Shown here: positions 1-64,000 of the stretch, one piece after another
How the letters are laid out: each line of letters begins with the position of its first letter
Numbering within the stretch: the first letter of the stretch is position 1
Assembly (NCBI GenBank): GCA_964489445.1
Contig: CAZAYU010000001.1
Location: forward strand, 274,276 to 338,275
Source: an uncultured Planctomycetia bacterium
Lineage (GTDB): Bacteria; Omnitrophota; Gorgyraeia; Duberdicusellales; 4484-171
Direction of reading: 5' to 3'
DNA length: 64,000 bases
Program-made: the position numbers and the translations under genes
Notes under the pieces: generated by a model
What the model saw: the letters and a program-made list of their open reading frames with translations, nothing else
The model's database searches: none
What the model was told of the DNA's origin: nothing

Positions 1-872
1 GTATTGTTTATGAGTATTACATTTCCGCGGGCAATTCTTAATTCTTTTATCAGTCCATTACTTTCTTCGATTAGGTTTTCAATCTTTTTGGAATCCATCA
101 CTTTTTTTATCTTTTTGTAGTTCATATCCAAACCAACCAATCCATTAACCCAAGATACTCCTTCAATGTTATCTACGCGCCAGCTAATATATTTATCCAC
201 TTTGTTAGGATAAACTTCATTTATTGCTAGTATGGCTTTGGCTTCTTCTTGCGGATAGCCACGACTTCCTTCTGAGGCAATAGGGTAAATAACCAAATTT
301 ATTCTATTTTCTTTGGAGAATTTTACCAAATCCTGATACACATCTTTTGCTTTTTCATTATATAAATCCAAGAATAAATCAATTCTTTGCGGTTTTTTCT
401 CCCGATTTAAAAATAAAAATAATCCAGATAGATTTCCTTTAGCGATAACTGCCCCGTTTTTTTCTTCAAATAGTTCTTTCGTCTTATGAAATTTTTTTTC
501 TTTTTTAATTTCATTGCCGATTAGAAAAAACGGTAAAGTTTCTACCTCATATTCCTTAATAATTTTTTTAGCTTGTTTGCTGCGATAATCCATAACTTTT
601 AGATCAATATCTAGAAAATTATCGTCTAAAAATTTTTCTGTCGCCTTAGTTGAGCAGAAAGAACAATTTTCATCAGTAATCGCTAGCACTTCTATAACAT
701 TTGGCTCGTGATATACGCATGAAGAAAATTCTTCTCCAGCGCCATCACACTGAGCAACCAGCCCTTCCACAACAGGGCAATCATTATCTACAGAGCAAGC
801 CGAATATGCTTTTGGCATCAATCCAAGAAGAATCAATACAAAAAACGCACCCCATAAATTATTACGTCTCAT
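1..872 (-). CDS. Secreted thioredoxin-fold (DsbA-like) protein; 3' end runs off the window
   Basis: Minus-strand ATG at 872..870 follows the SD GGAGGG. N-terminal signal peptide (MRRNNLWGAFFVLILLGLMPKAYSA). CxxC motif (ENCSFCS). The frame stays open to the window edge. Confidence 0.45.
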   Translation of the reverse strand, partial: MRRNNLWGAFFVLILLGLMPKAYSACSVDNDCPVVEGLVAQCDGAGEEFSSCVYHEPNVIEVLAITDENCSFCSTKATEKFLDDNFLDIDLKVMDYRSKQAKKIIKEYEVETLPFFLIGNEIKKEKKFHKTKELFEEKNGAVIAKGNLSGLFLFLNREKKPQRIDLFLDLYNEKAKDVYQDLVKFSKENRINLVIYPIASEGSRGYPQEEAKAILAINEVYPNKVDKYISWRVDNIEGVSWVNGLVGLDMNYKKIKKVMDSKKIENLIEESNGLIKELRIARGNVILINN

Positions 873-950
873 TTTACCCTCCATACTATTTCCATGAATA
901 ACAATTAGTTCTCTTTAAAAAATTATACATAATTATTTTGGCCAATTATT

Positions 951-2531
951 CTATAATTTTACCAGTTTCAGTGAGATAATATTAGGATTATCTTTAATCT
1001 TGTCCGCAATATTCTTATCTACTGGATTATCTAAGTTGAGAATTGTTAACGCTGAGCCAGTAATTGCACTTCTTCCTAAGCTCATGCCGGCAATGTTAAT
1101 ACCACAAGAGCCTAATGTTGTACCCAGAAAACCAATAACTCCTGGTTTATCTTGGTTATTAATAACAATCATGTGATCCGAAGGCGCTATCTCTATATAA
1201 ACATCATCCATTTTTACAAACCGAGGTTCCCGGTTAGCAAATAATGTCCCTTCCAAAATTCGTTCTTGTTTATCGGTAATAATCTTGACTCTTAAAGAAT
1301 TGACATACTCACCTTCTTCTCTAACCTTTATTTGTTCTATTTTTACACCTCTTGTTTTCGCTGACTCTAAAGCATTTATGTAGTTTATATCATCCTCTAA
1401 TTGCTGTGATAAGACACCCCGGATAAATGCTGACCCTATAACATCCACCTTGTAGGTTGATATTTCTCCCAAATAATAAATTTGTATTTCTTTTATCCTC
1501 CCCTCAATTAGCTGAGAAATGAATTTGCCCATCTTCTCGGCTAATTTAAAGTATGGTTCGATAGCTTTGTATGTTTCCGGATCAAGCTGTGCGTAATTTA
1601 TTGCGTTTCTTATTGCCTTGCCCAATAAAGCATCTTTTATACAATGAGCTACTTCAACAGCAACATTTATTTGAGCCTCACCAGTAGAGGCACCCAAATG
1701 CGGCGTAACAATAATATTATCTAACTCTAAAAGCTGTGAGTCTAAAGGCGGCTCCTGACAAAAAACATCTAAAGCCGCTCCGGCAATTTTTTTGTTACTT
1801 AATGCGGTATACAGGGCTTTCTCGTCAATAATACCTCCCCGAGCACAATTAATTATAAACGCGTTTGGCTTCATCAAACCAAATTCCCGGTCAGAGATAA
1901 TTGCTCTGGTTTCTTCAGTCAACGGAGTGTGCACGGTTATAAAATCTGCTGTTTTTATTATTTCTGACAAATCAGCTAATTTCACCCCTGTTCTCTCAGC
2001 TGCTTCTTCGGTAACAAACGGATCGTAAACTAAAACTTCCATGCCAAATGCTACCGCTCGCTTAGCCACTTCCTTTCCAATACGTCCTAAACCAAGAATT
2101 CCTAATATTTTTGAATATAGTTCTGTTCCCTTGAATTTTGATTTTTCCCAAAGTTTACTTTTTAGCGAAATATGAGCAAAAGGAATATTCCTAGCTGCAG
2201 CAAGCATCAAGGCAAAAGCTTGCTCGCATGTTGATATTGTATTCCCACCCGGAGCATTCATCACAATTATCCCTTTTTTAGTGGCTGCTTCAATATCCAC
2301 ATTATCTACACCCACTCCAGCTCTCCCGATAACTTTAAGGTTATCGGCATGTTGAATAATGTCTGCCGTTAGCTGAGTACCACTTCTAATGACAATGCCT
2401 TGATAATTACCAATAATTTTTTTAAGTTCGTCCGGACTTAAATTATACTTGCAATCCACGCTAAAACCTGCCGCCTCAAGAATCTGAATTCCTTCGGGCG
2501 ATAATTTATCTGATACAATGATTTTATCCAT
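951..2531 (-). CDS. serA: D-3-phosphoglycerate dehydrogenase with C-terminal ACT domain
   Basis: 526 aa. Rossmann GLGRIG motif. D-isomer 2-hydroxyacid dehydrogenase catalytic signature and a C-terminal ACT-like tail. Confidence 0.9.
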   Translation of the reverse strand: MDKIIVSDKLSPEGIQILEAAGFSVDCKYNLSPDELKKIIGNYQGIVIRSGTQLTADIIQHADNLKVIGRAGVGVDNVDIEAATKKGIIVMNAPGGNTISTCEQAFALMLAAARNIPFAHISLKSKLWEKSKFKGTELYSKILGILGLGRIGKEVAKRAVAFGMEVLVYDPFVTEEAAERTGVKLADLSEIIKTADFITVHTPLTEETRAIISDREFGLMKPNAFIINCARGGIIDEKALYTALSNKKIAGAALDVFCQEPPLDSQLLELDNIIVTPHLGASTGEAQINVAVEVAHCIKDALLGKAIRNAINYAQLDPETYKAIEPYFKLAEKMGKFISQLIEGRIKEIQIYYLGEISTYKVDVIGSAFIRGVLSQQLEDDINYINALESAKTRGVKIEQIKVREEGEYVNSLRVKIITDKQERILEGTLFANREPRFVKMDDVYIEIAPSDHMIVINNQDKPGVIGFLGTTLGSCGINIAGMSLGRSAITGSALTILNLDNPVDKNIADKIKDNPNIISLKLVKL

Positions 2532-3657
2532 AGAAAACCTCCTCTAGCTTCATTAATGAAGCACCAATGTTGAATTTATGTCCTGCATCTTTCAATACTT
2601 TTTCCAGTAATGAAAAACATCCTATCAAGTCCTGTTCATTTATCCAACCCATATGAGCAATTCTAAATATTTTATCTTTCGCTTCGGCCTGCCCTCCGGC
2701 AATACTTAACCCATAATCACTTCTTAATGATTTAACAAGGCCTGAAGATTTAATCCCCACCGGAGCATTAATCGCTGTTACTGAATTAGAAGGACTTTTA
2801 GAAAAAAGTGATAGATTCAACGATTTAGCCGCTTCTCTGGCAGCATAAGCCATTTTCTTGTATCTTTGACAGCGATTAACAATTCCTTCTTTATTTATTG
2901 AATTTAACGCTTCTCTCAAGGCAACAATTAGCGAAACTGCCGGAGTAAAGGGAGTATCATTTTTTGCATGGCTTTTTAAAGCCTTTTTCAAATTAAAGTA
3001 ATACTTGGGCAAATTAGATGTTTCAGCTGCCTTCTGAGCTTGAGCACTTAAAGATATAAACCCTAACCCGGGAGGAAGCATAAATCCTTTTTGTGAGCCA
3101 CTAACAACTGCGTCAATACCCCAGTTATCAATGTCAATAAAATCCTGTCCTAGTCCGCTGACAGCATCGACCGCTAATAGCATACTCTTACCCTTAACTA
3201 CCTTGGCAATTTCTTTAATATCATAAACAGTAGCTGTAGATGTTTCGCATAACGTCGTAAGAACTCCCTTTGCATCCTGATTTTTACTTAGCAACTCGTC
3301 AAGCTCTTCCGCGTTTGGCGCACTACCCCACGGAACATTCATTTCAATTACTTCCAGCTGAAAACTTTTGGCAATTTCTCCCCATCTTTCTCCAAATTTT
3401 CCTCCACAAATGGTTACAACTTTATCACCTGATGAAAAAAGATTGCTTACCGCAGCCTCCATTGCTCCTGTTCCAGAAGAAGAAATAATTAATACCGGAT
3501 TATTTGTACAAAAAACTTTCTTTAACCCATCATGCACTTCTCCTAAAATTTCCTGAAATTCTGCAGTACGATGATGAATCATTTCTTTTGCCAAGCTTTC
3601 TCGAATAAAAGAAGGTACTGGCGAGGGGCCAGGGGTCATTAAGATTTTTCTTTTCAT
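2524..3657 (-). CDS. Class-V (PLP) aminotransferase, serine-glyoxylate/phosphoserine aminotransferase type
   Basis: 377 aa. Typical class-V fold motifs (SGTGAMEAA ... SGSQKG PLP-lysine region). It overlaps serA by 8 bp, which suggests a serine-pathway role. Confidence 0.7.
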   Translation of the reverse strand: MKRKILMTPGPSPVPSFIRESLAKEMIHHRTAEFQEILGEVHDGLKKVFCTNNPVLIISSSGTGAMEAAVSNLFSSGDKVVTICGGKFGERWGEIAKSFQLEVIEMNVPWGSAPNAEELDELLSKNQDAKGVLTTLCETSTATVYDIKEIAKVVKGKSMLLAVDAVSGLGQDFIDIDNWGIDAVVSGSQKGFMLPPGLGFISLSAQAQKAAETSNLPKYYFNLKKALKSHAKNDTPFTPAVSLIVALREALNSINKEGIVNRCQRYKKMAYAAREAAKSLNLSLFSKSPSNSVTAINAPVGIKSSGLVKSLRSDYGLSIAGGQAEAKDKIFRIAHMGWINEQDLIGCFSLLEKVLKDAGHKFNIGASLMKLEEVFYG

Positions 3658-3711
3658 TTTGTCTCCTGATTATTTATATTGATATTATTGAAAAATGTCT
3701 AATAAAAAGTA

Positions 3712-4305
3712 CTACTTATTAGAAATAATTACTTCATCGACTATTCCGTAAACTTTAGCCTCTTGTGCAGTCATAAAATAGTCTCGGTCAACATCTTTTT
3801 GAATTTTTTCTACAGCACAACCAGTATGCAAGGACAAAACCCTATTTAAATTGTCCCGAATCCGTAAAATTTCTTTCGTATGACGAGATATGTCCTCGGC
3901 TGTCCCCTGCACTCCTCCCCATGGCTGATGGATCATTATTCGTGAATTAGGAAGCGCCTGTCGTTTACCTTTAGCACCAGCACACAACAATAACGCCCCC
4001 ATGGAAGCTGCCTGGCCAACACAATAAGTTGCCACAGCACATTTTACAAACTGCATTGTATCATAAATTGCCATCCCCGCAGTAGTAACCCCCCCGGGTG
4101 TATTGATGTAGATATTAATATCTTTATTCGCGTCTTCCATTTGCAAAAATAACATTTGGGCAATCACAATATTAGCAACATTATCATCTATAGGCGTACC
4201 AATAAAAATTATCCTGTCTTTTAGCAAACGCGAATAAATATCATAAGCCCTTTCTCCTCGTCCTGATTGTTCTACTACCATTGGTATATACACTTGGCTA
4301 TTCAT
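3712..4305 (-). CDS. clpP: ATP-dependent Clp protease proteolytic subunit
   Basis: 197 aa. Canonical ClpP sequence (YINTPGG ... GQAASMGA ... IHQP). Confidence 0.92.
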
Positions 4306-4365
4306 TATTTGACCTCCTAATTATTTCGAAATAATCTCCAACAACAAATGTTTCACTATTTTCTT

Positions 4366-5250
4366 TTAGTACTGAGCCTTACTTAAGATTAGCCCAAATA
4401 TAATATCCCCTAAGTTTTCACCGATTTTTATTTTTTCATGTTTAGCAATTGCTTCTAATATATAAAACATCTTCATCTCATCAGAAGCCAACGGCTTTAA
4501 TTTCTCTTCCACTTCTTTGCGATACTTTTCAATATCTTCATCAGATATACCTTTACGACGTAGATTGTATACTTCCCTTTCCACCAGCTCTTTATGGTAG
4601 CGATCAACTTCTCCGCAAGGTAAATCAACCTTGAACGACTTAAGCAAATGACCTCTTATTTGATTTTCTACTGCTTTTCTTCTTTCCCGCATTTTTTCTA
4701 CAGTTAGCTGAACCTTCAAGGCATCTCTTAAATCAGAAACATCACGATAAGAAGACCATTTCGCCAGACTTATATCATCTAAATCCTGCTCTGTTATTTT
4801 TTTTATCTGCTCCTTTAAATTGGTTAATGCTTTTTCAATTTCAATTTCTTCAACCTTAATCTTTTTATCCTTTATTTTTATTCCCTGATAAAAACTATCC
4901 TTTACTTCAATTTCCGGCTTTACCTCCAGCTCTGCTGAAAAAATTAACCTCTGTCCGTCAAGTTCAACATTTGAGATCTGTGGAGAAGTAGCCGGAGCTA
5001 TTCCATTTTCTTCCAACGCTTTTTGATAGAAAACCGGTAGCATTTTCTTTAAAAACTCTTCCTTTAAAAGCTTACCGTGGTGTTTTTCTATAATTTCTAG
5101 CGGAGCGCTGCCCGGACGAAATCCCGGAACTTTTAGCTCTTTCGCGCTCTTACGGTAGGAGCTATCTTTTTCCTTTAAAAAATAATCTCCTTCAACTTCA
5201 ATCTTAATCTTTCTCTTCAGTCTATCCAGCTTCTTAACATCGACCTTCAT
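4366..5250 (-). CDS. tig: Trigger factor, short form lacking the PPIase domain
   Basis: The N-terminal ribosome-binding motif GFRPGSAP is present. The C-terminal arm-like helical region is present. Length is 294 aa against about 430 aa for canonical TF. It sits upstream of clpP, as in the usual tig-clpP arrangement. Confidence 0.6.
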   Translation of the reverse strand: MKVDVKKLDRLKRKIKIEVEGDYFLKEKDSSYRKSAKELKVPGFRPGSAPLEIIEKHHGKLLKEEFLKKMLPVFYQKALEENGIAPATSPQISNVELDGQRLIFSAELEVKPEIEVKDSFYQGIKIKDKKIKVEEIEIEKALTNLKEQIKKITEQDLDDISLAKWSSYRDVSDLRDALKVQLTVEKMRERRKAVENQIRGHLLKSFKVDLPCGEVDRYHKELVEREVYNLRRKGISDEDIEKYRKEVEEKLKPLASDEMKMFYILEAIAKHEKIKIGENLGDIIFGLILSKAQY

Positions 5251-5329
5251 AATTTTTTAATCCTTTCTTTTGAGGTTATTAATTGTTACTAAATAATCAA
5301 ACAATATATCTATGTAAACAGTTAAAGAA

Positions 5330-6052
5330 TTACATCCGGAAATCATCCCCCAGGTAAACTCTCCTGGTTTCCGCGTGATTGATCAAATCATTAGATGTCC
5401 CGGAAATTAAAATCCTTCCTTCAGAAATTAAATAAGCTCTGTCGGTTATAGAGAGTGTCTCGCGCACATTGTGATCGGTAATCAGGATACCCATTCCTTT
5501 ATCCTTGAGCTCCGCTATAATCCCCTTAGCCTCTCCGACTACAATAGGGTCAATACCCGAGAACGGTTCATCCAAAAGTAAAAAAGAAGGATTAGTCACC
5601 AGCGCCCTGGTTATTTCTAGCCTCCGAGTCTCTCCTCCGCTTAGAGTGTACGCCTTGCTTTTTCTTAAGTGAGCAATATGTAACTCATCCAAAAGCTGAT
5701 CCAATTTCCTTAGCCGCTCAATTTTAGTTAACGGTAATATTTCCAAGATTGATAAGATATTCTCCTCAACAGTAAGCTTTCTAAATACAGACGGCTCCTG
5801 AGAAAGATAGCCAATACCAAATCTTGCCCGAACATGAATCGGCATATACGTAATATTTTGATTATCAAATGATATCTGGCCCTGCTCCGGAGGAATAATC
5901 CCCACAACCATATAAAAAGTAGTAGTTTTGCCCGCACCATTAGGTCCAAGCAAGCCAACAATCTCTCCTCGCTTAACAGATAAAGACACCTCTTTAACTA
6001 CCGCCTTTTTCCCATAGGATTTACTAATGTTAGTGACTTCTAAAAGCTTCAT
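5330..6052 (-). CDS. lptB: LPS export ABC transporter ATP-binding protein
   Basis: 240 aa. Walker A GPNGAGKTT and the LSGGE signature. It is adjacent to an OstA-like gene and the kds genes. Confidence 0.85.
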   Translation of the reverse strand: MKLLEVTNISKSYGKKAVVKEVSLSVKRGEIVGLLGPNGAGKTTTFYMVVGIIPPEQGQISFDNQNITYMPIHVRARFGIGYLSQEPSVFRKLTVEENILSILEILPLTKIERLRKLDQLLDELHIAHLRKSKAYTLSGGETRRLEITRALVTNPSFLLLDEPFSGIDPIVVGEAKGIIAELKDKGMGILITDHNVRETLSITDRAYLISEGRILISGTSNDLINHAETRRVYLGDDFRM

Positions 6053-6078
6053 ATTGTTTACTCATAAACAATTTACAT

Positions 6079-6927
6079 CTAACTACCAAAAAATGAACCA
6101 GAGTTATCTCCTTCCTGGGGGTAATATATTACACGCGGTCTACCTTCTAACACCATTCTTTGCCCTTTATCGTAATAAGTAGCCTTTTCCGAAAACGTAA
6201 TATTTTCTCCTCGAACTATTTTTACATTTCCCACAGCAACGACTTTTATAATGCCTTTACTCTCTTTATCAAGAAAAAATGTCGCCTTATCACAGAATAA
6301 TTTACCCTCTTTTTTAACAAATACTACATCCTTATTAAAAGTGGCGATTCCCTTGCTATATTCAATCTCCAGCGGACCGCTACAAGAAGCTGTTCCCACA
6401 TCATCATTTTCTATGTCAGAGAATTTTACTTCTACATCTTTTAAGAAATCAGCATCTTTCAATTGTGTATCCGCTGTCATCCCTGTAGCAGTTATCTGCA
6501 TTGTATCTTTTGTTGTTTTAACCCAATCTTTAGTTTCAATGTAATTTTTCTCTCTCTGCCAATTCAAAGAGTCAGTCACTAAAGTTGCTCCATCTTCATT
6601 CTCAACGTGTACATCCTCTTTAAGTTCTACATCCATATTATTTTTATTAATCCTAGCCTTATTGGAAGTTATTAAAATAGTATCCCCTTCTGGATAATAA
6701 TTAGCTTCCATATCTTCAATGTCTACATAGTCATCGTGAATAATAGCTTCTTCTCCTTTAACTTCCCAGTCACGTGTTCCGTCTTCTTTAACATTAGAAA
6801 GATAAAAGTCCGTTATTCTTTGTTCAGCATAAACTTTCCATCCTCCAATTCCAATTGAAATAGTCAACAAAACAAAAAACATTACCGTAACAATAAAAAA
6901 ACGCATAACTAATCCTTTTAAAACCAT
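6079..6927 (-). CDS. LptC/LptA-family (OstA-like) LPS transport protein with N-terminal membrane anchor
   Basis: 282 aa. One N-terminal TM helix followed by an OstA-like beta-jellyroll region. Sits between lptB and kdsC. Confidence 0.55.
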   Translation of the reverse strand: MVLKGLVMRFFIVTVMFFVLLTISIGIGGWKVYAEQRITDFYLSNVKEDGTRDWEVKGEEAIIHDDYVDIEDMEANYYPEGDTILITSNKARINKNNMDVELKEDVHVENEDGATLVTDSLNWQREKNYIETKDWVKTTKDTMQITATGMTADTQLKDADFLKDVEVKFSDIENDDVGTASCSGPLEIEYSKGIATFNKDVVFVKKEGKLFCDKATFFLDKESKGIIKVVAVGNVKIVRGENITFSEKATYYDKGQRMVLEGRPRVIYYPQEGDNSGSFFGS

Positions 6928-6947
6928 AATTTACCGCCCTGTTCTTG

Positions 6948-7496
6948 CTATCGCTTAATATTCTTTAATATCAAACTAACCTTTTTCTCTAACTTTTGAT
7001 ATTTAATAATTAAGTCAATTACTTCGCGAACCGCGCCTTCTCCGCCATTTTTTCGGGTAACATAGCAGGCAGCTTTTCTAACCGCCAAAACTGCATCTCG
7101 AACAGCTATACCAGAACCAACAACCTTTATTAATCCTAAATCAATTAAATCGTCTCCGATAAAACAAATATTTTTATTATCTACTGCATATTTTTTTTTA
7201 ATCTGACTAAGCGCTTTCTCCTTGGGTAAAAACCCTCCGATTACCTCCTCTACTCCCATATCCTTAGCCCTTTTTTTAAGTACTGGCGAGTTATTAGCCG
7301 AAAGGAAGATAGTTTTAATCCCTAACTTACCTAAAATAAATACTCCCAACCCATCTTTTACATTAAAAATCTTTAGCTCTCTTCCCTGGTCATCATAAAT
7401 AATTTCGCCTTTAGTCAGCACCCCGTCAACATCTAAGATGAGTAATTTAACTTCTTTCAACAAACCACTTATATTTTTTTTCCCACGAACAGCCAT
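6948..7496 (-). CDS. kdsC: KDO 8-phosphate phosphatase (HAD family)
   Basis: 182 aa. HAD motif I (LDVDGVLT). Resembles KdsC throughout and lies next to kdsD. Confidence 0.8.
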   Translation of the reverse strand: MAVRGKKNISGLLKEVKLLILDVDGVLTKGEIIYDDQGRELKIFNVKDGLGVFILGKLGIKTIFLSANNSPVLKKRAKDMGVEEVIGGFLPKEKALSQIKKKYAVDNKNICFIGDDLIDLGLIKVVGSGIAVRDAVLAVRKAACYVTRKNGGEGAVREVIDLIIKYQKLEKKVSLILKNIKR

Positions 7497-7501
7497 AATT
7501 A

Positions 7502-8482
7502 CTATATAACTCCGGCAGCCATTAAATCCTGAATATCCAGCATCCCAACGGGATGTCCTTTTTTATTAACCACTGGAACCTCATCAATCTTCTTTTTTTC
7601 TAAAGTTTTTAGTGCAGAGGAGGCTAATTCATCTTCGCACACAGTAACTGGATTACAAGTCATAACCGCTTTAACTTTCTTTTTTAATAAATCCGGATAT
7701 TTTTCTAAATTTCTTCGTAAGTCCCCATCGGTAAATATCCCTATTAATAGACCCTGCTTATCAATAACAGCTGCTGCTCCCGCGTGTGATGAAGTAATTT
7801 TAACAATTACTTCTTTTATCAAAACATCTTCGGTCACTATTGGATTTGATTTGCCCTTCCGCATAGCATCTTTTACCTTAAATAGCAGCTTTCTTCCTAA
7901 GGAACCACGAGGATGAAACATTGCAAAATCTTTTTCCTTAAACCCCTTTAGTTTTTGTAGTACTACTGAAACCGCATCACAAATAGCAAGCATTGCCGTA
8001 GTTGAAGTAGTAGGAGCTAACCCCAACGCACAAGCTTCCTTGTCTACTTTTACATCAATCACCCCGTCTGCATAACGGGCAAGATTCGATTTTATGTTTC
8101 CGGTTATAGCCACAATTTTTGCCCCCAATCTTTTTATAAACGGCACAAGATTTTTAATTTCATCTGTCTCTCCACTGTAAGACAAAATAACAATCACATC
8201 ATCCTCTCTAACGCTGCCTAAATCTCCGTGCACCGCCTCAGCCGGATGAAGCCAAAAAGAAGAAGAACCAGTTGAAGAAAGTGTAGCGGAAAACTTTTGC
8301 CCAATTATTCCTGCTTTACCCATACCGGCAACCACAATCCTTCCCCGGCAACGAAAAATTATATTAATCGCTCTTAAAAAATTGTCATCTAAACTACTAT
8401 TTAAGGAATCTATTCCCTTTTTCTCAGTATCTAAGACTTCCTTGGCCCACTTTATGATTTCGTTGTTCTTAGCTTTTTTCAT
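7502..8482 (-). CDS. kdsD: Arabinose-5-phosphate isomerase (SIS + CBS domains)
   Basis: 326 aa. SIS domain followed by tandem CBS domains. Lies within the kds operon. Confidence 0.85.
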   Translation of the reverse strand: MKKAKNNEIIKWAKEVLDTEKKGIDSLNSSLDDNFLRAINIIFRCRGRIVVAGMGKAGIIGQKFSATLSSTGSSSFWLHPAEAVHGDLGSVREDDVIVILSYSGETDEIKNLVPFIKRLGAKIVAITGNIKSNLARYADGVIDVKVDKEACALGLAPTTSTTAMLAICDAVSVVLQKLKGFKEKDFAMFHPRGSLGRKLLFKVKDAMRKGKSNPIVTEDVLIKEVIVKITSSHAGAAAVIDKQGLLIGIFTDGDLRRNLEKYPDLLKKKVKAVMTCNPVTVCEDELASSALKTLEKKKIDEVPVVNKKGHPVGMLDIQDLMAAGVI

Positions 8483-8559
8483 CTTCCCTCTTCTCTACTA
8501 ATTTACTTTTAATTATTTTTACTATATAAATTTTCTAACACACTACTAACAGCTTTGGT

Positions 8560-9510
8560 TTATTTACAGCATAGTGCGTAACATCCTATCAACCCGATGG
8601 CGTAGCAACTCCAACTATTTTTAGAATCAGGATAGGAATCATACAGTCCAAAACCAAGATTTCCATGACAACCGCCATTTATAAGTTGAGACCCCGAAGG
8701 ACAGTTGCATTGTGCCTGCCCAGAACCTCCGTTTGTTGAAGTTTTTAGTGAACAATTCCAACTTCCAGGACTTCCGCCTCCCCCCAACGCCTGCCAGCTA
8801 GTTGAGTCACGATAATTAAGCTCATCATCGGTCGTATTATAAACAATTGACCCTTCCGCGGGAGTAGGAATCAAATTCCGTTCTGCTAAAGTCATTCGCG
8901 GCGGGATGAATCCACTAGTCGTAGATGCAACGTCTAGTTGCGCTTCCGGATTCATTGTTCCAATACCCAAATTGCCAGACGTTTTATCAATAAATAGCCT
9001 ATTAGTCACATTTGTCTTGTCCCAACTCGCTATTGTAAGATTTCTATTACTATCCTTGGCAATACCCCAACCATCCATCTCGTTCCAACCATAATACTTA
9101 TCTACTAAATAATACCCGGCAAATTGACCAGGAGGAGTTTCTAAAGCTACTCCGGCATGAGTGTCTTTATACATATATAAAGGATTCCATGAATAGGCTT
9201 CGTTTGTTCCAATAGTTACATTCCCTTCAACCGCTAATCCAGTTCCTGTAGAAAATTGATCATCAGTAGGAACACAAGTTCCGGAATCAGCAAAGCAATA
9301 CCCATCTTCTCCAGGATCATAGTAACCTTCACCAATAGCCATTCTCTTTGCTCTTAATTCACTGTATATTCCAATCGGTGCCGGATAATAGGTGACTAAA
9401 GTTATAGTTTCATTATTATCATCTGCTTCTTCAGCAAACAACGGGATGTATATCAAACACAATAAAAGAAATACGCTTAAACAAATAACTCTTAGAATAC
9501 TTTTTTTCAT
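8560..9510 (-). CDS. Secreted cysteine-rich hypothetical protein
   Basis: 316 aa. Signal peptide. A G/S/N-rich middle region containing an NLGIGTMNPEAQLDV-type motif. C-terminal block with 8 Cys. No enzyme motif recognised. Confidence 0.5.
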   Translation of the reverse strand: MKKSILRVICLSVFLLLCLIYIPLFAEEADDNNETITLVTYYPAPIGIYSELRAKRMAIGEGYYDPGEDGYCFADSGTCVPTDDQFSTGTGLAVEGNVTIGTNEAYSWNPLYMYKDTHAGVALETPPGQFAGYYLVDKYYGWNEMDGWGIAKDSNRNLTIASWDKTNVTNRLFIDKTSGNLGIGTMNPEAQLDVASTTSGFIPPRMTLAERNLIPTPAEGSIVYNTTDDELNYRDSTSWQALGGGGSPGSWNCSLKTSTNGGSGQAQCNCPSGSQLINGGCHGNLGFGLYDSYPDSKNSWSCYAIGLIGCYALCCK

Positions 9511-9702
9511 TCTACCCCGATAATCCTCTTAATCCTGTATTATCCATCTTCCACCTTGAAGGTGGCAATTCGGTTTTTCTTCTCTACTTTTTCGTCCCTC
9601 TTCCGTCATCTATCGTCCATCGTTTTCTTCACTTGCCCCTTAACCCTTATCTCTTAATCACTACTCAACCTCAGCCTTGACCTGAGCCTTTATCTCTATA
9701 GG

Positions 9703-10485
9703 CTATTTTACTGCTTCACGTACCCTCATCACCCGATCTAAAAACCCTTTAAGCTTTCCTAACGGAAAGGAAGTATGTTTGTCGCTCAATGCTTTTTTAG
9801 GCTGAGGATGAACTTCCATGAATATCCCGTCTATTCCACAAGCTGTTGCTGCTAACCCTAAAGGCTGAGCAAACTTAACATCTCCTCCAGAAATACCACC
9901 CACCGCCGAAGGTTTTTGCAAAGAATGCGTAACATCAAAAATAACCGGATAACCAAACTCGCGCATTATCATAAATGAACGAAAATCAACCACTAAATTG
10001 TTATAGCCAAAACAGCTACCCCTCTCAGTGATAAATATATTTTTATTTCCGGTTGATTCTACCTTTTTGATTATATGTTTAACATCATCAGGAGAAACAA
10101 ATTGTCCTTTTTTAATGTTCACTATTTTTTGAGTTTTTGCTGCTTCTTGGATTAAATCTGTTTGGCGGCATAAAAATGCCGGAATTTGAATAATGTCTAA
10201 GACTCCTTTTGAATCCTTTACCTGCTCTACAGAATGAACATCACTTAATATCGATAGATTTAAATCGCGTTTAACTTTTTCTAGTATTTTTAATCCTTTA
10301 ACCAACCCTGGTCCGCGAAAAGAATCACCTGAGGTCCGATTTGCCTTATCAAAGCTAGCCTTAAAGATAAACCTTAACGGATAGTCAGACACGATATCTT
10401 TCAACCGACCGGCAATATCTATTGTAGCTTGCCGACTTTCCATCACACAAGGACCAGCGATAAATATTAACTCATTTTTATTCAT
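9703..10485 (-). CDS. kdsA: 2-dehydro-3-deoxyphosphooctonate aldolase (KDO8P synthase)
   Basis: 260 aa. KdsA/DAHP-synthase fold with typical KdsA N-terminus (LIFIAGPCVMES). Confidence 0.9.
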   Translation of the reverse strand: MNKNELIFIAGPCVMESRQATIDIAGRLKDIVSDYPLRFIFKASFDKANRTSGDSFRGPGLVKGLKILEKVKRDLNLSILSDVHSVEQVKDSKGVLDIIQIPAFLCRQTDLIQEAAKTQKIVNIKKGQFVSPDDVKHIIKKVESTGNKNIFITERGSCFGYNNLVVDFRSFMIMREFGYPVIFDVTHSLQKPSAVGGISGGDVKFAQPLGLAATACGIDGIFMEVHPQPKKALSDKHTSFPLGKLKGFLDRVMRVREAVK

Positions 10486-10514
10486 ATGTCTTTACCATAA
10501 CCTTTTTAAAAACC

Positions 10515-11300
10515 TTATAGAAAAGTGTTTTCCTGGCTCATTTTCTCCGCCAAAATCCTTTCAACATGATTTAAATCTTCTTCAGTGTCTACCCCCCATG
10601 AATCAAATTTAGTCTCAATAACCTTAATTTTATAACCAGCTTCCAAGGCTCTTAGCTGTTCTAATTTTTCTGCTTGCTCTAAATATGAACAAGGTAAATT
10701 TTTAAATTCATAGAGAAAATCCTTACTATAGGCATATATCCCCAAATGTTTATAGTAAGCTGTTCCATCTTTAAACTGGTTTCCGGAAACCTCATCTTGC
10801 CGGCAATACGGAATTGGTAAGCGTGAAAAATAAATTGCAAAATCTTCTCTCCCGCAAATTACCTTTACAACATTAGGGTTGTTAATTTCGCTTTCTTTGT
10901 TGATTCTTTTTTTTGCGGTTGCCATAACTAAAGACCGATCAGATATCATTTCATCGGCAAGCCGATCGACAATTGAAGGATGAATTAATGGCTCATCTGC
11001 CTGAATGTTAATCACAACTTTTACATTTACATCTCGAACTGCTTCTGCAATCCGGTCAGTTCCAGAGATATGGCCTGAAGATGTAAACACCACATCCGCT
11101 CCAAATCGTCTTGCCTCTTCTTCTACCTCTGGATGATCACAAGCGATAATTAACTTGTCTAAAGCCCGTGCCCCAGATACATTCTCCCATGTCCATTGAA
11201 GGAGCGTTTTTCCATTAATAATCCGCAGTAACTTATGCGGCAGCCTTTGGGAAGCATACCGAGCAGGAATAACTCCAATCACATTAAAATCAATTTTCAT
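10515..11300 (-). CDS. kdsB: CMP-KDO synthetase
   Basis: 261 aa. N-terminus VIPARYASQRLPHK is typical of KdsB. Confidence 0.88.
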   Translation of the reverse strand: MKIDFNVIGVIPARYASQRLPHKLLRIINGKTLLQWTWENVSGARALDKLIIACDHPEVEEEARRFGADVVFTSSGHISGTDRIAEAVRDVNVKVVINIQADEPLIHPSIVDRLADEMISDRSLVMATAKKRINKESEINNPNVVKVICGREDFAIYFSRLPIPYCRQDEVSGNQFKDGTAYYKHLGIYAYSKDFLYEFKNLPCSYLEQAEKLEQLRALEAGYKIKVIETKFDSWGVDTEEDLNHVERILAEKMSQENTFL

Positions 11301-12273
11301 CGATTATCCTTGATATTTCTTTTTTGGTTGTAGTCGCAGCTCCTAATTTTCCCACCACAATCCCTGCAGCAAAATTAGCAATTAACGCTGCCTCTTCATA
11401 GCTTGCCCCGCAAGCTAAAGAAAGAGTGAACACCGAAATCACCGTATCTCCTGCACCGGTAACATCAAACACTTCTAAGGCGGCTGTAGGAATATTCCGA
11501 TAACGCCCATTAGCAAATAACGCCATTCCGCCTTCACCTAAAGTTACCAGCAACGCTTCCGGAGATAACTTTTCAATTATTTTTTTGCCTAAAGAAGCTA
11601 TTCCTTCATCATCTTTAGCTTTAACGCCAGCTAATACTTCCGCTTCTTTTAAATTCGGAGTCAAAGCTGTAACATTTTGATAATAATCAAAATGTTCTTC
11701 CTTAGGATCCACTGTAATTATTTTCTTCTTTTTCCGACAAAGTTCAATAATACTTTTGACAATGAATGGGTTAATGACTCCCTTACCATAATCTTCAATA
11801 ATCACAGCATCAAAATCATCCAGGCACTTACTTATTTTTCTCACAATTAGCTTGTTGACGCTAGAAGATAAAAATTTTAACGACTCACGGTCTACCCGAA
11901 CTACTTGTTGTTGATGGGCAATTACCCTTGTTTTAAGCGTAGTCGGCCGTTGTTTATCTTTAACTACTAATTTTGTATTAATTCCACTCTTAACAGTAAG
12001 CGAAAGTAAATCCTTGCCAAACCGATCATCGCCAATAACACCACATAAATTTACACTAGCACCTAAGGCTCTTAAATTCAAGCCCACATTTGCCGCTCCA
12101 CCGCATAAAAAGCTTTCTTTATTTACCCAAACTACAGGAACCGGCGCCTCGGGAGAAATACGATTAACAGTGCCAAAAATCAGATGATCCAGGATCACAT
12201 CTCCCACCACTAATATCTTTTTGTGTTTAAAGCGGGAAAGTATTGTTTTTAGTCGACTTTTTCGTAGCTTCAT
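11290..12273 (-). CDS. hldE: D-beta-D-heptose 7-phosphate kinase (HldE/RfaE domain I, pfkB family)
   Basis: 327 aa. Strong resemblance to the HldE N-terminal kinase domain (VVGDVILD ... RISPEAPVPVV ... GGAANV). Confidence 0.8.
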   Translation of the reverse strand: MKLRKSRLKTILSRFKHKKILVVGDVILDHLIFGTVNRISPEAPVPVVWVNKESFLCGGAANVGLNLRALGASVNLCGVIGDDRFGKDLLSLTVKSGINTKLVVKDKQRPTTLKTRVIAHQQQVVRVDRESLKFLSSSVNKLIVRKISKCLDDFDAVIIEDYGKGVINPFIVKSIIELCRKKKKIITVDPKEEHFDYYQNVTALTPNLKEAEVLAGVKAKDDEGIASLGKKIIEKLSPEALLVTLGEGGMALFANGRYRNIPTAALEVFDVTGAGDTVISVFTLSLACGASYEEAALIANFAAGIVVGKLGAATTTKKEISRIIDEN

Positions 12274-12413
12274 AATCTATTTTAAAAATTGTTTGCCTCT
12301 TTACCTCGTAAGCAAATAGCCAAACAATTATACCATTACAAACAAAAAAATCTATACCTAATATAAAACATTATATTTTGCAGTAACCTATAAAATACAA
12401 CATTTTATGTATT

Positions 12414-13574
12414 TTAGACAAAATCAGCAGAAACATCATCAGCAAACAAAAACCCTTTAGTTGTCAAGCAAACACCCACGTAACCCTTTTTACTAGTTTT
12501 GTAGCGGATCAAGCGCTGATCAAGCTGTCTTTGGATAGCTTGACTCTTTATCTGTATTAAATCAAACCCTGTTTTTTGCTTAAACCACTGAAAATTTATC
12601 CCCTCTTTTGTTCTTATTTTTAAGGCAGCTGTTTCTTTAGCTTTGTCAACCAAAGATAACCGTTCTTGAAAGGCAACAATACTCTTTCCCTTGTGTACAC
12701 TGCTTATGTAGTGTTCTAAATTCGATATATTCTTAGATCTTAGTCCATTTAAAAAAGACACTGAAGAAGGGCCTAACCCCAAATATTGATTATTCTGCCA
12801 ATAATAAGCATTATGTCGACACATAAACCCGACATTAGAAAAATTAGACACTTCATAATGTGTAAATTTTCTTAATGGCAAATATTTTAGTGTGTATTTA
12901 TACATATCCGCTATCTTCTTCTCGTATACATCATTTCGGCTTTTATCCTTAAATTTTACAAAAAACGGAGTATTTTTCTCATAGCTTAAAGCATAAGTTG
13001 AAATATGATTTACTGGTAAATTAGTTATTTGTTGTAATTCAGCTTTCCAGTTCTCTACAGACTCTTGCCAGACTCCAAATATAAAATCTGCACTAATATT
13101 TTTGAATCCATGTTTTTTTGCTAACAATAATACTTTTTCTCCTTGTGAAGAAGAATGAATCCGGCCTAAACGTTTTAATTTGTCGTTATTCAATGATTGC
13201 ACCCCAACGCTTATTCGGTTTACGCCTTGTTGAAGAAGGAATTTTACTTTATCGCTGCTTAAACTTTCCGGATTAGCTTCAACAGTAAATTCCTCAGCTG
13301 AGTTTGTAAACCTTTTCAAGCTTTTTATCATTTTTCCAAAAAGGTGCAAATCCAATACAGTGGGCGTTCCTCCCCCAATATAGATTGTTGAAAAGCTGCC
13401 ATCTAATTCAGATATCTGCTGACAAATAGCATCTACATAAGCAGATGCCCAATCCTGATTGTAATTTACACTATAAAAATCACAATAAGGACATTTTTTC
13501 TGACAGAACGGAATATGTATATACAATGATTTAGTTGATTTTATAGTCATAGATTTTTCTCTTTTAGCTTTCAC
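12414..13574 (-). CDS. hemW: Radical SAM heme chaperone HemW / HemN-like
   Basis: 386 aa. CxxxCxxC (CQKKCPYCDF) and the HemN-like C-terminal domain. Confidence 0.8.
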   Translation of the reverse strand: MKAKREKSMTIKSTKSLYIHIPFCQKKCPYCDFYSVNYNQDWASAYVDAICQQISELDGSFSTIYIGGGTPTVLDLHLFGKMIKSLKRFTNSAEEFTVEANPESLSSDKVKFLLQQGVNRISVGVQSLNNDKLKRLGRIHSSSQGEKVLLLAKKHGFKNISADFIFGVWQESVENWKAELQQITNLPVNHISTYALSYEKNTPFFVKFKDKSRNDVYEKKIADMYKYTLKYLPLRKFTHYEVSNFSNVGFMCRHNAYYWQNNQYLGLGPSSVSFLNGLRSKNISNLEHYISSVHKGKSIVAFQERLSLVDKAKETAALKIRTKEGINFQWFKQKTGFDLIQIKSQAIQRQLDQRLIRYKTSKKGYVGVCLTTKGFLFADDVSADFV

Positions 13575-13746
13575 TTTGAAACAGCAACAGACAATGTTAT
13601 AATTATATCACAATGCATAAAACAGGTAAGTTTATTTAGTGACTAACCTAAACTTAATCGTAAAGTCACTAAAGCGATTAATCTGTCTGGACTACAAGCA
13701 TGGAATATACTACATTAATAAATAGGTTAGAACGCTTAGCTTTAAT

Positions 13747-14622
13747 ATGAAGACCCCTTTTTTCAGCATAATTATCCCCACATACAACCGGAAAGACTTT
13801 CTCCAAATAGCAATAAATTCTGTGCTTGTTCAAACATTTCAAAATTATGAATTGTTAATAATTGATGACGGATCAACCGATAAAACAAAAGAATCAATAT
13901 TAAAAACTATTAGTTGTATAGATAACAAAAAAAAAGAAAAAATTCGCTATTTCTATCAATCACATACAGGAGTATCCCTAGCCCGCAACAAAGGAATTGA
14001 AGAAGCCAGAGGAAAATTTATCCTATTTCTTGATTCTGACGATCGCTTTTGCCACTATAAATTGGAAAGAACACTAACTTACATTGACAATAACCCTTCA
14101 TATAGCATCTTCCACACTGAAGAAATATGGTATCGATCTGGAAAAATATTAGCACAAAAAAAATACCATAAAAAGCCCAGTGAATTTGTGTTTTCTGAAT
14201 CCTTAAAGCGTTGCTGCATCGGCATTTCTACATCAGTAATCGATAAAAAAATACTAAACGAAATCGGAAACTTTGATCAACGCTTGCCTGCTTGTGAAGA
14301 CTATGATCTATGGCTAAGGATAACTGCTCGTTACCCGGTCATGCTTATTCCTGAATATTTAACCATTAAAGAAGGCGGACACATTAATCAACAATCAAAA
14401 AAATATCCATCTATGGATAAATTTCGGATTTTTTCCTTAAAAAACCTGTTAGAAAGTAATACATTGAATAATCGCTTGTATAAGCTAGCATATGAAGAGC
14501 TAAAAAATAAGTGCTTAATTTATATTAGCGGAGCATCAAAAAGAAAAAAAGTAACAGAAATTAACTACTATCAAGATTTAATCGAAAAATTAGCAAATAA
14601 TCAATTATGCTTAAAAATTTAA
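13747..14622 (+). CDS. Glycosyltransferase family 2
   Basis: 291 aa. FSIIIPTYNR ... DDGSTD ... DSDD motifs. Confidence 0.8.
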   Translation: MKTPFFSIIIPTYNRKDFLQIAINSVLVQTFQNYELLIIDDGSTDKTKESILKTISCIDNKKKEKIRYFYQSHTGVSLARNKGIEEARGKFILFLDSDDRFCHYKLERTLTYIDNNPSYSIFHTEEIWYRSGKILAQKKYHKKPSEFVFSESLKRCCIGISTSVIDKKILNEIGNFDQRLPACEDYDLWLRITARYPVMLIPEYLTIKEGGHINQQSKKYPSMDKFRIFSLKNLLESNTLNNRLYKLAYEELKNKCLIYISGASKRKKVTEINYYQDLIEKLANNQLCLKI

Positions 14623-15995
14623 AACAAAATATTGAAAATGATTTTTTAATAAAATTAAACAAAAATCAATGGCGAATTATAGAACGATTGATATTCGAAA
14701 TAATAAGACGAGAAAAAACTGATTATTCCAAGATTCTAAGTAGTTTAAAAAAAGAATTAAATATCTCCAAATACTCTCCCCAAGATAAATTTTCTGCATT
14801 AAAACGCAAGCTTTTAAAGTATCGTTTTCCCTTAACGACAAGCCAGCAGTCAATCGACTTCAAAACAGTTTACTTAAACGAAATAAAGCAACCCTTAAAA
14901 GACAATTGGAAAATAGCTAAAAAATTTAAACCATTGACAATAATTACAGAAGAAAAAGCAACAGCAAGCTCCCTATTTAAAAGATTACGCGAGAAGTTTC
15001 CTGATTGCGAAAATAAAATAGTTGCCCACTACCGAGATTATTTAAAAGATAGCTGTTTTACATTTTCCCAAATTAAAAAACCACTTATTTTTATCACTAA
15101 CGAACCGGCTGACTTCATTAAACCTTGCCCCTGCACAAAGCATCATCTTGGTTGCGGTTATTGGATATTTAACTTAGGCTTTGGGTGCCCTTTTGATTGC
15201 TCGTACTGCTTTTTACAACAATATACTAATTTTTTCGGGGTTATCTTACCAGCTAATATTGATAGCTTTCTAGATCAATTTAGCAAGTTTATAATAAAAT
15301 TCAAAAAACCGATCCGTATTGGAACCGGAGAATTTTCAGATTCCTTAGCTTTAGATGATCTAACTGAATACTCCAAAAAAATAATTCCTTATTTTCAGAA
15401 AAAAAATGTTCTTTTTGAATTAAAAACAAAAAGCACAAATATCAACAATATCCTCTCAATCCCTCCGGGAAAAAATATTATTATTTCTTGGTCCTTAAAT
15501 CCTTCCAAAATCATAGAATACCAGGAATTTGGGGCTACTTCATTAGTAGAACGACTAAATGCAGCAAAAAAAGTTCAAGATGTCGGATATAAGCTTGCTT
15601 TCCACTTTGACCCAATAATCCATTTAGCAAATTGGGAAAAATTATACACTGAGGTAATAGACTATCTATACTCTCAACTACAAGCTCCATTTGCTTGGAT
15701 TAGCTTAGGAACTTTACGTTCAAATCGCAAGCTAAAAACAATAGTTGAATTAAGATTCCCGGAAAGTAATATTTTCTATGGAGAATTATTGCTAGGAAAA
15801 GATAAAAAATTACGTTATCCAGAATTTATTCGAAGTAAAATCTATAACACAATTATTAAAAGAATAAAGCTCTACGACAAAAACACACCTATATACTTAT
15901 GTATGGAAAGCGAACAACTATGGAAAAGTGTAGCTGGGTTAGTTCCTTATAATGATATCGAGAATTCGCTAATTAACTTTAATTTTAAAAATTAA
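14607..15995 (+). CDS. Radical SAM protein of the spore-photoproduct-lyase (SPL/COG1533) family with a roughly 180-aa N-terminal extension
   Basis: 462 aa. The GCPFDCSYCFLQ cluster matches the SplB-type CxxxCxxC(Y/F)LQ motif. Overlaps the upstream GT2 by 16 bp. Confidence 0.55.
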   Translation: MLKNLKQNIENDFLIKLNKNQWRIIERLIFEIIRREKTDYSKILSSLKKELNISKYSPQDKFSALKRKLLKYRFPLTTSQQSIDFKTVYLNEIKQPLKDNWKIAKKFKPLTIITEEKATASSLFKRLREKFPDCENKIVAHYRDYLKDSCFTFSQIKKPLIFITNEPADFIKPCPCTKHHLGCGYWIFNLGFGCPFDCSYCFLQQYTNFFGVILPANIDSFLDQFSKFIIKFKKPIRIGTGEFSDSLALDDLTEYSKKIIPYFQKKNVLFELKTKSTNINNILSIPPGKNIIISWSLNPSKIIEYQEFGATSLVERLNAAKKVQDVGYKLAFHFDPIIHLANWEKLYTEVIDYLYSQLQAPFAWISLGTLRSNRKLKTIVELRFPESNIFYGELLLGKDKKLRYPEFIRSKIYNTIIKRIKLYDKNTPIYLCMESEQLWKSVAGLVPYNDIENSLINFNFKN

Positions 15996-17911
15996 TATAT
16001 GCGTTTTATTTTTGTACCTGGATAATAATGTTTTAGTATATCACGATAAGAATAACCCTTCTTAGCCATCCAAGATGCTCCTTCCTGGCATAACCCCGCG
16101 CCATGGCCAAAGCCAACACCCCAAAAAAGTATCATTTCCGATTTAGCTTTTGGAGATAGTTTAATCTCTAGCTTAAAGGCACTACTTCTTAACTTGTCAA
16201 AATAATTTCTTATTTTTAATCCACTATTGAACACTTTTTGGCTAGCCTGACTAACCAACTTTATTTTTCGGCTGTGGAAACAATCTCCTTTTTCTAAAAT
16301 TAATATTTGCTTGATGCTATCTGCGTTCACCCCAAAGGCAAGCAGATAATCTTCTTTATCATACACTCTCTGCCAACGAAAATTACTCCCTGTTTTGTGC
16401 GAGCAAAAAACATCCGGTCTATTTAAAAACCAATTTTCCTGTTCATACGGAGATTCGGGAAGAAATCCTTTATCGGCATCAATTTGCTCATTCAAATATT
16501 CACACTCCCCAAAAGTATCTTTACACAAACATCCACCACAATTAGAATGATAAAAAGCCTCTATCGGCTTATCGTTAAAAGTAATAATTTGGCCTCTGGT
16601 TTCCTTCACTGCCTCAGTAGTTTGAGGTGTTTCAGCAGATAATCCATGATATGTCTGACAATGAACATCTACACAAAAATCAAATTTTTGTTTTCGATGA
16701 CGATTCAAATTTTTAACAGCAAGAGTTCTAGCCGCCAATGCTTGCGCTTTTAATGCCTCTTTATCTGTTTTTGCCGGAATTTCAGCTGACATTACCCCAT
16801 AGAGATACTCCTCAATACCCACTCTGTTAATTAATGTCAATTTATTATTTTCAAGTACGACCTCCAGACTTCCCCGGTAGGCCCGGTCAATCTTTTTATG
16901 CCAAAAGTCTTTTTCTCCGTAGGATACGTCTAAAACATAAAACGGAAAAAAGCGATCATCCTCCTTTAAAGGTGTAATCTTGCAATTACCGCCAGAAAAA
17001 TAAGGTTTTCCTGTTATTTCTTTATAATCAGTCAACATTATTTTTTTATCTCTTAAAATAACAGTATATAGCTTACCCCCGGTAATCTTAATTCTCTGTT
17101 GCTCATCAAAGATAATAAAACCATTCTTACAGCTAAATGAAAAATCACCCACTCCCTCTACCAAGCCAACCTGCACCGATCTTTCCATTTTATCCGGTAA
17201 GTACCCAGGAAATTTTACTATATTTCTTAATTCCTCCTGCTTTGCAGTTTTTTTTACAAAAAAATCACCACCCATCTTTTCTTTGGTAAGAATTAATTCT
17301 GCATGCATCTCTTTGTTAGCAGGATAAAAATTAACAGCTTTTGCTAAATATTTATAGGCCTCCTTGTATTTTTCTAATTCTACCAAACACTCCCCTAAAT
17401 AATAATAAGCTAACCTTATACTCGAGTCATTGTTTACCACTTGTAAGAAATATTCTGAAGCTTCAGAATATTCTTGTTTTCTTCGAAATATTTTTCCTAA
17501 ACGAAAAAATGCAATAGTATTATCTCTGTGAATTTTGATTGAATTTTGATAAGAATCTATCGCCTGGTCAGGCATTGCTAAATATTCATAAGCTAATCCC
17601 AAATACAAAAAGTCGACCCAATCTTTTTCCTCAAGATCATTAAGAATCCTAGCCGCCTCATCTGGCGCCCCAGATAAAAATTCTAGCCTAGCCAAATAGC
17701 TACTTATTCTTTTATCCTGATTATAAGCACACGCTTGCCTTAATATCTCTTTTGCTTTCGAATACTCTCCTGACTCTTTAAACAGCACAGCAAGATTTAA
17801 GTACTCCATAGCTTTCTCTTCGTTTAAGCTTGCAGCAAATGTTAGTTGATGTAAATTAACCAAAACAATCAGCACAAAAAATATTTTCTTATAGTAATTG
17901 CTCATCGACAT
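15992..17911 (-). CDS. TPR-repeat / SpoIID-LytB domain fusion protein, secreted
   Basis: 639 aa. Signal peptide. N-terminal TPR repeats. C-terminal SpoIID/LytB signature (YLYGV ... EALKAQALAARTLA). Confidence 0.6.
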   Translation of the reverse strand: MSMSNYYKKIFFVLIVLVNLHQLTFAASLNEEKAMEYLNLAVLFKESGEYSKAKEILRQACAYNQDKRISSYLARLEFLSGAPDEAARILNDLEEKDWVDFLYLGLAYEYLAMPDQAIDSYQNSIKIHRDNTIAFFRLGKIFRRKQEYSEASEYFLQVVNNDSSIRLAYYYLGECLVELEKYKEAYKYLAKAVNFYPANKEMHAELILTKEKMGGDFFVKKTAKQEELRNIVKFPGYLPDKMERSVQVGLVEGVGDFSFSCKNGFIIFDEQQRIKITGGKLYTVILRDKKIMLTDYKEITGKPYFSGGNCKITPLKEDDRFFPFYVLDVSYGEKDFWHKKIDRAYRGSLEVVLENNKLTLINRVGIEEYLYGVMSAEIPAKTDKEALKAQALAARTLAVKNLNRHRKQKFDFCVDVHCQTYHGLSAETPQTTEAVKETRGQIITFNDKPIEAFYHSNCGGCLCKDTFGECEYLNEQIDADKGFLPESPYEQENWFLNRPDVFCSHKTGSNFRWQRVYDKEDYLLAFGVNADSIKQILILEKGDCFHSRKIKLVSQASQKVFNSGLKIRNYFDKLRSSAFKLEIKLSPKAKSEMILFWGVGFGHGAGLCQEGASWMAKKGYSYRDILKHYYPGTKIKRIY

Positions 17912-18037
17912 GCTACAAATTTAAAAAAATAATCAAACGCACTAAGACTTTTTATCAGCAGTTTTTTACATACCACTTTTAAAGGAAGGTTTTTAAAAAA
18001 GTAAAGATAGCTTTTAGAAAAATCAGCTGGATACCTT

Positions 18038-18856
18038 CTATTTATTAATTTTTCTTTTACCAACTATCGGAATTTTCCACTTTCCAGCTAAGTATAAAAA
18101 CTTTTCTTTCTCAATAATAATAACTTTACCGCTTTCCAGAACTAACCCAGAAGCACCAATATTTTTCAATAGCCTTAAAGTAGATACACCGACAACCGGA
18201 ACATCAAACCGAAGATCCTGGTTGTTTTTGCTAAATTTAAAAACAAGACATTTCTTCCCGGCAAGACAATGCGCCCGACGAATTGCTCTGTCGGTTCCTT
18301 CTAACGACTCTAAGGCCACTACACTTTTACTCTTCACAGCAATAGTCTGCCCCACATCTAAATCTACAAATTTAGAAATGATTTTAATACCAAAATCAAT
18401 ATCACCGCTTATAGCATCTATTCCTAAGGCTTTATTCATTATTCCTTCTTCTGCTAAATCATCTTTTAAATAAAACGTAGAATCTAAAAAGGTTATTCCT
18501 GTCTTTTCCAAATAAGCAATGATCTCGGCAAAAATTGTATGCGGACGAAAATCTTGTATACTGTCCACTAAAGAGATTAGCTTCTTATCCCAACCTTTAC
18601 GCTTAAAAATTCTTAAAGGATTAATCTGTCCAGCCACCACACAATGTTTTATCCCTTCTTCCGCAAGCACTTCCTGTAATTTACCTAGCTGTCCTACTCC
18701 GATCCAATAGACTTTGTTTACATATTTCTTAATGCAAAAAGAAGTTTCTCCGTTTAAGCCAATAGCTATTACTTCGTTATTCTTATTATTTTCCTGGATT
18801 CTTTGGGCAAGAAGTATAGGAAGCGTCCGATTACCAGCAATAATTCCCAGCTTCAT
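18038..18856 (-). CDS. lpxI: LpxI-family UDP-2,3-diacylglucosamine hydrolase (DUF1009)
   Basis: 272 aa. N-terminus MKLGIIAGNRTLP resembles LpxI. Overlaps lpxA by 4 bp. Confidence 0.55.
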   Translation of the reverse strand: MKLGIIAGNRTLPILLAQRIQENNKNNEVIAIGLNGETSFCIKKYVNKVYWIGVGQLGKLQEVLAEEGIKHCVVAGQINPLRIFKRKGWDKKLISLVDSIQDFRPHTIFAEIIAYLEKTGITFLDSTFYLKDDLAEEGIMNKALGIDAISGDIDFGIKIISKFVDLDVGQTIAVKSKSVVALESLEGTDRAIRRAHCLAGKKCLVFKFSKNNQDLRFDVPVVGVSTLRLLKNIGASGLVLESGKVIIIEKEKFLYLAGKWKIPIVGKRKINK

Positions 18857-19647
18857 ATTCGTTTAGAAACTTGTCGGCTGATTCCCCGTTTAGATTCTGA
18901 AACAAATTTAAGAAGATGATCAATCTCTGTTGAGCGAGGAAGCTCTTGAACGATTGTTTGTTTAGCGTCACTTAGCAAACGATTTTGAAAAAAAAGCTCC
19001 TTAAACGCTTTTTTTAAAATTCTGACTTGCTCAAAGCTAATCTTAGCTCTTTTTAATCCAATTGAATTCAATCCATATACACAAGCGGGATGCCCATCAC
19101 ACATTGAATAAGGAGGAACATCCTGAACAACCTTAGAACACCCACCAACTATCGAAAGCTCACCAATTCGGCAAAATTGATGTACTGCTACTAACCCTCC
19201 AATAACAGCTTTATCCTCAATTTTCACGTGTCCCGCTAATGTAGTAGAATTTGCTAAAATATTTCCGTCGCCTATTTGGCAATCATGGGCAACGTGTGAG
19301 TAAGCCATAATTAAATTATTATTTCCGACAACTGTCCGAGAATTTTTTTTAGTCCCCGGATTCATTGTCACAAATTCCCGAATACAATTGTTATTACCAA
19401 TATCTAAAAAACTTATTTCGCCTGTATATTTTAAATCTTGAGGAACATTGCCTATAGACGCATAAGGGAAAACATGACAATTGCTTCCAATTGTTGTACG
19501 CCCTAATAATTGAGCAAATGAATCAATAACCGAGTCAGCTCCAATCTTAACATTTTTTTCCACTACTGTATAAGGACCAATACGTACGCCATCACCTATA
19601 CAAGCACCAGGATTAACTAAAGCTTTTGAATCAATATGTACTGCCAT
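18853..19647 (-). CDS. lpxA: Acyl-ACP--UDP-GlcNAc O-acyltransferase
   Basis: 264 aa. Hexapeptide-repeat LbH fold with an LpxA-type C-terminal helical domain. Confidence 0.88.
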   Translation of the reverse strand: MAVHIDSKALVNPGACIGDGVRIGPYTVVEKNVKIGADSVIDSFAQLLGRTTIGSNCHVFPYASIGNVPQDLKYTGEISFLDIGNNNCIREFVTMNPGTKKNSRTVVGNNNLIMAYSHVAHDCQIGDGNILANSTTLAGHVKIEDKAVIGGLVAVHQFCRIGELSIVGGCSKVVQDVPPYSMCDGHPACVYGLNSIGLKRAKISFEQVRILKKAFKELFFQNRLLSDAKQTIVQELPRSTEIDHLLKFVSESKRGISRQVSKRI

Positions 19648-19737
19648 TTTGGATACTAAAAAAATTTTAGAATTGTTATCTGTTTAAATTATACCAAAAA
19701 ACAAAGGTAAAACAACACAAACAAAAAAAAGGAGGGA

Positions 19738-21051
19738 TTATGATTCAACTAACGCAAACATTAAATCTGCCTCAGAAACCACATTATTATTGACTAACGC
19801 TTTAGTGTGTACTGTTCCAGTTCTGCTCCTGATTTTTCCCGACACAACCTCAATCACTAATTGGTCCCCAGGGACTACAGTCCGACGAAATTTAACATTA
19901 TTGGCAGCCATAAAATAAGCTAATTTTCCTTTATGCTCTTCGCAAGCAAGCATCAAGACCCCGCCTACCTGGGCCATTGCCTCAACAATCAACACGCCAG
20001 GCATAACTGGCCGGCCAGGAAAATGACCTTGGAAAAAATATTCGTTCATGGTCACATTTTTTATACCGATTGCTTTTTTTCCTTTTTCTAAATGGACTAC
20101 TCTGTCTACCAATAAAAATGGATAACGATGCGGTAATATTTGCATTATTTCTTCAGCGTTAAGCTCTTCCTTACCCGAAACATAAGCAATTTGTGAAGCT
20201 ATACCTGCACTTTGCTTCTTCTCTTGATACTTACGTAATTTTCTTAGCAAGCGAAGGTTTAACGAGTGCCCTCCTCGAATAGCGATAATGTGCCCTTTAA
20301 GAGGACCGATTAAATATAAATCTCCGATTAAATCTAAAATTTTATGCTTTACAAACTCATCGCTGCACCTTAAAGTGTTATCAACTACTCCTTTTTCTGA
20401 AACAACTAAAGTATTTTTATAGTTAGCGCCCTTGCCTAAGCCAATATCTAATAACGGTTTAACTTCACTTTCCAAACAGAATGTTCTTGCTTGATAAACA
20501 TTATCTTCCAATGATCCATTTACAATTACATCCCCATAGCCAGAGCCAATCAGCTTATTGTCGTAGTCTAAAACATATGATACCCGTAAATTAGAACAAG
20601 GTAAAATCGCGATGCTCATCATTCCTTCTTCTACCCAGAGAGGATCACGGATAACCAAATATTTGCGTTGTGCATCTTGAATTTTTAATCCTACTTCTTT
20701 TATCTTAACAACAAATTCCTTGGCACTTCCATCCAATCCGGGAACTTCATCGCCCCAAATATTTATCTGAATATTATCAACGCCTAAAAGATGCAACGCA
20801 GCCATAAGATGCTCAATGGTATGAACATAAACACCGTCAGCACCAATAGAAGTCCGTCGCAAAAATTTTTCCGGATCCAAGGTAGAATAACAATTAGCCT
20901 TAATCAACGCCGAAGATTTAATATCCTTTCGTAAAAAAACTACTCCAGTATTCACCGCTGCCGGCAAAAATTCTACTCTAGCATTTTTCCCACCATGAAG
21001 CCCGATACCTTCAAATTCGATTCTTTGGTTGATTGTTCTTTGCTTTTCCAT
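19738..21051 (-). CDS. lpxC-fabZ: Bifunctional UDP-3-O-acyl-GlcNAc deacetylase / 3-hydroxyacyl-ACP dehydratase (LpxC-FabZ fusion)
   Basis: 437 aa. N-terminal LpxC region. C-terminal FabZ hot-dog region (HFPGRPVMPGVLIVEAMAQ). Confidence 0.88.
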   Translation of the reverse strand: MEKQRTINQRIEFEGIGLHGGKNARVEFLPAAVNTGVVFLRKDIKSSALIKANCYSTLDPEKFLRRTSIGADGVYVHTIEHLMAALHLLGVDNIQINIWGDEVPGLDGSAKEFVVKIKEVGLKIQDAQRKYLVIRDPLWVEEGMMSIAILPCSNLRVSYVLDYDNKLIGSGYGDVIVNGSLEDNVYQARTFCLESEVKPLLDIGLGKGANYKNTLVVSEKGVVDNTLRCSDEFVKHKILDLIGDLYLIGPLKGHIIAIRGGHSLNLRLLRKLRKYQEKKQSAGIASQIAYVSGKEELNAEEIMQILPHRYPFLLVDRVVHLEKGKKAIGIKNVTMNEYFFQGHFPGRPVMPGVLIVEAMAQVGGVLMLACEEHKGKLAYFMAANNVKFRRTVVPGDQLVIEVVSGKIRSRTGTVHTKALVNNNVVSEADLMFALVES

Positions 21052-21139
21052 AACTCTCCAATACTTAGTGGTTATATAATTAATATTTTAGTAGTTCTCG
21101 GCGAGGTTCTGTTACCTCCTAAAAAGTCACACACTTCTA

Positions 21140-21149
21140 CCCCCCCCCC
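21140..21149. repeat. Homopolymeric C10 tract (G10 on the coding strand) in the lpxD / lpxC-fabZ intergenic spacer
   Basis: Ten consecutive C read directly from a genome that is otherwise AT-rich. Confidence 0.9.
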
Positions 21150-21205
21150 GGAAGACAACTATAATCTTTATAGAATGTTAAGCTTAATAGTATTTTTTAT
21201 AACTA

Positions 21206-22243
21206 TTATTTTGCAGCAATTTTATTTTCTAGCTCAATTATTTTACTTTCTAATTCTTTTATTTTCTTGTAAAGATTAGGAAGATTTTGCACGCAAGCGT
21301 TAACTTTTCTGGCAATTTCATGCGGCTTTGCCGGATATCCAGATACTTTTATTCCGGAGGCAATAGATTTTGTAACTCCGGCTTGAGCAGCAACAATTGC
21401 TTTATCCCCTATGTAAATATGACCCACTACTCCCGCTTGTCCGGCTAAAATAACTCCATCTCCTAATACAGTACTTCCGGAAATACCTGCCTGAGCCACA
21501 ATAATACAATTTTTTCCAGTAGTCACATTATGAGCAATCTGGACCAAATTGTCCACTTTAGTGCCTTTGCCAATAACTGTTTTATCAAAACGAGCCCTAT
21601 CTATAGTTACATTTGCTCCGATCTCTACATCATCCTCAATAGACACAGTGCCTATCTGGGGTATCTTTTTCTGTATTCCCCTGACCATTGCAAACCCAAA
21701 ACCATCACTACCAATAACAGCCCCAGAGTGAATGATCACCCGCTCTCCTATTTCTACACGCTCTCTTATAGCCACATGTGGGTAAATAAGACAATTCTTG
21801 CCCACACAAGTATTTCGACCAACATAGCAACCACTATAAATCACGCTTCCACTTGCGACAGAAACTCCATCTTCAATTACAGTATACGCCCCAATGGCTA
21901 CGCCAGGACTCAATCTAGCCCTATCTGCTATTATTGCTGTTGGATGAATACCTTGAGGATGCCGAATACCATTGGGAGCCGCCAAGCTAACTACTTTAGT
22001 AAAAGCAATAGAAGGATTGTCAACTCTGATCAGTGGCTTATCTGAATCATTAATTTCCCTGGAAGTAATGACTGCTGAAGCTTTGGTCGCTTTCATTAAT
22101 GAAGAATATTTTGAATTAGCTAAAAAAGTAATATCTCCTTTTTTAGCTTCTTTAATTCCTGAAATGCCGACAATAACTATCTCCGGATCGCCAGTTAGTT
22201 CTCCGTTAACAAGATCGGCAAGCTCTTTGAGAGTATATTTCAT
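21206..22243 (-). CDS. lpxD: UDP-3-O-(3-hydroxyacyl)glucosamine N-acyltransferase
   Basis: 345 aa. LpxD N-terminal domain, LbH repeats and a C-terminal coiled coil. Confidence 0.88.
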
Positions 22244-22752
22244 TTTTTCTTAAATTGTTGATTAGAAATCTTTAAAACTCTATCGGTGATATTAATAACA
22301 TTGTCATCGCCATACAAAACAGAGTTTTCACTAATAATTAAATTAAACTTTTCTTGTTTTGCATATTCTTTAATGACCTTGCGTATATCTTCTACTATTT
22401 CCTGCATTTTTTCATCACGTGCTTTTTTAATATCTGTAAAAGCAGACCTTTCTAAATCACGATACGCTTTAACCTTAGCCATAATTTTTTCTTCTTCTTT
22501 TACTTTTTCGCCTTCATTTAACAATTCTAATTTGCTTTGCATTTTTTCGATATCTTTTTTCTTGCCTTCTAATTTCTTTTCGATTTCCCCTTTCTTCTTT
22601 TCTAAAGTCGCATCATAATCCTTAGTTTTATCATATTCATTAAATACTCCAAAAACATCCACATACCCAATCTTTAAATCTTGAGCAAAACTATTACAAG
22701 TAAAAGATAAAACCACTCCCAGAATCAATAAATATACTAAACTCTTTTTCAT
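22240..22752 (-). CDS. skp: Periplasmic chaperone Skp/OmpH
   Basis: 170 aa. Signal peptide plus Lys/Glu-rich coiled coil. Lies between bamA and lpxD, as in many diderms. Confidence 0.75.
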
Positions 22753-22772
22753 TTTTCCCCCCTTTTTTTTTA

Positions 22773-25064
22773 TTAAAATGCTCTACTAACATTAAAATGA
22801 AACCTTCCGCTTTTCGTCTCTTCCCCTGGTTCAAGGTCTAACGGCCAACCATAATCAACACTAACCGGACCTATAGGAGTCTTCACCCTCAAGCCTAAGC
22901 CAACGCTGGAATATAGATTTCCTGTCAAAAAATCACTATTTTTTGCCCACACATTACCCGTATCAAAAAAAGTAGCTACTTTTAAAAAGTCAGCACAAGG
23001 ATAGGTATATTCGATATTCCCCACAAACATCGCCTCTCCCCCTAAAGGATCATTATCTGAATCGACAGGTCCAACCTTTCTCTCTCGATACCCTCTGATT
23101 GTTGAAGCACCCCCAGCAAAAAACCGTTCATAGATTGGAACTCTACTAGTATCTGAGAAAGGATCAGAAATCCCCCCTCTTAAACGTAACTCGATTACTG
23201 ATTTATTTATGGTTGGAAAATAAAAACTAACCCTATTAAAATATTTAATAAAATCTTTATCCCCACCTAATGGACCACCAAAATATTGCAAAACATTTCT
23301 AAAATAAATTCCTTTTAGCGTAGAAAAAACATTATCTCGACTATCATAGCTTAAAGATAATTCCACACTGCTTAAGTTGTTATCTCCTTCTTCCTCTACT
23401 AATTCTGAATTTCTATCTTCAACATCTGAAATCTCCACTCTTTCTAAACGATACGCAACACCACCACTCCAATAATCATTAAACTCTCTTCCTAAACGTA
23501 AATCACCTCCGGTAATTTTTTGTTCATACCCATACCCAACATCTTTATTTCTTTTATGCCCCTTTTTGTAAACATCAAAACCAAAAGAAACCGGCTTATC
23601 AAAAATCCAAGGATTAGTAAAACTCAATTGATAACGGTCGGTTATTGACCCCATGCTAAACATTAAAGTTAAATCCTGCCCAGCACCAGTAAAAGTAGAA
23701 AAATTGCGATAATCAAAATTTCTCTGACGCAATTCAACAAACCCTACAAATTCATCAATCGAGCTATATCCTCCGCCAAAGCTAAAATATCCTGTCTTTG
23801 CCTCTTTTGTATCAACAATTAAATCTACATAATCAGGCTCTGTGCCTGGCTCTGTGCCAAACCGTATTTCCTCAAAAAACCCTAGATTCTCCAGTCTTTC
23901 CTTGCTTTTACGTACTTTTTTTCCGTCAAACTTATCACCAGGATATATCCTCAGTTCACGTCTGATTACTTTATCTTTAGTTTTTACATTCCCTTTAATT
24001 TCAATATCTTCAATGTAAGCAACTTCTCTTTCTGCTATATTGTAAGTAACATCCACTTTTCCTGTCTGTGGGTTCAACACGCTCAAAGGTTCAACGCTAG
24101 AAAATATATACCCCCGATCAACATACACCTCGCGGATATTTGAAGCATCTTCGTAAACCGCCTGTTCACTAAAAATACTTTCTTTGTTTAATGTTTCTGC
24201 CTTGCGAATCTCAGATAGGGAAACATTTTTATTTCCTTCGACAAATATCTCGCCCACATAATAACGTTTTCCCTCTTGAATACTTACCGTAACATAGACA
24301 CCTTTCGGTTGGTACTCAAACTGAACACCAACGGCTACATCACTATACCCTTTAAGTCGATAATAATCTTCTACCCTTCGAACATCATCTTGCAAAACAT
24401 CTTCTTTAAAAAGGCCTCGATTAAATAACCAGGCTTTTCGAGTTTTCATTAATTTTAATATTCTTCTGGTACTTATTGATTTATTGCCGTCGATAATAAC
24501 TTTACGTACTTTTAACACTTTCTTTTCGTCAATTATAAATTTTACTTCAACTTTATTATCAGCCTTGCGATTAATCAGTTGATAATTAATCTCTGCCTGA
24601 GAAAATCCCTTTTTAATGTATAGGTCTTTGATTTTTCGCACTGCTTCCTTGACTTTGTATTCATCGGTAAACGCCCCTTCTTTAATATCAATTACTTCTA
24701 AAATTCGCTTTGCCCGGATAAATTTATCTCCCTCAATAATTATTTTCGCTAGAACCGGCTTTTCTTTTACCTTGAAAACAACAACCACCCCTCCCGGAGC
24801 ATCTTCTCTTTCTGCGGTAACATCCTCGAAAAAACCTTCCGCATATAAATTCTTTACATCGGAATTTATAACATTTTCATTGTACGGCTGCCCAGCTCTA
24901 ATCTTTATTCTGGACACTATAGTCGCATCACTAACAATCTCGTTGCCTTCAATATCGATCCGAAAAACAGCTTCCTGAGAAAATCCGTTAAAAGTAAACA
25001 GCAAAGAAACTAAGAAAAGACCAACCACATGAACTTTTTTAACTAATTTAACTTTTTTCCCCAC
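22773..25064 (-). CDS. bamA: Outer membrane protein assembly factor BamA (POTRA domains + Omp85 barrel)
   Basis: 763 aa. Signal peptide. POTRA repeats. C-terminal beta-barrel ending in an aromatic residue. Confidence 0.88.
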   Translation of the reverse strand: MGKKVKLVKKVHVVGLFLVSLLFTFNGFSQEAVFRIDIEGNEIVSDATIVSRIKIRAGQPYNENVINSDVKNLYAEGFFEDVTAEREDAPGGVVVVFKVKEKPVLAKIIIEGDKFIRAKRILEVIDIKEGAFTDEYKVKEAVRKIKDLYIKKGFSQAEINYQLINRKADNKVEVKFIIDEKKVLKVRKVIIDGNKSISTRRILKLMKTRKAWLFNRGLFKEDVLQDDVRRVEDYYRLKGYSDVAVGVQFEYQPKGVYVTVSIQEGKRYYVGEIFVEGNKNVSLSEIRKAETLNKESIFSEQAVYEDASNIREVYVDRGYIFSSVEPLSVLNPQTGKVDVTYNIAEREVAYIEDIEIKGNVKTKDKVIRRELRIYPGDKFDGKKVRKSKERLENLGFFEEIRFGTEPGTEPDYVDLIVDTKEAKTGYFSFGGGYSSIDEFVGFVELRQRNFDYRNFSTFTGAGQDLTLMFSMGSITDRYQLSFTNPWIFDKPVSFGFDVYKKGHKRNKDVGYGYEQKITGGDLRLGREFNDYWSGGVAYRLERVEISDVEDRNSELVEEEGDNNLSSVELSLSYDSRDNVFSTLKGIYFRNVLQYFGGPLGGDKDFIKYFNRVSFYFPTINKSVIELRLRGGISDPFSDTSRVPIYERFFAGGASTIRGYRERKVGPVDSDNDPLGGEAMFVGNIEYTYPCADFLKVATFFDTGNVWAKNSDFLTGNLYSSVGLGLRVKTPIGPVSVDYGWPLDLEPGEETKSGRFHFNVSRAF

Positions 25065-25207
25065 ATTAACTCCTCTTTTTTATCAGGACATTAACCCTTA
25101 ATATTTTATATTGTCATATTATAAAACCAACATTACCTAAAGTCAACCCTTCAGAGGATCTCTTTGCTGTTTTTAAATAATATAGTGTAGAATGACTATA
25201 GCACTGT

Positions 25208-25245
25208 AGCTTTAGTTTACAGAAAGTAATCTGTAAACTAAAGCT
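25208..25245 (-). terminator. 15-bp perfect inverted repeat, putative terminator immediately downstream of dnaB
   Basis: agctttagtttacag / ctgtaaactaaagct with an 8-nt loop, starting 13 nt past the dnaB stop. Confidence 0.4.
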
Positions 25246-25258
25246 GGATTAAGCTATT

Positions 25259-26611
25259 TTAAATTTCTTTTTCTCTGGATAAATCACAGAACTTAGTAAA
25301 TTCTTTTAAAAAAGTTAATTGAAGACTTCCTACTGGGCCATTACGCTGTTTAGCAATAATGACTTCTGCTTTTCCCATATTCTCTTCTGTAGGATTATAG
25401 TACTCCTCTCTAAACAATAAAATTACAACATCAGCATCTTGCTCAATAGCTCCTGATTCTCTTAAGTCAGACAGCTTAGGACGATGCCCTTCCCGAGACT
25501 CAACCGCTCGTGATAATTGGCTAATAGCAATAACCGGGACATTTAACTCTTTCGCCAAAGCCTTTAGGCCTTGAGAAATCTCTGATATTTCTTGCTGGCG
25601 ACTATCACCCTTGCGTACCCCACGAAGTAATTGCAAATAATCAACTAAGATAAGCTGAACATTGTGATGCGCCTTTAGCCTTCTAGCCTTTGCACGAATA
25701 TCAAAAATATTTAACATCGGAGTATCATCAATATATATCGGAGCTTCCGATAATTTCCCAGCAGCACCGGTTAAAATCGGCCATTCTGACGGAGCAAGAA
25801 ACCCAGTACGTACCCTGTTTAATTCCACTTTTGCTTCTGAACATAAAAAACGCTGGATTAGCTGCTCTTTGGACATTTCTAGACTAAAAATCGCTACCGG
25901 TATGTTTTCCTCCAGCGCAACATAGCTAGCAATAGACGTTCCAAAAGCACTCTTACCCATTGAAGGCCTGCCAGCAGCAATAATTAGATCACCTTTTTGT
26001 AAGCCAGCAGTTTTTAAATCAAAATCCTTAAATCCTGTAGGTATTCCGGTTACATGCGATTTTTTATGATAAAGAGATTCAATTAGTTCAATGCCGTCTT
26101 TGATAATATCCTTAATGTGGACATACCCTCCTTCAATCCGCTTGTCACTTATTTCAAAAATAAGTTTTTCCGCCTTATCTAGCATACTGCCTACTTCTTC
26201 TTCCCCCTTGTACACTAAGGAAGAAATCATATTAGAAGTATTTATCAACGAACGCAAGATTCCTTTCTCTTTAACGATACGCGCATAATGAGAAGCGTTG
26301 GCGGACGCCGGAACAAAATCTGACAAGGTGGCTAAATATGCTGTGCCCCCTGCTTTTTCTAGTAATTTTTTCTTGTTCAAGTATTCAGAAACAGTCAAAA
26401 TATCGATTTTTTGGCGAATATCAAAAAGTGAGATCATACTATTAAAAATTATTTTATGCTCATTCTTGTAAAAAAAGCTTTCATCAATAATTTCTAAAAC
26501 TTCCGAGATAACCTTTTCGTCAATGAGCATTGCTCCTAATGTAGCCATCTCTGCTTCAATGTTTTGTGGGGGAATTTTATTTAAGTCTTGGATAGAAGTT
26601 TCTGCGGCCAT
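25259..26611 (-). CDS. dnaB: Replicative DNA helicase
   Basis: 450 aa. DnaB N-terminal domain and RecA-like domain with Walker A GRPSMGKS. Confidence 0.92.
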   Translation of the reverse strand: MAAETSIQDLNKIPPQNIEAEMATLGAMLIDEKVISEVLEIIDESFFYKNEHKIIFNSMISLFDIRQKIDILTVSEYLNKKKLLEKAGGTAYLATLSDFVPASANASHYARIVKEKGILRSLINTSNMISSLVYKGEEEVGSMLDKAEKLIFEISDKRIEGGYVHIKDIIKDGIELIESLYHKKSHVTGIPTGFKDFDLKTAGLQKGDLIIAAGRPSMGKSAFGTSIASYVALEENIPVAIFSLEMSKEQLIQRFLCSEAKVELNRVRTGFLAPSEWPILTGAAGKLSEAPIYIDDTPMLNIFDIRAKARRLKAHHNVQLILVDYLQLLRGVRKGDSRQQEISEISQGLKALAKELNVPVIAISQLSRAVESREGHRPKLSDLRESGAIEQDADVVILLFREEYYNPTEENMGKAEVIIAKQRNGPVGSLQLTFLKEFTKFCDLSREKEI

Positions 26612-26754
26612 ATTAGTGTTTTCGGTTTAATTCGCTAAAAATCCTAAAAAGCGTTATCGTCTGATCTAAAAAACCACGCCAATTTTGGATATATTTCATC
26701 CTAGGAGAGCCTAAATAATATTATTTTAGAATCAAAAAAAGAATAAAATAGTGT

Positions 26755-27198
26755 CTATTTCTTCACTATCCAAATACGCAAACTACCTTCAACCTGAGGA
26801 TAAATATTCACTTTAACATTATACACGCCAATTTTTTTAATCGGTCCTTCAAGTGCTAACATTCCTTTCTTTAGAGATATTCCTTCAGCACTTAGAAGCT
26901 TTATAATCTGTCCTTCGTTAATGGCTCCATACAACTCATCATTCTCTTTTGCTTCAGTGGCAATAGTCAACGAAGTATTGTCTATCTTTTTCTTCATTTC
27001 CAGAAAATCATATTTTTCTTTTTCCACGATATGCTTTCTTGCGCTCTCAATTTCTTTCAGTTTCTTAAAATTACCTTTCGTAGCCACAAGAGCGAAACCT
27101 CCGGGAATAAGATAATTACGTGCATATCCTTCTTTAACCTCTACCGACTCACCCTTTTTACCAACTTTTTTTATGTCTTTAAGAAGTATTATTTCCAC
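26755..27198 (-). CDS. rplI: 50S ribosomal protein L9
   Basis: 147 aa. Canonical L9 N-terminus. Confidence 0.9.
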   Translation of the reverse strand: MEIILLKDIKKVGKKGESVEVKEGYARNYLIPGGFALVATKGNFKKLKEIESARKHIVEKEKYDFLEMKKKIDNTSLTIATEAKENDELYGAINEGQIIKLLSAEGISLKKGMLALEGPIKKIGVYNVKVNIYPQVEGSLRIWIVKK

Positions 27199-27251
27199 TT
27201 AATTCCACTCCTTTTTAAATTAAATTAATTTTATTAAATTAGCTACACAAT

Positions 27252-27515
27252 TTAAGAAATTAGTCGTCCGGTATACGGAAGCAAATTTAAAAACCTTGCT
27301 CTTTTAATTTCCCGTGATACCTTACGCTGATGCTTAGCACAAGTACCGCTAATTCGCCGAGAAAGAATTTTTCCCCTTGAAGACATATAGCGGGTAAGCA
27401 GCTCGACATTTTTGTAATCAATATCTAAAGTATTTTTACAAAAAACGCAATTCTTTTTAAATTTTGTTTTTGTCCGGATAATCTTTTTGGGATCAATCAT
27501 TTTTTTCTTAATCAT
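27252..27515 (-). CDS. rpsR: 30S ribosomal protein S18
   Basis: 87 aa. S18 signature. Confidence 0.9.
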
Positions 27516-27516
27516 T

Positions 27517-27942
27517 TTAAATCGCCTCTCCTAATTCTTTACTATCACTTTCTAAATTAAGCATCTCTTCCGGCTGCTTGCCTAGATCAACGCCCGCGGT
27601 TTCCTGCCTTGCCCCTTGAGGCATAAATTGCACTCGCGAAGCAATGACTTCCAAGATACTTCTATTTTGCCCTTCATTATTCTGCCAAGACCTTGACTGC
27701 AACCTTCCCTCAACAAATACTTGCCGTCCTTTCTGTAGGTACTGATTGCATACTTCGGCCATTTGCCGCCAAACCACAACGCTTAGAAAGCAAGTATCTT
27801 TTTGTTGCTGGCCGTCTTTATCCTTGAACAGTCTGTTAACTGCTATCCGCAAAGTAGTTACAGCTGTTCCTTGCGGAGTATACCTTAGCTCTGGGTCCTT
27901 AGTCAAATTTCCCACCAAAAATACCTTGTTAAGACTTACCAT
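27517..27942 (-). CDS. ssb: Single-stranded DNA-binding protein
   Basis: OB-fold SSB sequence. Start moved to the internal ATG at 27942, which follows the SD GGAGGG. The longer ORF-track start has no RBS. Confidence 0.85.
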
Positions 27943-27998
27943 ACCTCGCCCTCCTAGACAATCAAATATCAATCTGAAAATTAATCACAAACATAAAG

Positions 27999-28331
27999 CT
28001 ATTTTTTTATAAGTTCGTGCTTTGCCCGATTTAAAATTACATTACGCAATACTCTTTCTTCTAACCTAATTAGCTCTCTTAACTTAGGCAGGTTGTCAGT
28101 TCCTAACGTGAAATTAACCAGCCAATAAGTTCCTTTGTAATATTTTTTTTTCTCTGCTCCGCGACTTCTTAAAAAATAATAAAAAGTTCTTTCTTTCGCC
28201 CAAATTTTTGAAGAATTAACTTTACCTTGCAAATCACTAATCTTTTTAGAAATCTTCTCTGCGATCTCCTCTTGTTCGTTCTCTGTTAAGTCCGGTCTTA
28301 AAATTACCATGCTTTCGTAATATCTATCCAC
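27999..28331 (-). CDS. rpsF: 30S ribosomal protein S6
   Basis: 110 aa. Classic rpsF-ssb-rpsR-rplI order. Confidence 0.88.
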   Translation of the reverse strand: MDRYYESMVILRPDLTENEQEEIAEKISKKISDLQGKVNSSKIWAKERTFYYFLRSRGAEKKKYYKGTYWLVNFTLGTDNLPKLRELIRLEERVLRNVILNRAKHELIKK

Positions 28332-28363
28332 TTATTCCTCCTTGATACATCTAGTAATCACTT

Positions 28364-28921
28364 CTAATTATATTTTCTCATAACATAATCAGTACCTTGT
28401 TTGATCCAATCTATACAAGCTGAAGCTGAATCAGCGATAACGCCCGTTAAATCACTACTCTCGTCTTCAGTAAAGTCTGAAAGAACATATTGTGATAATC
28501 CACAGCCCTCTGGCTGCCCAATGCCAATTCTCAATCGGCTTACGCTATTCGTGTCCAAAGCACTAATTATTGAATTCATCCCTTGATGTCCTCCAGATGA
28601 ACCTTTTGTTTTTAACTTTACCCTACCCAATGACAGGTGTATGTCATCATAAATAATTAAAAAATCGTTTACCAAAGAGCCGTATTTATTTAGCACGCCC
28701 TCAACACATAAACCAGAATTATTCATAAATGTAGACGGCTTTACTAATATCACTTCAGTTTGCTTTACTTTTATTCCAGCGATCTTTGCTTTTAACCTGA
28801 GATATCTTTTAAATTTAAGGTGCTTGGCATCAGCTAACTTATCTAACACCATGTATCCAACATTATGCCTATTTTTCCTGTACTTTGCTCCGGGGTTACC
28901 TAAACCAAAAATAATCTTCAC
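28364..28921 (-). CDS. pth: Peptidyl-tRNA hydrolase
   Basis: 185 aa. Pth motif GLGNPG ... NRHNVG. Confidence 0.9.
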   Translation of the reverse strand: MKIIFGLGNPGAKYRKNRHNVGYMVLDKLADAKHLKFKRYLRLKAKIAGIKVKQTEVILVKPSTFMNNSGLCVEGVLNKYGSLVNDFLIIYDDIHLSLGRVKLKTKGSSGGHQGMNSIISALDTNSVSRLRIGIGQPEGCGLSQYVLSDFTEDESSDLTGVIADSASACIDWIKQGTDYVMRKYN

Positions 28922-28981
28922 TTCCCCTATACAGCCCTCCTTAAACCTTAATGCTTGCTGGACTACCGAAAATATTTTTTA

Positions 28982-29641
28982 CTATTTCTTACTATCTTTT
29001 ACCGGCTCTTCTTTCTTCGCTTTAATGACTTCTGGCTCTCCACTGGGTTCTTCCTCTTCAGCTTCCTCATCTTTTTCTTCTTTGTGCATTATCACAGTAG
29101 CCACCGCTGTTTCCGGAAAGCTTATTACTTTTAAACCTTCAGGAACATTTAAATCAGAAACATGTAAAGAATGACCTATAGCTAACTCTGTGATATCCAC
29201 TTCTATTTTCCTTGGTATGCTTAAGGGTAATCCTTCTACTTCTAATTCCCGCAAAATTTGCTCTAATTCTCCACCTTCTTTGGTTCCTTTTGCTTCTCCT
29301 TGAAGAACTATCGGAATATGCACTTTAATCTTTTCCTTCAAAGACACCTTTAAAAAGTCAATATGAATTACCACATCAGTAAGAGCGTGATACTGGACTT
29401 CTTTAATTAAAATCGGAATAGCGGATGATCCATTATCACCATTGATTTCCATATCAATTATTGTATTTTCTGAAAAATTTACCGATTTTAACATTTTAAA
29501 ACTTGCTGGCGCAATATTTATAACCATATTGGCCCCTTCACCATAAACGACTGCTGGAATTAATCCTTTGCTTCTAAACTCCTTGCATGCGCCTTTACCC
29601 GTTTTGTCTCGTATATCCGCTTTAATCTTTACTCTCTCCAT
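28982..29641 (-). CDS. rplY: 50S ribosomal protein L25 / general stress protein Ctc
   Basis: 219 aa. L25 N-domain with an acidic C-terminal tail. Confidence 0.85.
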   Translation of the reverse strand: MERVKIKADIRDKTGKGACKEFRSKGLIPAVVYGEGANMVINIAPASFKMLKSVNFSENTIIDMEINGDNGSSAIPILIKEVQYHALTDVVIHIDFLKVSLKEKIKVHIPIVLQGEAKGTKEGGELEQILRELEVEGLPLSIPRKIEVDITELAIGHSLHVSDLNVPEGLKVISFPETAVATVIMHKEEKDEEAEEEEPSGEPEVIKAKKEEPVKDSKK

Positions 29642-29673
29642 CTGACACCTCTTGCCTCCTTATCAATAGTCAA

Positions 29674-30621
29674 TTATCTGCCTATTGAATCAAATAGTAC
29701 ACTTATTGATTTTTCAAAATGTATCCGCCGAATCGCTTCGGCAAAAAGTTCACCAACAGTAATCACTTTAATTTTTTTAATACCTTTTCCATTTTCTACC
29801 GGAATTGAGTCGGTGATAACTAAAGAATCAATATCTGAATTTTCCACTTTTTCAGTCGCTCTATTGCTAAGAACTCCATGAGTTATTGCTGCAAATATTT
29901 TCTTTGCTCCTGCTTTTTTTAAAGCTTTGGCCGCTTCCACTAAAGAAGAACCGGTGGAAATCATATCATCAACCATAATTACATTTTTTCCTTTAACTTC
30001 CCCTAAAATATTCATAACTTCCGTAGAATCAGGAGAATTACGGCGTTTATCAACAACTGCTAATTGCCCGCGAAAACGCTTAGCATAAGCCCTTGCCATT
30101 TTTACCGCGCCAACATCCGGAGCAACAACTACCAAATTAGCGAGTTTAATTTTTTTAAAATAATCAGAAAAAACATTTATTCCATATAAATGGTCTAAAG
30201 GAATATCAAAAAATCCCTGAATTTGCCCAGCATGTAAGTCAAGTGTTAGCCCCCGATTTGCTCCTGCCTCGGCTAACAAATTAGCTACTAATTTTGCTGT
30301 AATAGGTACCCGTGGTTGATCTTTTCGATCTTGACGGGCATAACCATAATAGGGAATAACAGCTGTTATCCTAGATGCGGATGCTCGTCTTAAAGCATCC
30401 AACATAACTAACAGCTCGACTAAATTATCATTAACCGGAGGACAAGTTGACTGAATAAGAAAAACATCTTTACCTCGGACATTCTCTTGTATCTCAATCC
30501 TTGTTTCTCCATCGCTAAAACGAGAAATGAATGCTCTTCCCAATTTAATATTAAGGCTCTTGCAAATCTTTGTCGCTAATTTTTTATTAGAACTTCCGCT
30601 AAATAAAACCATTTTGTCCAT
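29674..30621 (-). CDS. prs: Ribose-phosphate pyrophosphokinase
   Basis: 315 aa. PRPP synthetase signatures. Confidence 0.92.
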   Translation of the reverse strand: MDKMVLFSGSSNKKLATKICKSLNIKLGRAFISRFSDGETRIEIQENVRGKDVFLIQSTCPPVNDNLVELLVMLDALRRASASRITAVIPYYGYARQDRKDQPRVPITAKLVANLLAEAGANRGLTLDLHAGQIQGFFDIPLDHLYGINVFSDYFKKIKLANLVVVAPDVGAVKMARAYAKRFRGQLAVVDKRRNSPDSTEVMNILGEVKGKNVIMVDDMISTGSSLVEAAKALKKAGAKKIFAAITHGVLSNRATEKVENSDIDSLVITDSIPVENGKGIKKIKVITVGELFAEAIRRIHFEKSISVLFDSIGR

Positions 30622-30626
30622 ATAAA

Positions 30627-31946
30627 TTAACCCCTGTTTTTCTTTAAAGGTCGAGCTGGAACACCAACTACAACCGCAGAAGGCAATACATCCTTAGTAA
30701 CTACGCTTCCTGCCCCAATAATCGCCTGTTTACCAATCTTAACCGGAGAAATTAATACAGCGTTTGATCCGATAAATGCTTCTTTACCAATGCGACTCTT
30801 ATGCTTATTCTTTCCATCATAATTAGCCACTACACTTCCTGCCCCGATATTCACCCTATCTTCAACAAAGACATCACCTAAATAGCCAAAATGCTTTACC
30901 TTTACATTCTTACCTATTTGGCTACGGTTGATCTCTAAGAAATTACCTAAACAAGTATTGTTCTTGATTCTGGTTCCTTTTCTGATTCGAACAAACGGCC
31001 CCAGGGAACAATTGCTGCCAATTATAACATCTTTCTCAATAAACGTAAAGGGATAAATTACAGTATTTTTACCGATTTTTGCCCCTACTTCTATAAAAAC
31101 ATTTTGAAAGTCAACAAGTTTAACCCCTCTATTGATAAGTTCATCTAAAACCCTCTCCCTCATAACTTTACCTGCCAATAGCAAATCTTTTGGTGTATTT
31201 ACCCCTAAAACTTCCTGGGAATCTGATAAAAAATAAGCTAATAGTCCATTTTTCTCTTCATAAGCTATCTTTATCATATCCGTAAAAAAATACTCTCTTT
31301 TCTGTGCATTAATCTTAATTTTAGATAAATTCTGTGATAGATACTTGCGATTAAAACAATACATCCCGCTATTAACTTCCTCCGAAATAAAGGCTTCTCT
31401 TGAATTAATTTGTTTGCTGTTTAACTGACACTTTTCTTTAATTTCCTTAACTTTTCCGTTTGAATCACGTAAAATAGCCCCTAATGAATTTTGCTCCTGA
31501 ACGCCGGCAGTAAGTACACATCCACTGGTCTTTTTATTCAAAAAGAAAGAAATAAATTTTTTGATTGTCTTGCTGGTAATCAATGGGGCATCCCCGCATA
31601 AAATCAAAACATTCTCTCTATTTACCTTCCCTAAGGCAACTTTAACAGCATCTGCAGTTCCCAGCAGTTTTTCTTGATAAACAATCTTGATCTTCCTTGT
31701 ATCAGGAAACATCTCTTTTAATATTTTTTCTACTAAACTACCTTTATATCCCAAAACTACAACTATCTCATCAATACAGTTATTTAAAGAAAGTAAAGCC
31801 CGCAAGACATAATAGATTAAGGGATTTCCCATCAAATCATAAAGCACCTTAGGCTGGGCAGACTTCATCCTCGTTCCTTTCCCGGCAGCTAGTACTACCG
31901 CAGTAAACTTGTCTGGTGATTTAGCTACTTTAGTTTTTTTCTTCAT
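30627..31946 (-). CDS. glmU: Bifunctional GlcNAc-1-P uridyltransferase / GlcN-1-P acetyltransferase
   Basis: 439 aa. N-terminal nucleotidyltransferase (LAAGKGTRM). C-terminal LbH acetyltransferase. Confidence 0.9.
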   Translation of the reverse strand: MKKKTKVAKSPDKFTAVVLAAGKGTRMKSAQPKVLYDLMGNPLIYYVLRALLSLNNCIDEIVVVLGYKGSLVEKILKEMFPDTRKIKIVYQEKLLGTADAVKVALGKVNRENVLILCGDAPLITSKTIKKFISFFLNKKTSGCVLTAGVQEQNSLGAILRDSNGKVKEIKEKCQLNSKQINSREAFISEEVNSGMYCFNRKYLSQNLSKIKINAQKREYFFTDMIKIAYEEKNGLLAYFLSDSQEVLGVNTPKDLLLAGKVMRERVLDELINRGVKLVDFQNVFIEVGAKIGKNTVIYPFTFIEKDVIIGSNCSLGPFVRIRKGTRIKNNTCLGNFLEINRSQIGKNVKVKHFGYLGDVFVEDRVNIGAGSVVANYDGKNKHKSRIGKEAFIGSNAVLISPVKIGKQAIIGAGSVVTKDVLPSAVVVGVPARPLKKNRG

Positions 31947-32120
31947 TACTTTCTCCAGTGGATGTTTTAAGATACTTGAATTACTTTATCTGATATCCAC
32001 TTTAGATTTTTATTATACTGATTATTACAAACAATACAATAAGCTTTTATCTAACATTCACTATAAACTTTTGAAGTATTTTACCTCAGATTTATAAATT
32101 TTGAAATATTTTAATTACTC

Positions 32121-32738
32121 TTATTTTGCGGAAATCACCACAAAGCCACCTTCTCCGAATCCCTCTTTGGGTTTTTGCAATGATTTTATATTTTGCGGCA
32201 GATTGAATATTGTCTGCTGATATCTAATCTGTTTAAAGCCTAATTCTTCCAGCCAATCAGTTAATTGTTTTACGCTAAAGAATGTCGCTTTTTTATAAAA
32301 CAAACTTTTTTTACCTCTGTAAAATTTACCTAAAAAACTCTGTTTATCCACAATCCCTAAGATCAACTTCCCTTTTTCCTTCAAGACTCTTCTAGCTTCT
32401 GTCAATACTTTTAACGGGTCGTTCACAAAACACAAAGCAATAATTATCACTACGTAATCAAATTCATCCTGCCAAAAAGAAAGATCCTCCCCCACGCCTA
32501 AACACACACTAATTCCTCTGCGCTTGGCAATATTTATCATCTTCAGTGACGGATCAATCCCTAAGGAAATTCCTAACTTTTCCGCAAATCGGCCTGTCCC
32601 TACTCCTATTTCCAATCCTTTTTTGTTTCTTGGAACAACTTTCTTTAGCGCCTCTACTTCCGACAAATAAACAAATTCATGTTCATCATACCAACGATCA
32701 TACTGTTTATACTTAGAATCAAATACACTCATTGACAA
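32121..32738 (-). CDS. Class I SAM-dependent methyltransferase
   Basis: 205 aa. Motif I LEIGVGTG. Confidence 0.7.
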   Translation of the reverse strand: MSMSVFDSKYKQYDRWYDEHEFVYLSEVEALKKVVPRNKKGLEIGVGTGRFAEKLGISLGIDPSLKMINIAKRRGISVCLGVGEDLSFWQDEFDYVVIIIALCFVNDPLKVLTEARRVLKEKGKLILGIVDKQSFLGKFYRGKKSLFYKKATFFSVKQLTDWLEELGFKQIRYQQTIFNLPQNIKSLQKPKEGFGEGGFVVISAK

Positions 32739-32741
32739 TAT

Positions 32742-33053
32742 CTAGATTTCTCCCCACCAACCATCATAAAACTTCTGCAGATGTTTATAGAAATCTTCAC
32801 CGTAAGAATTTCGTCTAACATCTTTCTCTTTAAAAGAATACCTGTATCCGGCGCAATATGCTGATAATAAATCCTTGGAAGCAGCAATTTTTTTAAACAT
32901 TGCTTCATGCTCATGTTTTTTTGTATCATTGCATCTATCGGGATGATATTTTAGAGCAAGTTTGCGATACGCTGAATGAATTTTCTTTAAAGTGGCATAT
33001 TCACTCAACCCTAATATTTTTCTTGCTTGATCAATTTCTTTAAAATCCGCCAT
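32742..33053 (-). CDS. J-domain (DnaJ-like) protein
   Basis: 103 aa. HPD tripeptide in a J-domain context (LALKYHPDR). Confidence 0.7.
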   Translation of the reverse strand: MADFKEIDQARKILGLSEYATLKKIHSAYRKLALKYHPDRCNDTKKHEHEAMFKKIAASKDLLSAYCAGYRYSFKEKDVRRNSYGEDFYKHLQKFYDGWWGEI

Positions 33054-33145
33054 TTTAAAATCCTCAGCCTACCCTTTGATATCACTTGGCATAACTTTAT
33101 CTATAAGCTTTTTTGCTTCCCAGCTTAAAAAAATCTAAGTTTCGA

Positions 33146-33349
33146 TTAAAAACAAGTAGGGCACGTACCAGTAGAACAACTCGAACCACTTTGTTTGCCA
33201 GATTTACCCATGCTAAACGTCCCAAAGGTTTTTTGAATCTTTTTACTACCGCACTTTTGGCACTTAATCAAAGATTTTTCCTGAGTTACACCTACCAATA
33301 AATCAAACTTTTCTCCGCATTGTTTACAAATATAACTATATATTGGCAT
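33146..33349 (-). CDS. FmdB-family zinc-ribbon protein
   Basis: 67 aa. CxxC ... CxxC pairs with an FmdB-like N-terminus (YSYICKQCGEKF). Confidence 0.65.
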   Translation of the reverse strand: MPIYSYICKQCGEKFDLLVGVTQEKSLIKCQKCGSKKIQKTFGTFSMGKSGKQSGSSCSTGTCPTCF

Positions 33350-33488
33350 GTCCTCTCTCTCCTTTATTTATAAAATTTATTACCTCTGAAAATAGCTTCT
33401 ACTCTCGGACTTGTTCTCTATTTTCTTTGACCAAGGCAAGATTTCTCTTATCTCTTTGGCTTTTCCTATTCAAGGATTTTATTATTTC

Positions 33489-34397
33489 TTAGTCCTGCAG
33501 CTTATTCCAAATACCCTTGATCATTTCTGTGCTTTCCTCAGCGGCGTATTCAACTATTGTTTTACCATTGACCATTGCCTCTACTATTTTCTTATCGAAT
33601 CTTAATTTACCAACAAACGGAACATTTTCTCTCTGACAATAGCTTTCTATTTTTTCACTCATTTGAATATTTAAATCATACTTATTGACCATCAATTTAA
33701 CCGGCACCTTGAAATGCTTGGCAACCTTAATAACTCGATCAGCATCATGCAACCCGGAAATAGTCGGTTCAGTTACTACCAACGCACAATCTACACCGCT
33801 TAAAGAAGCAATTACCGGACAGCCAATCCCCGGTGAGCCATCAATAATTACATAATCAGCGTTGTTCATTTTAGCTATTTCTTTTGCTTTTTCTCTTACT
33901 AAGAAAACTAATTTTCCGGAATTCTCCTCAGCAATTCCTAACCGAGCATGAACCATAGGACCAAATCGAGTATCTGATACATACCATTCTCCAGATAAAT
34001 TTTCTTTCATTTCTATCGCTTGTTGTGGACAAGCAAAACTACAGAACGCACATCCTTCACAAGCCACCGGATCAACACTGTAAGCACTATTGGCCACGCC
34101 GTCTTCTAAAGCAAAATCTATAGCAAAAAACCGACATAACTTTCTACACAACCCGCATTTATTACACTTGTCTTTATCAATAAAAGCAGTTACTCCACTT
34201 CTAAATTCATGTTTTTCTTTTATTTCGGGCTTAAGCAATAAATGTAAATCCGCAGCATCAACATCACAATCAACCATAACTTTTCCGCGATGAAACAATC
34301 TATCATTATTATAATTATTAGCTAAAGCGGCAAAACTTGCCGTAATTACTGTTTTTCCTGTTCCTCCTTTCCCGCTAATAACTACAATCTGTTTCAT
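33489..34397 (-). CDS. MinD/Mrp-superfamily P-loop ATPase with inserted 4Fe-4S ferredoxin domain (COG1149-like)
   Basis: 302 aa. Deviant Walker A GKGGTGKT. Two Cys clusters (CNKCGLCRKLC ... CEGCAFCSFACP). Confidence 0.75.
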   Translation of the reverse strand: MKQIVVISGKGGTGKTVITASFAALANNYNNDRLFHRGKVMVDCDVDAADLHLLLKPEIKEKHEFRSGVTAFIDKDKCNKCGLCRKLCRFFAIDFALEDGVANSAYSVDPVACEGCAFCSFACPQQAIEMKENLSGEWYVSDTRFGPMVHARLGIAEENSGKLVFLVREKAKEIAKMNNADYVIIDGSPGIGCPVIASLSGVDCALVVTEPTISGLHDADRVIKVAKHFKVPVKLMVNKYDLNIQMSEKIESYCQRENVPFVGKLRFDKKIVEAMVNGKTIVEYAAEESTEMIKGIWNKLQD

Positions 34398-34405
34398 ATT
34401 TTTCC

Positions 34406-35752
34406 TTATATTTGGCCGTTAGCATTTTCTGCCGCCAACACCACCGGATACATCGTAGGCGAGCTAGTTAAATAAGGATGAGTGGCCATTTGCAACGTTT
34501 CTAGCTCCGTAGAAGACATCCTTTTTTGGATAGCAACCCCGATTAGATTTATCATCTCCCCACAAGATATTCCTCCTATTACCTGACCGCCTAAAATAAT
34601 TCCTGATTTACGAGAAAAAATCAGTTTCACTTTAATATTACTTGCACCGGGCAAAGTGCCTGGATGTTTATCTACACCAGAAGCTACCCCGATTACTATT
34701 TCAAACCCCTCTTCTTTGGCACTATTCTCGGTTAAGCCAGCTGAACCTAAAACTAAGCCGTCAATATAAGTAGAATAAATAGCAATCGTCCCTTTATTCT
34801 CTCTAATCACTTTTAATGTGTAAAGATTAGCACCGGCAATTCTTGCTTCCGCAGTTGCGGTAGAAGCAAGCATAACCGGTATATCTCTGCGAGTATAGAA
34901 ATCCCTTTTTCCGACACAATCACCTACAGCAAGAATATCAGGATCACTCGTACGCATATACTCATCTACCCATATACCATGTTTCCTGCCCAAATCTAAT
35001 CCCGCTTCAGCTGCCAATTTAGTATTGGAAACCGCGCCCACACCCAAAATAACACTATCAATGTCTATTTCTTTACCATCAGAAAAACACACCTTTTCCA
35101 CTTTTCCATTGCCTTTAATCTCTTCTACCCGGGTACCAGTCAATACATTAACCTTGCAACTTCTAAGCTTTTCCTCAACAACTTTAGAAAATTCCGCATC
35201 AAAAGAGTTCGCTAAAAGCTGAGGAAGCGTTTCCGCTAGATAAACATTCAAGGTGCCTATTTTAGAAATCTCATCAGCAAATTCTACTCCAATAAACCCT
35301 CCTCCTAGAATTAAAACATTTTTCGCTTTTTTAATTTCAAGAATAACATTTTTTAAGTAATCCATATCCTTGTATACTGGATAAACTCCCTTCTTATCAA
35401 TCCCACGAATAGGCAACATGATCGGCGTTGAACCAATTGCTAAAACTAATTTTTCATAAGAATAATTTTGCCCGCTTTTAGTAATAACTTGTTTTTGCTC
35501 GCGGTCTATCCTAATCACCTCATCTATCACTATCCCTACGTTGTTCTTCTCCAACGCCGTATTAGCCAGTTTATTATCATCAGGATTCTTTAAGCTGGCA
35601 AACATATAAGGTATACCACAAGGAATACACCCATTACCTATGCTTTTTATCAATAAAATTTTCTTATCCGGATAATACCTTTTCGCGGTTATAGCGCTTA
35701 TTACTCCCGCAGGACCACCACCAACTACCAAAATATCTGTTTTCTTCCCCAT
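34406..35752 (-). CDS. FAD-dependent pyridine nucleotide-disulfide oxidoreductase, CoA-disulfide reductase / NADH oxidase family, with an extra CxxC
   Basis: 448 aa. GGGPAG FAD motif. The redox Cys lies in a CoADR-like context (PCGIPY), with an additional Cys three residues upstream (CIPC). Confidence 0.75.
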   Translation of the reverse strand: MGKKTDILVVGGGPAGVISAITAKRYYPDKKILLIKSIGNGCIPCGIPYMFASLKNPDDNKLANTALEKNNVGIVIDEVIRIDREQKQVITKSGQNYSYEKLVLAIGSTPIMLPIRGIDKKGVYPVYKDMDYLKNVILEIKKAKNVLILGGGFIGVEFADEISKIGTLNVYLAETLPQLLANSFDAEFSKVVEEKLRSCKVNVLTGTRVEEIKGNGKVEKVCFSDGKEIDIDSVILGVGAVSNTKLAAEAGLDLGRKHGIWVDEYMRTSDPDILAVGDCVGKRDFYTRRDIPVMLASTATAEARIAGANLYTLKVIRENKGTIAIYSTYIDGLVLGSAGLTENSAKEEGFEIVIGVASGVDKHPGTLPGASNIKVKLIFSRKSGIILGGQVIGGISCGEMINLIGVAIQKRMSSTELETLQMATHPYLTSSPTMYPVVLAAENANGQI

Positions 35753-35762
35753 ACAAAACTCC

Positions 35763-36161
35763 TTATGTTGATTTCAGCATTACACATAATCCATAAATGA
35801 TTTCCATGCCGTTTCTTTTGCAAAAATCAATAACTTCAATACTTTCCGCACCCGGCTGAACCCAGATTCTGTTTATTCCCTGTTGCTTACACTCACCAAC
35901 AATGTTCAATGTAACTTTCGGGGGAGTAACAATGTTTGCAACATTAACTTCTTCGGAGATATCCCTCACATGTCGATAGCATTTCACTCCCTCAAACTCA
36001 GTTAATCCCGGATTAACCGGAAACACCTTATATCCTTTTTTGGTTAACTGTTTAAAAATGCGATAAGCATATTTTTGTTCATTTCGGAATGAGCCAAAAA
36101 CTGCAAAATTCTTTTGGCTTAAAAAATCACTAACTAAATCATCCATTTTTTCCAAAATCAA
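35763..36161 (-). CDS. CoA-binding domain protein
   Basis: 132 aa. Resembles the small CoA-binding Rossmann-like family (FAVFGS ... KGYKVFPVNP). Confidence 0.7.
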   Translation of the reverse strand: MILEKMDDLVSDFLSQKNFAVFGSFRNEQKYAYRIFKQLTKKGYKVFPVNPGLTEFEGVKCYRHVRDISEEVNVANIVTPPKVTLNIVGECKQQGINRIWVQPGAESIEVIDFCKRNGMEIIYGLCVMLKST

Positions 36162-36993
36162 TTCCCGAGCATCGAAGCAATTTTCTAAATAATTCTTGAA
36201 ACTTCTGTTTGTATTCCGGCAAAGCTTCTACGATAGTTATTCCTTTTGAATAAGCAGACGCTATTTCTTTCTTAAACGGAAGCCTCATCAACACCGGGAT
36301 ACCCTGCTTAAAACAATATTCTTCTGTTTTATCATCTCCAAGATCAGAACGGTTTATTACAACACCAAAGGGAATTTTTAATTTTCTTAATACTTCAACT
36401 GCTAAAATTAGATCATTCAATCCGAAAGGCGTAGGCTCAGTAACTAAAATGCAAAAATCGCTTCCATCAATTGACGCAATTACCGGGCAAGATGTTCCCG
36501 GAGGCGCATCAATAATAGAAGTCTTGTCCTTATCTATATACTTCTTAACTGCTTTGATTAACGGCGGGGACATTGCCTGGCCAATATTTAATTTACCATG
36601 AACAAATTCTAAACCCTCTCTTTCCCCTGTTTCCAAAACACCAATTTCTTTGTTAACTTCACTAATTGCTTTTTCCGGACAAAAATAAGCACAAGAACCG
36701 CAGCCATGACATAATTCCGGAAAAACCAACACTGTATCTTTCAACAATGCTAAAGCATTGTACGCACAAACTTGCTTGCAGCGTCCACAAGCAATACACT
36801 TACTTTGATCAACCTCCGGAACGGGAATAAACACTTGTTTTTTCCCGTTAATTTTCGGTTTTACAAAAATATGCACATTGGGTTCTTCTACGTCACAATC
36901 TAAAATCTGGGTGTTGGGAATCGACAATGCTAGATTAACCGCAACTGTAGTTTTCCCGGTTCCCCCTTTTCCACTAGCAACTGAAATAATCAT
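36139..36993 (-). CDS. MinD/Mrp-superfamily P-loop ATPase with inserted 4Fe-4S ferredoxin domain (second copy)
   Basis: 284 aa. GKGGTGKT. Cys clusters CIACGRCKQVC ... CHGCGSCAYFCP. Confidence 0.75.
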   Translation of the reverse strand: MIISVASGKGGTGKTTVAVNLALSIPNTQILDCDVEEPNVHIFVKPKINGKKQVFIPVPEVDQSKCIACGRCKQVCAYNALALLKDTVLVFPELCHGCGSCAYFCPEKAISEVNKEIGVLETGEREGLEFVHGKLNIGQAMSPPLIKAVKKYIDKDKTSIIDAPPGTSCPVIASIDGSDFCILVTEPTPFGLNDLILAVEVLRKLKIPFGVVINRSDLGDDKTEEYCFKQGIPVLMRLPFKKEIASAYSKGITIVEALPEYKQKFQELFRKLLRCSGIDFGKNG

Positions 36994-37000
36994 ATCTCTC

Positions 37001-37603
37001 TCATCGGCAGACGATTATTCCTTCCTGAAATTTACTTTTGAACTTATCCAAGGAATATTTTCTACCAGTCAAATATTTTGCTATTTCTTTTAAACCTACA
37101 TTTCCCTGATCATGTCTTTTGCCATCCTGGCGGTGAATTCTGTCAACCAACTTAAATCCCTCTTCAGTAAAATCACTTAGTACTATTTTTCCTTTTAAAC
37201 TAGCTACTCTCATTAGTTCATCAATAGCCACATACGGATTAAAAAAATGATGAATTACATTTATAGCAATAACTACATCAAATAAGTTATTTTCAAATTT
37301 CAATTTTTCGGCATTAGCAATCTGAAAATCCACATTTTTTTCTAAGCCTAAACTTTCCAAACTCAATCTAGCAATTTTTTGTTCTTCGGCAGAAATATCC
37401 ACACTGACAAAACAAAACCCCTCTCTAGCTAAAACTAAAGTTGAATAGCCTTTACCTGTGCCAATTTCTAATATTTTCCCAGAAAGTGGATAAACTTTAT
37501 GAATAATGAATTTTCTTTCTGCTTCAATATCACAACCAAATTGCTTATACTTCTCTATTCTTTTCCGATATTCTGTTTGCAGCTCTTTGGCCCTATCATT
37601 CAT
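37001..37603 (-). CDS. Class I SAM-dependent methyltransferase
   Basis: 200 aa. Motif I ILEIGTGKG. Confidence 0.7.
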   Translation of the reverse strand: MNDRAKELQTEYRKRIEKYKQFGCDIEAERKFIIHKVYPLSGKILEIGTGKGYSTLVLAREGFCFVSVDISAEEQKIARLSLESLGLEKNVDFQIANAEKLKFENNLFDVVIAINVIHHFFNPYVAIDELMRVASLKGKIVLSDFTEEGFKLVDRIHRQDGKRHDQGNVGLKEIAKYLTGRKYSLDKFKSKFQEGIIVCR

Positions 37604-37607
37604 GGAA

Positions 37608-37832
37608 TCAAACCCTAACCATTTTTGCCCCGCATTTAGGACAATTTACTAATGTGCAAGGAGTTTGCGGCTGATGAGGTACTTTAGTACCACAAGCTGC
37701 ACACACACAATCTCCACCAGGGCCCCTACCTAAAGGACCATCACTCATGTTACCAGCACCTTGCCCCCGACCTATACCTCTACCTGTCCCCGGCCCTCCT
37801 CCGAAAGGCCCTGTTCCGTCTCCTCTTGGCAT
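37608..37832 (-). CDS. Glycine-rich DUF5320-like small protein with C-terminal zinc ribbon
   Basis: 74 aa. N-terminus MPRGDGTGPFGGGPGTGRG. C-terminus CxxC ... CxxC. Confidence 0.5.
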   Translation of the reverse strand: MPRGDGTGPFGGGPGTGRGIGRGQGAGNMSDGPLGRGPGGDCVCAACGTKVPHQPQTPCTLVNCPKCGAKMVRV

Positions 37833-37846
37833 AAATACCCCCTTTC

Positions 37847-38212
37847 TTAACTTGTTCCAAATTTAGAATCGACACTTGGACCGTCAGTTGTTTTAAATTC
37901 TCCTTGTTTATACTTTTCAATTACTTCTTTTACTGTTCCGGATGCACCGGTAATAATCTTGATTCCTGCCGCCTTTAAAGTCTGAAACGCGTTCGGCCCG
38001 ACATTTCCGGTAAGAACTACTTCAACTTTCTTTTCAGCAATAAGTTGACCTGATTGGATACCCGCTCCGCCTGAACTGTTGATGTTTGAATTGTTAACCG
38101 CTTCAAACTCCAATGTACCGGAATCAACAATAATAAAATATTGACATCTTCCAAACCGAGGATCAACGCTTGAATCTAAGTTGTCTCCTTGTGCAGTAAT
38201 ACAAATTTTCAT
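37847..38212 (-). CDS. NifX/NifB-like dinitrogenase FeMo-cofactor-family protein (PF02579-like)
   Basis: 121 aa. N-terminal pattern typical of the family (GRCQYFII ... TGNVGPNAFQTL). Confidence 0.75.
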   Translation of the reverse strand: MKICITAQGDNLDSSVDPRFGRCQYFIIVDSGTLEFEAVNNSNINSSGGAGIQSGQLIAEKKVEVVLTGNVGPNAFQTLKAAGIKIITGASGTVKEVIEKYKQGEFKTTDGPSVDSKFGTS

Positions 38213-38628
38213 CAGTTTATCTCCTTTTGTTCATGCTCACAATTATCTTCGTTGGGATGGTCGCAAGCTGTCTTTTCTGCGCCATACCCTTTTCCGGCCC
38301 CCGGATTACAAAGACTTTCCCCCCCTTGAAGCGTTCCTGACGCAACTTGTTGAGCTATTTCATCTATTTTGCCACTGATCCCCATTATTGCTTCAATTCC
38401 GCTTTCATCAAATAACATTTGAGCCCGTTGGCCCATACCGCCGGCAATAATCGCATTTACCCCTTTTTCTTTTAAAAACTGTGGGAGAAATCCCGGATGA
38501 TGCCCGGGATTATCAATAACCTCTTTGCTGATTATCTGTTTATTCTCTATTTCTAAAATCGTAAATGACGGACAACGCCCAAAATGAGCAGAAACAAAAT
38601 TACTATCTGTAGAAATCGCTACTTTCAA
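38212..38628 (-). CDS. NifX/NifB-like dinitrogenase FeMo-cofactor-family protein (second copy)
   Basis: 138 aa. HFGRCPSFTILE ... AGGMGQRA. Apparent TTG start after the SD GGAGGG. Its stop overlaps the next gene's start by 1 nt. Confidence 0.7.
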   Translation of the reverse strand: MKVAISTDSNFVSAHFGRCPSFTILEIENKQIISKEVIDNPGHHPGFLPQFLKEKGVNAIIAGGMGQRAQMLFDESGIEAIMGISGKIDEIAQQVASGTLQGGESLCNPGAGKGYGAEKTACDHPNEDNCEHEQKEIN

Positions 38629-38654
38629 ATTAACCCTCCTTAAAGTTCGGAAAT

Positions 38655-38689
38655 AAGGGGAAAATAAAGATACACTTTATTTTCCCCTT
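38655..38689 (-). promoter_or_regulatory. Perfect 15-bp inverted repeat (5-nt loop) between the first DUF5320 gene and the NifX-like genes; candidate attenuator or terminator
   Basis: aaggggaaaataaag-ataca-ctttattttcccctt read directly. Confidence 0.4.
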
Positions 38690-38704
38690 ATTTCTCTTTA
38701 CTCC

Positions 38705-39094
38705 TCATTCTCCTTCAGATCCTGAGTTAGCTTCCAGTTCTTTAATCCTTCTGGTTATCGCACTTATCTCTTCCTGCATAACTTGAGCCTCTTCTTTTAA
38801 AGCTCTAGCTTCATCCTGAGCCGACACAGCAGGTACATTATACAACGGATTTCCAGAGGAGACACCATAGCTATTAGGAGCTGCTGCTCTGCGCCATCCA
38901 AAGTTACGTCCAACCCCGCGTCCCCGGCTGAAACCTCTACCAAATCCCCTTCCATAACCAAACCCTTGGTTTGCTCCGGGAATATTGCCCACCAAATTCA
39001 TATAGCCCGGTATCGAATAGCCTGCGCAAACACCTGCTCTTCTCCCAGTCATTGGACCTGAACCCATTGGACCTGTTCTATCACCACCTGGCAT
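38705..39094 (-). CDS. Glycine-rich DUF5320-like protein with C-terminal coiled coil
   Basis: The ORF-track start is 47 codons upstream and overlaps fur. The internal ATG at 39094 is preceded by the SD GGGGTGA and opens with MPGGDRTGPMGSGPMTGRRAG, which matches the family N-terminus. Confidence 0.5.
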   Translation of the reverse strand: MPGGDRTGPMGSGPMTGRRAGVCAGYSIPGYMNLVGNIPGANQGFGYGRGFGRGFSRGRGVGRNFGWRRAAAPNSYGVSSGNPLYNVPAVSAQDEARALKEEAQVMQEEISAITRRIKELEANSGSEGE

Positions 39095-39107
39095 CGTAAT
39101 CACCCCC

Positions 39108-39584
39108 TTATTTTTGCATCCCCTGACACTTATCACACAACCCATAAAATTGAACAATATGTTTAATAATTTTAAAATTATACTTTCGGGAAAGCCCTTT
39201 TTCAATTCTACCCAACAACTCTGCCTCTTCATCAATAAAATCTGTATAGTCGACTACCTTCTGGCAACTTACACAAACTAAATGATGATGATGTGCCTTA
39301 TCTTTAGTTCCTCTGTTTAATTCATAGCGTGCCCGTCCATCACCAAAATCAAATCTATACACTAGTTTTAACTGTACTAATAATTCTAGAGTCCGGTATA
39401 TTGTAGATATTCCCGCTGAAGGATGAATTTTATGAACCTGATGATACACTTCTTCGGCGCTTAAATGTTTACTTGTCTGGGTGAGAACATCTAAAATTAC
39501 CTGCCGAGAAAGAGTTAGCCGATAGCCATGTCCTATAAATCTTCCCTGACATCCTCTCATACATCTACTAAACTTCCTGGGCAT
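39108..39584 (-). CDS. Fur-family metalloregulator (Fur/PerR/Zur type)
   Basis: 158 aa. Winged-helix region followed by HHHHLVCVSC ... CxxC metal sites. Confidence 0.8.
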   Translation of the reverse strand: MPRKFSRCMRGCQGRFIGHGYRLTLSRQVILDVLTQTSKHLSAEEVYHQVHKIHPSAGISTIYRTLELLVQLKLVYRFDFGDGRARYELNRGTKDKAHHHHLVCVSCQKVVDYTDFIDEEAELLGRIEKGLSRKYNFKIIKHIVQFYGLCDKCQGMQK

Positions 39585-39597
39585 TTATTCTCCTTAT

Positions 39598-39612
39598 TGA
39601 GAATGGTTCTCA
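39598..39612. promoter_or_regulatory. Fur-box-like 7-1-7 palindrome TGAGAAT-G-GTTCTCA immediately upstream of the fur-family gene's RBS
   Basis: Read directly. Resembles the TGATAAT-N-ATTATCA Fur/PerR box. Confidence 0.4.
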
Positions 39613-39714
39613 TTACCAATAAAATATACCATTTCTTTTTCCTCTTGTCAACAAGATAAATAAGGAATAAATTTCCTTAGCAGATTACGCTTATCTAGCC
39701 TCTTAATAGATATC

Positions 39715-40479
39715 TTATTTTAATTCTGCTAATTTTCCTATCTGCTGTTTTACTTTTATAATTCGTTGCTCAGGGAATGGATGGCTTCGTAAATAAACAG
39801 GAACTTTGCTTCCAGAGTCTCTTTCAATTTCTTGAAACTTATTGAATACTTTTATCGCACCATTAGGGTCAAATCCTGCCTTGTTCATAATTTCTACCCC
39901 TAAGCTATCCGCCTGATATTCATCCTGGCGAGAATATCCTAAGGTAATTAAATTTATCGCCTGCTGTGCACCATTATTTATTTGTGCATATTCCGGTTTA
40001 TCAACTAATATAGCCCCTAAAACAGAAACTAAGCTAATGCCTAAACTAGGCCCTAATCGTTTCACAGCATGCCTTGCATCTGTATGTCCGATTTCATGTG
40101 CCAACACAAAACTAAGCTCGTTCTTATTCATGATATCTAAAAGGCCCCGATAAACAAATACATGTCCTCCAGGCAGTGTAAAAGCATTGATCTGGTCTTC
40201 ATCAATAATATAAAATTGGTAATTAAGCTCTTTCCGATAGCTACAGGCAGATAGTGTTTCACCTAGCTCCACTACATAATTAGTTTTTTGTTTATCTTTT
40301 AAGATCTTATGTTTACTGATAAAATCTTTTGCTAGGTTATTTCCCCATTCAACTTCAGCCTTATCATTTATTAGGTAAGTTTCTTTTCTCCTAGTAGCTG
40401 CATTATACTGGGTTACGCAACCACAAAAAACCAACAATATAAATATCAGGCTGCATTTTTTTATCATTCTAAAATTCAT
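39715..40479 (-). CDS. M48-family zinc metalloprotease, lipoprotein
   Basis: 254 aa. Lipobox (LLVFCGC). HEIGH zinc motif. Confidence 0.8.
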   Translation of the reverse strand: MNFRMIKKCSLIFILLVFCGCVTQYNAATRRKETYLINDKAEVEWGNNLAKDFISKHKILKDKQKTNYVVELGETLSACSYRKELNYQFYIIDEDQINAFTLPGGHVFVYRGLLDIMNKNELSFVLAHEIGHTDARHAVKRLGPSLGISLVSVLGAILVDKPEYAQINNGAQQAINLITLGYSRQDEYQADSLGVEIMNKAGFDPNGAIKVFNKFQEIERDSGSKVPVYLRSHPFPEQRIIKVKQQIGKLAELK

Positions 40480-40832
40480 TCCTGTTGATTATAATTTACC
40501 TTAATATATCCGGCTAACCCTTCTTTTTCTAAAAGAGGATATATCCGATAATCTCCCTCATCCTTAATTAAGAACCCATTAAGTAACTCAAGCTGATAAA
40601 ATTTCTGATACACTGTTGCATATCCATCCATTTGTTTTTCTATCCACGCTCCCTTAACGTTGCTAACATCATAGTTACTAATTACCACTCCTTGTTTACC
40701 AACACAAATAACATCAGAGCCAAGCTTACCATTCTTGTCACATGTACCCTTAGCCTCAGCCCCATAAACATTAGATAGCACCAATAAAGTACTGCAAATT
40801 ACTCCTAACCTTAAGCAGATAGCCTTGTTCAT
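40476..40832 (-). CDS. Small secreted hypothetical protein
   Basis: 118 aa. Signal peptide. Overlaps the M48 gene start by 4 bp. Confidence 0.4.
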   Translation of the reverse strand: MNKAICLRLGVICSTLLVLSNVYGAEAKGTCDKNGKLGSDVICVGKQGVVISNYDVSNVKGAWIEKQMDGYATVYQKFYQLELLNGFLIKDEGDYRIYPLLEKEGLAGYIKVNYNQQE

Positions 40833-40914
40833 AAATTCTCCCCCCTAATGGCAAGCACATATCCTATAATTAAATTTGTTAAACAGTCGCCTGACCAAGA
40901 AACCTATTCAGCAA

Positions 40915-42192
40915 CTACATTTTCTCCTTACTGGAAAATGCACAGACATTTTCGTCAATAATCACATCCCTTAAACTAAGTGGCTTACTCAAACTAATTC
41001 CTTCTAGACTTCGACAGCGACTTAAGGCCACATAAAGCTGCCCGGAGCTAAACGCACCTCGGCCGATATCAATGGTCACGTTTTCAAAGGTTTGTCCTTG
41101 GCTTTTATGGATTGTAATTGCCCAGGCTAATTTTAACGGATATTGGGTAAACGATCCGTCAACCTCCTGTTCTATTGATTGAGTAAAATCGTCAAATATA
41201 TACTTTATCTTTTCCCATGTAAACTTTTCTAAAATATGCACCTGATTTTCAATACGAATCTTAACTGAACTATTACTAATTTCCGCAACTTCAGCTATTG
41301 TGCCGTTAACCCATCTTTTTTCTTTATCATTATTTAATAATATTACCCGTGCGCCTGCCTTTAAAAATAGTGTTAGCTCGGTAGGGTGTAGGCTCGGATT
41401 ATAGTTCTCACTTACTAAAGCGGAATATTGATATTGTTTAGAATCAATTTTTTCTAGAAAACTCTTATTTATTCGCTCAGCGTCTTTATTGGTTGTCGTC
41501 AAAGTAATATATTCTTTTTGGACATTACTATTGTTTACCCTTTTGTTCAATATAGCAATATCTTTATCGCTGGACTTGTTCCGGCGAATTCTACCTAATA
41601 AGTCAATAAACTTCTTATCTGTTTGCCGATATGTCCGGTTCAATGAAATTCGATGCAGTTCTATCTGATCCATAACATTGGCATTAAAAAAATACGAGTG
41701 CTCATAGTATTGTTTAACCAAATGTTGTATACTCCGTTCAATCACCGGAGGAAGCTGGAAAAGATCACCAAACAAAATTATTCTTACCCCACCAAAGGGA
41801 ATATCTATCTCTCCTCTATTGATTCTTAAAGAATAGTCTATCGCATCAAGGATATCTGCTCTAACCATTGAGGCCTCGTCAATTAGCAGCAGGTCGAGAT
41901 TCTTAATTATTTTCTTCTTATCCCGGTATAATTTTTTAACTTGTTTTTCTTGAAGAAAACCCAAAGGGAAACTAAAAAAAGAGTGTATGGTTTGACCTTC
42001 AACATTTATTGCCGCAATTCCGGTAGGAGCCAAAGTAACCACGTTTTTCTTAGTAATTTCCTTAAAATAGCGCAATAGTGTAGATTTTCCCGATCCGGCT
42101 TTTCCGGCAACAAATAGATGTTTGTCAGAATTTTCCATAAATTCTAACGGCTCCTTAAACTCACCGCAAAAATCAAAATCACTATTATCCAT
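40915..42192 (-). CDS. Pif1/RecD-like superfamily-1 DNA helicase
   Basis: 425 aa. Walker A GKAGSGKST. C-terminal HKSQGQTF motif typical of the RecD/Pif1 family. Confidence 0.7.
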   Translation of the reverse strand: MDNSDFDFCGEFKEPLEFMENSDKHLFVAGKAGSGKSTLLRYFKEITKKNVVTLAPTGIAAINVEGQTIHSFFSFPLGFLQEKQVKKLYRDKKKIIKNLDLLLIDEASMVRADILDAIDYSLRINRGEIDIPFGGVRIILFGDLFQLPPVIERSIQHLVKQYYEHSYFFNANVMDQIELHRISLNRTYRQTDKKFIDLLGRIRRNKSSDKDIAILNKRVNNSNVQKEYITLTTTNKDAERINKSFLEKIDSKQYQYSALVSENYNPSLHPTELTLFLKAGARVILLNNDKEKRWVNGTIAEVAEISNSSVKIRIENQVHILEKFTWEKIKYIFDDFTQSIEQEVDGSFTQYPLKLAWAITIHKSQGQTFENVTIDIGRGAFSSGQLYVALSRCRSLEGISLSKPLSLRDVIIDENVCAFSSKEKM

Positions 42193-42200
42193 TTTATTTT

Positions 42201-43070
42201 CTATAGCCCTCTTAGTATTTCCGGTTTTAACTCAACATCTCCGTTAATGGCTGATTCTAGAATATGCAACAATTTATTTTTGTCTTTGGGGAGTACTCCT
42301 CCTAAAGAAATATAATTTGAAGCATGGTTTGCACGAAATATAGTTCCATTTAATTTAAGCCCGTTAATAATGGCATAGGACTCTTTTAGCAATTCTATAG
42401 AACTTAATTCTTGAAAGGCACCTTTTTTTATCTCCTCAGCTAGAGGCGTGCCGGGAATAATCATAAGCGAAAGAAACGAAAGATATCTAGGCTGCATTAA
42501 ATTTAAAGCTTCTATTGTACCTTTGACATGCTCTTTAGAATATTTTACTCCGCCTAAACCTAATAGCACAATAACCGAAGACTTTATTCTTACCATGGCC
42601 GCTTTATTTGCTGCTTCAATCATTTCTTCAACGCTTGAATGCTTACCGCAGTAATCCAATATCTTTTGGCTTCCACTTTCCAAACCCATATACACAAGAC
42701 TTAAGCTATGATCGCGTAATTCTTTTAATTCATGTTGGTTTCTCTGTGCTATATTATGCCCATTAGCATAACTGGAAATGCGAGAAAGCTTAGGAAAGGT
42801 TTCTTTTAGCTTTCTTAAGATTGGAAGAATCTTTTGATTGCTTAGAACAAGCGCATCGCCATCCATAAGAAATACGCGCCTTGCATTTTTATTCCAACGA
42901 AAGTACTGATTAATATCATCTAAAATTTCTTCATCATCTTTTATTCGAAACGGTTTGTTTTGGTACGCTCCGCAAAAACTACAGAAATTCACAGAACATC
43001 CCAATGTTACTTGCAATAAAAAACTATCTGCTTCTGCCGGAGGCCTTATCACCGGTTCAATAATGCTCAT
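42201..43070 (-). CDS. Radical-SAM-like protein with non-canonical Cx4Cx2C cluster
   Basis: 289 aa. GCSVNFCSFCG near the N-terminus. TIM-barrel-like periodicity. Sits 9 bp upstream of the helicase. Confidence 0.45.
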   Translation of the reverse strand: MSIIEPVIRPPAEADSFLLQVTLGCSVNFCSFCGAYQNKPFRIKDDEEILDDINQYFRWNKNARRVFLMDGDALVLSNQKILPILRKLKETFPKLSRISSYANGHNIAQRNQHELKELRDHSLSLVYMGLESGSQKILDYCGKHSSVEEMIEAANKAAMVRIKSSVIVLLGLGGVKYSKEHVKGTIEALNLMQPRYLSFLSLMIIPGTPLAEEIKKGAFQELSSIELLKESYAIINGLKLNGTIFRANHASNYISLGGVLPKDKNKLLHILESAINGDVELKPEILRGL

Positions 43071-43286
43071 ATCATTTTCGAACTATTTAGTTAGACTTTT
43101 TCTTCACTAAATTGCAAACTTTCATAAACACCTTATTTTGGATACGTCCCATCACGCACAAACAGAAAATCAATTCGTTAATTATAAAAATAATAAGGCC
43201 AAGTTTTGTTGCTTGCCAGGATTTTCCAAAATACAAAAAACAAAACTAAGACCCCTATCTTTATTGATTTAATTAAATATGACTAT

Positions 43287-44159
43287 CTACCTTGCCTGTT
43301 TTTCCTTAGTAACTCTTTCAGATAATTTATGAATAACCGAGTAAGCTTTAAGGCCATATTCATTTCCTTCTGGCGCTTTCTTTGCAATCTGCTTCAAGAT
43401 AACAACTGCATCTTTTATCTTTCCGCTATTTAGAAGAGCAACTGCCTTGCTGTATAGTATTTTTTCATCATCAGGTTTTATCAGCAAAACTTGATTAAAC
43501 ATCTCAATAGCCATATTGTAATCTTTTGTTTCTGTGCAAACCAAGCCCATTCCGGATAATGCTTCAAAACAGCGCGGATTAAATTTAATAGCTTGTTTAA
43601 AATTGAATTCTGCCTGCTGGTTAAGTTTTTGTTTTAAGTAAACATTCCCTAATTCAGCATAAAAATCTGAATTTTCCTCATCCTGCTCTATCGCCTCGTT
43701 GAAATAAGTAATTGCCTTTAGATATAATCCTTTACTATAATATAACCTCCCTAGCTTACCTAATATTTCTGGATTTTTTGGCTCTTGTTCATTAGCTTTT
43801 GTATAAAAAACAAAAGCGTCTTCATAAAGATTATTAATGTACATAAAATCCCCAAGATTAATTAACGGATACACATAATTATTGTCTAATGTGTAGGCCA
43901 GCTCCCAATTGCTTACTGCTTCTTTATATTTATTAACTTTTATTTGGGCCATTCCTAAAAAATTTAATACTTCCGGATTTTCTGGGCTAATCTGCCGAGC
44001 TTTTTCAAATATAGTTTCTGCTTTCTTAAACTTCTCCTCCTTAAGCATTCGTTGCCCTTCTTCTATGTATTCCTGCACATCGCCAGCCATAGCTCTATAG
44101 GAGAATAACATCAATCCAACAACAGCCCAAACACGGTAATCTCTAATTACTTTTTTCAC
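43287..44159 (-). CDS. TPR-repeat protein, secreted
   Basis: 290 aa. Signal peptide and multiple TPR motifs. Confidence 0.7.
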   Translation of the reverse strand: MKKVIRDYRVWAVVGLMLFSYRAMAGDVQEYIEEGQRMLKEEKFKKAETIFEKARQISPENPEVLNFLGMAQIKVNKYKEAVSNWELAYTLDNNYVYPLINLGDFMYINNLYEDAFVFYTKANEQEPKNPEILGKLGRLYYSKGLYLKAITYFNEAIEQDEENSDFYAELGNVYLKQKLNQQAEFNFKQAIKFNPRCFEALSGMGLVCTETKDYNMAIEMFNQVLLIKPDDEKILYSKAVALLNSGKIKDAVVILKQIAKKAPEGNEYGLKAYSVIHKLSERVTKEKQAR

Positions 44160-44202
44160 TTCCTCCTCCTAAAAAATTGTTTATCTTGTGTTTTTCCAGT
44201 GT

Positions 44203-44598
44203 TTACCTTACAAAATAAGCAAAAATAGTTAGCACCCCGCCAAGAGCAAACACAACAAAAGAATGTACAATTAACAAGCTTTTATTTTTATTGAAAGTGT
44301 TCATAACGACCGACACTGTATTAGGAAAAATAATCGCCCAAGCTCCTTTAACAATTGCACACCAACCAAAAAGAGTTATAATTACCGGCCATTGAGCTAT
44401 CCAAATATTATGCACAGTAATAATCGCAATCCCTACAGCAAGCGGAGCAATACTCGTAAAAAACACTACCGCGGCATTTTTGCAATAATCTTCCATGACC
44501 TTCCGGTAAAACTTCTGGTTAGTAATAATGCCAATCGATACAGAAAGCAACACTGGTCCAAGAATCCTCGCAATAAACAATGAACTATCCATACACAC
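44203..44598 (-). CDS. Small integral membrane protein (about 4 TM), unknown function
   Basis: 131 aa. Hydrophobic segments. Confidence 0.4.
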   Translation of the reverse strand: MCMDSSLFIARILGPVLLSVSIGIITNQKFYRKVMEDYCKNAAVVFFTSIAPLAVGIAIITVHNIWIAQWPVIITLFGWCAIVKGAWAIIFPNTVSVVMNTFNKNKSLLIVHSFVVFALGGVLTIFAYFVR

Positions 44599-44730
44599 CT
44601 CCCTTTTATTTAATTATACCCCGAGAATTAACAAATCTAGTATTTATTTTTTAAAAACAGAGTACCTTGTAGAAAAAAATTACTTTTGCTATCCATTTAA
44701 TAATTAATTTCTTAAATCTTTTTCTTTGAT

Positions 44731-44768
44731 AAAGAGAAAAAAGAAAAAATCTCCGCCAAAGGCGGAGA
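44731..44768 (-). terminator. Rho-independent terminator downstream of the tRNA region
   Basis: 8-bp GC-rich stem tctccgcc/ggcggaga with a 3-nt loop. On the minus strand it is followed by a T-rich run (ttttttcttttttctcttt). Confidence 0.5.
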
Positions 44769-44801
44769 CAATTCCGTAATTTCAGTTTGTAATAGTAGAA
44801 T

Positions 44802-44829
44802 TGGCTGCCCGGCCTGGACTCGAACCAGG
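44802..44829 (-). pseudogene. Truncated duplicate of the tRNA-Gln 3' end (T-arm + acceptor 3' strand + encoded CCA)
   Basis: 25 nt identical to the 3' end of the tRNA at 44930..45001. No matching 5' acceptor strand, D-arm or anticodon arm upstream. Confidence 0.5.
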
Positions 44830-44929
44830 TAAGTTTGTTTTCGCAACAGCGAAATTTCTCCAACCAAACTTCCCTAGAACCTTAACGATTAAAGACAGCT
44901 TTTATTTACAGATAGAGTTCACGGATAAG

Positions 44930-45001
44930 CTGCCCGGCCTGGACTCGAACCAGGAAACTCAGATCCAAAACCTGATGTGTTACCTATTACACTACCGGGC
45001 A
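44930..45001 (-). tRNA. tRNA-Gln (anticodon UUG)
   Basis: Hand-folded cloverleaf. 7-bp acceptor TGCCCGG/CCGGGCA. D-stem GTGT/ACAC. Anticodon loop UUUUGGA. T-arm CCTGG-TTCGAGT-CCAGG. 72 nt. Confidence 0.8.
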
Positions 45002-45065
45002 AGTATTAATCTATTTGAAAGCGGTTAAGAATATTTATTGCTCTATCTAATTTATATATTATTGT

Positions 45066-45485
45066 TTAGAGATTAGTATTTTCTGCTTCTTCTGGCGTTG
45101 ATTCCTTATTATCCACCACTACCTTTTTTTCCTGATGATGAGCATCTAGCACTTTAGTTTGAAGATAATCGCGAAACTCTTGGTTTATCGGATGAGCTAA
45201 ATCCTGATGTGTTGAATGACGACTTTCATCAACGTTTCGGGGAGATGATGGCAACTGCACACCGCAATTACTACAATATTGGCTGCCTACATCAACCTTT
45301 TTACCGCACCGCGGGCAAAACTGTTTTACTTTCCTTGCTGGCATAGCCACAAATAACCCATTGTTACCCTCAATCACTTTAATATTTCGGACCACAAATG
45401 AGTTGTCAAAGGTAACTGTTGCATAAGCCTTAAGTCGCTTTCCTTCGCTGTCTCGAAGAGAAATCCTGACCTCTGTGATCTCCAT
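45066..45485 (-). CDS. spoVG: SpoVG-family protein with C-terminal zinc-ribbon extension
   Basis: N-terminal 90 aa match SpoVG (MEITEVRI ... VIEGNNGLFVAMP). C-terminus CPRCG ... CSNCG. Confidence 0.75.
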   Translation of the reverse strand: MEITEVRISLRDSEGKRLKAYATVTFDNSFVVRNIKVIEGNNGLFVAMPARKVKQFCPRCGKKVDVGSQYCSNCGVQLPSSPRNVDESRHSTHQDLAHPINQEFRDYLQTKVLDAHHQEKKVVVDNKESTPEEAENTNL

Positions 45486-45542
45486 AGAATATACCTCCTT
45501 TTTTCTCGATACGCCTTATTGCCTTAATTAAACTTTTACCAA

Positions 45543-46436
45543 TTAAAACGTTCGAGTTTTAAATACCGCCCATTCTTTAGGAAACATATTTTTTATCTTT
45601 TCCTGCGGTATATTGTCAGAGATTGTATAAAACGCACTGCCACTGCCAGTCATTGCTGCACAAATTTTTTTCTTATCTAATTGTTCTCTTGCACTTCGCA
45701 GCTTTTTATATCCTGACAACGCTTTATTTTCGAGAGCATTGAAAATGCTCTGTTTTATTAACCCACGATCATTTGTTTCTAACGCATATTGTAATATATT
45801 AGCACTATTAAAAAATTTTGTCAATTTCGTGTTAAAGTTCTTGTAAATTTTTTTAGTCGACACAGAAAATCCCGGCCAAATAATAGAATGGGCAAATCGA
45901 TACTTAATGTCCAATGGAAAAACATTTTGGCCGCGCTCTGTTAATAAAGCAAACGAAGATTCAGAAAGAAAAAAATTAACGTCACTACCTATTTTGGCCC
46001 CTATATCATACATTCTCTTTCTTTCAATATTTAGCTTTAGAAGGTTATTCAAACCAATAAGTACAGAAGCAGCGTTAGACGATCCTCCTCCTAGCCCTGA
46101 ACCAACCGGAATATTCTTTTTTAAAAAAATATCAAACCCAAACGGAATATCAAACTGTTTTTTCAACAACAAAATAGCTTTAACAATTATATTCTGTTTT
46201 GTCGCCAACCTCTTAATGTTAGAATTAATAGAAATTTTCTTCCTCTTCGTGACCTCTAATGATACCTCATCAAACAAAGATATTCTCTCGGCTATACTTT
46301 CTATCCGATGAAAATTATCTTTATACTTTCCAAGTATATTCAAATAAAGATTAATCTTGGCAGGACTTAAAAGCTTAATTTTACTACCGTAAAATTTCTG
46401 CTGCTTTTCTAGCGATACGATTAGCGGTGAGCCCAT
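45543..46436 (-). CDS. ispE: 4-diphosphocytidyl-2-C-methyl-D-erythritol kinase (GHMP kinase)
   Basis: 297 aa. SPAKINLYL N-terminal motif. GHMP glycine-rich loop PVGSGLGGGSSNAA. The annotated start overlaps the upstream gene by 53 bp, so the true start may be internal. Confidence 0.8.
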   Translation of the reverse strand: MGSPLIVSLEKQQKFYGSKIKLLSPAKINLYLNILGKYKDNFHRIESIAERISLFDEVSLEVTKRKKISINSNIKRLATKQNIIVKAILLLKKQFDIPFGFDIFLKKNIPVGSGLGGGSSNAASVLIGLNNLLKLNIERKRMYDIGAKIGSDVNFFLSESSFALLTERGQNVFPLDIKYRFAHSIIWPGFSVSTKKIYKNFNTKLTKFFNSANILQYALETNDRGLIKQSIFNALENKALSGYKKLRSAREQLDKKKICAAMTGSGSAFYTISDNIPQEKIKNMFPKEWAVFKTRTF

Positions 46437-47310
46437 AGAAATCCATTAACTCCTCAGGTGAACCTGATTGCCCAAACTCATCTTCAATCCCAATGCGTTC
46501 TATTTTAACAGGATGTTGTCGGATTAATACTTCAGCAATAGCAGAGAATAACCCTCCTGTAACCTGATGTTCTTCACAAACAATAATTTTTTTGTATTTT
46601 TTAGCAATTTCCACAATTAACTCTTGGTCAATTGGTTTTATTGTGTGAATATTTGCCACAGCAACCTTAATCCCTATTTTTCCCAAAATATCCCTTGCTA
46701 AAAGCGCCTGGTTAACCATTATTCCACAGGCAATAATCACTGAATCGCCACTATCTTCAATCATATACCCCTTACCAACAATAAAATCCTTTCTTTTGGT
46801 AATTGTAGCAACTTTAGAGCGCCCCAAACGAATATAAAATGGACCTTGCTGTTTGTAAGCCTCAATAACTGCTAATCGTGCTTCCGGTGCATCAGCAGGA
46901 ACAATAATTCGCATGTTGGGAATTGCTCTAAAAAAATTAATGTCTTCTAATGCCTGATGCGACGCTCCATCTTCACCTACAGTTATTCCTGCATGAGAGG
47001 CAACAATCTTAACATTAAAGTTGTTATAGCAGATTTCATTTCTTACTTGGTCAAGCACTCTGGCAGTAGCAAACATCGCAAATGTAGAAGCAAAGACAAC
47101 TTTACCGCTGCTAGCTAAACCAGCTGCTGCAGCCATCATATTTTGTTCAGCAACACCAAAATTAAAAAATCTTTGCGGAAACTCTTTAGCAAATAAAGAA
47201 GTCCTAGTCGATCCAGACAAATCAGCATCTAGCACAACTAAATTATTATTTTTCTTTCCTAACTCAACTAATGTTTTTCCGTAAGCATCACGTGCGTATA
47301 TTTTTTCCAT
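46384..47310 (-). CDS. Transketolase, C-terminal (pyrimidine-binding) subunit
   Basis: 308 aa. Split-type transketolase B subunit. Confidence 0.85.
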   Translation of the reverse strand: MEKIYARDAYGKTLVELGKKNNNLVVLDADLSGSTRTSLFAKEFPQRFFNFGVAEQNMMAAAAGLASSGKVVFASTFAMFATARVLDQVRNEICYNNFNVKIVASHAGITVGEDGASHQALEDINFFRAIPNMRIIVPADAPEARLAVIEAYKQQGPFYIRLGRSKVATITKRKDFIVGKGYMIEDSGDSVIIACGIMVNQALLARDILGKIGIKVAVANIHTIKPIDQELIVEIAKKYKKIIVCEEHQVTGGLFSAIAEVLIRQHPVKIERIGIEDEFGQSGSPEELMDFYGLTANRIARKAAEILR

Positions 47311-47338
47311 TTTCTTATTTATTTTTCTATACTATTTA

Positions 47339-48181
47339 TTAAATGGATGAGCAATCATTTTTTTTCAATTCACATAAAGCAATATTCTTTTCTTCTTCAG
47401 TAGGAGCGCGTCCATGAAAATCAACAACATGCTCCATAAAAGACACTCCTTTTCCTTTTACAGTATGCGCAATTATAACTGTAGGCTTTAGCTTAACTGT
47501 TCTTGCCTCTTCAAACGACTCAAGAAGCTCTTCAATGCTATGTCCATCACACTGTATTACATGCCAACCAAAAGACTCCCATTTATTCATCAACGGCTCA
47601 ACACTCATTATTTCCTCTACTCTTCCATCTATTTGAAAACGATTATAGTCAATAATGCCACAAATATTATCTAGCTTAAAATGAGCAGCAGCCATTGCCG
47701 CTTCCCAAATATTACCTTCTTGCATCTCACCATCCCCCATAAGACAATAAACTCTTCCCGTTAAATTATCCAGCCTGGAAGCTAAAGCCATTCCAATAGA
47801 CACTGACAACCCTTGTCCTAAAGAACCACTGGAAACTTCTATTCCGGGAATTCGGCTATCTGGATGCCCTTGTAATAAGGCGCCTAACTTTCGCAGTTTC
47901 ATTAATTCATCTACCGGAAAATAACCACTCAGACTTAAAGCCGCATATACAGCCGGACAACAGTGCCCTTTAGAAAGATGAAATTTATCCCGGTTTTCTA
48001 AATTAGGATTTCCGGAATCATGTCTCATAATTTCAAAATAAAGACAAGTAATTATATCTGTCGCTGAAAGCGACCCTCCAGGATGACCACTTCCCGCACA
48101 AGCAAGCATTTTGATAATTAATTTCCGAATTTCGTTTGCTTTATTTTTTAGAAGTTGAATTTTTTTTGTCATACTCTTCAA
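47339..48181 (-). CDS. Transketolase, N-terminal (TPP-binding) subunit
   Basis: 280 aa. GDGE TPP motif. Confidence 0.85.
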   Translation of the reverse strand: MKSMTKKIQLLKNKANEIRKLIIKMLACAGSGHPGGSLSATDIITCLYFEIMRHDSGNPNLENRDKFHLSKGHCCPAVYAALSLSGYFPVDELMKLRKLGALLQGHPDSRIPGIEVSSGSLGQGLSVSIGMALASRLDNLTGRVYCLMGDGEMQEGNIWEAAMAAAHFKLDNICGIIDYNRFQIDGRVEEIMSVEPLMNKWESFGWHVIQCDGHSIEELLESFEEARTVKLKPTVIIAHTVKGKGVSFMEHVVDFHGRAPTEEEKNIALCELKKNDCSSI

Positions 48182-49148
48182 TCTTTAATTTTAAACCATC
48201 ATCATTTGGAAATTCCGCAAGACCTTTTTGGTAATAACTCAGTCCTTCCGATAGATTATTCATTTTCATGCACAGTTCACCTAAATGTTCGTAAATATCC
48301 GGATCTTTAATAAGCATTATTGCTTTTACCAGGTATTCTTTTGCCTGAGCATAATCTCCTTTTTTAAAATAAATCCAACCTAGGCTATCCAGATAAGCTC
48401 CATTACTAGGCTCTTTCTCCAAAGCCTTTTTGACCATTACCTCAGCTTCTTCAAGGTTTACACCTTTTTCCGCATAAACATATCCTAAAGAATTAAGAAC
48501 CGGAGCACACAATGGGTCCTTCACCAAAGCTTGTTGCCAAGAACCAATCGCCTCTTCTTCTCTGCCAGTTTGTTCGTAAAAATATCCTAACCAAAAAAGG
48601 GCCTCAATATATTCAGGATTGCTCTTTAATATTTTTTCGTATATCTCAATAGCCTCCTGGGGTTTCTTTTTATAAAAATAAAACTGTGCCAGATATTCAG
48701 AAACTCCAATATCTTTTGGCTTTAATTCATGCGCCTTCTGAAGAAACTGCTCGTAAGATTGCTCCAGCTTCTGATCATCCTGTGCGTAAGAATAAACAAG
48801 CACTAAGGCTAAGTAAACATCCAAATTGTTTGGATTGTCCGCCCGTGTTTTTTTTAAAACTACCTCAGCCTCTTTAAGTTTGCTGGTTCTAACTAAAACA
48901 GTAGCCTCTTTAAGAGAAACCTGCACCGAATAAGGATCTTTATTCTTGGCTTTTCTTAATTCTCTCAAGGCTAAATCGTAATCTTCCCTCTCCACCGCTA
49001 AAAGTCCTTTTAGATAATGGCTGTACAATTCGGAAGAATTATGATTGCGTGGGAAAGAAGAAGGCAAAAACATAAAAAAAACAAGAAGCCCCATCAATAA
49101 AACATAATGGGGCTTAAAAATCTTCTTCTGCTTTTTCGCAGCTTTCAT
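48141..49148 (-). CDS. TPR-repeat protein, secreted
   Basis: 335 aa. Signal peptide and TPR motifs. Confidence 0.7.
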   Translation of the reverse strand: MKAAKKQKKIFKPHYVLLMGLLVFFMFLPSSFPRNHNSSELYSHYLKGLLAVEREDYDLALRELRKAKNKDPYSVQVSLKEATVLVRTSKLKEAEVVLKKTRADNPNNLDVYLALVLVYSYAQDDQKLEQSYEQFLQKAHELKPKDIGVSEYLAQFYFYKKKPQEAIEIYEKILKSNPEYIEALFWLGYFYEQTGREEEAIGSWQQALVKDPLCAPVLNSLGYVYAEKGVNLEEAEVMVKKALEKEPSNGAYLDSLGWIYFKKGDYAQAKEYLVKAIMLIKDPDIYEHLGELCMKMNNLSEGLSYYQKGLAEFPNDDGLKLKIEEYDKKNSTSKK

Positions 49149-49211
49149 TTCACTATTGCCTTAATAGTAATCATCACAATGCAATAAACAAGATAAACAA
49201 TATGCCAATAC

Positions 49212-49301
49212 TTATTTAGCTTTGTGTCTTTGCTGTTTTCTTCTTTTCTTAAACCAATGTCGCTTAACTTTTTTATCTTTTCTCTTTTTTCCGCACGGCA
49301 T
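49212..49301 (-). CDS. Candidate 29-aa extremely basic small ORF (MPCGKKRKDKKVKRHWFKKRRKQQRHKAK)
   Basis: ATG preceded by AAGAGG (5-nt spacer). Not in the ORF track because it is too short. Confidence 0.2.
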   Translation of the reverse strand: MPCGKKRKDKKVKRHWFKKRRKQQRHKAK

Positions 49302-49341
49302 AAAAACCTCTTTTTCTCTAAAATAATTTAAATATTAATCT

Positions 49342-50217
49342 TTAGTAGATAACTTTATTTAACGGATACTCAATAATGCCTTGCGCACCGTTCTCCTTAA
49401 GCAAAGGCAAAATTCCCCGAACATCTTTCTCGTCAACAATAACCTCGCAAGCAACCCAGTCTTTCACAGACAATGAAGAAATAGTTGGTTTTTTTAATGC
49501 CGGGAGAAGCGATAAAATTCTTTCCACATCTTTATCTTTAACATTCAGTTTTAGTCCTACTTTTCCTCTAGCCTCTAAGGCACTTTTTAAAAGCAAAAGG
49601 ATATTGTTAATCTTTTTCTTTTTCCACTGGTCCTTAAATGAATTTTTATTAGCAATAAACTGAGTAGTTGAAAAACAGACTGTGGCAATTTCCCGCAATC
49701 CGTTAGCTTTTAAGCTTTCTCCGGTTTCGGTAAGCTCTACAATTGCATCAACTAATCCGCTCTTTACTTTAACTTCTGTAGCTCCCCAGCTAAATTCTAC
49801 ATCAACATTTACTTTTTGTTTTTTAAAAAAATTGCGTGTATAACGCAATAGCTCAGTAGCAACTCTTTTCCCTTCTAAATGGCTTATTTTTCTTATCTTT
49901 GAATCTTCCTTTACCGCAATAACCCATCTTACCGGATTAAGAGTCCTTTTAGAGTAAGGAAGCTCAGAAACCCTTATGATGCTTGAATTGTTTTCTAAAA
50001 TCCAGTCTTCTCCGGTAATTCCACAATCCAGCACTCCTTCCTCAACATAACGAGACATCTCCTGTGCACGAATCAAAACAGGTTTAATCTCTACATCATC
50101 AATAGAAGGAAAATAAGAACGATGGCTTAAGCAAATATTAAATCCAGCCATCTGAAAAATCTCTAGAGTTTTTTCCTGTAGGCTTCCTTTTGGTATTCCT
50201 AATTTAATAATTTTCAT
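49342..50217 (-). CDS. hisG: ATP phosphoribosyltransferase, long form
   Basis: 291 aa. HisG catalytic region plus C-terminal regulatory domain. Confidence 0.88.
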   Translation of the reverse strand: MKIIKLGIPKGSLQEKTLEIFQMAGFNICLSHRSYFPSIDDVEIKPVLIRAQEMSRYVEEGVLDCGITGEDWILENNSSIIRVSELPYSKRTLNPVRWVIAVKEDSKIRKISHLEGKRVATELLRYTRNFFKKQKVNVDVEFSWGATEVKVKSGLVDAIVELTETGESLKANGLREIATVCFSTTQFIANKNSFKDQWKKKKINNILLLLKSALEARGKVGLKLNVKDKDVERILSLLPALKKPTISSLSVKDWVACEVIVDEKDVRGILPLLKENGAQGIIEYPLNKVIY

Positions 50218-50357
50218 AATTTTCTTACTTTAACGAATAGAGGGCAAATTATACTCCCCTTAACGATAATTGTAAAGTAAAAAATATTTAATGCTAATAG
50301 TAGCTTCGCCAGCTCTTTTTTCCCTTTTTAATACAATTGCGCCTGATATTTTAAGTA

Positions 50358-50846
50358 CTATCCTTGAACAGGCATTAATTTTCTAACATTTACAATAAAC
50401 TCCTTGATATTCTTATTTTTGACATCAATATTTAAGGCATCTTCTAGGTACCGCAAAGCCAGATCAAGATTGTTCTCTTCGACTGCAATACAAGCTAACA
50501 TAAAGAGCACATCCAATCTTAAAGATGTATGATTAAGATATCTTTCCAAAATTTGTCGTGCTTTTTTGTATTGCCCATTCTCCAAATATAATTGGACTAA
50601 TGCTTTGTAAGAAAAAGAAAAACCGGGGCTTTTTTCAATGGCAATAAGAAAATACTTTTCAGCCAACTCTCTTTCCCCTGTTGCCTTGTAAGTGTTTCCT
50701 AAATTATGATAAGCCACAGGATTGTATTGATTTAGAGCGATTGCCCTGCTGTATATTTTCTCTGCCTCTTTGTAGTCACCTACATCCGCATAAGCCATGC
50801 CTAAATTGTTGATAACTCTATAGCTATTTGGTGCATATTTTAGCAC
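50358..50846 (-). CDS. TPR domain ORF; probably the displaced C-terminal part of the upstream TMTC-like membrane protein
   Basis: 162 aa of TPR repeats. Its start overlaps the end of 50840..52105 by 7 bp in a different frame. Confidence 0.5.
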   Translation of the reverse strand: MLKYAPNSYRVINNLGMAYADVGDYKEAEKIYSRAIALNQYNPVAYHNLGNTYKATGERELAEKYFLIAIEKSPGFSFSYKALVQLYLENGQYKKARQILERYLNHTSLRLDVLFMLACIAVEENNLDLALRYLEDALNIDVKNKNIKEFIVNVRKLMPVQG

Positions 50847-52105
50847 TTGTCGATAAAAACAATAGGATTACGCCAGTCCTCATTCCTGATAATCGTTGTC
50901 GATCCGAGAAACAATAAAAATAAAACAAAAATAAATAAAAAATGTTTCCGAAAACCAGTTTTTTTCACAATGAACATTCCCAGCCAAATTAAAATCAAAA
51001 AAATTCCAATCATCGGAAGATACAACCAATGTTCATAAAGTAAACCGTTGATCGGAACAATAAGATTGGATGTAGGAAACAAGCCAATAAAAAACCAAAG
51101 GATACCAAAACTCAAGATCGGAAATCTCTTCAAACAAATAAAAACTAAAAATATTAGCCCTAAAAAGATTGCTCCTCCTATAACCACTGGCAGAGAAAAA
51201 AAGGAGGTTGCAATTTCTATACTTCGCTCCATATGAAGGTTCATTGGCCAAAAAAGAAGCTTAAAATATACTATTAATATTTTAAAAAAAGTAAATAAAC
51301 GAACAAAAAAGCTAGAAGTGAAAATATTTACTTCGTTGTATAAATTAAAAGTATTTAGGAAATTTAAAACTGTAGCCCGAAGAATAATATAGCCGCCGGT
51401 AAAAATAAAAAATGGCCACACAGACTTCCCTATTGTTTTTATCCTTCTTATCGGTGAAATTTTTGTATCCATAAAAAAGAAATCTACTATTAGAATCAAA
51501 ACAGGCATAATAATAGCAGTTTCTTTAGACATTAAAGCCAAAACGTACATTATCAAAGACAAGCAATAAACAAGCCTTTTCGACGATAATTTTTCTAAAC
51601 TGCGAAATTTTAAATAAAAAATAATTCCTAAGAATATGAAAAATACCGAAAGAGAATCTCCCAAACTATTAACATATGTTACAGCTTCAGTCTGCAACGG
51701 ATGGATAAGAAACAGCAAAGCCGTCCAGAACGACAACCAGACATTCTTAAAAAGATAGATAAGAATAAAAAATAAAAGAATTGCGCAAGCAATATGAAAT
51801 AAAGTATTAACCACGTGATATCCGACCACCCAATCTTTCCAAAGGTGCCACTCTAAAGAAAATACCGAAAGAAGCGCTGGCCGCCAATAATTACTTACTA
51901 GCCCCGCACCAGCAATAAGATTTTCAGAAAAAAATTTTGGAAAATACTTCCAGTCTTTAATGAATTGATTTTTCAGGATAAAGTCATCGTCGTCCCAAAA
52001 CATCTGGTTAGAAAAACTATTAGCATATAAACTTAAGCCGATAGCAACTAACAAAAAAACAAAAAAATAGCGTTTGAATTCTTTTTTTGCTAATATATGT
52101 CTCAT
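50840..52105 (-). CDS. PMT_2/ArnT-like (TMTC-like) polytopic membrane glycosyltransferase domain protein
   Basis: 421 aa, roughly 10 TM. N-terminal loop with a DDDD motif of the kind seen in GT-C mannosyltransferase-like proteins. Confidence 0.5.
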   Translation of the reverse strand: MRHILAKKEFKRYFFVFLLVAIGLSLYANSFSNQMFWDDDDFILKNQFIKDWKYFPKFFSENLIAGAGLVSNYWRPALLSVFSLEWHLWKDWVVGYHVVNTLFHIACAILLFFILIYLFKNVWLSFWTALLFLIHPLQTEAVTYVNSLGDSLSVFFIFLGIIFYLKFRSLEKLSSKRLVYCLSLIMYVLALMSKETAIIMPVLILIVDFFFMDTKISPIRRIKTIGKSVWPFFIFTGGYIILRATVLNFLNTFNLYNEVNIFTSSFFVRLFTFFKILIVYFKLLFWPMNLHMERSIEIATSFFSLPVVIGGAIFLGLIFLVFICLKRFPILSFGILWFFIGLFPTSNLIVPINGLLYEHWLYLPMIGIFLILIWLGMFIVKKTGFRKHFLFIFVLFLLFLGSTTIIRNEDWRNPIVFIDKC

Positions 52106-52148
52106 TAAAATTATTTAAAGCTTCTTAATTGCTAACAATTTTTCGAAG

Positions 52149-53228
52149 CTACCGGGTAATCAATTTTTCCACCATTGGAAAAACTTCTTCGGGGCTTATT
52201 TCTCGTAAACACTTTTTATCATACTTACACCCTTTAAACCTAAATCCTTCATAGCAAGGCTGACAACAAAGATCTTTCTTAATCACAAGGCAATTACTCC
52301 CCTCGGGGTAAACTCCGTAGATTTTTTCATTTTGCGGCCCAAAAAAAACAACTATCTTTCTGTGTAAAGCCTGAGCAATATGAAAAGGACCTCCGTCATT
52401 AGTAAGTATAAGATCACAAAAGGAAACAAGCCCGCAAAATTCTTCTAGATTAATTTTTCCACATAAATCTATCGGCTTTTCTTCCAAATTATCATATAGA
52501 TAGCTACATAAAGAAATTTCAGATTTCGAACCAAAAACAATGATCTTCGCCCCTATTTTTTTTTGTAATAAAGAACATAAAGCTGTAAAATTGGTTCTGG
52601 GCCAGCGTCGAAAGTAAGCAGTATTTCCCCAGCTATCACCAGACCCCGGAGACACGCCCACAAGAAAAGCATCTTTACTTATCCTATGTTTTCTTAATAT
52701 CCCTTCTGCTGCCTTTATTTTTTTACGAGGAATAAACAAATCAAAGCAATACTCTTTAGGATCTATGTCTAAGAACCAAAGCAAGCTTAAGTAATACCGG
52801 GCAACATGTTTATCTTTATATCCTTGAGGTATATCTATTTTATGTGTTAAAAACCTTCCTCTTTTTTTAAAATTAAAACCGATGCGAGTTCTTACACCGG
52901 CAATTTTAAAAAATAAACCATATTGTGCATTCAGAGAAAGATCAAAAATTATATCGAATTTACTTTTCTTTATATCTCTACGAAAAGAAAAAAGCTTCTT
53001 AAAAAACTGAAATTTTGATTTTCGCGCAATTGCTTTCCATTCATCTTTTTCAAACACTAATACTTTATCCAGCAAGGGATTATCCTTTAGCAAAGGATAC
53101 ACCCGGCGATTACAAATATAGGTAATCCTAGCATTCAAAGATTCTTTAAGGTTTTCAATCAGCGGCATACTAAATACTACATCACCAATTCCAAAGGGAT
53201 TAAATACTAGTATATTATTTGTCTTCAT
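52149..53228 (-). CDS. Glycosyltransferase family 9 (ADP-heptose:LPS heptosyltransferase-like)
   Basis: 359 aa. N-terminus ILVFNPFGIGDVVFSMPLI typical of RfaC/RfaF-family GT9. Confidence 0.8.
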   Translation of the reverse strand: MKTNNILVFNPFGIGDVVFSMPLIENLKESLNARITYICNRRVYPLLKDNPLLDKVLVFEKDEWKAIARKSKFQFFKKLFSFRRDIKKSKFDIIFDLSLNAQYGLFFKIAGVRTRIGFNFKKRGRFLTHKIDIPQGYKDKHVARYYLSLLWFLDIDPKEYCFDLFIPRKKIKAAEGILRKHRISKDAFLVGVSPGSGDSWGNTAYFRRWPRTNFTALCSLLQKKIGAKIIVFGSKSEISLCSYLYDNLEEKPIDLCGKINLEEFCGLVSFCDLILTNDGGPFHIAQALHRKIVVFFGPQNEKIYGVYPEGSNCLVIKKDLCCQPCYEGFRFKGCKYDKKCLREISPEEVFPMVEKLITR

Positions 53229-53345
53229 TTTTTTCCTGTTACCAAGGTATTGTCATCCAACATCAACCTAATAATGAAAACGTTTACAATGCAACACATC
53301 TCAAAGCTTGTAAACCAATAATAATACATGTTACAGTTTAATAAG

Positions 53346-53409
53346 GGTTCCTTGTTTTTTAGGAACCAAAGCCACGGGCCCTCTCCTAATTTTTAGGGGA
53401 GGGTTTTTT
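53346..53409. terminator. Pair of hairpins; the second, at 53379..53409, is a plus-oriented intrinsic-terminator-like stem followed by a T6 run
   Basis: ggttcct-tgtttttt-aggaacc, then ccctctcct-aattttt-aggggaggg-tttttt. Confidence 0.35.
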
Positions 53410-53437
53410 ATCTCTAGGCTTATTAGTATGGTAAAGC

Positions 53438-53899
53438 TCATAATTTATTTAATACAAAAACTATTGAGGTGACTATTGTTCCGGCAATAGCTACACCTAT
53501 TAAAATTGCTAAAAACGACTTCTTAACGTTCATATTAAAAAGAGTAGCAGCTACCGTACCTGTCCATGCACCGGTTATCGGCAAAGGAATAGCGACAAAA
53601 GCAATTAGCCCCCAAAAACCCCAACGCGCTACTATTTTTGATTTTTTCTCTACACGTTTGAACCACCATTTTAAAACTTTACCAAAAAACCAAACATTAT
53701 CTAAATGATGAGCAAAATATTTAAAGAACAGCAGCAGTGGTAAAATGGGTATCAAATTGCCCAGGATAGCTAATAAATAGACCTTCCCCAACGAAGATAT
53801 ACCCAACACTTTGCAACCATAAGGTATCGCAAGCCTTAACTCAACAACTGGCGAGGCAGCTAACCCTATAATAATCAACTCTTTATTAAAACAAAACAT
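53438..53899 (-). CDS. Small membrane protein, putative small-multidrug-export family (PF06695-like)
   Basis: 153 aa. Resembles the family's AxPxxELRxAIP ... PLPxTGAWTG pattern. Confidence 0.5.
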   Translation of the reverse strand: MFCFNKELIIIGLAASPVVELRLAIPYGCKVLGISSLGKVYLLAILGNLIPILPLLLFFKYFAHHLDNVWFFGKVLKWWFKRVEKKSKIVARWGFWGLIAFVAIPLPITGAWTGTVAATLFNMNVKKSFLAILIGVAIAGTIVTSIVFVLNKL

Positions 53900-53939
53900 G
53901 TACTAATACAATATTTTAAATTCTTCCTTAATTGTGAAT

Positions 53940-54602
53940 TTATCCTTTTGTCTGAATAACAAATCTTAAGAATCTCAATGTATCTATAAACGGATGTATC
54001 TTGCTGGAAGGATTTCTAAAATAAATACTTTTTATCGGAATGCTTTCTACGGAAAATCCCAGCTTAGCGGCCTTAATAATAATTTCTGACTCTATCTCAA
54101 ACTTATTGCTTTCAATGATAATTTTCTTTAGCACATTCCGTTTTATTAGCCGGTATCCGCATTGAGTATCTGGAATATCCTGCCCGACTATTTTTGAAAT
54201 AAACCAAGACATAAATCTATTAGTAATGAATCTTACCCTCGGCATCTCTAGAGGATTAACCATCCGATTGCCAACAACTAAATCCGACCCGCTTTGCGCT
54301 TTAAGCACAAACTGATCAATATCCAACGGACTATGCTGTCCGTCGCCATCCATAGTAATTACGTAGTCGAAATTATTTTTCTTTAAAAGAAAATCTATAC
54401 CCTTATTTAAGGATTTACCTTTACCTAAATTCTTTTTATTCCTGATAACTAAATCTGCCTGCTTCCGGGCAACTTCATATGTATTATCCGAAGAGCCATC
54501 GTCAACAACAAGAACACGAAATTCTTTTTCTTTCAGCTTTATCAAAATATCGGCCAAGCTTACGTTTTCGTTATATGCAGGAATTATTACCCAGATTTTC
54601 AT
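53940..54602 (-). CDS. Glycosyltransferase family 2 (polyprenyl-phosphate sugar transferase-like)
   Basis: 220 aa. IIPAYNE ... DDGSSD ... DGDGQH motifs. Confidence 0.8.
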   Translation of the reverse strand: MKIWVIIPAYNENVSLADILIKLKEKEFRVLVVDDGSSDNTYEVARKQADLVIRNKKNLGKGKSLNKGIDFLLKKNNFDYVITMDGDGQHSPLDIDQFVLKAQSGSDLVVGNRMVNPLEMPRVRFITNRFMSWFISKIVGQDIPDTQCGYRLIKRNVLKKIIIESNKFEIESEIIIKAAKLGFSVESIPIKSIYFRNPSSKIHPFIDTLRFLRFVIQTKG

Positions 54603-54623
54603 GCTGTTTTTGAACTATTTTTT

Positions 54624-55466
54624 TTAACTTCCCAGCCAATATTTCTGAAACATGTACCATTGACCAGGGTATTTTTTTAAATATTTTTCTAAAACTAAAA
54701 TGTATTGTTTTAGCAAACAAGTCTCGCTGTCATTTTTTTTCTCATCAATATTAATTGGCTTTTCAAAAATTAAACGATAGAAATACTTATTTTCCCGGAT
54801 AAAAAAAGAAGGAATAACTTCTGATCCTAGCTTTAAAGCAAAAAAAGAAGCTCCTCGAGGAATACAAGCTTTACAAGAAAATATTTTCAATTTTATTTCT
54901 GAACCGGAAAAATCTTTATCCCCCAGTAAAGCAATCACTTTTCCCTTTCTTAAAGCAGAAAAACAACCCCTGATGCCTAACCCTGTAGGAATAACTTCCA
55001 TTCCAACCATCCTTCTGCGTCCATCAAAAAATCTGTTTACACGCTTATCTTTGTGCGCTAAAGCAACAGCGGAAAGAGGATAGCCTAACAGAGAAGTTAC
55101 TGCTCCTCCTAACTCATAATTGCCTAAGTGAGCAGTAAGGATAACTACACCTTTACCTTTGGTTAATGCATTATCCAAATGATCCAAACCATCTATTCTC
55201 ACATACTTCTTAACAAAATCCTCATTTAAATAAGGATAGCGAAAAAAATCTACTAGATAATAAGCAAAATTAGTAAAAACCTCCTTCACGCAACGATTAA
55301 GCATGCGTGGATCATCAATAATTGGTAAAAGATTATAGGCAACTGCTTGACGATCTTTTGAGGCAAAAATAAAATACAGGTAGGCAATAATTTTAGCAAG
55401 AACATAACAGGCTTTGCGGGGAAGGATCAAAGACAATGCTGCTCCAGAGATAAAAAAATAATACAT
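54624..55466 (-). CDS. Lipid A biosynthesis late acyltransferase (LpxL/LpxM/HtrB family)
   Basis: 280 aa. N-terminal TM and LPLAT-family layout. Sits in the LPS glycosyltransferase block. Confidence 0.65.
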   Translation of the reverse strand: MYYFFISGAALSLILPRKACYVLAKIIAYLYFIFASKDRQAVAYNLLPIIDDPRMLNRCVKEVFTNFAYYLVDFFRYPYLNEDFVKKYVRIDGLDHLDNALTKGKGVVILTAHLGNYELGGAVTSLLGYPLSAVALAHKDKRVNRFFDGRRRMVGMEVIPTGLGIRGCFSALRKGKVIALLGDKDFSGSEIKLKIFSCKACIPRGASFFALKLGSEVIPSFFIRENKYFYRLIFEKPINIDEKKNDSETCLLKQYILVLEKYLKKYPGQWYMFQKYWLGS

Positions 55467-56581
55467 TAGCTTATCAATTCCAAAACCAAATCCACAATTC
55501 TTAATGAAGAATCGATAATTGAATTTTCTTTTGCTTGTTCCTTCAAATAATACATCGTTTTCTTATTTTCAAATAGTTCATTAATGATATTTTTTATTTC
55601 AAGAATATTATCAGTATTAATTACCGATTGCTTACTAAGAAGATACTCTACATTTCTTTCTTCTTGACCAGGAATAGGATTGCTAACTACTATACACAAC
55701 CCTTTGGCTAAAGCTTCTGAAATGGTTATGCCCCCGCCTTTTGTAATGATTATGTCCGAAAAATCCATAATTTTATAGACATCATCCGTATAACCAAAAA
55801 CAAAAATGGGCTTTTTAAATGTATCCTTATGTTTTATAAACCATTCGTAAAGACTTTTGTTGTTTCCGCAAATTACTATAAGCTGAAAATTATGTTTTAG
55901 TTTGTCTAACCTTCTGGCGATTAACTTCAACGGCCCCATTCCTAATCCCCCACCCATAATTAATAATGAATTTAAATTATTCATAAACCCAAACTCTTCA
56001 GCAATTTCTGTCTTAGGGTAAGTGTTTATAAATTTAACAGAGATAGGTATTCCCAACACTTTGACTTTCTCTTTGGAAACACCTTCTTCAATTAATACAT
56101 CTTTTGCTTCTTTGCAAGCTACAACATATCTATCCACAAGAGGATGAACCCAAAAACGATGAGGATGATAATCAGTTACAATCCCAACTAGCGGGGTTTT
56201 GAGATTATATTTTTGTTTAAAATCAGCTATTAAGCCACAAGGGAACGCTTGTGTAGCTAAAAAACAATCAGGTTTCCCACGCTGAATAAGATTTTTAAGC
56301 TTATCAAAAGCAAACCGATTAATTAGCTGCAAAAGAGGACTTAAAGTTTTTATCACCCTTTTTCGGTCGTAAGCTTTCCCCCATAAATGCGGAAAATGCT
56401 TGATAGTCATCATATACATAAGGTTGATAACTTTCTCACCTAAAGGGTAGAAATACCCTAAACCATTGATATTCATTGTTTCTATCTGCGGATTTCTGTA
56501 TAAAAAAGCCTCTTTTAAATTTTGAGCCGCTTTATTATGACCACCGATTTCAGAAATATGGAAAATAAATACTTTTTTCAT
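55466..56581 (-). CDS. UgtP/MGDG-synthase-family glycosyltransferase (GT28)
   Basis: 371 aa. N-terminus EIGGHNKAAQNLKEAF. TDYHPHRFWVHP ... ITKGGGITISEA ... PGQEERN matches processive diacylglycerol glycosyltransferases. Confidence 0.7.
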   Translation of the reverse strand: MKKVFIFHISEIGGHNKAAQNLKEAFLYRNPQIETMNINGLGYFYPLGEKVINLMYMMTIKHFPHLWGKAYDRKRVIKTLSPLLQLINRFAFDKLKNLIQRGKPDCFLATQAFPCGLIADFKQKYNLKTPLVGIVTDYHPHRFWVHPLVDRYVVACKEAKDVLIEEGVSKEKVKVLGIPISVKFINTYPKTEIAEEFGFMNNLNSLLIMGGGLGMGPLKLIARRLDKLKHNFQLIVICGNNKSLYEWFIKHKDTFKKPIFVFGYTDDVYKIMDFSDIIITKGGGITISEALAKGLCIVVSNPIPGQEERNVEYLLSKQSVINTDNILEIKNIINELFENKKTMYYLKEQAKENSIIDSSLRIVDLVLELIS

Positions 56582-56589
56582 TTAAAAAA

Positions 56590-57936
56590 TTAAATTAGGT
56601 CAATATACTGCTTACCTTCTCGAAACGGATTAAGAGAATGACTTACTTTGAAACGCTTATCATCGGCTAAATTAATAATTCCTTTTCCAGGCTCTTCGAC
56701 TAATTCAACTTGAGGTGAAAATATATCATTCTCGTTCTCTTTTCTCACTATACATATTTTACCATTGTTAAGAGACACTATCGTCCCCCGGGGCCAGACT
56801 CCCATTATTTGGAAAAACTTATCAAACACAGGTGGAAATATTTTTTTGCCCCGTTCATTAAGCATTATCTCATAAATCACCTCTGGTGGGTAATCACTTT
56901 TATAAGATCGCCTTCGAGTAAGCGCATCATAAATATCACAAACCATAATTATTAAGGAAGCAATATGCGGTTTTTTTAAAAGAGAAATTTTCGGATACCC
57001 ACTACAATCGTATCCAATGTGATGCTCAAACGCGACTACAGACGGCAACACCGTTAATGCCTCTGTCTGCTTCATGAGTATTTCCACCCCCAAAACAGTG
57101 TGGCTTTCCATTTCAGAAAACTCGTCAACTTTTAATCTCCCTGGTTTCTGAAGTATATTTCTTTTTATATAAAGTTTACCAATATCATGAAACATCCCCG
57201 CGATGCTTATACTCGTTGAATCTTTACGAGAAAAGCCCAAACGACAAGCAAGATACATAGCCAAGCTGCTTACATTCAAAAGATGTGCAAAAGTGTTAGA
57301 ATCGTGGCCTTTAGTTAATACTAAGTTAAAAAATAACTGGTAATTTCCCATCAGACTTTCCATGATACTGTTTGCAACAAATTTTAAGCTCAAATTATCA
57401 ACCGCGCCTTCATTAAGCAAAATATCTACAGATTGGCCAATTTCATTAAGAGAATTTTCATAATCTGAAGATGAACTAACGGCTTTCTTTGTTATTTGCG
57501 ATCTCTCTCCTTGGAATTTTGGAACTCCTTCTCTAATCCTATCAACACTTATATGTGCGAACTTTTCTCTCAATGATTCTTTGCTGCCTGTAGTTTTTAT
57601 TGTATCGACCGGAATCAACAACAAACTAATAAATTTCGTTAGCTCTTCTTTAGTAACCCCTTTTTGAAAAACAATCTTTTCGATTCCTCTCTTCTTTAAC
57701 TCATCAATACCAGAAGCTACCCTTTTGCTTAAATCAAAAAATATGTGTTTACCACTGGCCAGCTCCTTGCCAAATATTCCAACTGTCAGCTCACTATTTT
57801 CATTCAATACAACTTGCAAATTATTATACGCCTGCTCAACAGAAAGTAAGAACCGAGGGTGCTTAGTTTCATATATCCTAGCTATCTGCCAAGATGACAT
57901 TAGCTCTTTTAAAAATAGTTTAATTAATTCAAACAT
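56590..57936 (-). CDS. HD-GYP domain cyclic-di-GMP phosphodiesterase with N-terminal sensor-like domain
   Basis: 448 aa. HDIGK ... HHIGYDCSGYP. Confidence 0.8.
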   Translation of the reverse strand: MFELIKLFLKELMSSWQIARIYETKHPRFLLSVEQAYNNLQVVLNENSELTVGIFGKELASGKHIFFDLSKRVASGIDELKKRGIEKIVFQKGVTKEELTKFISLLLIPVDTIKTTGSKESLREKFAHISVDRIREGVPKFQGERSQITKKAVSSSSDYENSLNEIGQSVDILLNEGAVDNLSLKFVANSIMESLMGNYQLFFNLVLTKGHDSNTFAHLLNVSSLAMYLACRLGFSRKDSTSISIAGMFHDIGKLYIKRNILQKPGRLKVDEFSEMESHTVLGVEILMKQTEALTVLPSVVAFEHHIGYDCSGYPKISLLKKPHIASLIIMVCDIYDALTRRRSYKSDYPPEVIYEIMLNERGKKIFPPVFDKFFQIMGVWPRGTIVSLNNGKICIVRKENENDIFSPQVELVEEPGKGIINLADDKRFKVSHSLNPFREGKQYIDLI

Positions 57937-59855
57937 TAGATCTTGCTTAAAACTCTCACAGCTAATTTTCTAATATCTTTATTCCAAAAAAAATGATATT
58001 TGCTTAAGGAGCTTAGATATTTTTGTGACTCTTTGAACGGAATTTCTCTTACAATTTGCAAATTCTCTTTTATTATACGACTATTTATTCCGAAATAATT
58101 CTTAATGTCCAACAAAATTTTAGCAGCTTTCATTAACGAATCAGAATCTTTCAACAAAATTACAAGCGCCTGCTTACGTTGAATAAAATTCCCGTTTTTA
58201 ATAACGCTTAGCACAAACTGCTTATCATAAGAAACCAACCGTTGCATTATTTTTAGAACTTCACTTTTTATTAAATCAAACGATTTATTAAAAATATGCT
58301 TAAGGATTCTAATGCTAAGAGGGTACTCAAGAATTTGAACCCCATTAACAATTTTTTTGATTAGAATTACATTCGATAACGATTCATTTAAATAATTATA
58401 AAATTGATTTATATTATTTGGAAAAACATAAAAAAACAAAAACAAAGCATTCGAGTTAAATTCTTCCTCCTCGAATATCATCTTAAGATATTCTTCAGAA
58501 TTAGCACTCCCTGCTTTTACAATATTTGCATAGCGTGTGCTTAAAAACTTCTTCCCTTCATTTAGCATTGCTTTTTCTACAAAATTAGCAACTTTCTCAT
58601 AAGCATACCTGCAAAAACCATCAAGCGAATTATTAGATAACTGCTTTTTTTCAAGTAAATTAATAAACTGTTGAATATAAGAAAACTTATTCTCATCGAT
58701 ATCTTTTTTGATTTCTAGTAAAATACAATCAAGTGTATCCTTAAGTTTTTCTTCATCTTTTTCTAGCATAAATAATTCCAACAAAATAAAACAGTAATTT
58801 TTTTGCAGCCATCCATAATCAAAACTAACATTCTCTTCCGAAGAAATATTTTCAAAAATTTCAAGCAGATTACGTTTATATATTTCCGAAACTTTTTCAC
58901 TTCCAGGTAAAACAAATAATTGTTTAATATTTTTTACAACATCAGGATTATTCATTAGCTTTTCTTCACCGCCTAATTTACTCAATAAAAAAGATGCTAT
59001 ATTGCCATGTTTTTCTTCGCTCACAATCTTTGCAAATAAATCAAGGCTTAGATGGTTAAACTCTTCTTTCCCTTGGAATCTTTCTATTAATACATCAGAA
59101 ATGCCTTTAGCATCTATATTATTGAGAAAATTTCTTAGCCGCATTTCACTTTCTGGTGAAATAGAAATATCACTTTTAAAAATAGATTTAGACAAATCTT
59201 TAGAACTCTCAAAAAACTTATCCCTATCTGAATCTTGAAGATAATTAAAAAACTTAGCAAGCACCATTCTTTTTTGATTATCCTGAGTTAAATCATTGAT
59301 GCTTACCCCCTCCAACATCTTATGAGAAAATTTTGATAACTCATTAATTTTCTGAGCATTACCTTCGGCAAGGCTATCGCTCAACAAACTAACCCAAGCA
59401 TCTTTACACTCCTTCCCTTCACCAGTTAACAATTCTGAATAATCTAAATTTTTAACTATAATATTGGAAACGCCTGCTTTTTCCAAAACAACAGCTAACC
59501 CACCTTTTGTTAAAATATCATTGGGTGGTAGACTTACCTGCTCTAAAAAACTTTGTAGCTCCACAGAAGATACTTCTTTTTTTACTTCAATGCTTTTTAT
59601 TTTACGCAAATGAAAAAAAGTAGCTGTATCTTTATACATTTTTCCTTCTTTCAATGAAAGCTTACCAATGATTAAATAATCTGCTGCAATTTTTATTTCA
59701 AGCACATCAACCGAAGAAAATATTTTATTAATACTCTCTTTCAAACCATCTATTGATTTGGTTACAAGGGGATGATCCTTAAAGTAAACAGAAATATTGG
59801 TAACCGCTGTTTTTAGGTTTTTTAAAAAATCATCATACATATTTTCATTACTCAT
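57936..59855 (-). CDS. Large hypothetical cytoplasmic protein, translationally coupled to the HD-GYP gene
   Basis: 639 aa, alpha-helical, no recognised motif. Its first 150 aa or so loosely resemble the N-terminal domain of the downstream HD-GYP protein. It shares 1 nt with the HD-GYP start. Confidence 0.4.
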   Translation of the reverse strand: MSNENMYDDFLKNLKTAVTNISVYFKDHPLVTKSIDGLKESINKIFSSVDVLEIKIAADYLIIGKLSLKEGKMYKDTATFFHLRKIKSIEVKKEVSSVELQSFLEQVSLPPNDILTKGGLAVVLEKAGVSNIIVKNLDYSELLTGEGKECKDAWVSLLSDSLAEGNAQKINELSKFSHKMLEGVSINDLTQDNQKRMVLAKFFNYLQDSDRDKFFESSKDLSKSIFKSDISISPESEMRLRNFLNNIDAKGISDVLIERFQGKEEFNHLSLDLFAKIVSEEKHGNIASFLLSKLGGEEKLMNNPDVVKNIKQLFVLPGSEKVSEIYKRNLLEIFENISSEENVSFDYGWLQKNYCFILLELFMLEKDEEKLKDTLDCILLEIKKDIDENKFSYIQQFINLLEKKQLSNNSLDGFCRYAYEKVANFVEKAMLNEGKKFLSTRYANIVKAGSANSEEYLKMIFEEEEFNSNALFLFFYVFPNNINQFYNYLNESLSNVILIKKIVNGVQILEYPLSIRILKHIFNKSFDLIKSEVLKIMQRLVSYDKQFVLSVIKNGNFIQRKQALVILLKDSDSLMKAAKILLDIKNYFGINSRIIKENLQIVREIPFKESQKYLSSLSKYHFFWNKDIRKLAVRVLSKI

Positions 59856-59890
59856 CTTAGATTAACCCTAATTAGTTAACAATAGTATTA

Positions 59891-61048
59891 TTAGAAATAC
59901 TCTCTATAAATATTAATAAAACGCTGAATAAAAAACCCGTGTTGTTTATAATCATTCTCCAAAAACCTTGAAACTCCATAACGTAAGCACCCCATAGAAG
60001 ACGAAACAGCAAAAGGCTTAACAGAAATATTACCTGGAAACCCAACATATTCTTTTAAAAATCCAAAAAATCCTTCTTTTGAATTCAAACGACCAATAAA
60101 AGAAACAGAAAAATCATTATTACAAATATTATCTTCTATTTCTTTCGCAAAGTAAACTATCTCTCTTTTTACATACTCCTTGACTACAGAATTTACCACC
60201 TGAATACTTAGATTAATACACCCCGTATCCTCCTTTTTGATGGTAATTTCCTTGTTGTAGGGAATTTCTTTAAAAGAAACGTACCGATTAAACACCTCTT
60301 CGGACAACGAGTATTTTAAGAGAAACCGTCTCCCAATTTCTTCAATTATTTTCTTTATGCCGAAATCAAACTCTTTACCAAAGATAAACTTTCCTTTATC
60401 TACAACAGTAGAATAGCTCTTGCTAAACCCTACGCTTATCATGACTTGCTTGCCGGCCCTCTTCCTAAAAGATGTAGCAAACATGCTTATCCCCGCAGCA
60501 ACAAATCCACCAAAACTTCTATCTAGTGTATAAAAAAGATCTTCCACCTCTTTGTACAACTTATCCTTAACCCACAAAAGATGTGAAGTTAATTTAATTT
60601 TTTTTGCCCATATACCCAAAGGTGGTTTTTCATGCGCTACCGTGTCTATTTCATAATTCATTACAATGTTATGCAAACAAAAATCATCCCAATCTAAAAA
60701 CTTATCTTCAAGATATTTTTTAGCAAACAAAATATCTTTGGGTGTAACAATTTTTCTTCGTTTCAAAATAACAATCTCTTCGACTAATCTTTGTTTGCTT
60801 AAATTCCAAGGTAACTCTACAAACACTTTCAGAATACGACAGGAACAACTTATCTCCACCTCTCTTATCTTTTGGTCGATAACTGCTAAATTATCCTGTA
60901 AGTGGTCAGCAATGCTACTATTGTTTTTGTATGGTAAAGACACTTCCACTATTTTAAAAAAATCCGGATTGGATCTTTTAAGATTAGCAAACGAAAGAAA
61001 TGTTTTATCCTCATCCAAAGCAATAGCGCAAATTCTATTCATCGCCAA
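59891..61048 (-). CDS. Divergent FtsA-like (actin-fold) cell-division protein candidate
   Basis: 385 aa. Sits in the ftsA slot of the dcw cluster (murC-murB-ddl-ftsQ-X). Weak actin-fold phosphate-2-like region (VVDKGKFIFGKEFDFG). Confidence 0.4.
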   Translation of the reverse strand: MAMNRICAIALDEDKTFLSFANLKRSNPDFFKIVEVSLPYKNNSSIADHLQDNLAVIDQKIREVEISCSCRILKVFVELPWNLSKQRLVEEIVILKRRKIVTPKDILFAKKYLEDKFLDWDDFCLHNIVMNYEIDTVAHEKPPLGIWAKKIKLTSHLLWVKDKLYKEVEDLFYTLDRSFGGFVAAGISMFATSFRKRAGKQVMISVGFSKSYSTVVDKGKFIFGKEFDFGIKKIIEEIGRRFLLKYSLSEEVFNRYVSFKEIPYNKEITIKKEDTGCINLSIQVVNSVVKEYVKREIVYFAKEIEDNICNNDFSVSFIGRLNSKEGFFGFLKEYVGFPGNISVKPFAVSSSMGCLRYGVSRFLENDYKQHGFFIQRFINIYREYF

Positions 61049-61839
61049 AAACCTACGTATACTTTTTTATGGCTTAGATCTATGTACTTTACCAAAGATA
61101 TTTTATCTTTAAGCTCGATTTCAATAACTTCCTTTAATAATTCTATTTTCTCTTTAAAATTAACCTTGGAAATAATAACTTTCATATCTTTATCGGAAAA
61201 ATTATCCTGGTTATCCAGCGTTTTATACGCCATGAAAAAAGTAATAACATCTGGTTTAAGCAGGTTTATCAAACGTATACTACATTGATTACAAAATCCA
61301 TTCTCTTTTAAGTCTTCAATTAAATAGAAGGCAAGCTTAAGATTACTATCTTTTGCATCGCTACCCTTTGTAAAAAAATGTTTATATTTATTAACTTCAA
61401 TAGAAATAAGCCCAGGCAACGGGATATCACTACCATCACTCAAAACAACTCCATCCTTATCTATCGGATAAAATTTTTTCTCCTTTATCTGGGCAAACGG
61501 AATACGTTGCTTAGCAGTTATCCTAATCCTAGAAGGAAACTCTTTTAAGACAACTACCTGTCTATACACAGGATATGTTTGTTTAAAATAAGAAATAATT
61601 GCTTTCATGTCCAAGGTAAATAACGATTCTCCTTCTATCCTCTCCCGAAAATCTTTCGTCAACTCAATATCCGAAATAACCCCCCCCTTAGACACCCGAA
61701 AAATACTTGAAGTATACACTAAATATCCTAGTCCAACAAAAACACAAACAACACAAATAAATAGCAACATGTATATAGCTACTTTGAAGTTAAATTTAAA
61801 CCTATTTTTTTTAAACTTTTTGTACTTTTTTCTTTTCAT
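61039..61839 (-). CDS. ftsQ: FtsQ/DivIB-like cell division protein (TM + POTRA)
   Basis: 266 aa. Basic N-terminus, one TM helix, POTRA-like segment. Lies after ddl. Confidence 0.55.
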   Translation of the reverse strand: MKRKKYKKFKKNRFKFNFKVAIYMLLFICVVCVFVGLGYLVYTSSIFRVSKGGVISDIELTKDFRERIEGESLFTLDMKAIISYFKQTYPVYRQVVVLKEFPSRIRITAKQRIPFAQIKEKKFYPIDKDGVVLSDGSDIPLPGLISIEVNKYKHFFTKGSDAKDSNLKLAFYLIEDLKENGFCNQCSIRLINLLKPDVITFFMAYKTLDNQDNFSDKDMKVIISKVNFKEKIELLKEVIEIELKDKISLVKYIDLSHKKVYVGFWR

Positions 61840-62749
61840 ATAAAGCTACTTCTAGCATTTTTAAAACTAAATCATCAAAAGTTAAACCACAAACTCGAGC
61901 CGAGAGAGGTAAAAGACTATGCATCGTCAATCCAGGTATCGAGTTGACTTCCAAGACACAAGGAATATTATCATCACCCAATCGTATATCTACACGAGAG
62001 GAATGCCGACACCCCAACGCTTTATGAGCCCATAAAGCTACTTCTTGTACATGCTTGTAGACAACAGGACTTAGCCCTGCCGGGGCAATAAATTTAGTTT
62101 GAGGATTCTCATACTTTGAGGTAAAATCAAAATAATCTCCTTCAGCTATAATTTCTACAACACCTAATGATTTTTCTTGTAAAATACCCACAGTTAATTC
62201 TCTTCCCTTAATATAGTCCTCAACAATTATTTTATTCTGAAAAGAAAAAGCACTTTTCAATGCTCTCTGCATTTCTACCTTAGAATGCACAATGGAAACC
62301 CCTAAGCTAGAACCAGAAAAGTAAGGTTTAACAACAACCGGATATTGGAAATTTCTTTCAAAACTTTCAGCATTAACGCAAATGCTAAAAGCGGGAGTGC
62401 TAATGCCAGCTTTAAGAAAAACATTCTTAGCCAATATTTTATCCATCGCTAATAAACTTGCCTCAGGTCCTGAACCTGTATAGCAGACCCCCAAGCGTTC
62501 GAAAATACTTTGAATGCCTCCATCCTCTCCAAACTCTCCATGCAAAGCAATAAACGCAATATCAATCTTATATTTTTCTACCAGCTCTTTAACTTTATCT
62601 TCTCTTGATGTAGAAATATCAATTAATACTACCTGTTTTCCTTGGCTCAATAAAGACCGATAGACTTCTTTTGCGGAAATAAGCGAAATACTCCTTTCCT
62701 TAGATACGCCGCCTCCAAAAATGCCTATTTTTATATTGTCTAAATTCAT
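61811..62749 (-). CDS. ddl: D-alanine--D-alanine ligase
   Basis: 312 aa. ATP-grasp with Ddl N-terminus (GGVSKERSISL). Confidence 0.9.
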   Translation of the reverse strand: MNLDNIKIGIFGGGVSKERSISLISAKEVYRSLLSQGKQVVLIDISTSREDKVKELVEKYKIDIAFIALHGEFGEDGGIQSIFERLGVCYTGSGPEASLLAMDKILAKNVFLKAGISTPAFSICVNAESFERNFQYPVVVKPYFSGSSLGVSIVHSKVEMQRALKSAFSFQNKIIVEDYIKGRELTVGILQEKSLGVVEIIAEGDYFDFTSKYENPQTKFIAPAGLSPVVYKHVQEVALWAHKALGCRHSSRVDIRLGDDNIPCVLEVNSIPGLTMHSLLPLSARVCGLTFDDLVLKMLEVALYEKKKVQKV

Positions 62750-62815
62750 ATTTACGTCAGTTTATATTAGCTAAGACATACTAAGCATAAAATATTTTTT
62801 TACCATTTAACAATA

Positions 62816-63676
62816 TTATACCCATCTTTTTACTTCTTCTTTCAAAAAAACAGAATATTTAGAGTACACTCTATCTTTTATTCTTCTAATCAAATACTCA
62901 ACATCACTATAGCAAGCACTACCTTTGTTAACAATAAAATTAGCGTGTTTGACAGAAACTTGAGCCCCCCCTTTTTCTGCTCCCTTTAGACCACAAGAAT
63001 CAATAAGAAGACCTGCCTTATCTCCTTGGGGATTTTTAAAAATAGAACCACAAGAGGGTAAATAACACTCTTGGGAAACAAATCTCTTTTTTAAAATCTT
63101 CCTAACCTTCTCTTTAATATTAGTGCTATTTTTTAGCCCTAATCTGACACTAAGAACGATATAATTTTCCAAGGAAGAAAATCGATAGCTAAATTGTATT
63201 TGCTTTTTTTTTAAGTGCTCAATTTCTCCGTTTTTATTTACCACTTCTACACTTTGGATAAGATCAGAAACATTTGTGCCAAATGCAGAAGCATTCATAG
63301 CTACCAACCCGCCAATTTGAGCAGGAACACCGGATAAATTTTCTAAGCCAGATAAATTATTCCTAATGCAATATTTTACCAGAAAAGATAGAGAAGTTGA
63401 AGCCCCTACATCTAAATACTCCCCTTTTTGAACTAAATAGTTGAATCTCCTTCCTAACGTTATTACAGGCCTTTCAATCAAGCAATCTTTCACTAGAATA
63501 TTAGAACCATTCCCTAAAATATAGAATGAAAACCCAATCTTTCTAACAATAAGGCATGCTTCTTTGCGACTATTTACAACAAGCAGCCTTTTTGCTTTTC
63601 CGCCTATTCTTATGGAAGTAAGATCTTTTAAACCAACGTTTCTTTTAACTGACATTATTTTTAAATAGTTGGACAA
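62816..63676 (-). CDS. murB: UDP-N-acetylenolpyruvoylglucosamine reductase
   Basis: 286 aa. FAD-binding GNGSNIL motif. Confidence 0.88.
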   Translation of the reverse strand: MSNYLKIMSVKRNVGLKDLTSIRIGGKAKRLLVVNSRKEACLIVRKIGFSFYILGNGSNILVKDCLIERPVITLGRRFNYLVQKGEYLDVGASTSLSFLVKYCIRNNLSGLENLSGVPAQIGGLVAMNASAFGTNVSDLIQSVEVVNKNGEIEHLKKKQIQFSYRFSSLENYIVLSVRLGLKNSTNIKEKVRKILKKRFVSQECYLPSCGSIFKNPQGDKAGLLIDSCGLKGAEKGGAQVSVKHANFIVNKGSACYSDVEYLIRRIKDRVYSKYSVFLKEEVKRWV

Positions 63677-64000
63677 CTTTGTCCATCAACAAATTGATAT
63701 CTCCTGCCCCTAATATTAGCACAATATCCCCTTTACGAAAACAAAAAGGAACTATTTTGCATAACTGACGACAAGCAACATATTGAAACTTACCGCCTTT
63801 TTTTACAGCTGTATTACAAAATTCACTCATCTTTATTCCAAATTTGTTTTCTTCGCTAGCGCTGTAGACCTCAGTTATAAAAACTCTATCCGCATCACTG
63901 AAGCAACCTAAAAATTCTTTATACAATAAGCTCATACGAGAAAAACGATGCGGCTGGAAAACAACCAAAAGCCTACGTGGTGCAAGTAAGCGTGCCGCTT
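63645..64000 (-). CDS. murC: UDP-N-acetylmuramate--L-alanine ligase, C-terminal part (5' end beyond the window)
   Basis: The C-terminal Mur-ligase domain (VFQPHRFSR ...) stays in frame to the window edge. Confidence 0.75.
   Translation of the reverse strand, partial: AARLLAPRRLLVVFQPHRFSRMSLLYKEFLGCFSDADRVFITEVYSASEENKFGIKMSEFCNTAVKKGGKFQYVACRQLCKIVPFCFRKGDIVLILGAGDINLLMDKVVQLFKNNVS

Follow-up and report, generated by a model that had tools for sequence, protein, structure and literature searches.

A Fur-headed gene cassette resembling the Desulfovibrio orange-protein module, with a possible role in handling metal-sulfide clusters

Ten genes on the minus strand of the window (the whole 64,000-nucleotide stretch of DNA analyzed here, from an uncultured anaerobe) form a compact cassette. 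Our preferred reading, to which we give a probability of roughly one half, is that it represents the ORP (orange-protein) module of anaerobes in a Fur-autoregulated variant and most likely serves to assemble, hold, or hand on Fe-S or metal-sulfide clusters. The cassette is thus read as a widely shared variant of the Desulfovibrio-type ORP system, to which a CoA-disulfide-reductase-like flavoprotein has been added.

RESULTS

The gene run extends from 39584 to 33489 (Table 1), and its genes overlap or are separated by gaps of 14 bp or less, apart from one 76-bp spacer that contains a hairpin. The Fur-family regulator gene is followed after 13 bp by the gene for DUF5320L and, past the 76-bp gap, by that for NifXa, which overlaps the NifXb gene by 1 bp. 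DUF5320S lies 14 bp beyond NifXb, MTase1 4 bp beyond DUF5320S, and MinDFd1 a further 7 bp along. The MinDFd1 and CoA_binding_2 genes overlap, and gaps of 10 bp and 8 bp flank the flavoprotein gene on its CoA_binding_2 and MinDFd2 sides, respectively. Coordinates, spacing, and Pfam domain calls all bear out the tightly packed ten-gene run reported in a preliminary description of this DNA, and each of the domain assignments made there held in Pfam and NCBIfam profile searches. Its title left one of the ten genes, the methyltransferase, unnamed.

Table 1. Genes and regulatory features of the cassette and its downstream neighbors (positions in the window)
Feature	Position	Strand	Supporting match or detail
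Fur-family regulator, 158 aa, cassette gene 1	39108..39584	-	PF01475, 6.7e-30
DUF5320L (long form), 129 aa	38705..39094	-	PF17253, 1e-25
NifX-like A (NifXa)	38212..38628	-	PF02579, 7e-24
NifX-like B (NifXb), 121 aa, orange-protein (ORP/Orp8) type	37847..38212	-	PF02579, 2e-26
DUF5320S (short form), 74 aa	37608..37832	-	PF17253 sub-threshold, 22.8 vs 27 bits
Class I SAM-dependent methyltransferase (MTase1), accessory	37001..37603	-	Methyltransf_11, 2e-18
MinD-ferredoxin ATPase 1 (MinDFd1)	36139..36993	-	ParA/NUBPL 6e-16, CbiA, Fer4 x2
CoA_binding_2 protein, 127 aa from ATG, accessory	35763..36146 (or 36161)	-	PF13380, 1e-31
FAD/NAD(P)H flavoprotein, 448 aa	34406..35752	-	Pyr_redox_2 5e-60, Pyr_redox, Pyr_redox_dim
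MinD-ferredoxin ATPase 2 (MinDFd2)	33489..34397	-	ParA 8e-14, CbiA, Fer4
FmdB-type zinc ribbon protein, accessory	33146..33349	-	Zn_ribbon_8, 1e-13
Small J-domain protein, accessory	32742..33053	-	DnaJ domain 3e-14, HPD motif
Second class I SAM methyltransferase (MTase2), accessory	32121..32738	-	Methyltransf_11, 5e-16
Sigma-70-like promoter	39623..39651	-	TTGACA-17-TATATT, upstream TG
7-1-7 Fur-box-like operator	39598..39612	.	TGAGAAC-C-ATTCTCA, directly 3' of -10 hexamer
20-bp stem-loop, DUF5320L/NifXa spacer	38650..38694	-	dG -31.3 kcal/mol, z = -4.6

The core of the cassette is the Desulfovibrio ORP set, namely two MinD-ferredoxin ATPases, an ORP-type protein, and a second NifX-like protein (PMC6345978). 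The statement that no function had been defined for this gene combination overlooked that published cluster. Compared with it, the cassette has two new elements, a regulator of the Fur family and a flavoprotein whose gene sits between those for the ATPases. The best solved relative of NifXb is the D. gigas ORP (2wfb, 7.5e-24), which it matches over its full length. NifXa has its best NCBIfam match in the C-terminal domain of MrpORP (positions 265-364, 2.5e-29) and its nearest solved structures in TM1816/TM1290 (1e-16), and its conserved motifs SAHFGRCP and C...CDHP parallel the published CxHFGHCE and CDH motifs (PMC6345978). Both NifX-like proteins are acidic, with pIs of 5.0 (NifXa) and 5.4 (NifXb). 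The D. vulgaris proteins Orp3, Orp4, and Orp8 copurify with one another and take Fe-S clusters from MrpORP, whose C-terminal domain binds such a cluster in vitro (PMC6345978). What the D. gigas orange protein carries is not an Fe-S cluster but the Mo-Cu-S cluster [S2MoS2CuS2MoS2]3- (PMC6345978).

Both ATPases are MinD-type P-loop proteins with an inserted 2x[4Fe-4S] ferredoxin domain, which is the architecture of Orp3 and Orp4. MinDFd1 conserves GKGGTGKTT, DCDVEEPN, two CxxCxxCxxxC motifs, and PPGTSCPV, and its paralogue MinDFd2 (2e-44) conserves DCDVDAADLH and PGIGCPVIAS. A search for solved relatives of MinDFd1 that combine MinD with an inserted ferredoxin domain found none, and the cysteines of the MinD-ferredoxin ATPases align weakly with those of NifH.

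Conservation was surveyed in 80 genome loci, with the flavoprotein as the anchor, and percentages refer to loci with enough flanking sequence (eligible loci). The gene order is kept in genomes labeled Omnitrophota, Planctomycetota, Elusimicrobia, Auribacterota, and others. Dozens of genomes from several phyla share this gene order, operator, and placement of the hairpin, so the arrangement reflects more than chance. Of the eligible loci, 81% have a MinD-ferredoxin gene upstream of the flavoprotein gene and 79% (54/68) have one downstream; NifXb is present in 77%, DUF5320L in 63%, Fur in 62%, MTase1 in 28%, and CoA_binding_2 in 17% (12/71). The preliminary description had made its interpretation depend on co-conservation in related genomes, and since the genes are co-conserved in these loci, it stands on that point. 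The three trailing genes that it regarded as possible accessories do recur downstream (MTase2 in 50%, DnaJ in 32%, and the zinc ribbon in 22% of eligible loci). The cassette lacks a cysteine desulfurase, and it has neither a U-type nor a SufB-type scaffold. FeoA and FeoB genes adjoin it in a few loci, a thioredoxin gene does so in 8-12 loci and also in locus L089, and a gene for a NicO metal transporter adjoins the Fur-DUF5320 unit in L088.

By sequence comparison, the regulator resembles true Fur more than PerR or Zur. Its nearest solved structures are true Fur proteins (9ire, 1e-27), followed by PerR (2fe3, 1e-14) and Zur (3e-12); on NCBIfam it scores 127 bits for Fur versus 88 for PerR, below each equivalog cut-off. 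The motif HHHHLxCxxC and a C-terminal CxxC are conserved. The promoter is the best sigma-70-like site within 31900-40000 (11/12 matches), and the operator is the one place in the 64 kb that fits the family pattern, against 0.04-0.28 fits expected by chance. In 24 of 25 related loci, a palindrome agreeing at 8 or more of 12 positions, with a consensus of approximately TGrrAAyCATTwTCA, stands some 30 bp ahead of the start of Fur, and so the Fur-box-like palindrome described at the regulator's own promoter is both real and conserved. PerR boxes start with TTA, whereas the half-sites of Fur boxes have the form TG...CA, as does the half-site found here.

The spacer hairpin also has counterparts elsewhere. 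In related loci, the 75 nt past the DUF5320L stop fold with a median of -22.9 kcal/mol, and the corresponding folds past other cassette genes range from -10.6 to -14.3 kcal/mol. Helices of 9 bp or more follow the DUF5320L stop in 22 of 35 loci, with sequences that vary by locus, and the spacer hairpin has no Rfam match above threshold. A strong hairpin kept 3' of gene 2 suggests two expression tiers instead of a uniform operon; the tight packing behind the single-operon claim is genuine, but uniform expression is not what the hairpin favors.

The best solved relatives of the flavoprotein are 6pfz (1e-51), the CoA-persulfide reductase 8a56, and the Pyrococcus CoADRs, and homologues 67-80% identical to the window protein occur in all phyla sampled. 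Its invariant Cys45 aligns with the catalytic Cys of its CoADR and persulfide-reductase relatives. The curated CoADR cut-off is far from reached (226 versus 578.8 bits, TIGR03385). The CxxC that had been presented as a feature of the protein is lineage-specific, as just 33 of the 80 related loci and 56 of the 120 homologues keep its first Cys, and Cys45 is the sole invariant Cys. Pro occupies the position of His10 of NADH peroxidase. Several sources call the homologues "NADH oxidase." The flavoprotein is missing from the otherwise identical Fur-type cassette L089, where a CoA_binding_2 gene lies between the two ATPase genes, and from clusters with OrpR-like regulators; it is therefore an add-on and not a core part. 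CoA_binding_2, DUF89/ARMT1-like, 4HBT thioesterase, and PanD genes give cassette variants a recurrent CoA theme.

DUF5320L consists of a cationic, disordered region rich in Gly, Arg, and aromatic residues, with one invariant Cys (Cys23), followed by an acidic C-terminal helix. Residues 1-85 contain 27% G, 12% R, and 12% aromatic residues at a pI of 11.4, and the C-terminal part has a pI of 4.5; family medians for the N-terminal region are 31% G, 11% R, 18% aromatic, 11% P, one Cys, and a pI of about 10. AlphaFold2 gives a pLDDT of about 48 for residues 1-90 and of 82-93 for a helix at 92-128. DUF5320S has a Gly/Arg-rich N terminus and a CxCxxC...H...C...CxxC knuckle, and 44 sequences keep the motifs MPxGDGTGP and CxCPxCG-x4-H-x2-GxPC-x4-CPKCG, which also occur in a Zixibacteria cluster headed by an OrpR-like regulator. 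DUF5320L and the short Cys-rich form are likewise found inside clusters headed by an OrpR-like PAS-sigma54 activator (L087 and L090), and the DUF5320L gene adjoins NifX-like genes in all architectures seen.

DISCUSSION

The preliminary interpretation holds in part: domains, co-conservation, and operator stand, but the CxxC and the absence of a defined function do not. Mobilization of Fe-S or sulfane sulfur with CoA as the carrier, as it proposed, can reasonably be inferred. In Thermococcales, three proteins are co-induced by elemental sulfur, namely NSR, which is a sulfur reductase of the CoADR type, the ATPase SipB, and the NifX-like IssA/SipA (PMC4463584); IssA serves to store Fe and S (PMC5524996). 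When Methanococcus voltae grows on pyrite, NifX-like proteins of the IssA clade are up, alongside signs of Fe limitation (PMC9431491).

These systems raise an alternative that we regard as unlikely, in which the locus is a split IssA that stores or mobilizes iron sulfide: the NifX-like proteins would nucleate an anionic thioferrate-like iron-sulfide polymer, the free-standing cationic DUF5320 protein would stand in for the tail that is fused to IssA, and the flavoprotein and ATPases would load the store or reductively dissolve it. The disordered N-terminal region of DUF5320L is close in composition to the 70-residue IssA tail, which has a pI of 10.7, contains the single Cys of IssA, and counts 15 Gly, 14 aromatic, 7 cationic, and 11 Pro residues (PMC5524996), but the likeness is one of composition only. 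Although the constant proximity to NifX-like genes, Fur-family control, nearby Feo genes in some loci, and the co-induction in Thermococcales also speak for it, the best 150 of 7137 DUF5320 clusters include no NifX-DUF5320 fusion, and NifXa and NifXb are acidic while the proposed IssA clade has a pI of at least 9. A cassette repressed by Fur, moreover, should be induced when iron is scarce; a typical store would behave the other way round, though mobilization would fit. A role in defense against, or repair after, oxidative or redox stress is similarly doubtful. A PerR-like regulator would then control a flavoprotein acting as an NADH oxidase/peroxidase or disulfide reductase that shields or re-reduces oxygen-labile ORP clusters, in keeping with the "NADH oxidase" label, the adjoining thioredoxin genes, and the switching off of D. 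vulgaris orp genes when redox potential rises (PMC8359166). The PerR model scores are real, but sub-threshold, and the regulator favors Fur on both measures; the operator is Fur-box-like, the peroxidase His is absent, and the nearest solved relatives of the flavoprotein are persulfide and CoA-disulfide reductases.

That the MinD-like ATPases place a septum or polar structure, with the metal clusters as redox sensors, strikes us as improbable. The ATPases do belong to the MinD/ParA family, and inactivation of the orp regulator OrpR (DVU2106) reportedly led to morphological defects in work by Fievet from 2011. MrpORP sits at the cell pole, and Orp3 and Orp4 have an amphipathic C-terminal helix (PMC6345978). 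However, the published proposal of a cell-division role for the ORP complex is itself tentative (PMC3897727, PMC4641369), the 80 loci contain no linked division genes, and Fur control, the flavoprotein, and the CoA-related and Feo genes indicate metal/sulfur chemistry. Least probable of all is the handling of thiomolybdate, thiotungstate, or copper, with the cassette trafficking or detoxifying Mo/W-Cu-S clusters like that of the D. gigas orange protein. NifXb is homologous to this Mo-Cu-S carrier along its full length (PMC6345978) and a NicO gene stands beside one Fur-DUF5320 unit, but the cassette and its variants contain neither a ModABC/Tup transporter nor molybdopterin genes, and the regulator is Fur-like, not ModE-like.

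Under the preferred reading of a Fur-autoregulated ORP-module variant, the Fur-family protein would bind the 7-1-7 operator overlapping its own promoter and free the operon as a metal signal, probably Fe(II), drops. The hairpin past fur-DUF5320L, as a partial terminator or mRNA stabilizer, could set these two genes at a different level. The two MinD-ferredoxin ATPases, each with 2x[4Fe-4S] and a conserved interface Cys (G-x-x-C-P-V), would heterodimerize, with ATP driving the exchange of clusters or electrons with the two acidic NifX-type proteins, the putative holders of metal-sulfide species. Using NAD(P)H, the single-Cys flavoprotein may reduce a disulfide, persulfide, or polysulfide, probably CoA-linked, and thereby supply local sulfide or reducing power, while the cationic disordered DUF5320 proteins might bind anionic clusters or the acidic NifX proteins. 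Counting against this reading are the missing desulfurase and scaffolds, the Mo-Cu-S cluster of the D. gigas orange protein, the dispensable flavoprotein and its low CoADR score, the low frequency of CoA_binding_2, and the weak cysteine alignment with NifH.

Among the other accessory genes, MTase1 reached no NCBIfam equivalog. An HscB-like co-chaperone role is possible for the small J-domain protein, which may bring in Hsp70 for cluster release. In 11 loci, a J-domain gene is the immediate upstream neighbor of the flavoprotein gene (median offset, -1026 bp), and in loci carrying MTase2, the latter is usually directly 3' of the J-domain gene.

Organization of the cassette

The cassette in the window is a new, widely distributed form of the already known orange protein (ORP) system and not a categorically new one. 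The preliminary description of this DNA was supported in part. Its run of ten minus-strand genes was confirmed, and every domain name it gave was upheld by Pfam, but the gene combination that it had treated as undefined has the ORP gene set as its core, as comparisons of NifXb, NifXa and the ATPases reveal, and the CxxC motif it assigned to the flavoprotein is not a feature of that family. The ten genes encode a Fur-family regulator, a long and a short DUF5320 protein (DUF5320L and DUF5320S), two NifX-like proteins (NifXa and NifXb), a methyltransferase (MTase1), two MinD-type ATPases with an inserted ferredoxin domain (MinDFd1 and MinDFd2), a CoA-binding protein and a flavoprotein; their start codons were chosen by sequence and public gene calls. 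Terminators were sought after the tenth gene and after the thirteenth, which ends a trailing group of three, and no convincing structure was seen at either place.

Features of the cassette, its surroundings and related loci (L-numbers), with the occurrence of each gene among loci anchored on the flavoprotein
Feature	Position (strand)	Assignment and evidence	Junction to next gene (bp)	Occurrence (% of loci with enough flanking sequence)
Cassette, ten ORFs	39584 to 33489 (minus)			
Fur		PF01475, 6.7e-30 (Pfam); 104 bits vs cut-off 23.1	+13	62
DUF5320L		PF17253, 1e-25 (Pfam); 91.2 bits vs gathering threshold 27	+76	63
NifXa		Nitro_FeMo-Co, PF02579, 7e-24 (Pfam)	-1	56
NifXb		Nitro_FeMo-Co, PF02579, 2e-26 (Pfam)	+14	77
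DUF5320S		Short, Gly/Arg-rich and Cys-rich; PF17253 sub-threshold (22.8 vs 27 bits)	+4	55
MTase1		Class I SAM methyltransferase (Pfam)	+7	28
MinDFd1		MinD/ParA-type ATPase, inserted two-cluster ferredoxin domain (Pfam)	8-bp overlap	81 (MinD-ferredoxin gene upstream of flavoprotein)
CoA-binding protein		CoA_binding_2, 1e-31 (Pfam)	+10	17
Flavoprotein		Pyr_redox_2 / Pyr_redox / Pyr_redox_dim, 5e-60 (Pfam)	+8	
MinDFd2		MinD/ParA-type ATPase, inserted two-cluster ferredoxin domain (Pfam)		79 (MinD-ferredoxin gene downstream of flavoprotein)
Zinc ribbon protein	downstream of cassette, same orientation	Zn_ribbon_8	preceding gap 139	22
J-domain protein	downstream of cassette, same orientation	J-domain	preceding gap 92	32
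MTase2	downstream of cassette, same orientation	Methyltransferase	preceding gap 3	50
Candidate operator	39612-39598	TGAGAAC-C-ATTCTCA, 7-1-7 inverted repeat of Fur-box type		
Second promoter-like site	39177-39205 (minus)	TTGAAA-17-TATAAT, 11/12 matches		
PIF1-like SF1 helicase gene	40915-42192 (minus)	PF05970, 1e-32		
tRNA	44930-45001			
Fur-type cassette without flavoprotein	L089:3813-11232	JGI 3300009329 contig		
Fur-type cassette with added genes	L092:6469-13884	3.36-Mb closed metagenomic genome		
Fur-DUF5320-methyltransferase unit	L088:4747-7960			
Two Fur-DUF5320 units	L068:3032-14182	One contig		
Second flavoprotein paralogue	L014:10086-11471			

Relationship to the ORP complex

Since 2011 the ORP complex has been recognized as an anaerobe-specific assembly that is required for normal growth and cell shape. 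In Desulfovibrio vulgaris, Orp3, Orp4, Orp5, Orp8 and Orp9 form this complex, the function of which is given only as "putatively cell division" (PMC6345978, PMC8359166, PMC3897727, PMC4641369). Orp3, Orp4 and Orp8 co-purify and take Fe-S clusters from MrpORP (PMC6345978), and the orp operons depend on sigma-54 and the redox-sensing activator OrpR and are switched off when the redox potential rises (PMC6345978, PMC8359166).

The cassette shares with this system an ORP-type single-domain PF02579 protein, NifXb, which resembles Orp8/ORP and matches the D. gigas orange protein (2wfb) with 7.5e-24 over residues 2-113 of 121. NifXa is a second PF02579 protein with the Cys/His motifs of the MrpORP "Di-Nase" domain. 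That C-terminal domain is its best NCBIfam match (2.5e-29), and NifXa scored 102.7 bits on NF041136, against a cut-off of 450, over positions 265-364 only. Its conserved motifs, SAHFGRCP and C...CDHP, parallel the CxHFGHCE and CDH of MrpORP, which are proposed to hold the Fe-S cluster of the Di-Nase domain (PMC6345978). Both systems also have two paralogous MinD-type ATPases; Pfam and motif matches place two [4Fe-4S] ferredoxin motifs in each of the cassette proteins, and MinDFd1 and MinDFd2 are likened to Orp3 and Orp4 by the published description of these as MinD-like proteins with two [4Fe-4S] motifs (PMC6345978). Both the cassette and the ORP system are restricted to anaerobes, and DUF5320 proteins are also found in clusters headed by an OrpR-like regulator (L087 and L090). 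A possible DUF5320 counterpart in Desulfovibrio, Orp7 (DVU2107), was considered, and the protein search gave no named Desulfovibrio match among the matches listed.

The cassette differs from the Desulfovibrio system in several respects. A Fur-family repressor with a sigma-70-type promoter takes the place of the sigma-54 activator OrpR, and the genes form one co-directional array, whereas the orp genes form two divergent operons. The cassette lacks the Mrp/NBP35 P-loop protein (Orp9/MrpORP), and between the ATPase genes it adds a flavoprotein resembling CoADR, accompanied or not by a CoA-binding protein and methyltransferase. Unlike in Desulfovibrio, the array is followed by genes for a J-domain protein and a second methyltransferase.

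The ATPases also differ from the Mrp/NBP35/ApbC Fe-S carriers. They scored 27 vs 348 bits on ApbC (NF008669) and about 51-53 vs 450 bits on MrpORP, and the CxxC of Mrp/NBP35 is absent; a ferredoxin domain is inserted instead, and the conserved ATPase motif is a single Cys in G-x-x-C-P-V. As in nitrogenase maturation and in Mrp carriers, ATPases of the MinD/NifH (SIMIBI) class are paired with NifX-domain cluster carriers, but the NifB radical-SAM domain, NifEN and NifDK are all absent from the cassette. A conserved Cys of the ATPases lies in a P-G-x-G-C context similar to that of the NifH cluster ligand Cys97. The match to NifH is weak (E = 0.002, Walker A region only), and homology at the cluster-ligand Cys was dropped because the local match is weak and not significant alone.

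Variants of the cassette

Sampled DUF5320 gene neighbourhoods yielded a set of variants (L087-L092), which showed that the ORP-type module has interchangeable regulators. L087 and L090 have a PAS-sigma54 activator similar to OrpR and lack the flavoprotein; in L087 the activator is followed by NifX, NifX, DUF5320, a short Cys-rich protein, two MinD-ferredoxin genes and NifX, while L090 has one NifX gene ahead of DUF5320. DUF134 is the first gene in L091. The L089 cassette is of the Fur type and runs Fur, DUF5320, NifX, NifX, a 75-aa protein, methyltransferase, MinD-ferredoxin, CoA_binding, MinD-ferredoxin, DUF89, MBL, thioredoxin, DnaJ and methyltransferase. Since it has no flavoprotein, the flavoprotein is an optional insertion and the CoA-binding gene can stay without it. 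L092 is another Fur-type cassette, with additional genes for a 57-aa ferredoxin, a 4HBT thioesterase, DUF169, aspartate decarboxylase (PanD), DUF89 and an MBL-fold hydrolase. It provides a second case, independent of the first, of CoA/pantetheine-related genes in this setting. From these neighbourhoods, therefore, the window holds a Fur-led ORP-type module with the flavoprotein inserted between the two ATPase genes. At L088, a Fur-DUF5320-methyltransferase unit lies directly 3' of DUF1007 and a gene for a NicO-type Ni/Co transporter; this contig stops ahead of the rest of the cassette.

Conservation across genomes

Scanning one genome per species for the flavoprotein gave 319 relatives, and the best 80 loci (L007-L086) were analyzed by searching their ORFs with the window proteins. 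The order Fur, DUF5320L, NifXb, MinDFd1, flavoprotein and MinDFd2 was kept in 16 of the 33 fully eligible loci, and only four loci held a solitary flavoprotein. The taxon labels include Omnitrophota, Planctomycetota (several classes), Elusimicrobia/Endomicrobiales, Auribacterota, Ratteibacteria and UBP3, with single MAGs labelled Clostridia, Actinomycetota, Anaerolineales, Methanosarcinales and Thermoplasmata. The closest named relatives of the window proteins belong to Candidatus Omnitrophota. Identity to these proteins is about equal in and outside Omnitrophota (71% for the flavoprotein and 40-68% for the others), and such conservation across the sampled phyla points to lateral spread of the cassette or to very strong constraint on it. 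This comparison carries a selection bias, as the loci were picked by similarity to the flavoprotein.

Relatives often carry further genes downstream of the second ATPase gene. Among the loci long enough to show them, these are DUF89/ARMT1-like genes (27/61), MBL-fold hydrolases (26/46) and radical SAM genes (23/52), with DUF2099, DUF169, thioredoxin and FeoA/FeoB in fewer loci each. None of these extension genes was found in the 64-kb window. In the archaeal-labelled MAGs (L010, L042 and L052; Methanosarcinales and Thermoplasmata), the cassette proteins share 52-76% identity with their bacterial counterparts, a similarity equal to that of bacteria from other phyla, and these cassettes reflect either inter-domain transfer or binning contamination.

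Proposed regulation by a Fur-type protein

The best sigma-70-like site of the whole region lies within 130 bp 5' of fur (TTGACA-17-TATATT, with TG upstream), and the candidate operator follows directly after its -10 hexamer. The family operator pattern has a single match in 64 kb, against 0.04 expected by chance. A search of the 64-kb window for further copies that could indicate a regulon found none, the lone one-mismatch match being inside a coding region. A palindrome that matches at 8 or more of 12 positions lies about 30 bp 5' of the Fur start codon in 24 of 25 related loci; its consensus is about TGrrAAyCATTwTCA. The pattern of conservation in these sequences marks the palindrome as the phylogenetic footprint of a putative autoregulatory operator.

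Judging by its sequence, the regulator resembles true Fur more closely than PerR or Zur. Solved structures ranked in the order true Fur (9ire, 1e-27), PerR (1e-14) and Zur (3e-12), and the Bacillus-type Fur model gave the best score (127 bits, cut-off 220), ahead of PerR (88 bits, cut-off 180). HHHHLxCxxC and a C-terminal CxxC are conserved. Because no curated equivalog cut-off was reached, the effector can only be presumed.

The 76-bp spacer 3' of the DUF5320L gene contains a 20-bp stem (dG -31.3 kcal/mol, z = -4.6). Across related loci, the 75 nt after the DUF5320L stop have a median fold of -22.9 kcal/mol, compared with -10.6 to -14.3 kcal/mol after each other cassette gene, and a helix of at least 9 bp is present in 22 of 35 loci. 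The hairpin sequences are unrelated between loci, so it is structure and position that are conserved. A clear U-tract is missing from the window hairpin and present in some relatives. A known RNA element was dropped as an explanation, as no Rfam family matched at threshold. The hairpin may be a partial terminator or an mRNA-stabilizing element, which would give fur-DUF5320L an expression level unlike that of the eight downstream genes. The second promoter-like site, near consensus, lies within the 3' end of fur, about 83 nt 5' of the DUF5320L start codon, and may be an internal promoter or a chance occurrence.

The flavoprotein

The flavoprotein has thousands of homologues of 448 aa, with identities from about 70% upward. 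Among solved structures, its best relatives are A. fulgidus NoxA-3 (6pfz, 1e-51), an NADH-dependent persulfide reductase, the CoA-persulfide reductase 8a56, and the Pyrococcus CoA-disulfide reductases. The motif IPCGIPY contains Cys45, which lines up with the catalytic Cys in 6pfz and 8a56 and is invariant in all 80 related loci. The upstream Cys of the supposed CxxC, three residues before Cys45, occurs in 33 of 80 loci and 56 of 120 homologues and is otherwise mostly Val or Ala, and we rejected CxxC as the defining redox or metal site. The association of this first Cys with the CoA-binding gene is only weak (odds ratio 5.4, p = 0.02, uncorrected for phylogeny). A Pro occupies the position of the catalytic His10 in NADH peroxidase.

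The flavoprotein shares, by sequence, the three-domain fold of group-3 reductases (CoA-disulfide reductase, CoADR, of Pyrococcus, 4fx9 and 3kd9, and of S. aureus, 1yqz; the NADH-dependent persulfide reductases Npsr, 3ntd, and 6pfz; and CoA-persulfide reductase, CoAPR, 8a56), with FAD, NAD(P)H and dimerization domains all present, and it likewise has a single redox Cys in xPCGIPY and no second redox disulfide. In contrast to these enzymes, it forms its own clade (67-80% identity across phyla), scores well below the CoADR cut-offs (TIGR03385, 226 vs 578.8 bits; NF007123, 220 vs 458 bits), and is encoded between two Fe-S ATPase genes. It is 448 aa long, ends with the dimerization domain and has no C-terminal rhodanese domain, whereas the solved Npsr and CoAPR chains are 551-588 aa long and include one. 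On its sequence features, it is best regarded as a separate clade within the single-Cys group-3 flavoprotein disulfide reductases, and its substrate is probably a disulfide or persulfide. The recurrent CoA-related neighbours (CoA_binding_2, DUF89, thioesterase and PanD) lend contextual support to a CoA-linked substrate; the DUF89 family includes phosphopantetheine phosphatases. A second, divergent paralogue of the flavoprotein, 455-461 aa long with the motif CATPYICCG and a score of about 200 bits, adjoins extra MinD-ferredoxin genes in both L068 and L014.

DUF5320 proteins and their likeness to IssA

DUF5320 is a large family (7137 clusters at 50% identity), and searches for a solved relative and for functional literature found neither. 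DUF5320L begins with the invariant motif MPGGDxTGPxGxGPMTGRxAGYCAGY, which holds one invariant Cys, and continues with RG/aromatic repeats and an acidic helix; AlphaFold2 predicted residues 1-90 to be disordered and 92-128 to be a confident helix. DUF5320S shares only this N-terminal motif with the long form and has a conserved CxCPxCG...H...GxPC...CPKCG knuckle. In the N-terminal two-thirds of DUF5320L, family medians are 31% G, 11% R, 18% aromatic, 11% P and 2% acidic residues, with a pI of about 10. These values are close to those published for the 70-residue tail of IssA, where Gly accounts for 15 residues, aromatic residues for 14, Pro for 11 and cationic residues for 7. The tail holds the only Cys of the protein, has a pI of 10.7 and has been proposed to envelop anionic thioferrate (PMC5524996). 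The likeness is one of composition and context only.

Like the IssA (SipA), SipB and NSR system, which serves sulfur-induced iron-sulfur storage in Pyrococcus and Thermococcus, the cassette combines a PF02579/IPR003731 protein with a cationic, disordered segment rich in Gly, aromatic residues and Arg and bearing one Cys. The archaeal system likewise includes an ATPase, and an NAD(P)H sulfur reductase of the CoADR family works under the same conditions (PMC5524996, PMC4463584), and sulfur co-induces NSR, IssA and SipB in Thermococcales (PMC4463584). It is conceivable that the cassette is a "split IssA", a previously unrecognized iron-sulfide handling system widespread in uncultured anaerobes. 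The acidic NifX-type proteins would seed an anionic Fe-S polymer or cluster pool, to be wrapped or condensed by the DUF5320 proteins, which are cationic, disordered and coiled-coil. The two ferredoxin-bearing ATPases and an NAD(P)H-/CoA-dependent persulfide-type reductase would load the store or reductively dissolve it, and the whole would be under Fur control. If true, this would supply the missing function of the Desulfovibrio ORP complex. We consider it unlikely. IssA proteins have a PF02579/IPR003731 domain with a fused cationic, Gly/aromatic-rich tail of pI at least 9, but NifXa has a pI of 5.0 and a Cys/His/acidic tail and NifXb a pI of 5.4 and a short tail; the IssA-like composition is carried instead by DUF5320L, a separate protein with a coiled-coil helix. 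The cassette genes are clustered and Fur-led, whereas the IssA system is under SurR. Fusions of NifX domains with DUF5320, sought as a link between the two, were absent among the best 120-150 matches of three protein searches.

Proposed role of the Fur-led ORP module

From the anatomy, conservation and homologies of the cassette, we infer the following steps for the Fur-led ORP module. Low iron would lead to Fur-type derepression. The two ATPases may act as an ATP-consuming heterodimer that transfers clusters or electrons onto the NifX-type carriers or off them, and the flavoprotein may reduce a CoA-linked disulfide or persulfide with NAD(P)H, yielding sulfide or reducing power. DUF5320 could be a cationic partner of anionic clusters or of the acidic NifX proteins, and the J-domain protein could be an HscB-like release factor. 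A role in Fe and S supply would be consistent with the parallels in Thermococcales and in Methanococcus voltae, which on pyrite raises its IssA-clade proteins with signs of Fe limitation (PMC9431491). The weak points of this mechanism are that the ORP complex itself has no proven function, that the D. gigas orange protein carries Mo-Cu-S, that the flavoprotein and CoA-binding gene are optional parts, and that the cassette contains no cysteine desulfurase or scaffold gene.

Single-domain PF02579 proteins, COG1149 ATPases and DUF5320 are among the commonest uncharacterized "anaerobe signature" families. The Fur-led form places the ORP core in physical linkage with a regulator of the iron type and its conserved candidate operator, a thiol/persulfide-type flavoprotein and CoA-related genes, and concrete experiments therefore become possible. 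A vague question about ORP becomes one that can be assayed: whether Fur binds in a metal-dependent way, whether persulfide or CoA disulfide is reduced, and which clusters the complex contains.

Surroundings of the cassette

The window matches a 214-kb JGI metagenome contig identically. Strand bias is extreme: the window has 48 ORFs of 200 aa or more, and 46 of them are encoded on the minus strand. Every 2-kb bin shows a negative GC skew, from -0.10 to -0.37. The GC content of the cassette region is 0.38-0.40, slightly above the window mean of about 0.35, and the window has one tRNA. The PIF1-like helicase gene, on this bacterial contig, is flanked by a radical SAM gene and a gene for a small protein without a Pfam match, and an M48 peptidase gene and the cassette lie downstream of it.

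Follow-up and report, generated by a model that had tools for sequence, protein, structure and literature searches.

Two small proteins that enclose a pair of NifX-like proteins, here called A and B, are best read as tails similar to that of IssA, or as adaptors, that act in trans within a metal-sulfide system of the ORP type. Their open reading frames lie on the minus strand of the window (the whole 64-kb stretch of DNA that was analysed), at the positions where the first-pass annotation had placed them. Judged from sequence comparison, there is about an even chance that A and B serve as accessory subunits in a metal-sulfide handling system of the ORP or IssA type, encoded in an operon headed by a Fur-family gene. 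The two proteins are probably detachable, positively charged tails for NifX-like cofactor carriers. In the first-pass annotation their role had been called unknown, and this can be narrowed, since fusions of related tails to NifX-like, ferredoxin and cation-efflux domains, the ORP identity of a neighbour and the Fur-family regulator point to metal-sulfide handling.

Protein A (74 aa, 37608..37832, minus strand) and protein B (129 aa, 38705..39094, minus strand) share a common N-terminal signature (N-motif), as had already been noticed in the first reading. Within the first 21 residues, 14 are identical between both proteins (BLASTP E 2e-5), and a profile-profile comparison of the A-type and B-type families gave 95% probability and an E of 3.7e-8 for columns 1-21 only. 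The likeness is confined to these 21 residues, whereas the C-terminal modules differ, with a helix in B and a Cys6His ribbon in A. Both proteins are predicted to be largely disordered, strongly cationic, Gly/Arg-rich polypeptides. Close relatives of A and B carry the NCBI name 'DUF5320 domain-containing protein'. Membership in this bacterial and archaeal family (PF17253, gathering score 27 bits) had been proposed for both and was found in the Pfam search for B, which matches with 91.2 bits (E 9.9e-26) over the full model (HMM positions 1-99 of 99), but not for A, which is like the family over its N-terminal half (HMM positions 1-48) with 22.8 bits and differs from it in the Cys6His ribbon. Some close homologues of A lie above the PF17253 threshold in precomputed Pfam. 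A full-text literature search found no paper describing the function of DUF5320. Searches for solved relatives with the A- and B-type alignments returned only compositional or non-significant matches such as the ATPase inhibitor IF1, RG tails and small ribosomal ribbons.

Protein B begins with MPGGDRTGPMGSGPMTGRR and contains GFGYGRGFGRGFSRGRGVGR further inside. Its layout consists of the N-motif with the invariant Cys23, Gly/Arg/aromatic repeats, a Tyr/Pro-rich linker and a C-terminal amphipathic helix. Residues 1-89 have a pI of 11.4 and comprise 26% Gly, 10 Arg, 10 aromatic residues, 8 Pro and 1 Cys. AlphaFold2 predicted residues 1-88 to be disordered and residues 92-128 to form a helix (pLDDT ~95), and the Gly/Arg/Phe repeats followed by a C-terminal helix, as described in the first reading, were confirmed. 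In the best heptad register, AALAMIIIL occupies the a/d positions, and this pattern on a long predicted helix marks the C-terminus of B as a coiled-coil-type helix. Relatives of B are encoded in at least 530 species-level genomes, and a B-type profile leads to ~7,700 clusters at 50% identity.

Protein A, with the sequence MPRGDGTGPFGGGPGTGRGIGRGQGAGNMSDGPLGRGPGGDCVCAACGTKVPHQPQTPCTLVNCPKCGAKMVRV, starts 14 nt past the stop codon of the upstream gene X2 and behind GGGGGT. From 120 homologues with a length of ~70-76 aa each, 106 begin exactly at MPxGDxTGP and 116 likewise carry two CxxC pairs. Invariant in the family are C44, C47, H53, P58, C59, C64 and C67, and C42 is kept in at least 90% of the sequences. 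A Gly/Arg stretch predicted to be disordered makes up the N-terminal part, and residues 40-74 were modelled by AlphaFold2 as a folded small beta ribbon (pLDDT 82-89). The CxxC-CxxC ribbon of the first-pass annotation is present as a predicted ribbon with two invariant knuckles (C44/C47 and C64/C67), which may be akin to small zinc-ribbon and rubredoxin-knuckle domains. More ligands are conserved than in a plain ribbon of this type, however, and the three further invariant or near-invariant residues C42, H53 and C59 hint at an additional metal site or one of another kind. Pfam has no model for this ribbon. Zinc-binding lids and ribbons were the nearest folds to the model of protein A in Foldseek, all non-significant with no match below E 0.38, and a profile search of the A-type family against ribbons in the PDB reached E values of 0.086 or above only.

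All genes of the operon described here are located on the minus strand. The first one encodes a Fur-family regulator (39108..39584; PF01475, 104 bits), the best NCBIfam match of which is Bacillus-type Fur with 127 bits, below the cut-off of 220. B is followed by X1 (38212..38628; PF02579, 84 bits), a NifX-like protein with a Cys/His-rich C-terminus, which starts with TTG after AAGGAGG and whose stop codon overlaps the start of X2 (ATGA). X1 matches the Di-Nase part of MrpORP with 102.7 bits, and its best solved relatives are structures of TM1816 (1T3V, 1O13; E 1e-16). The second NifX-like protein X2 (37847..38212; PF02579, 92.7 bits) is an ORP/Orp8 homologue and has the ORP protein 2WFB as its best solved relative over the full length (E 7.5e-24). 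Downstream of A lie genes for a small class I SAM-dependent methyltransferase (37001..37603; Methyltransf_11, 67 bits), a MinD/ParA-type P-loop ATPase with a 2x[4Fe-4S] ferredoxin insert of the Orp3/Orp4 type (36139..36993; Pfam ParA, CbiA and Fer4), a CoA-binding domain protein (35763..36161; CoA_binding_2, 110 bits), a pyridine-nucleotide disulfide oxidoreductase (34406..35752; Pyr_redox_2, 204 bits) and a second MinD/ParA-type ATPase with ferredoxin insert (33489..34397; Pfam ParA, CbiA and Fer4). Both ATPases match each other with an E of 7e-44. The oxidoreductase is CoA-disulfide-reductase-like and scores 226 bits with the respective model, below its cut-off of 579. The methyltransferase is a generic class I enzyme of 200 aa, and 13 of 80 related loci have a homologue, which usually follows A immediately. 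A methylation of the RG repeats by this adjacent enzyme was considered, and nothing was found that speaks for or against it.

Upstream of fur, a sigma-70-like candidate promoter (39623..39651, minus strand) with TTGACA, a spacer of 17 nt, TATATT and a TG extension agrees with 11 of 12 consensus positions and is called from this consensus match alone. Between its -10 element and the start of fur lies the putative Fur-family 7-1-7 operator TGAGAATGGTTCTCA (39598..39612), a palindrome with one mismatch. At the equivalent position, TGAAAATnATTTTCA is found in 16 of 30 related loci, and its density is 1.7 per kb upstream of fur versus 0.06 per kb over all loci (~28-fold). The copy in the window differs from this cross-phylum consensus by 3 mismatches, a level at which the consensus Fur box is not enriched (21 matches versus 23 expected), so that the putative operator of the window is recognised by position and palindromy only. 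In the related loci, boxes of the Fur type occur upstream of fur and in several loci also directly before B. A perfect 20-bp hairpin (38650..38694; -30.4 kcal/mol) is located directly after the stop codon of B and before X1. A stable hairpin after B is conserved across 79 loci, with a median of -29.8 kcal/mol for the 90 nt past the B stop codon versus -14.5 to -19.8 after the other cluster genes (p <= 5e-11).

The bracketing of the NifX-like pair by A and B, which had been seen in this single stretch of DNA, is conserved and not a local feature. Many anaerobic phyla have clusters with the gene order fur-B-X-X-A-(methyltransferase)-MinD/ferredoxin ATPases. The first reading had suggested a check for co-occurrence with PF02579 and COG1149, and this held for PF02579 and for ATPases of the COG1149 type, with a NifX-like or MinD/ferredoxin gene at most 5 kb away in 76 of 80 related loci. 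Among the 53 loci with enough flanking sequence, 48 contained a NifX-like gene, 47 an ATPase (within 5 kb) and 34 a copy of A. The gene before A is most often an ORP-type X2 (21 cases), and 26 of 80 loci have a fur-like gene immediately before B.

Fused forms of the tails were identified in 13 of 80 related loci. In these other genomes, tails are joined to the C-terminus of a NifX-like domain. Fusions of Nitro_FeMo-Co with DUF5320 score 39-41 bits, above the Pfam cut-off, and some of them also contain Fer4. Ribbon tails of the A type are fused to Nitro_FeMo-Co, Cation_efflux, Fer4 and DUF134. The N-motif was kept in none of the 13 fusions as compared with 107 of 136 stand-alone copies.

The neighbours of A and B resemble the ORP complex of Desulfovibrio vulgaris, which is formed by the ATPases Orp3 and Orp4, the NifX-like proteins Orp5 and Orp8, and Orp9, also called MrpORP (PMC6345978, PMC8359166). 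The function of this complex is described as putative, with a putative role in cell division, and MrpORP was located at a cell pole (PMC6345978). Common to the window and the ORP cluster are the ORP/Orp8-type protein, which is X2 here, and two paralogous MinD-type ATPases with 2x[4Fe-4S] inserts, comparable to Orp3 and Orp4. MrpORP itself, a fusion of Mrp/NBP35 and Di-Nase, was not found among the open reading frames of the window beyond its separate domains. True members (505-557 bits, cut-off 450) are, however, encoded beside DUF5320 genes in five related clusters (L017, L044, L047, L062 and L073). The putative regulation also differs, as the ORP cluster has the sigma-54 activator OrpR, whereas the operon of the window has a Fur-family gene in first position and a sigma-70-like promoter. 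The described ORP complex contains five proteins and no DUF5320 protein. Orp7 (DVU2107) of Desulfovibrio, from the small first gene of orp7-orp8-orp9, was considered as a candidate DUF5320 protein, and among the 120 matches listed in a homologue search with a B-type query from Desulfobacterales, none bore the name Desulfovibrio.

The second system for comparison is IssA, an iron-sulfur storage protein of Pyrococcus furiosus that forms very large assemblies and consists of a NifX-like domain (IPR003731) and a disordered tail, which is Pro-rich, cationic, aromatic and Gly-rich with a single Cys (PMC5524996). The 70 residues of this tail have a pI of 10.7 and include 15 Gly, 14 aromatic, 7 cationic and 11 Pro residues and 1 Cys, and the tail was proposed to wrap and bind anionic thioferrate electrostatically (PMC5524996). 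Residues 1-89 of B have the same chemical character, a likeness that is compositional. IssA was modelled on MTH1175, which is also matched by X2 of the window (E 9e-19). Domain and tail are parts of one polypeptide in IssA, whereas they are encoded by separate genes in the window, and fused forms of NifX-like and DUF5320 parts exist in related loci. Beyond the parts known from IssA, B carries a coiled-coil helix and A a Cys-rich ribbon.

A possible mechanism can be drawn from these comparisons. In the organism of the window, the tails A and B would act in trans, with the N-motif docking them onto the NifX-like proteins or possibly onto the ATPases with ferredoxin inserts. That the N-motif serves for docking is suggested by its loss in the fusions; alternatively, the loss could mean that a free N-terminus is needed. 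The Arg/aromatic repeats might then wrap around an inorganic anion held by the NifX-like domain and neutralise its charge; this anion may be an Fe-S cluster, a thioferrate-like chain or, as in ORP, a thiometallate cluster. Terminal ligands would come from the single invariant Cys in B and from the conserved Cys and His residues in A, the helix of B may multimerise the assembly, and the two ATPases with ferredoxin inserts would load or unload clusters. Owing to the hairpin after B, the enzymes encoded downstream might be made in smaller amounts than B and Fur, which would be expected if B is a stoichiometric matrix component. Against the main reading, an operon repressed by Fur would be induced by iron limitation, which suits cluster biogenesis better than iron storage. 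Other observations on the same side are the second, internal N-motif in some of the relatives with 157-190 aa, the lack of MrpORP in the window and the weak agreement of its Fur box with the consensus.

A and B might also be partners or adaptors of the two MinD/ParA-type ATPases, with an N-terminal peptide that stimulates or recruits the enzyme and with the disordered region and coiled coil as positioned cargo or scaffold. Such ATPases are served by MinE, by N-terminal peptides of ParB and by McdB. The stimulating peptides known so far depend on Lys or Arg, whereas the N-motif has few positive charges. One N-motif on two different C-terminal modules is adaptor-like, a disordered region and a helix are combined in B, and the proximity of ATPase genes in 47 of 53 loci is equally in line with such a role. 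It would moreover offer a link to cell division, for which a phenotype of the ORP complex has been reported, with the putative function in cell division and the polar position of MrpORP (PMC6345978). The fusions, however, link the tails to a NifX-like domain, a ferredoxin or a cation transporter and never to an ATPase, and since the N-motif is lost exactly on fusion to the NifX-like domain, this protein and not the ATPase appears to be the docking partner. A role as ATPase adaptor is thus regarded as unlikely. Still less probability is assigned to B acting together with the Fur-family protein, as its co-regulator or as a partner that senses metal. The adjacency of fur and B in 26 of 80 loci, the hairpin that separates fur and B from the other genes of the operon and the Fur-type boxes directly before B in several loci would agree with it, but most B genes are without an adjacent fur, tails of the B type are fused to NifX-like domains and not to Fur, and the boxes would be accounted for just as well if the gene for B were a target of Fur.

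The first-pass annotation had further considered that the RG/FG segments mediate RNA binding or condensate-like behaviour; on this view A and B would resemble eukaryotic RGG proteins, and their gene neighbourhood would be incidental. The composition is indeed like that of RGG boxes, and the very large assemblies of IssA (PMC5524996) make some assembly behaviour plausible. The searches also gave weak hits on uS5 and SmD1, in their RG tails, and on small zinc ribbons of ribosomal proteins, all of them non-significant and compositional (E 0.02-10). No gene of RNA metabolism was found to recur in the related clusters, the genes keep their place beside metal-cluster genes in different phyla, and the fusion partners are metal-related domains. 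The proposal therefore gained no support and is considered quite improbable. A last candidate, ribosomally synthesised RiPP precursor peptides with the conserved N-terminus as leader and with tailoring by the methyltransferase or oxidoreductase encoded close by, would be compatible with small proteins of conserved N-terminus and variable remainder and with the recurrent SAM methyltransferase after A. A core RiPP enzyme recurs in no related cluster, though, and the radical SAM gene at 42201-43070 is outside the conserved block. The C-terminal helix and ribbon are conserved folded units, and the tails are also found fused behind a globular domain, so that precursor peptides are hardly to be expected here. 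Both this candidate and the role of B as a Fur cofactor were weighed and given low weight.

If A and B are detachable IssA-like tails, the ORP and IssA systems become linked, and a reason is given for the many 'tail-less' relatives of IssA. IssA-type iron-sulfur storage has so far been described from one archaeon (PMC5524996). DUF5320 is a large family across anaerobic phyla and without literature. A, B, X1, X2 and the two ATPases would then form a concrete set of partners for studies of how anaerobes hold and move inorganic metal sulfides. As a wider and clearly more tentative proposal, which is doubtful at present, DUF5320 may represent a large overlooked class of trans-acting, disordered, polycationic tails that dock by their N-motif on ORP/IssA-type carriers and template, cap and charge-neutralise metal sulfide. 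Together with the MinD/ferredoxin ATPases, these tails might constitute a widespread system for storage and trafficking of Fe-S or thiometallate clusters in anaerobic bacteria and archaea, with the hairpin setting the subunit ratio.

The analysis also bears on the start codon of B. As 106 of 120 homologues of B have MPxGDxTGP as their exact first residues, the ATG at 39094 is taken as the real start, in agreement with the first-pass annotation. It is preceded by AAGGGGGTGA 5 nt upstream and leaves a gap of 13 nt to the fur stop codon (39110-39108), so that the two genes do not overlap, as had been predicted. The start of the larger open reading frame was thus rightly doubted, but the upstream codon at 39235 that had been named as an ATG is a TTG, and the next ATG is at 39232. 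In public gene calls the same locus starts with the ATG at 39145 (146 aa) and overlaps with fur by 38 nt; this start is placed 51 nt too far upstream, into fur, and is corrected here.

Read from the ATG at 39094, protein B (39094-38705, minus strand) has 129 amino acids, covers the full DUF5320 model (PF17253) and scores 91.2 bits against a Pfam cut-off of 27, and the HMM search thus bore out the family assignment made in the first-pass annotation. In public assemblies of the same locus, the product is called from an ATG at 39145, has 146 amino acids and overlaps fur by 38 nt. The N-termini of homologues show the start to lie 51 nt further downstream, as 106 of the 120 listed B homologues begin exactly at MPxGDxTGP (median length about 124 amino acids) and sequence 5' of this motif is conserved in none of the 120. 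As had been anticipated, a good Shine-Dalgarno sequence, AAGGGGGTGA, is found 5 nt before the ATG at 39094, and with this start the fur overlap gives way to a 13-nt gap between the two genes. An upstream ATG had also been placed at 39235; the codon there is TTG, with which the long open reading frame begins. Protein A (74 amino acids, 37832-37608, minus strand) had been described as DUF5320-like, which holds for its N-terminus: 14 of 21 N-terminal residues are identical in A and B, and both carry the MPxGDxTGP-type signature (N-motif). A profile-profile comparison of the two subfamilies gave 95% probability and an E value of 3.7e-8 over columns 1-21 only, and A itself, matching only the first half of the DUF5320 model, reaches 22.8 bits and stays under the cut-off.

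Between 39584 and 33489, every gene is encoded on the minus strand, and spacing is tight. The Fur-family regulator (39584-39108; PF01475, 104 bits) is followed by B, a perfect 20-bp hairpin (38650-38694), the two NifX-like proteins (PF02579) X1 (38628-38212) and X2 (38212-37847), whose stop and start overlap in ATGA, and, after a gap of 14 nt, A. Next come a small generic class I SAM methyltransferase of 200 amino acids (37001-37603) and two ATPases of the MinD/ParA type, each with a 2x[4Fe-4S] ferredoxin insert. Between the ATPase genes lie those of a CoA-binding protein and of a pyridine-nucleotide disulfide oxidoreductase (34406-36161), and the second ATPase gene closes the block at 33489.

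This gene context of A and B is conserved and not local. Scanning one genome per GTDB species, a B relative was found to be encoded in at least 530 genomes, spanning Omnitrophota, Planctomycetota, Zixibacteria, Bacillota, Chloroflexota, Spirochaetota, Desulfobacterota, and several archaeal groups. A full HMMER search of 1.84 billion cluster representatives with the B-type profile retrieved 7,705 clusters at E <= 1e-3, of which 3,351 remained at E <= 1e-10. Among the listed homologues of A and B, the closest came from Omnitrophota metagenome bins, and the window probably derives from this phylum too. Co-occurrence with PF02579 and COG1149-type genes had been proposed. When the best 80 loci were queried with the proteins of the window, 76 had a NifX-like or MinD/ferredoxin gene no further than 5 kb away. 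Where enough flank was available (53 loci), a NifX-like gene was present in 48, an ATPase in 47, an A-type gene in 34, and fur directly upstream in 19. In unrelated phyla, the genes again follow exactly the order fur-B-X-X-A-(methyltransferase)-ATPase-(CoA-binding)-(oxidoreductase)-ATPase. By strict search, the methyltransferase gene was seen, usually right behind A, in 13 of 80 related loci; possible substrates of the enzyme are the Arg-Gly repeats, a thiol, or a small molecule. The CoA-binding protein and the oxidoreductase, a CoA-disulfide-reductase-like flavoprotein, also recur in L003, L018, L022, L041, L061, and L074. Since a Pyrococcus relative of this flavoprotein reduces elemental sulfur, the flavoprotein of the window may supply sulfide.

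Among solved structures, X2 comes closest to the orange protein ORP (2WFB, E 7.5e-24, full length), and it also matches MTH1175 (9e-19), the template for the domain model of IssA, the iron-sulfur storage protein of Pyrococcus furiosus. The two ATPases match the architecture of Orp3 and Orp4 (PMC6345978), and in five related loci DUF5320 genes share their cluster with an equivalog of MrpORP (Orp9; 505-557 bits, NCBI cut-off 450); the 64-kb window holds none. From these matches, the cluster is of the ORP type, with a Fur-family regulator replacing the sigma-54 activator OrpR (PMC8359166). X1 carries HFGRC close to its N-terminus and has a Cys/His-rich C-terminus (C..ACDH..NCEH).

The A subfamily is tight (about 70-76 amino acids, 120 matches), with C44, C47, H53, P58, C59, C64, and C67 invariant and C42 kept in at least 90% of sequences. 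A CxxC-CxxC zinc ribbon had been noted in A; the CxxC pairs are present, but the conserved ligand set exceeds the need of a plain four-Cys ribbon. AlphaFold2 predicts residues 1-38 to be disordered and 40-74 to form a small beta ribbon (pLDDT 82-89), whose nearest solved folds were zinc lids, ribbons, and rubredoxin-like knuckles, none of them significant. Structure database searches with both proteins found no solved relatives of A or B.

In an alignment of 31 diverse proteins, B divides into four parts: an N-motif (MPGGDRTGPMGxGPMTGRAAGYCAGYxVPGY, C23 invariant), G-R-G-(F/W/Y) repeats, a Tyr/Pro-rich linker, and a conserved helix (QxEAxMLKxQAKxMQEExxAINxRIKELE). Residues 1-89 have a pI of 11.4, with 26% Gly, 10 Arg, 10 aromatic residues, 8 Pro, and 1 Cys, and the previously reported Gly/Arg/Phe repeat, GFGYGRGFGRGFSRGRGVGR, is present. 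AlphaFold2 predicts residues 1-88 of B to be disordered (pLDDT <50) and 92-128 to form a single helix of acidic character (pLDDT about 95), which agrees with the proposed coiled coil, the best heptad register placing A, A, L, A, M, I, I, I, L at a/d. Six relatives of 157-190 amino acids (P0242, P0066, P0243, P0072, P0310, and P0345) carry an additional N-terminal MPGFDGTGPxGxGPxTGxGxGYC(V/I)V plus linker, in frame ahead of a complete B-type protein. Because of this extra unit, the N-motif with its cysteine seems to behave as a separable module; alternatively, these relatives could be two genes read as one.

Gene fusions link the tails of A and B, that is, the disordered Gly/Arg segment with the C-terminal module, to the NifX-like proteins. 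In 13 of 80 loci, a NifX-like domain carries such a tail at its C-terminus. Of these fusions, ten are B-like, with Gly/Arg/Met repeats and helix (PF17253 at 39-41 bits in three examples tested), several additionally with a 2x[4Fe-4S] ferredoxin, and three are A-like, with ribbon; one fused gene in L057 is the counterpart of X2 plus A. None of the 13 fusions keeps G[DN]x[TS]GP, compared with 107 of 136 stand-alone copies. The A-type ribbon tail is also found C-terminally on two cation-efflux (CDF) transporters (L029 4124-5215 and L033 3400-4485), a DUF134 DNA-binding protein (L051 9535-9951), and a ferredoxin (L029 2791-3243).

IssA consists of a NifX-like domain and a 70-residue tail with a Pro-rich stretch followed by cationic, aromatic, and Gly residues; this tail has a pI of 10.7, holds the sole Cys of the protein, was proposed to wrap anionic thioferrate electrostatically, and is missing in many members of the clade (PMC5524996). 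By composition, the disordered segment of B shares this chemistry. The chances are about even that A and B are trans-acting tails of ORP/IssA-type metal-sulfide carriers; a bare functional partnership with the NifX-like proteins is rated higher, and the specific chemistry lower. A and B would act in trans on X1 and X2 with the N-motif as docking element, the Arg/aromatic repeats would enclose an anionic metal-sulfide species and offset its charge, and ligands would come from C23 in B and from the conserved Cys and His residues in A. The helix would multimerise the assembly, and the ATPases would load or unload clusters. As cargo, Fe-S or thioferrate would match IssA and a Mo/Cu thiometallate would match ORP, and both are possible.

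An adaptor function of A and B for the MinD-type ATPases would fit the N-motif common to both and the cell-division link of ORP, but leaves unexplained why the N-motif is lost exactly upon fusion to NifX-like domains, and is considered unlikely. RNA binding or condensate formation, suggested at first pass from the RG/FG segments, draws on composition only and is improbable. Less likely still than the adaptor function are the readings of B as a Fur cofactor, also improbable, and of A and B as RiPP precursors, the least likely of all. No paper found in the literature search discusses DUF5320 function. DUF5320 as a Pfam family and the ORP cluster are already known, whereas the fusion evidence, the reading of A and B as IssA-like tails, the conserved hairpin, and the Fur-type boxes may be new and would offer this large orphan family a solid, testable functional lead, as judged from sequence.

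Ahead of fur is a sigma-70-like promoter that matches 11 of 12 positions, and the palindrome TGAGAATGGTTCTCA (39598-39612) lies after its -10 element and before the start codon of fur. Upstream of the fur-like gene, the Fur-type 7-1-7 consensus TGAAAATnATTTTCA was found in 16 of 30 related loci, at a density of 1.7 per kb versus 0.06 per kb over all loci, and often there is another copy 20-45 nt ahead of B. Boxes upstream of fur-like and B genes occur across many phyla (L003, L009, L012, L014, L018, L025, L029, L034, L041, L045, L053, L061, L068, and L080). The window copy differs from TGAAAATnATTTTCA by three mismatches, a level without statistical enrichment, and is therefore only provisionally regarded as a weaker Fur-type box.

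A stable hairpin directly 3' of the B stop is found in most related loci. Median folding energy of the 90 nt after this stop is -29.8 kcal/mol, while the medians behind other genes in these clusters range from -14.5 to -19.8 (p <= 5e-11). Relative to shuffled sequences, the z-score has a median of -2.9 after B and of -0.1 after NifX-like genes. Its position is conserved and its sequence is not. The hairpin is probably an intra-operon attenuator or 3' stabiliser, and its conserved position suggests that fur-B transcripts may exceed those of the downstream part of the operon. Just past the second ATPase gene, public gene calls at the same locus place a Zn_ribbon_8 (PF09723) protein of 67 amino acids (about 33146-33349, minus strand), followed by a DnaJ-domain protein of 103 amino acids (32742-33053).
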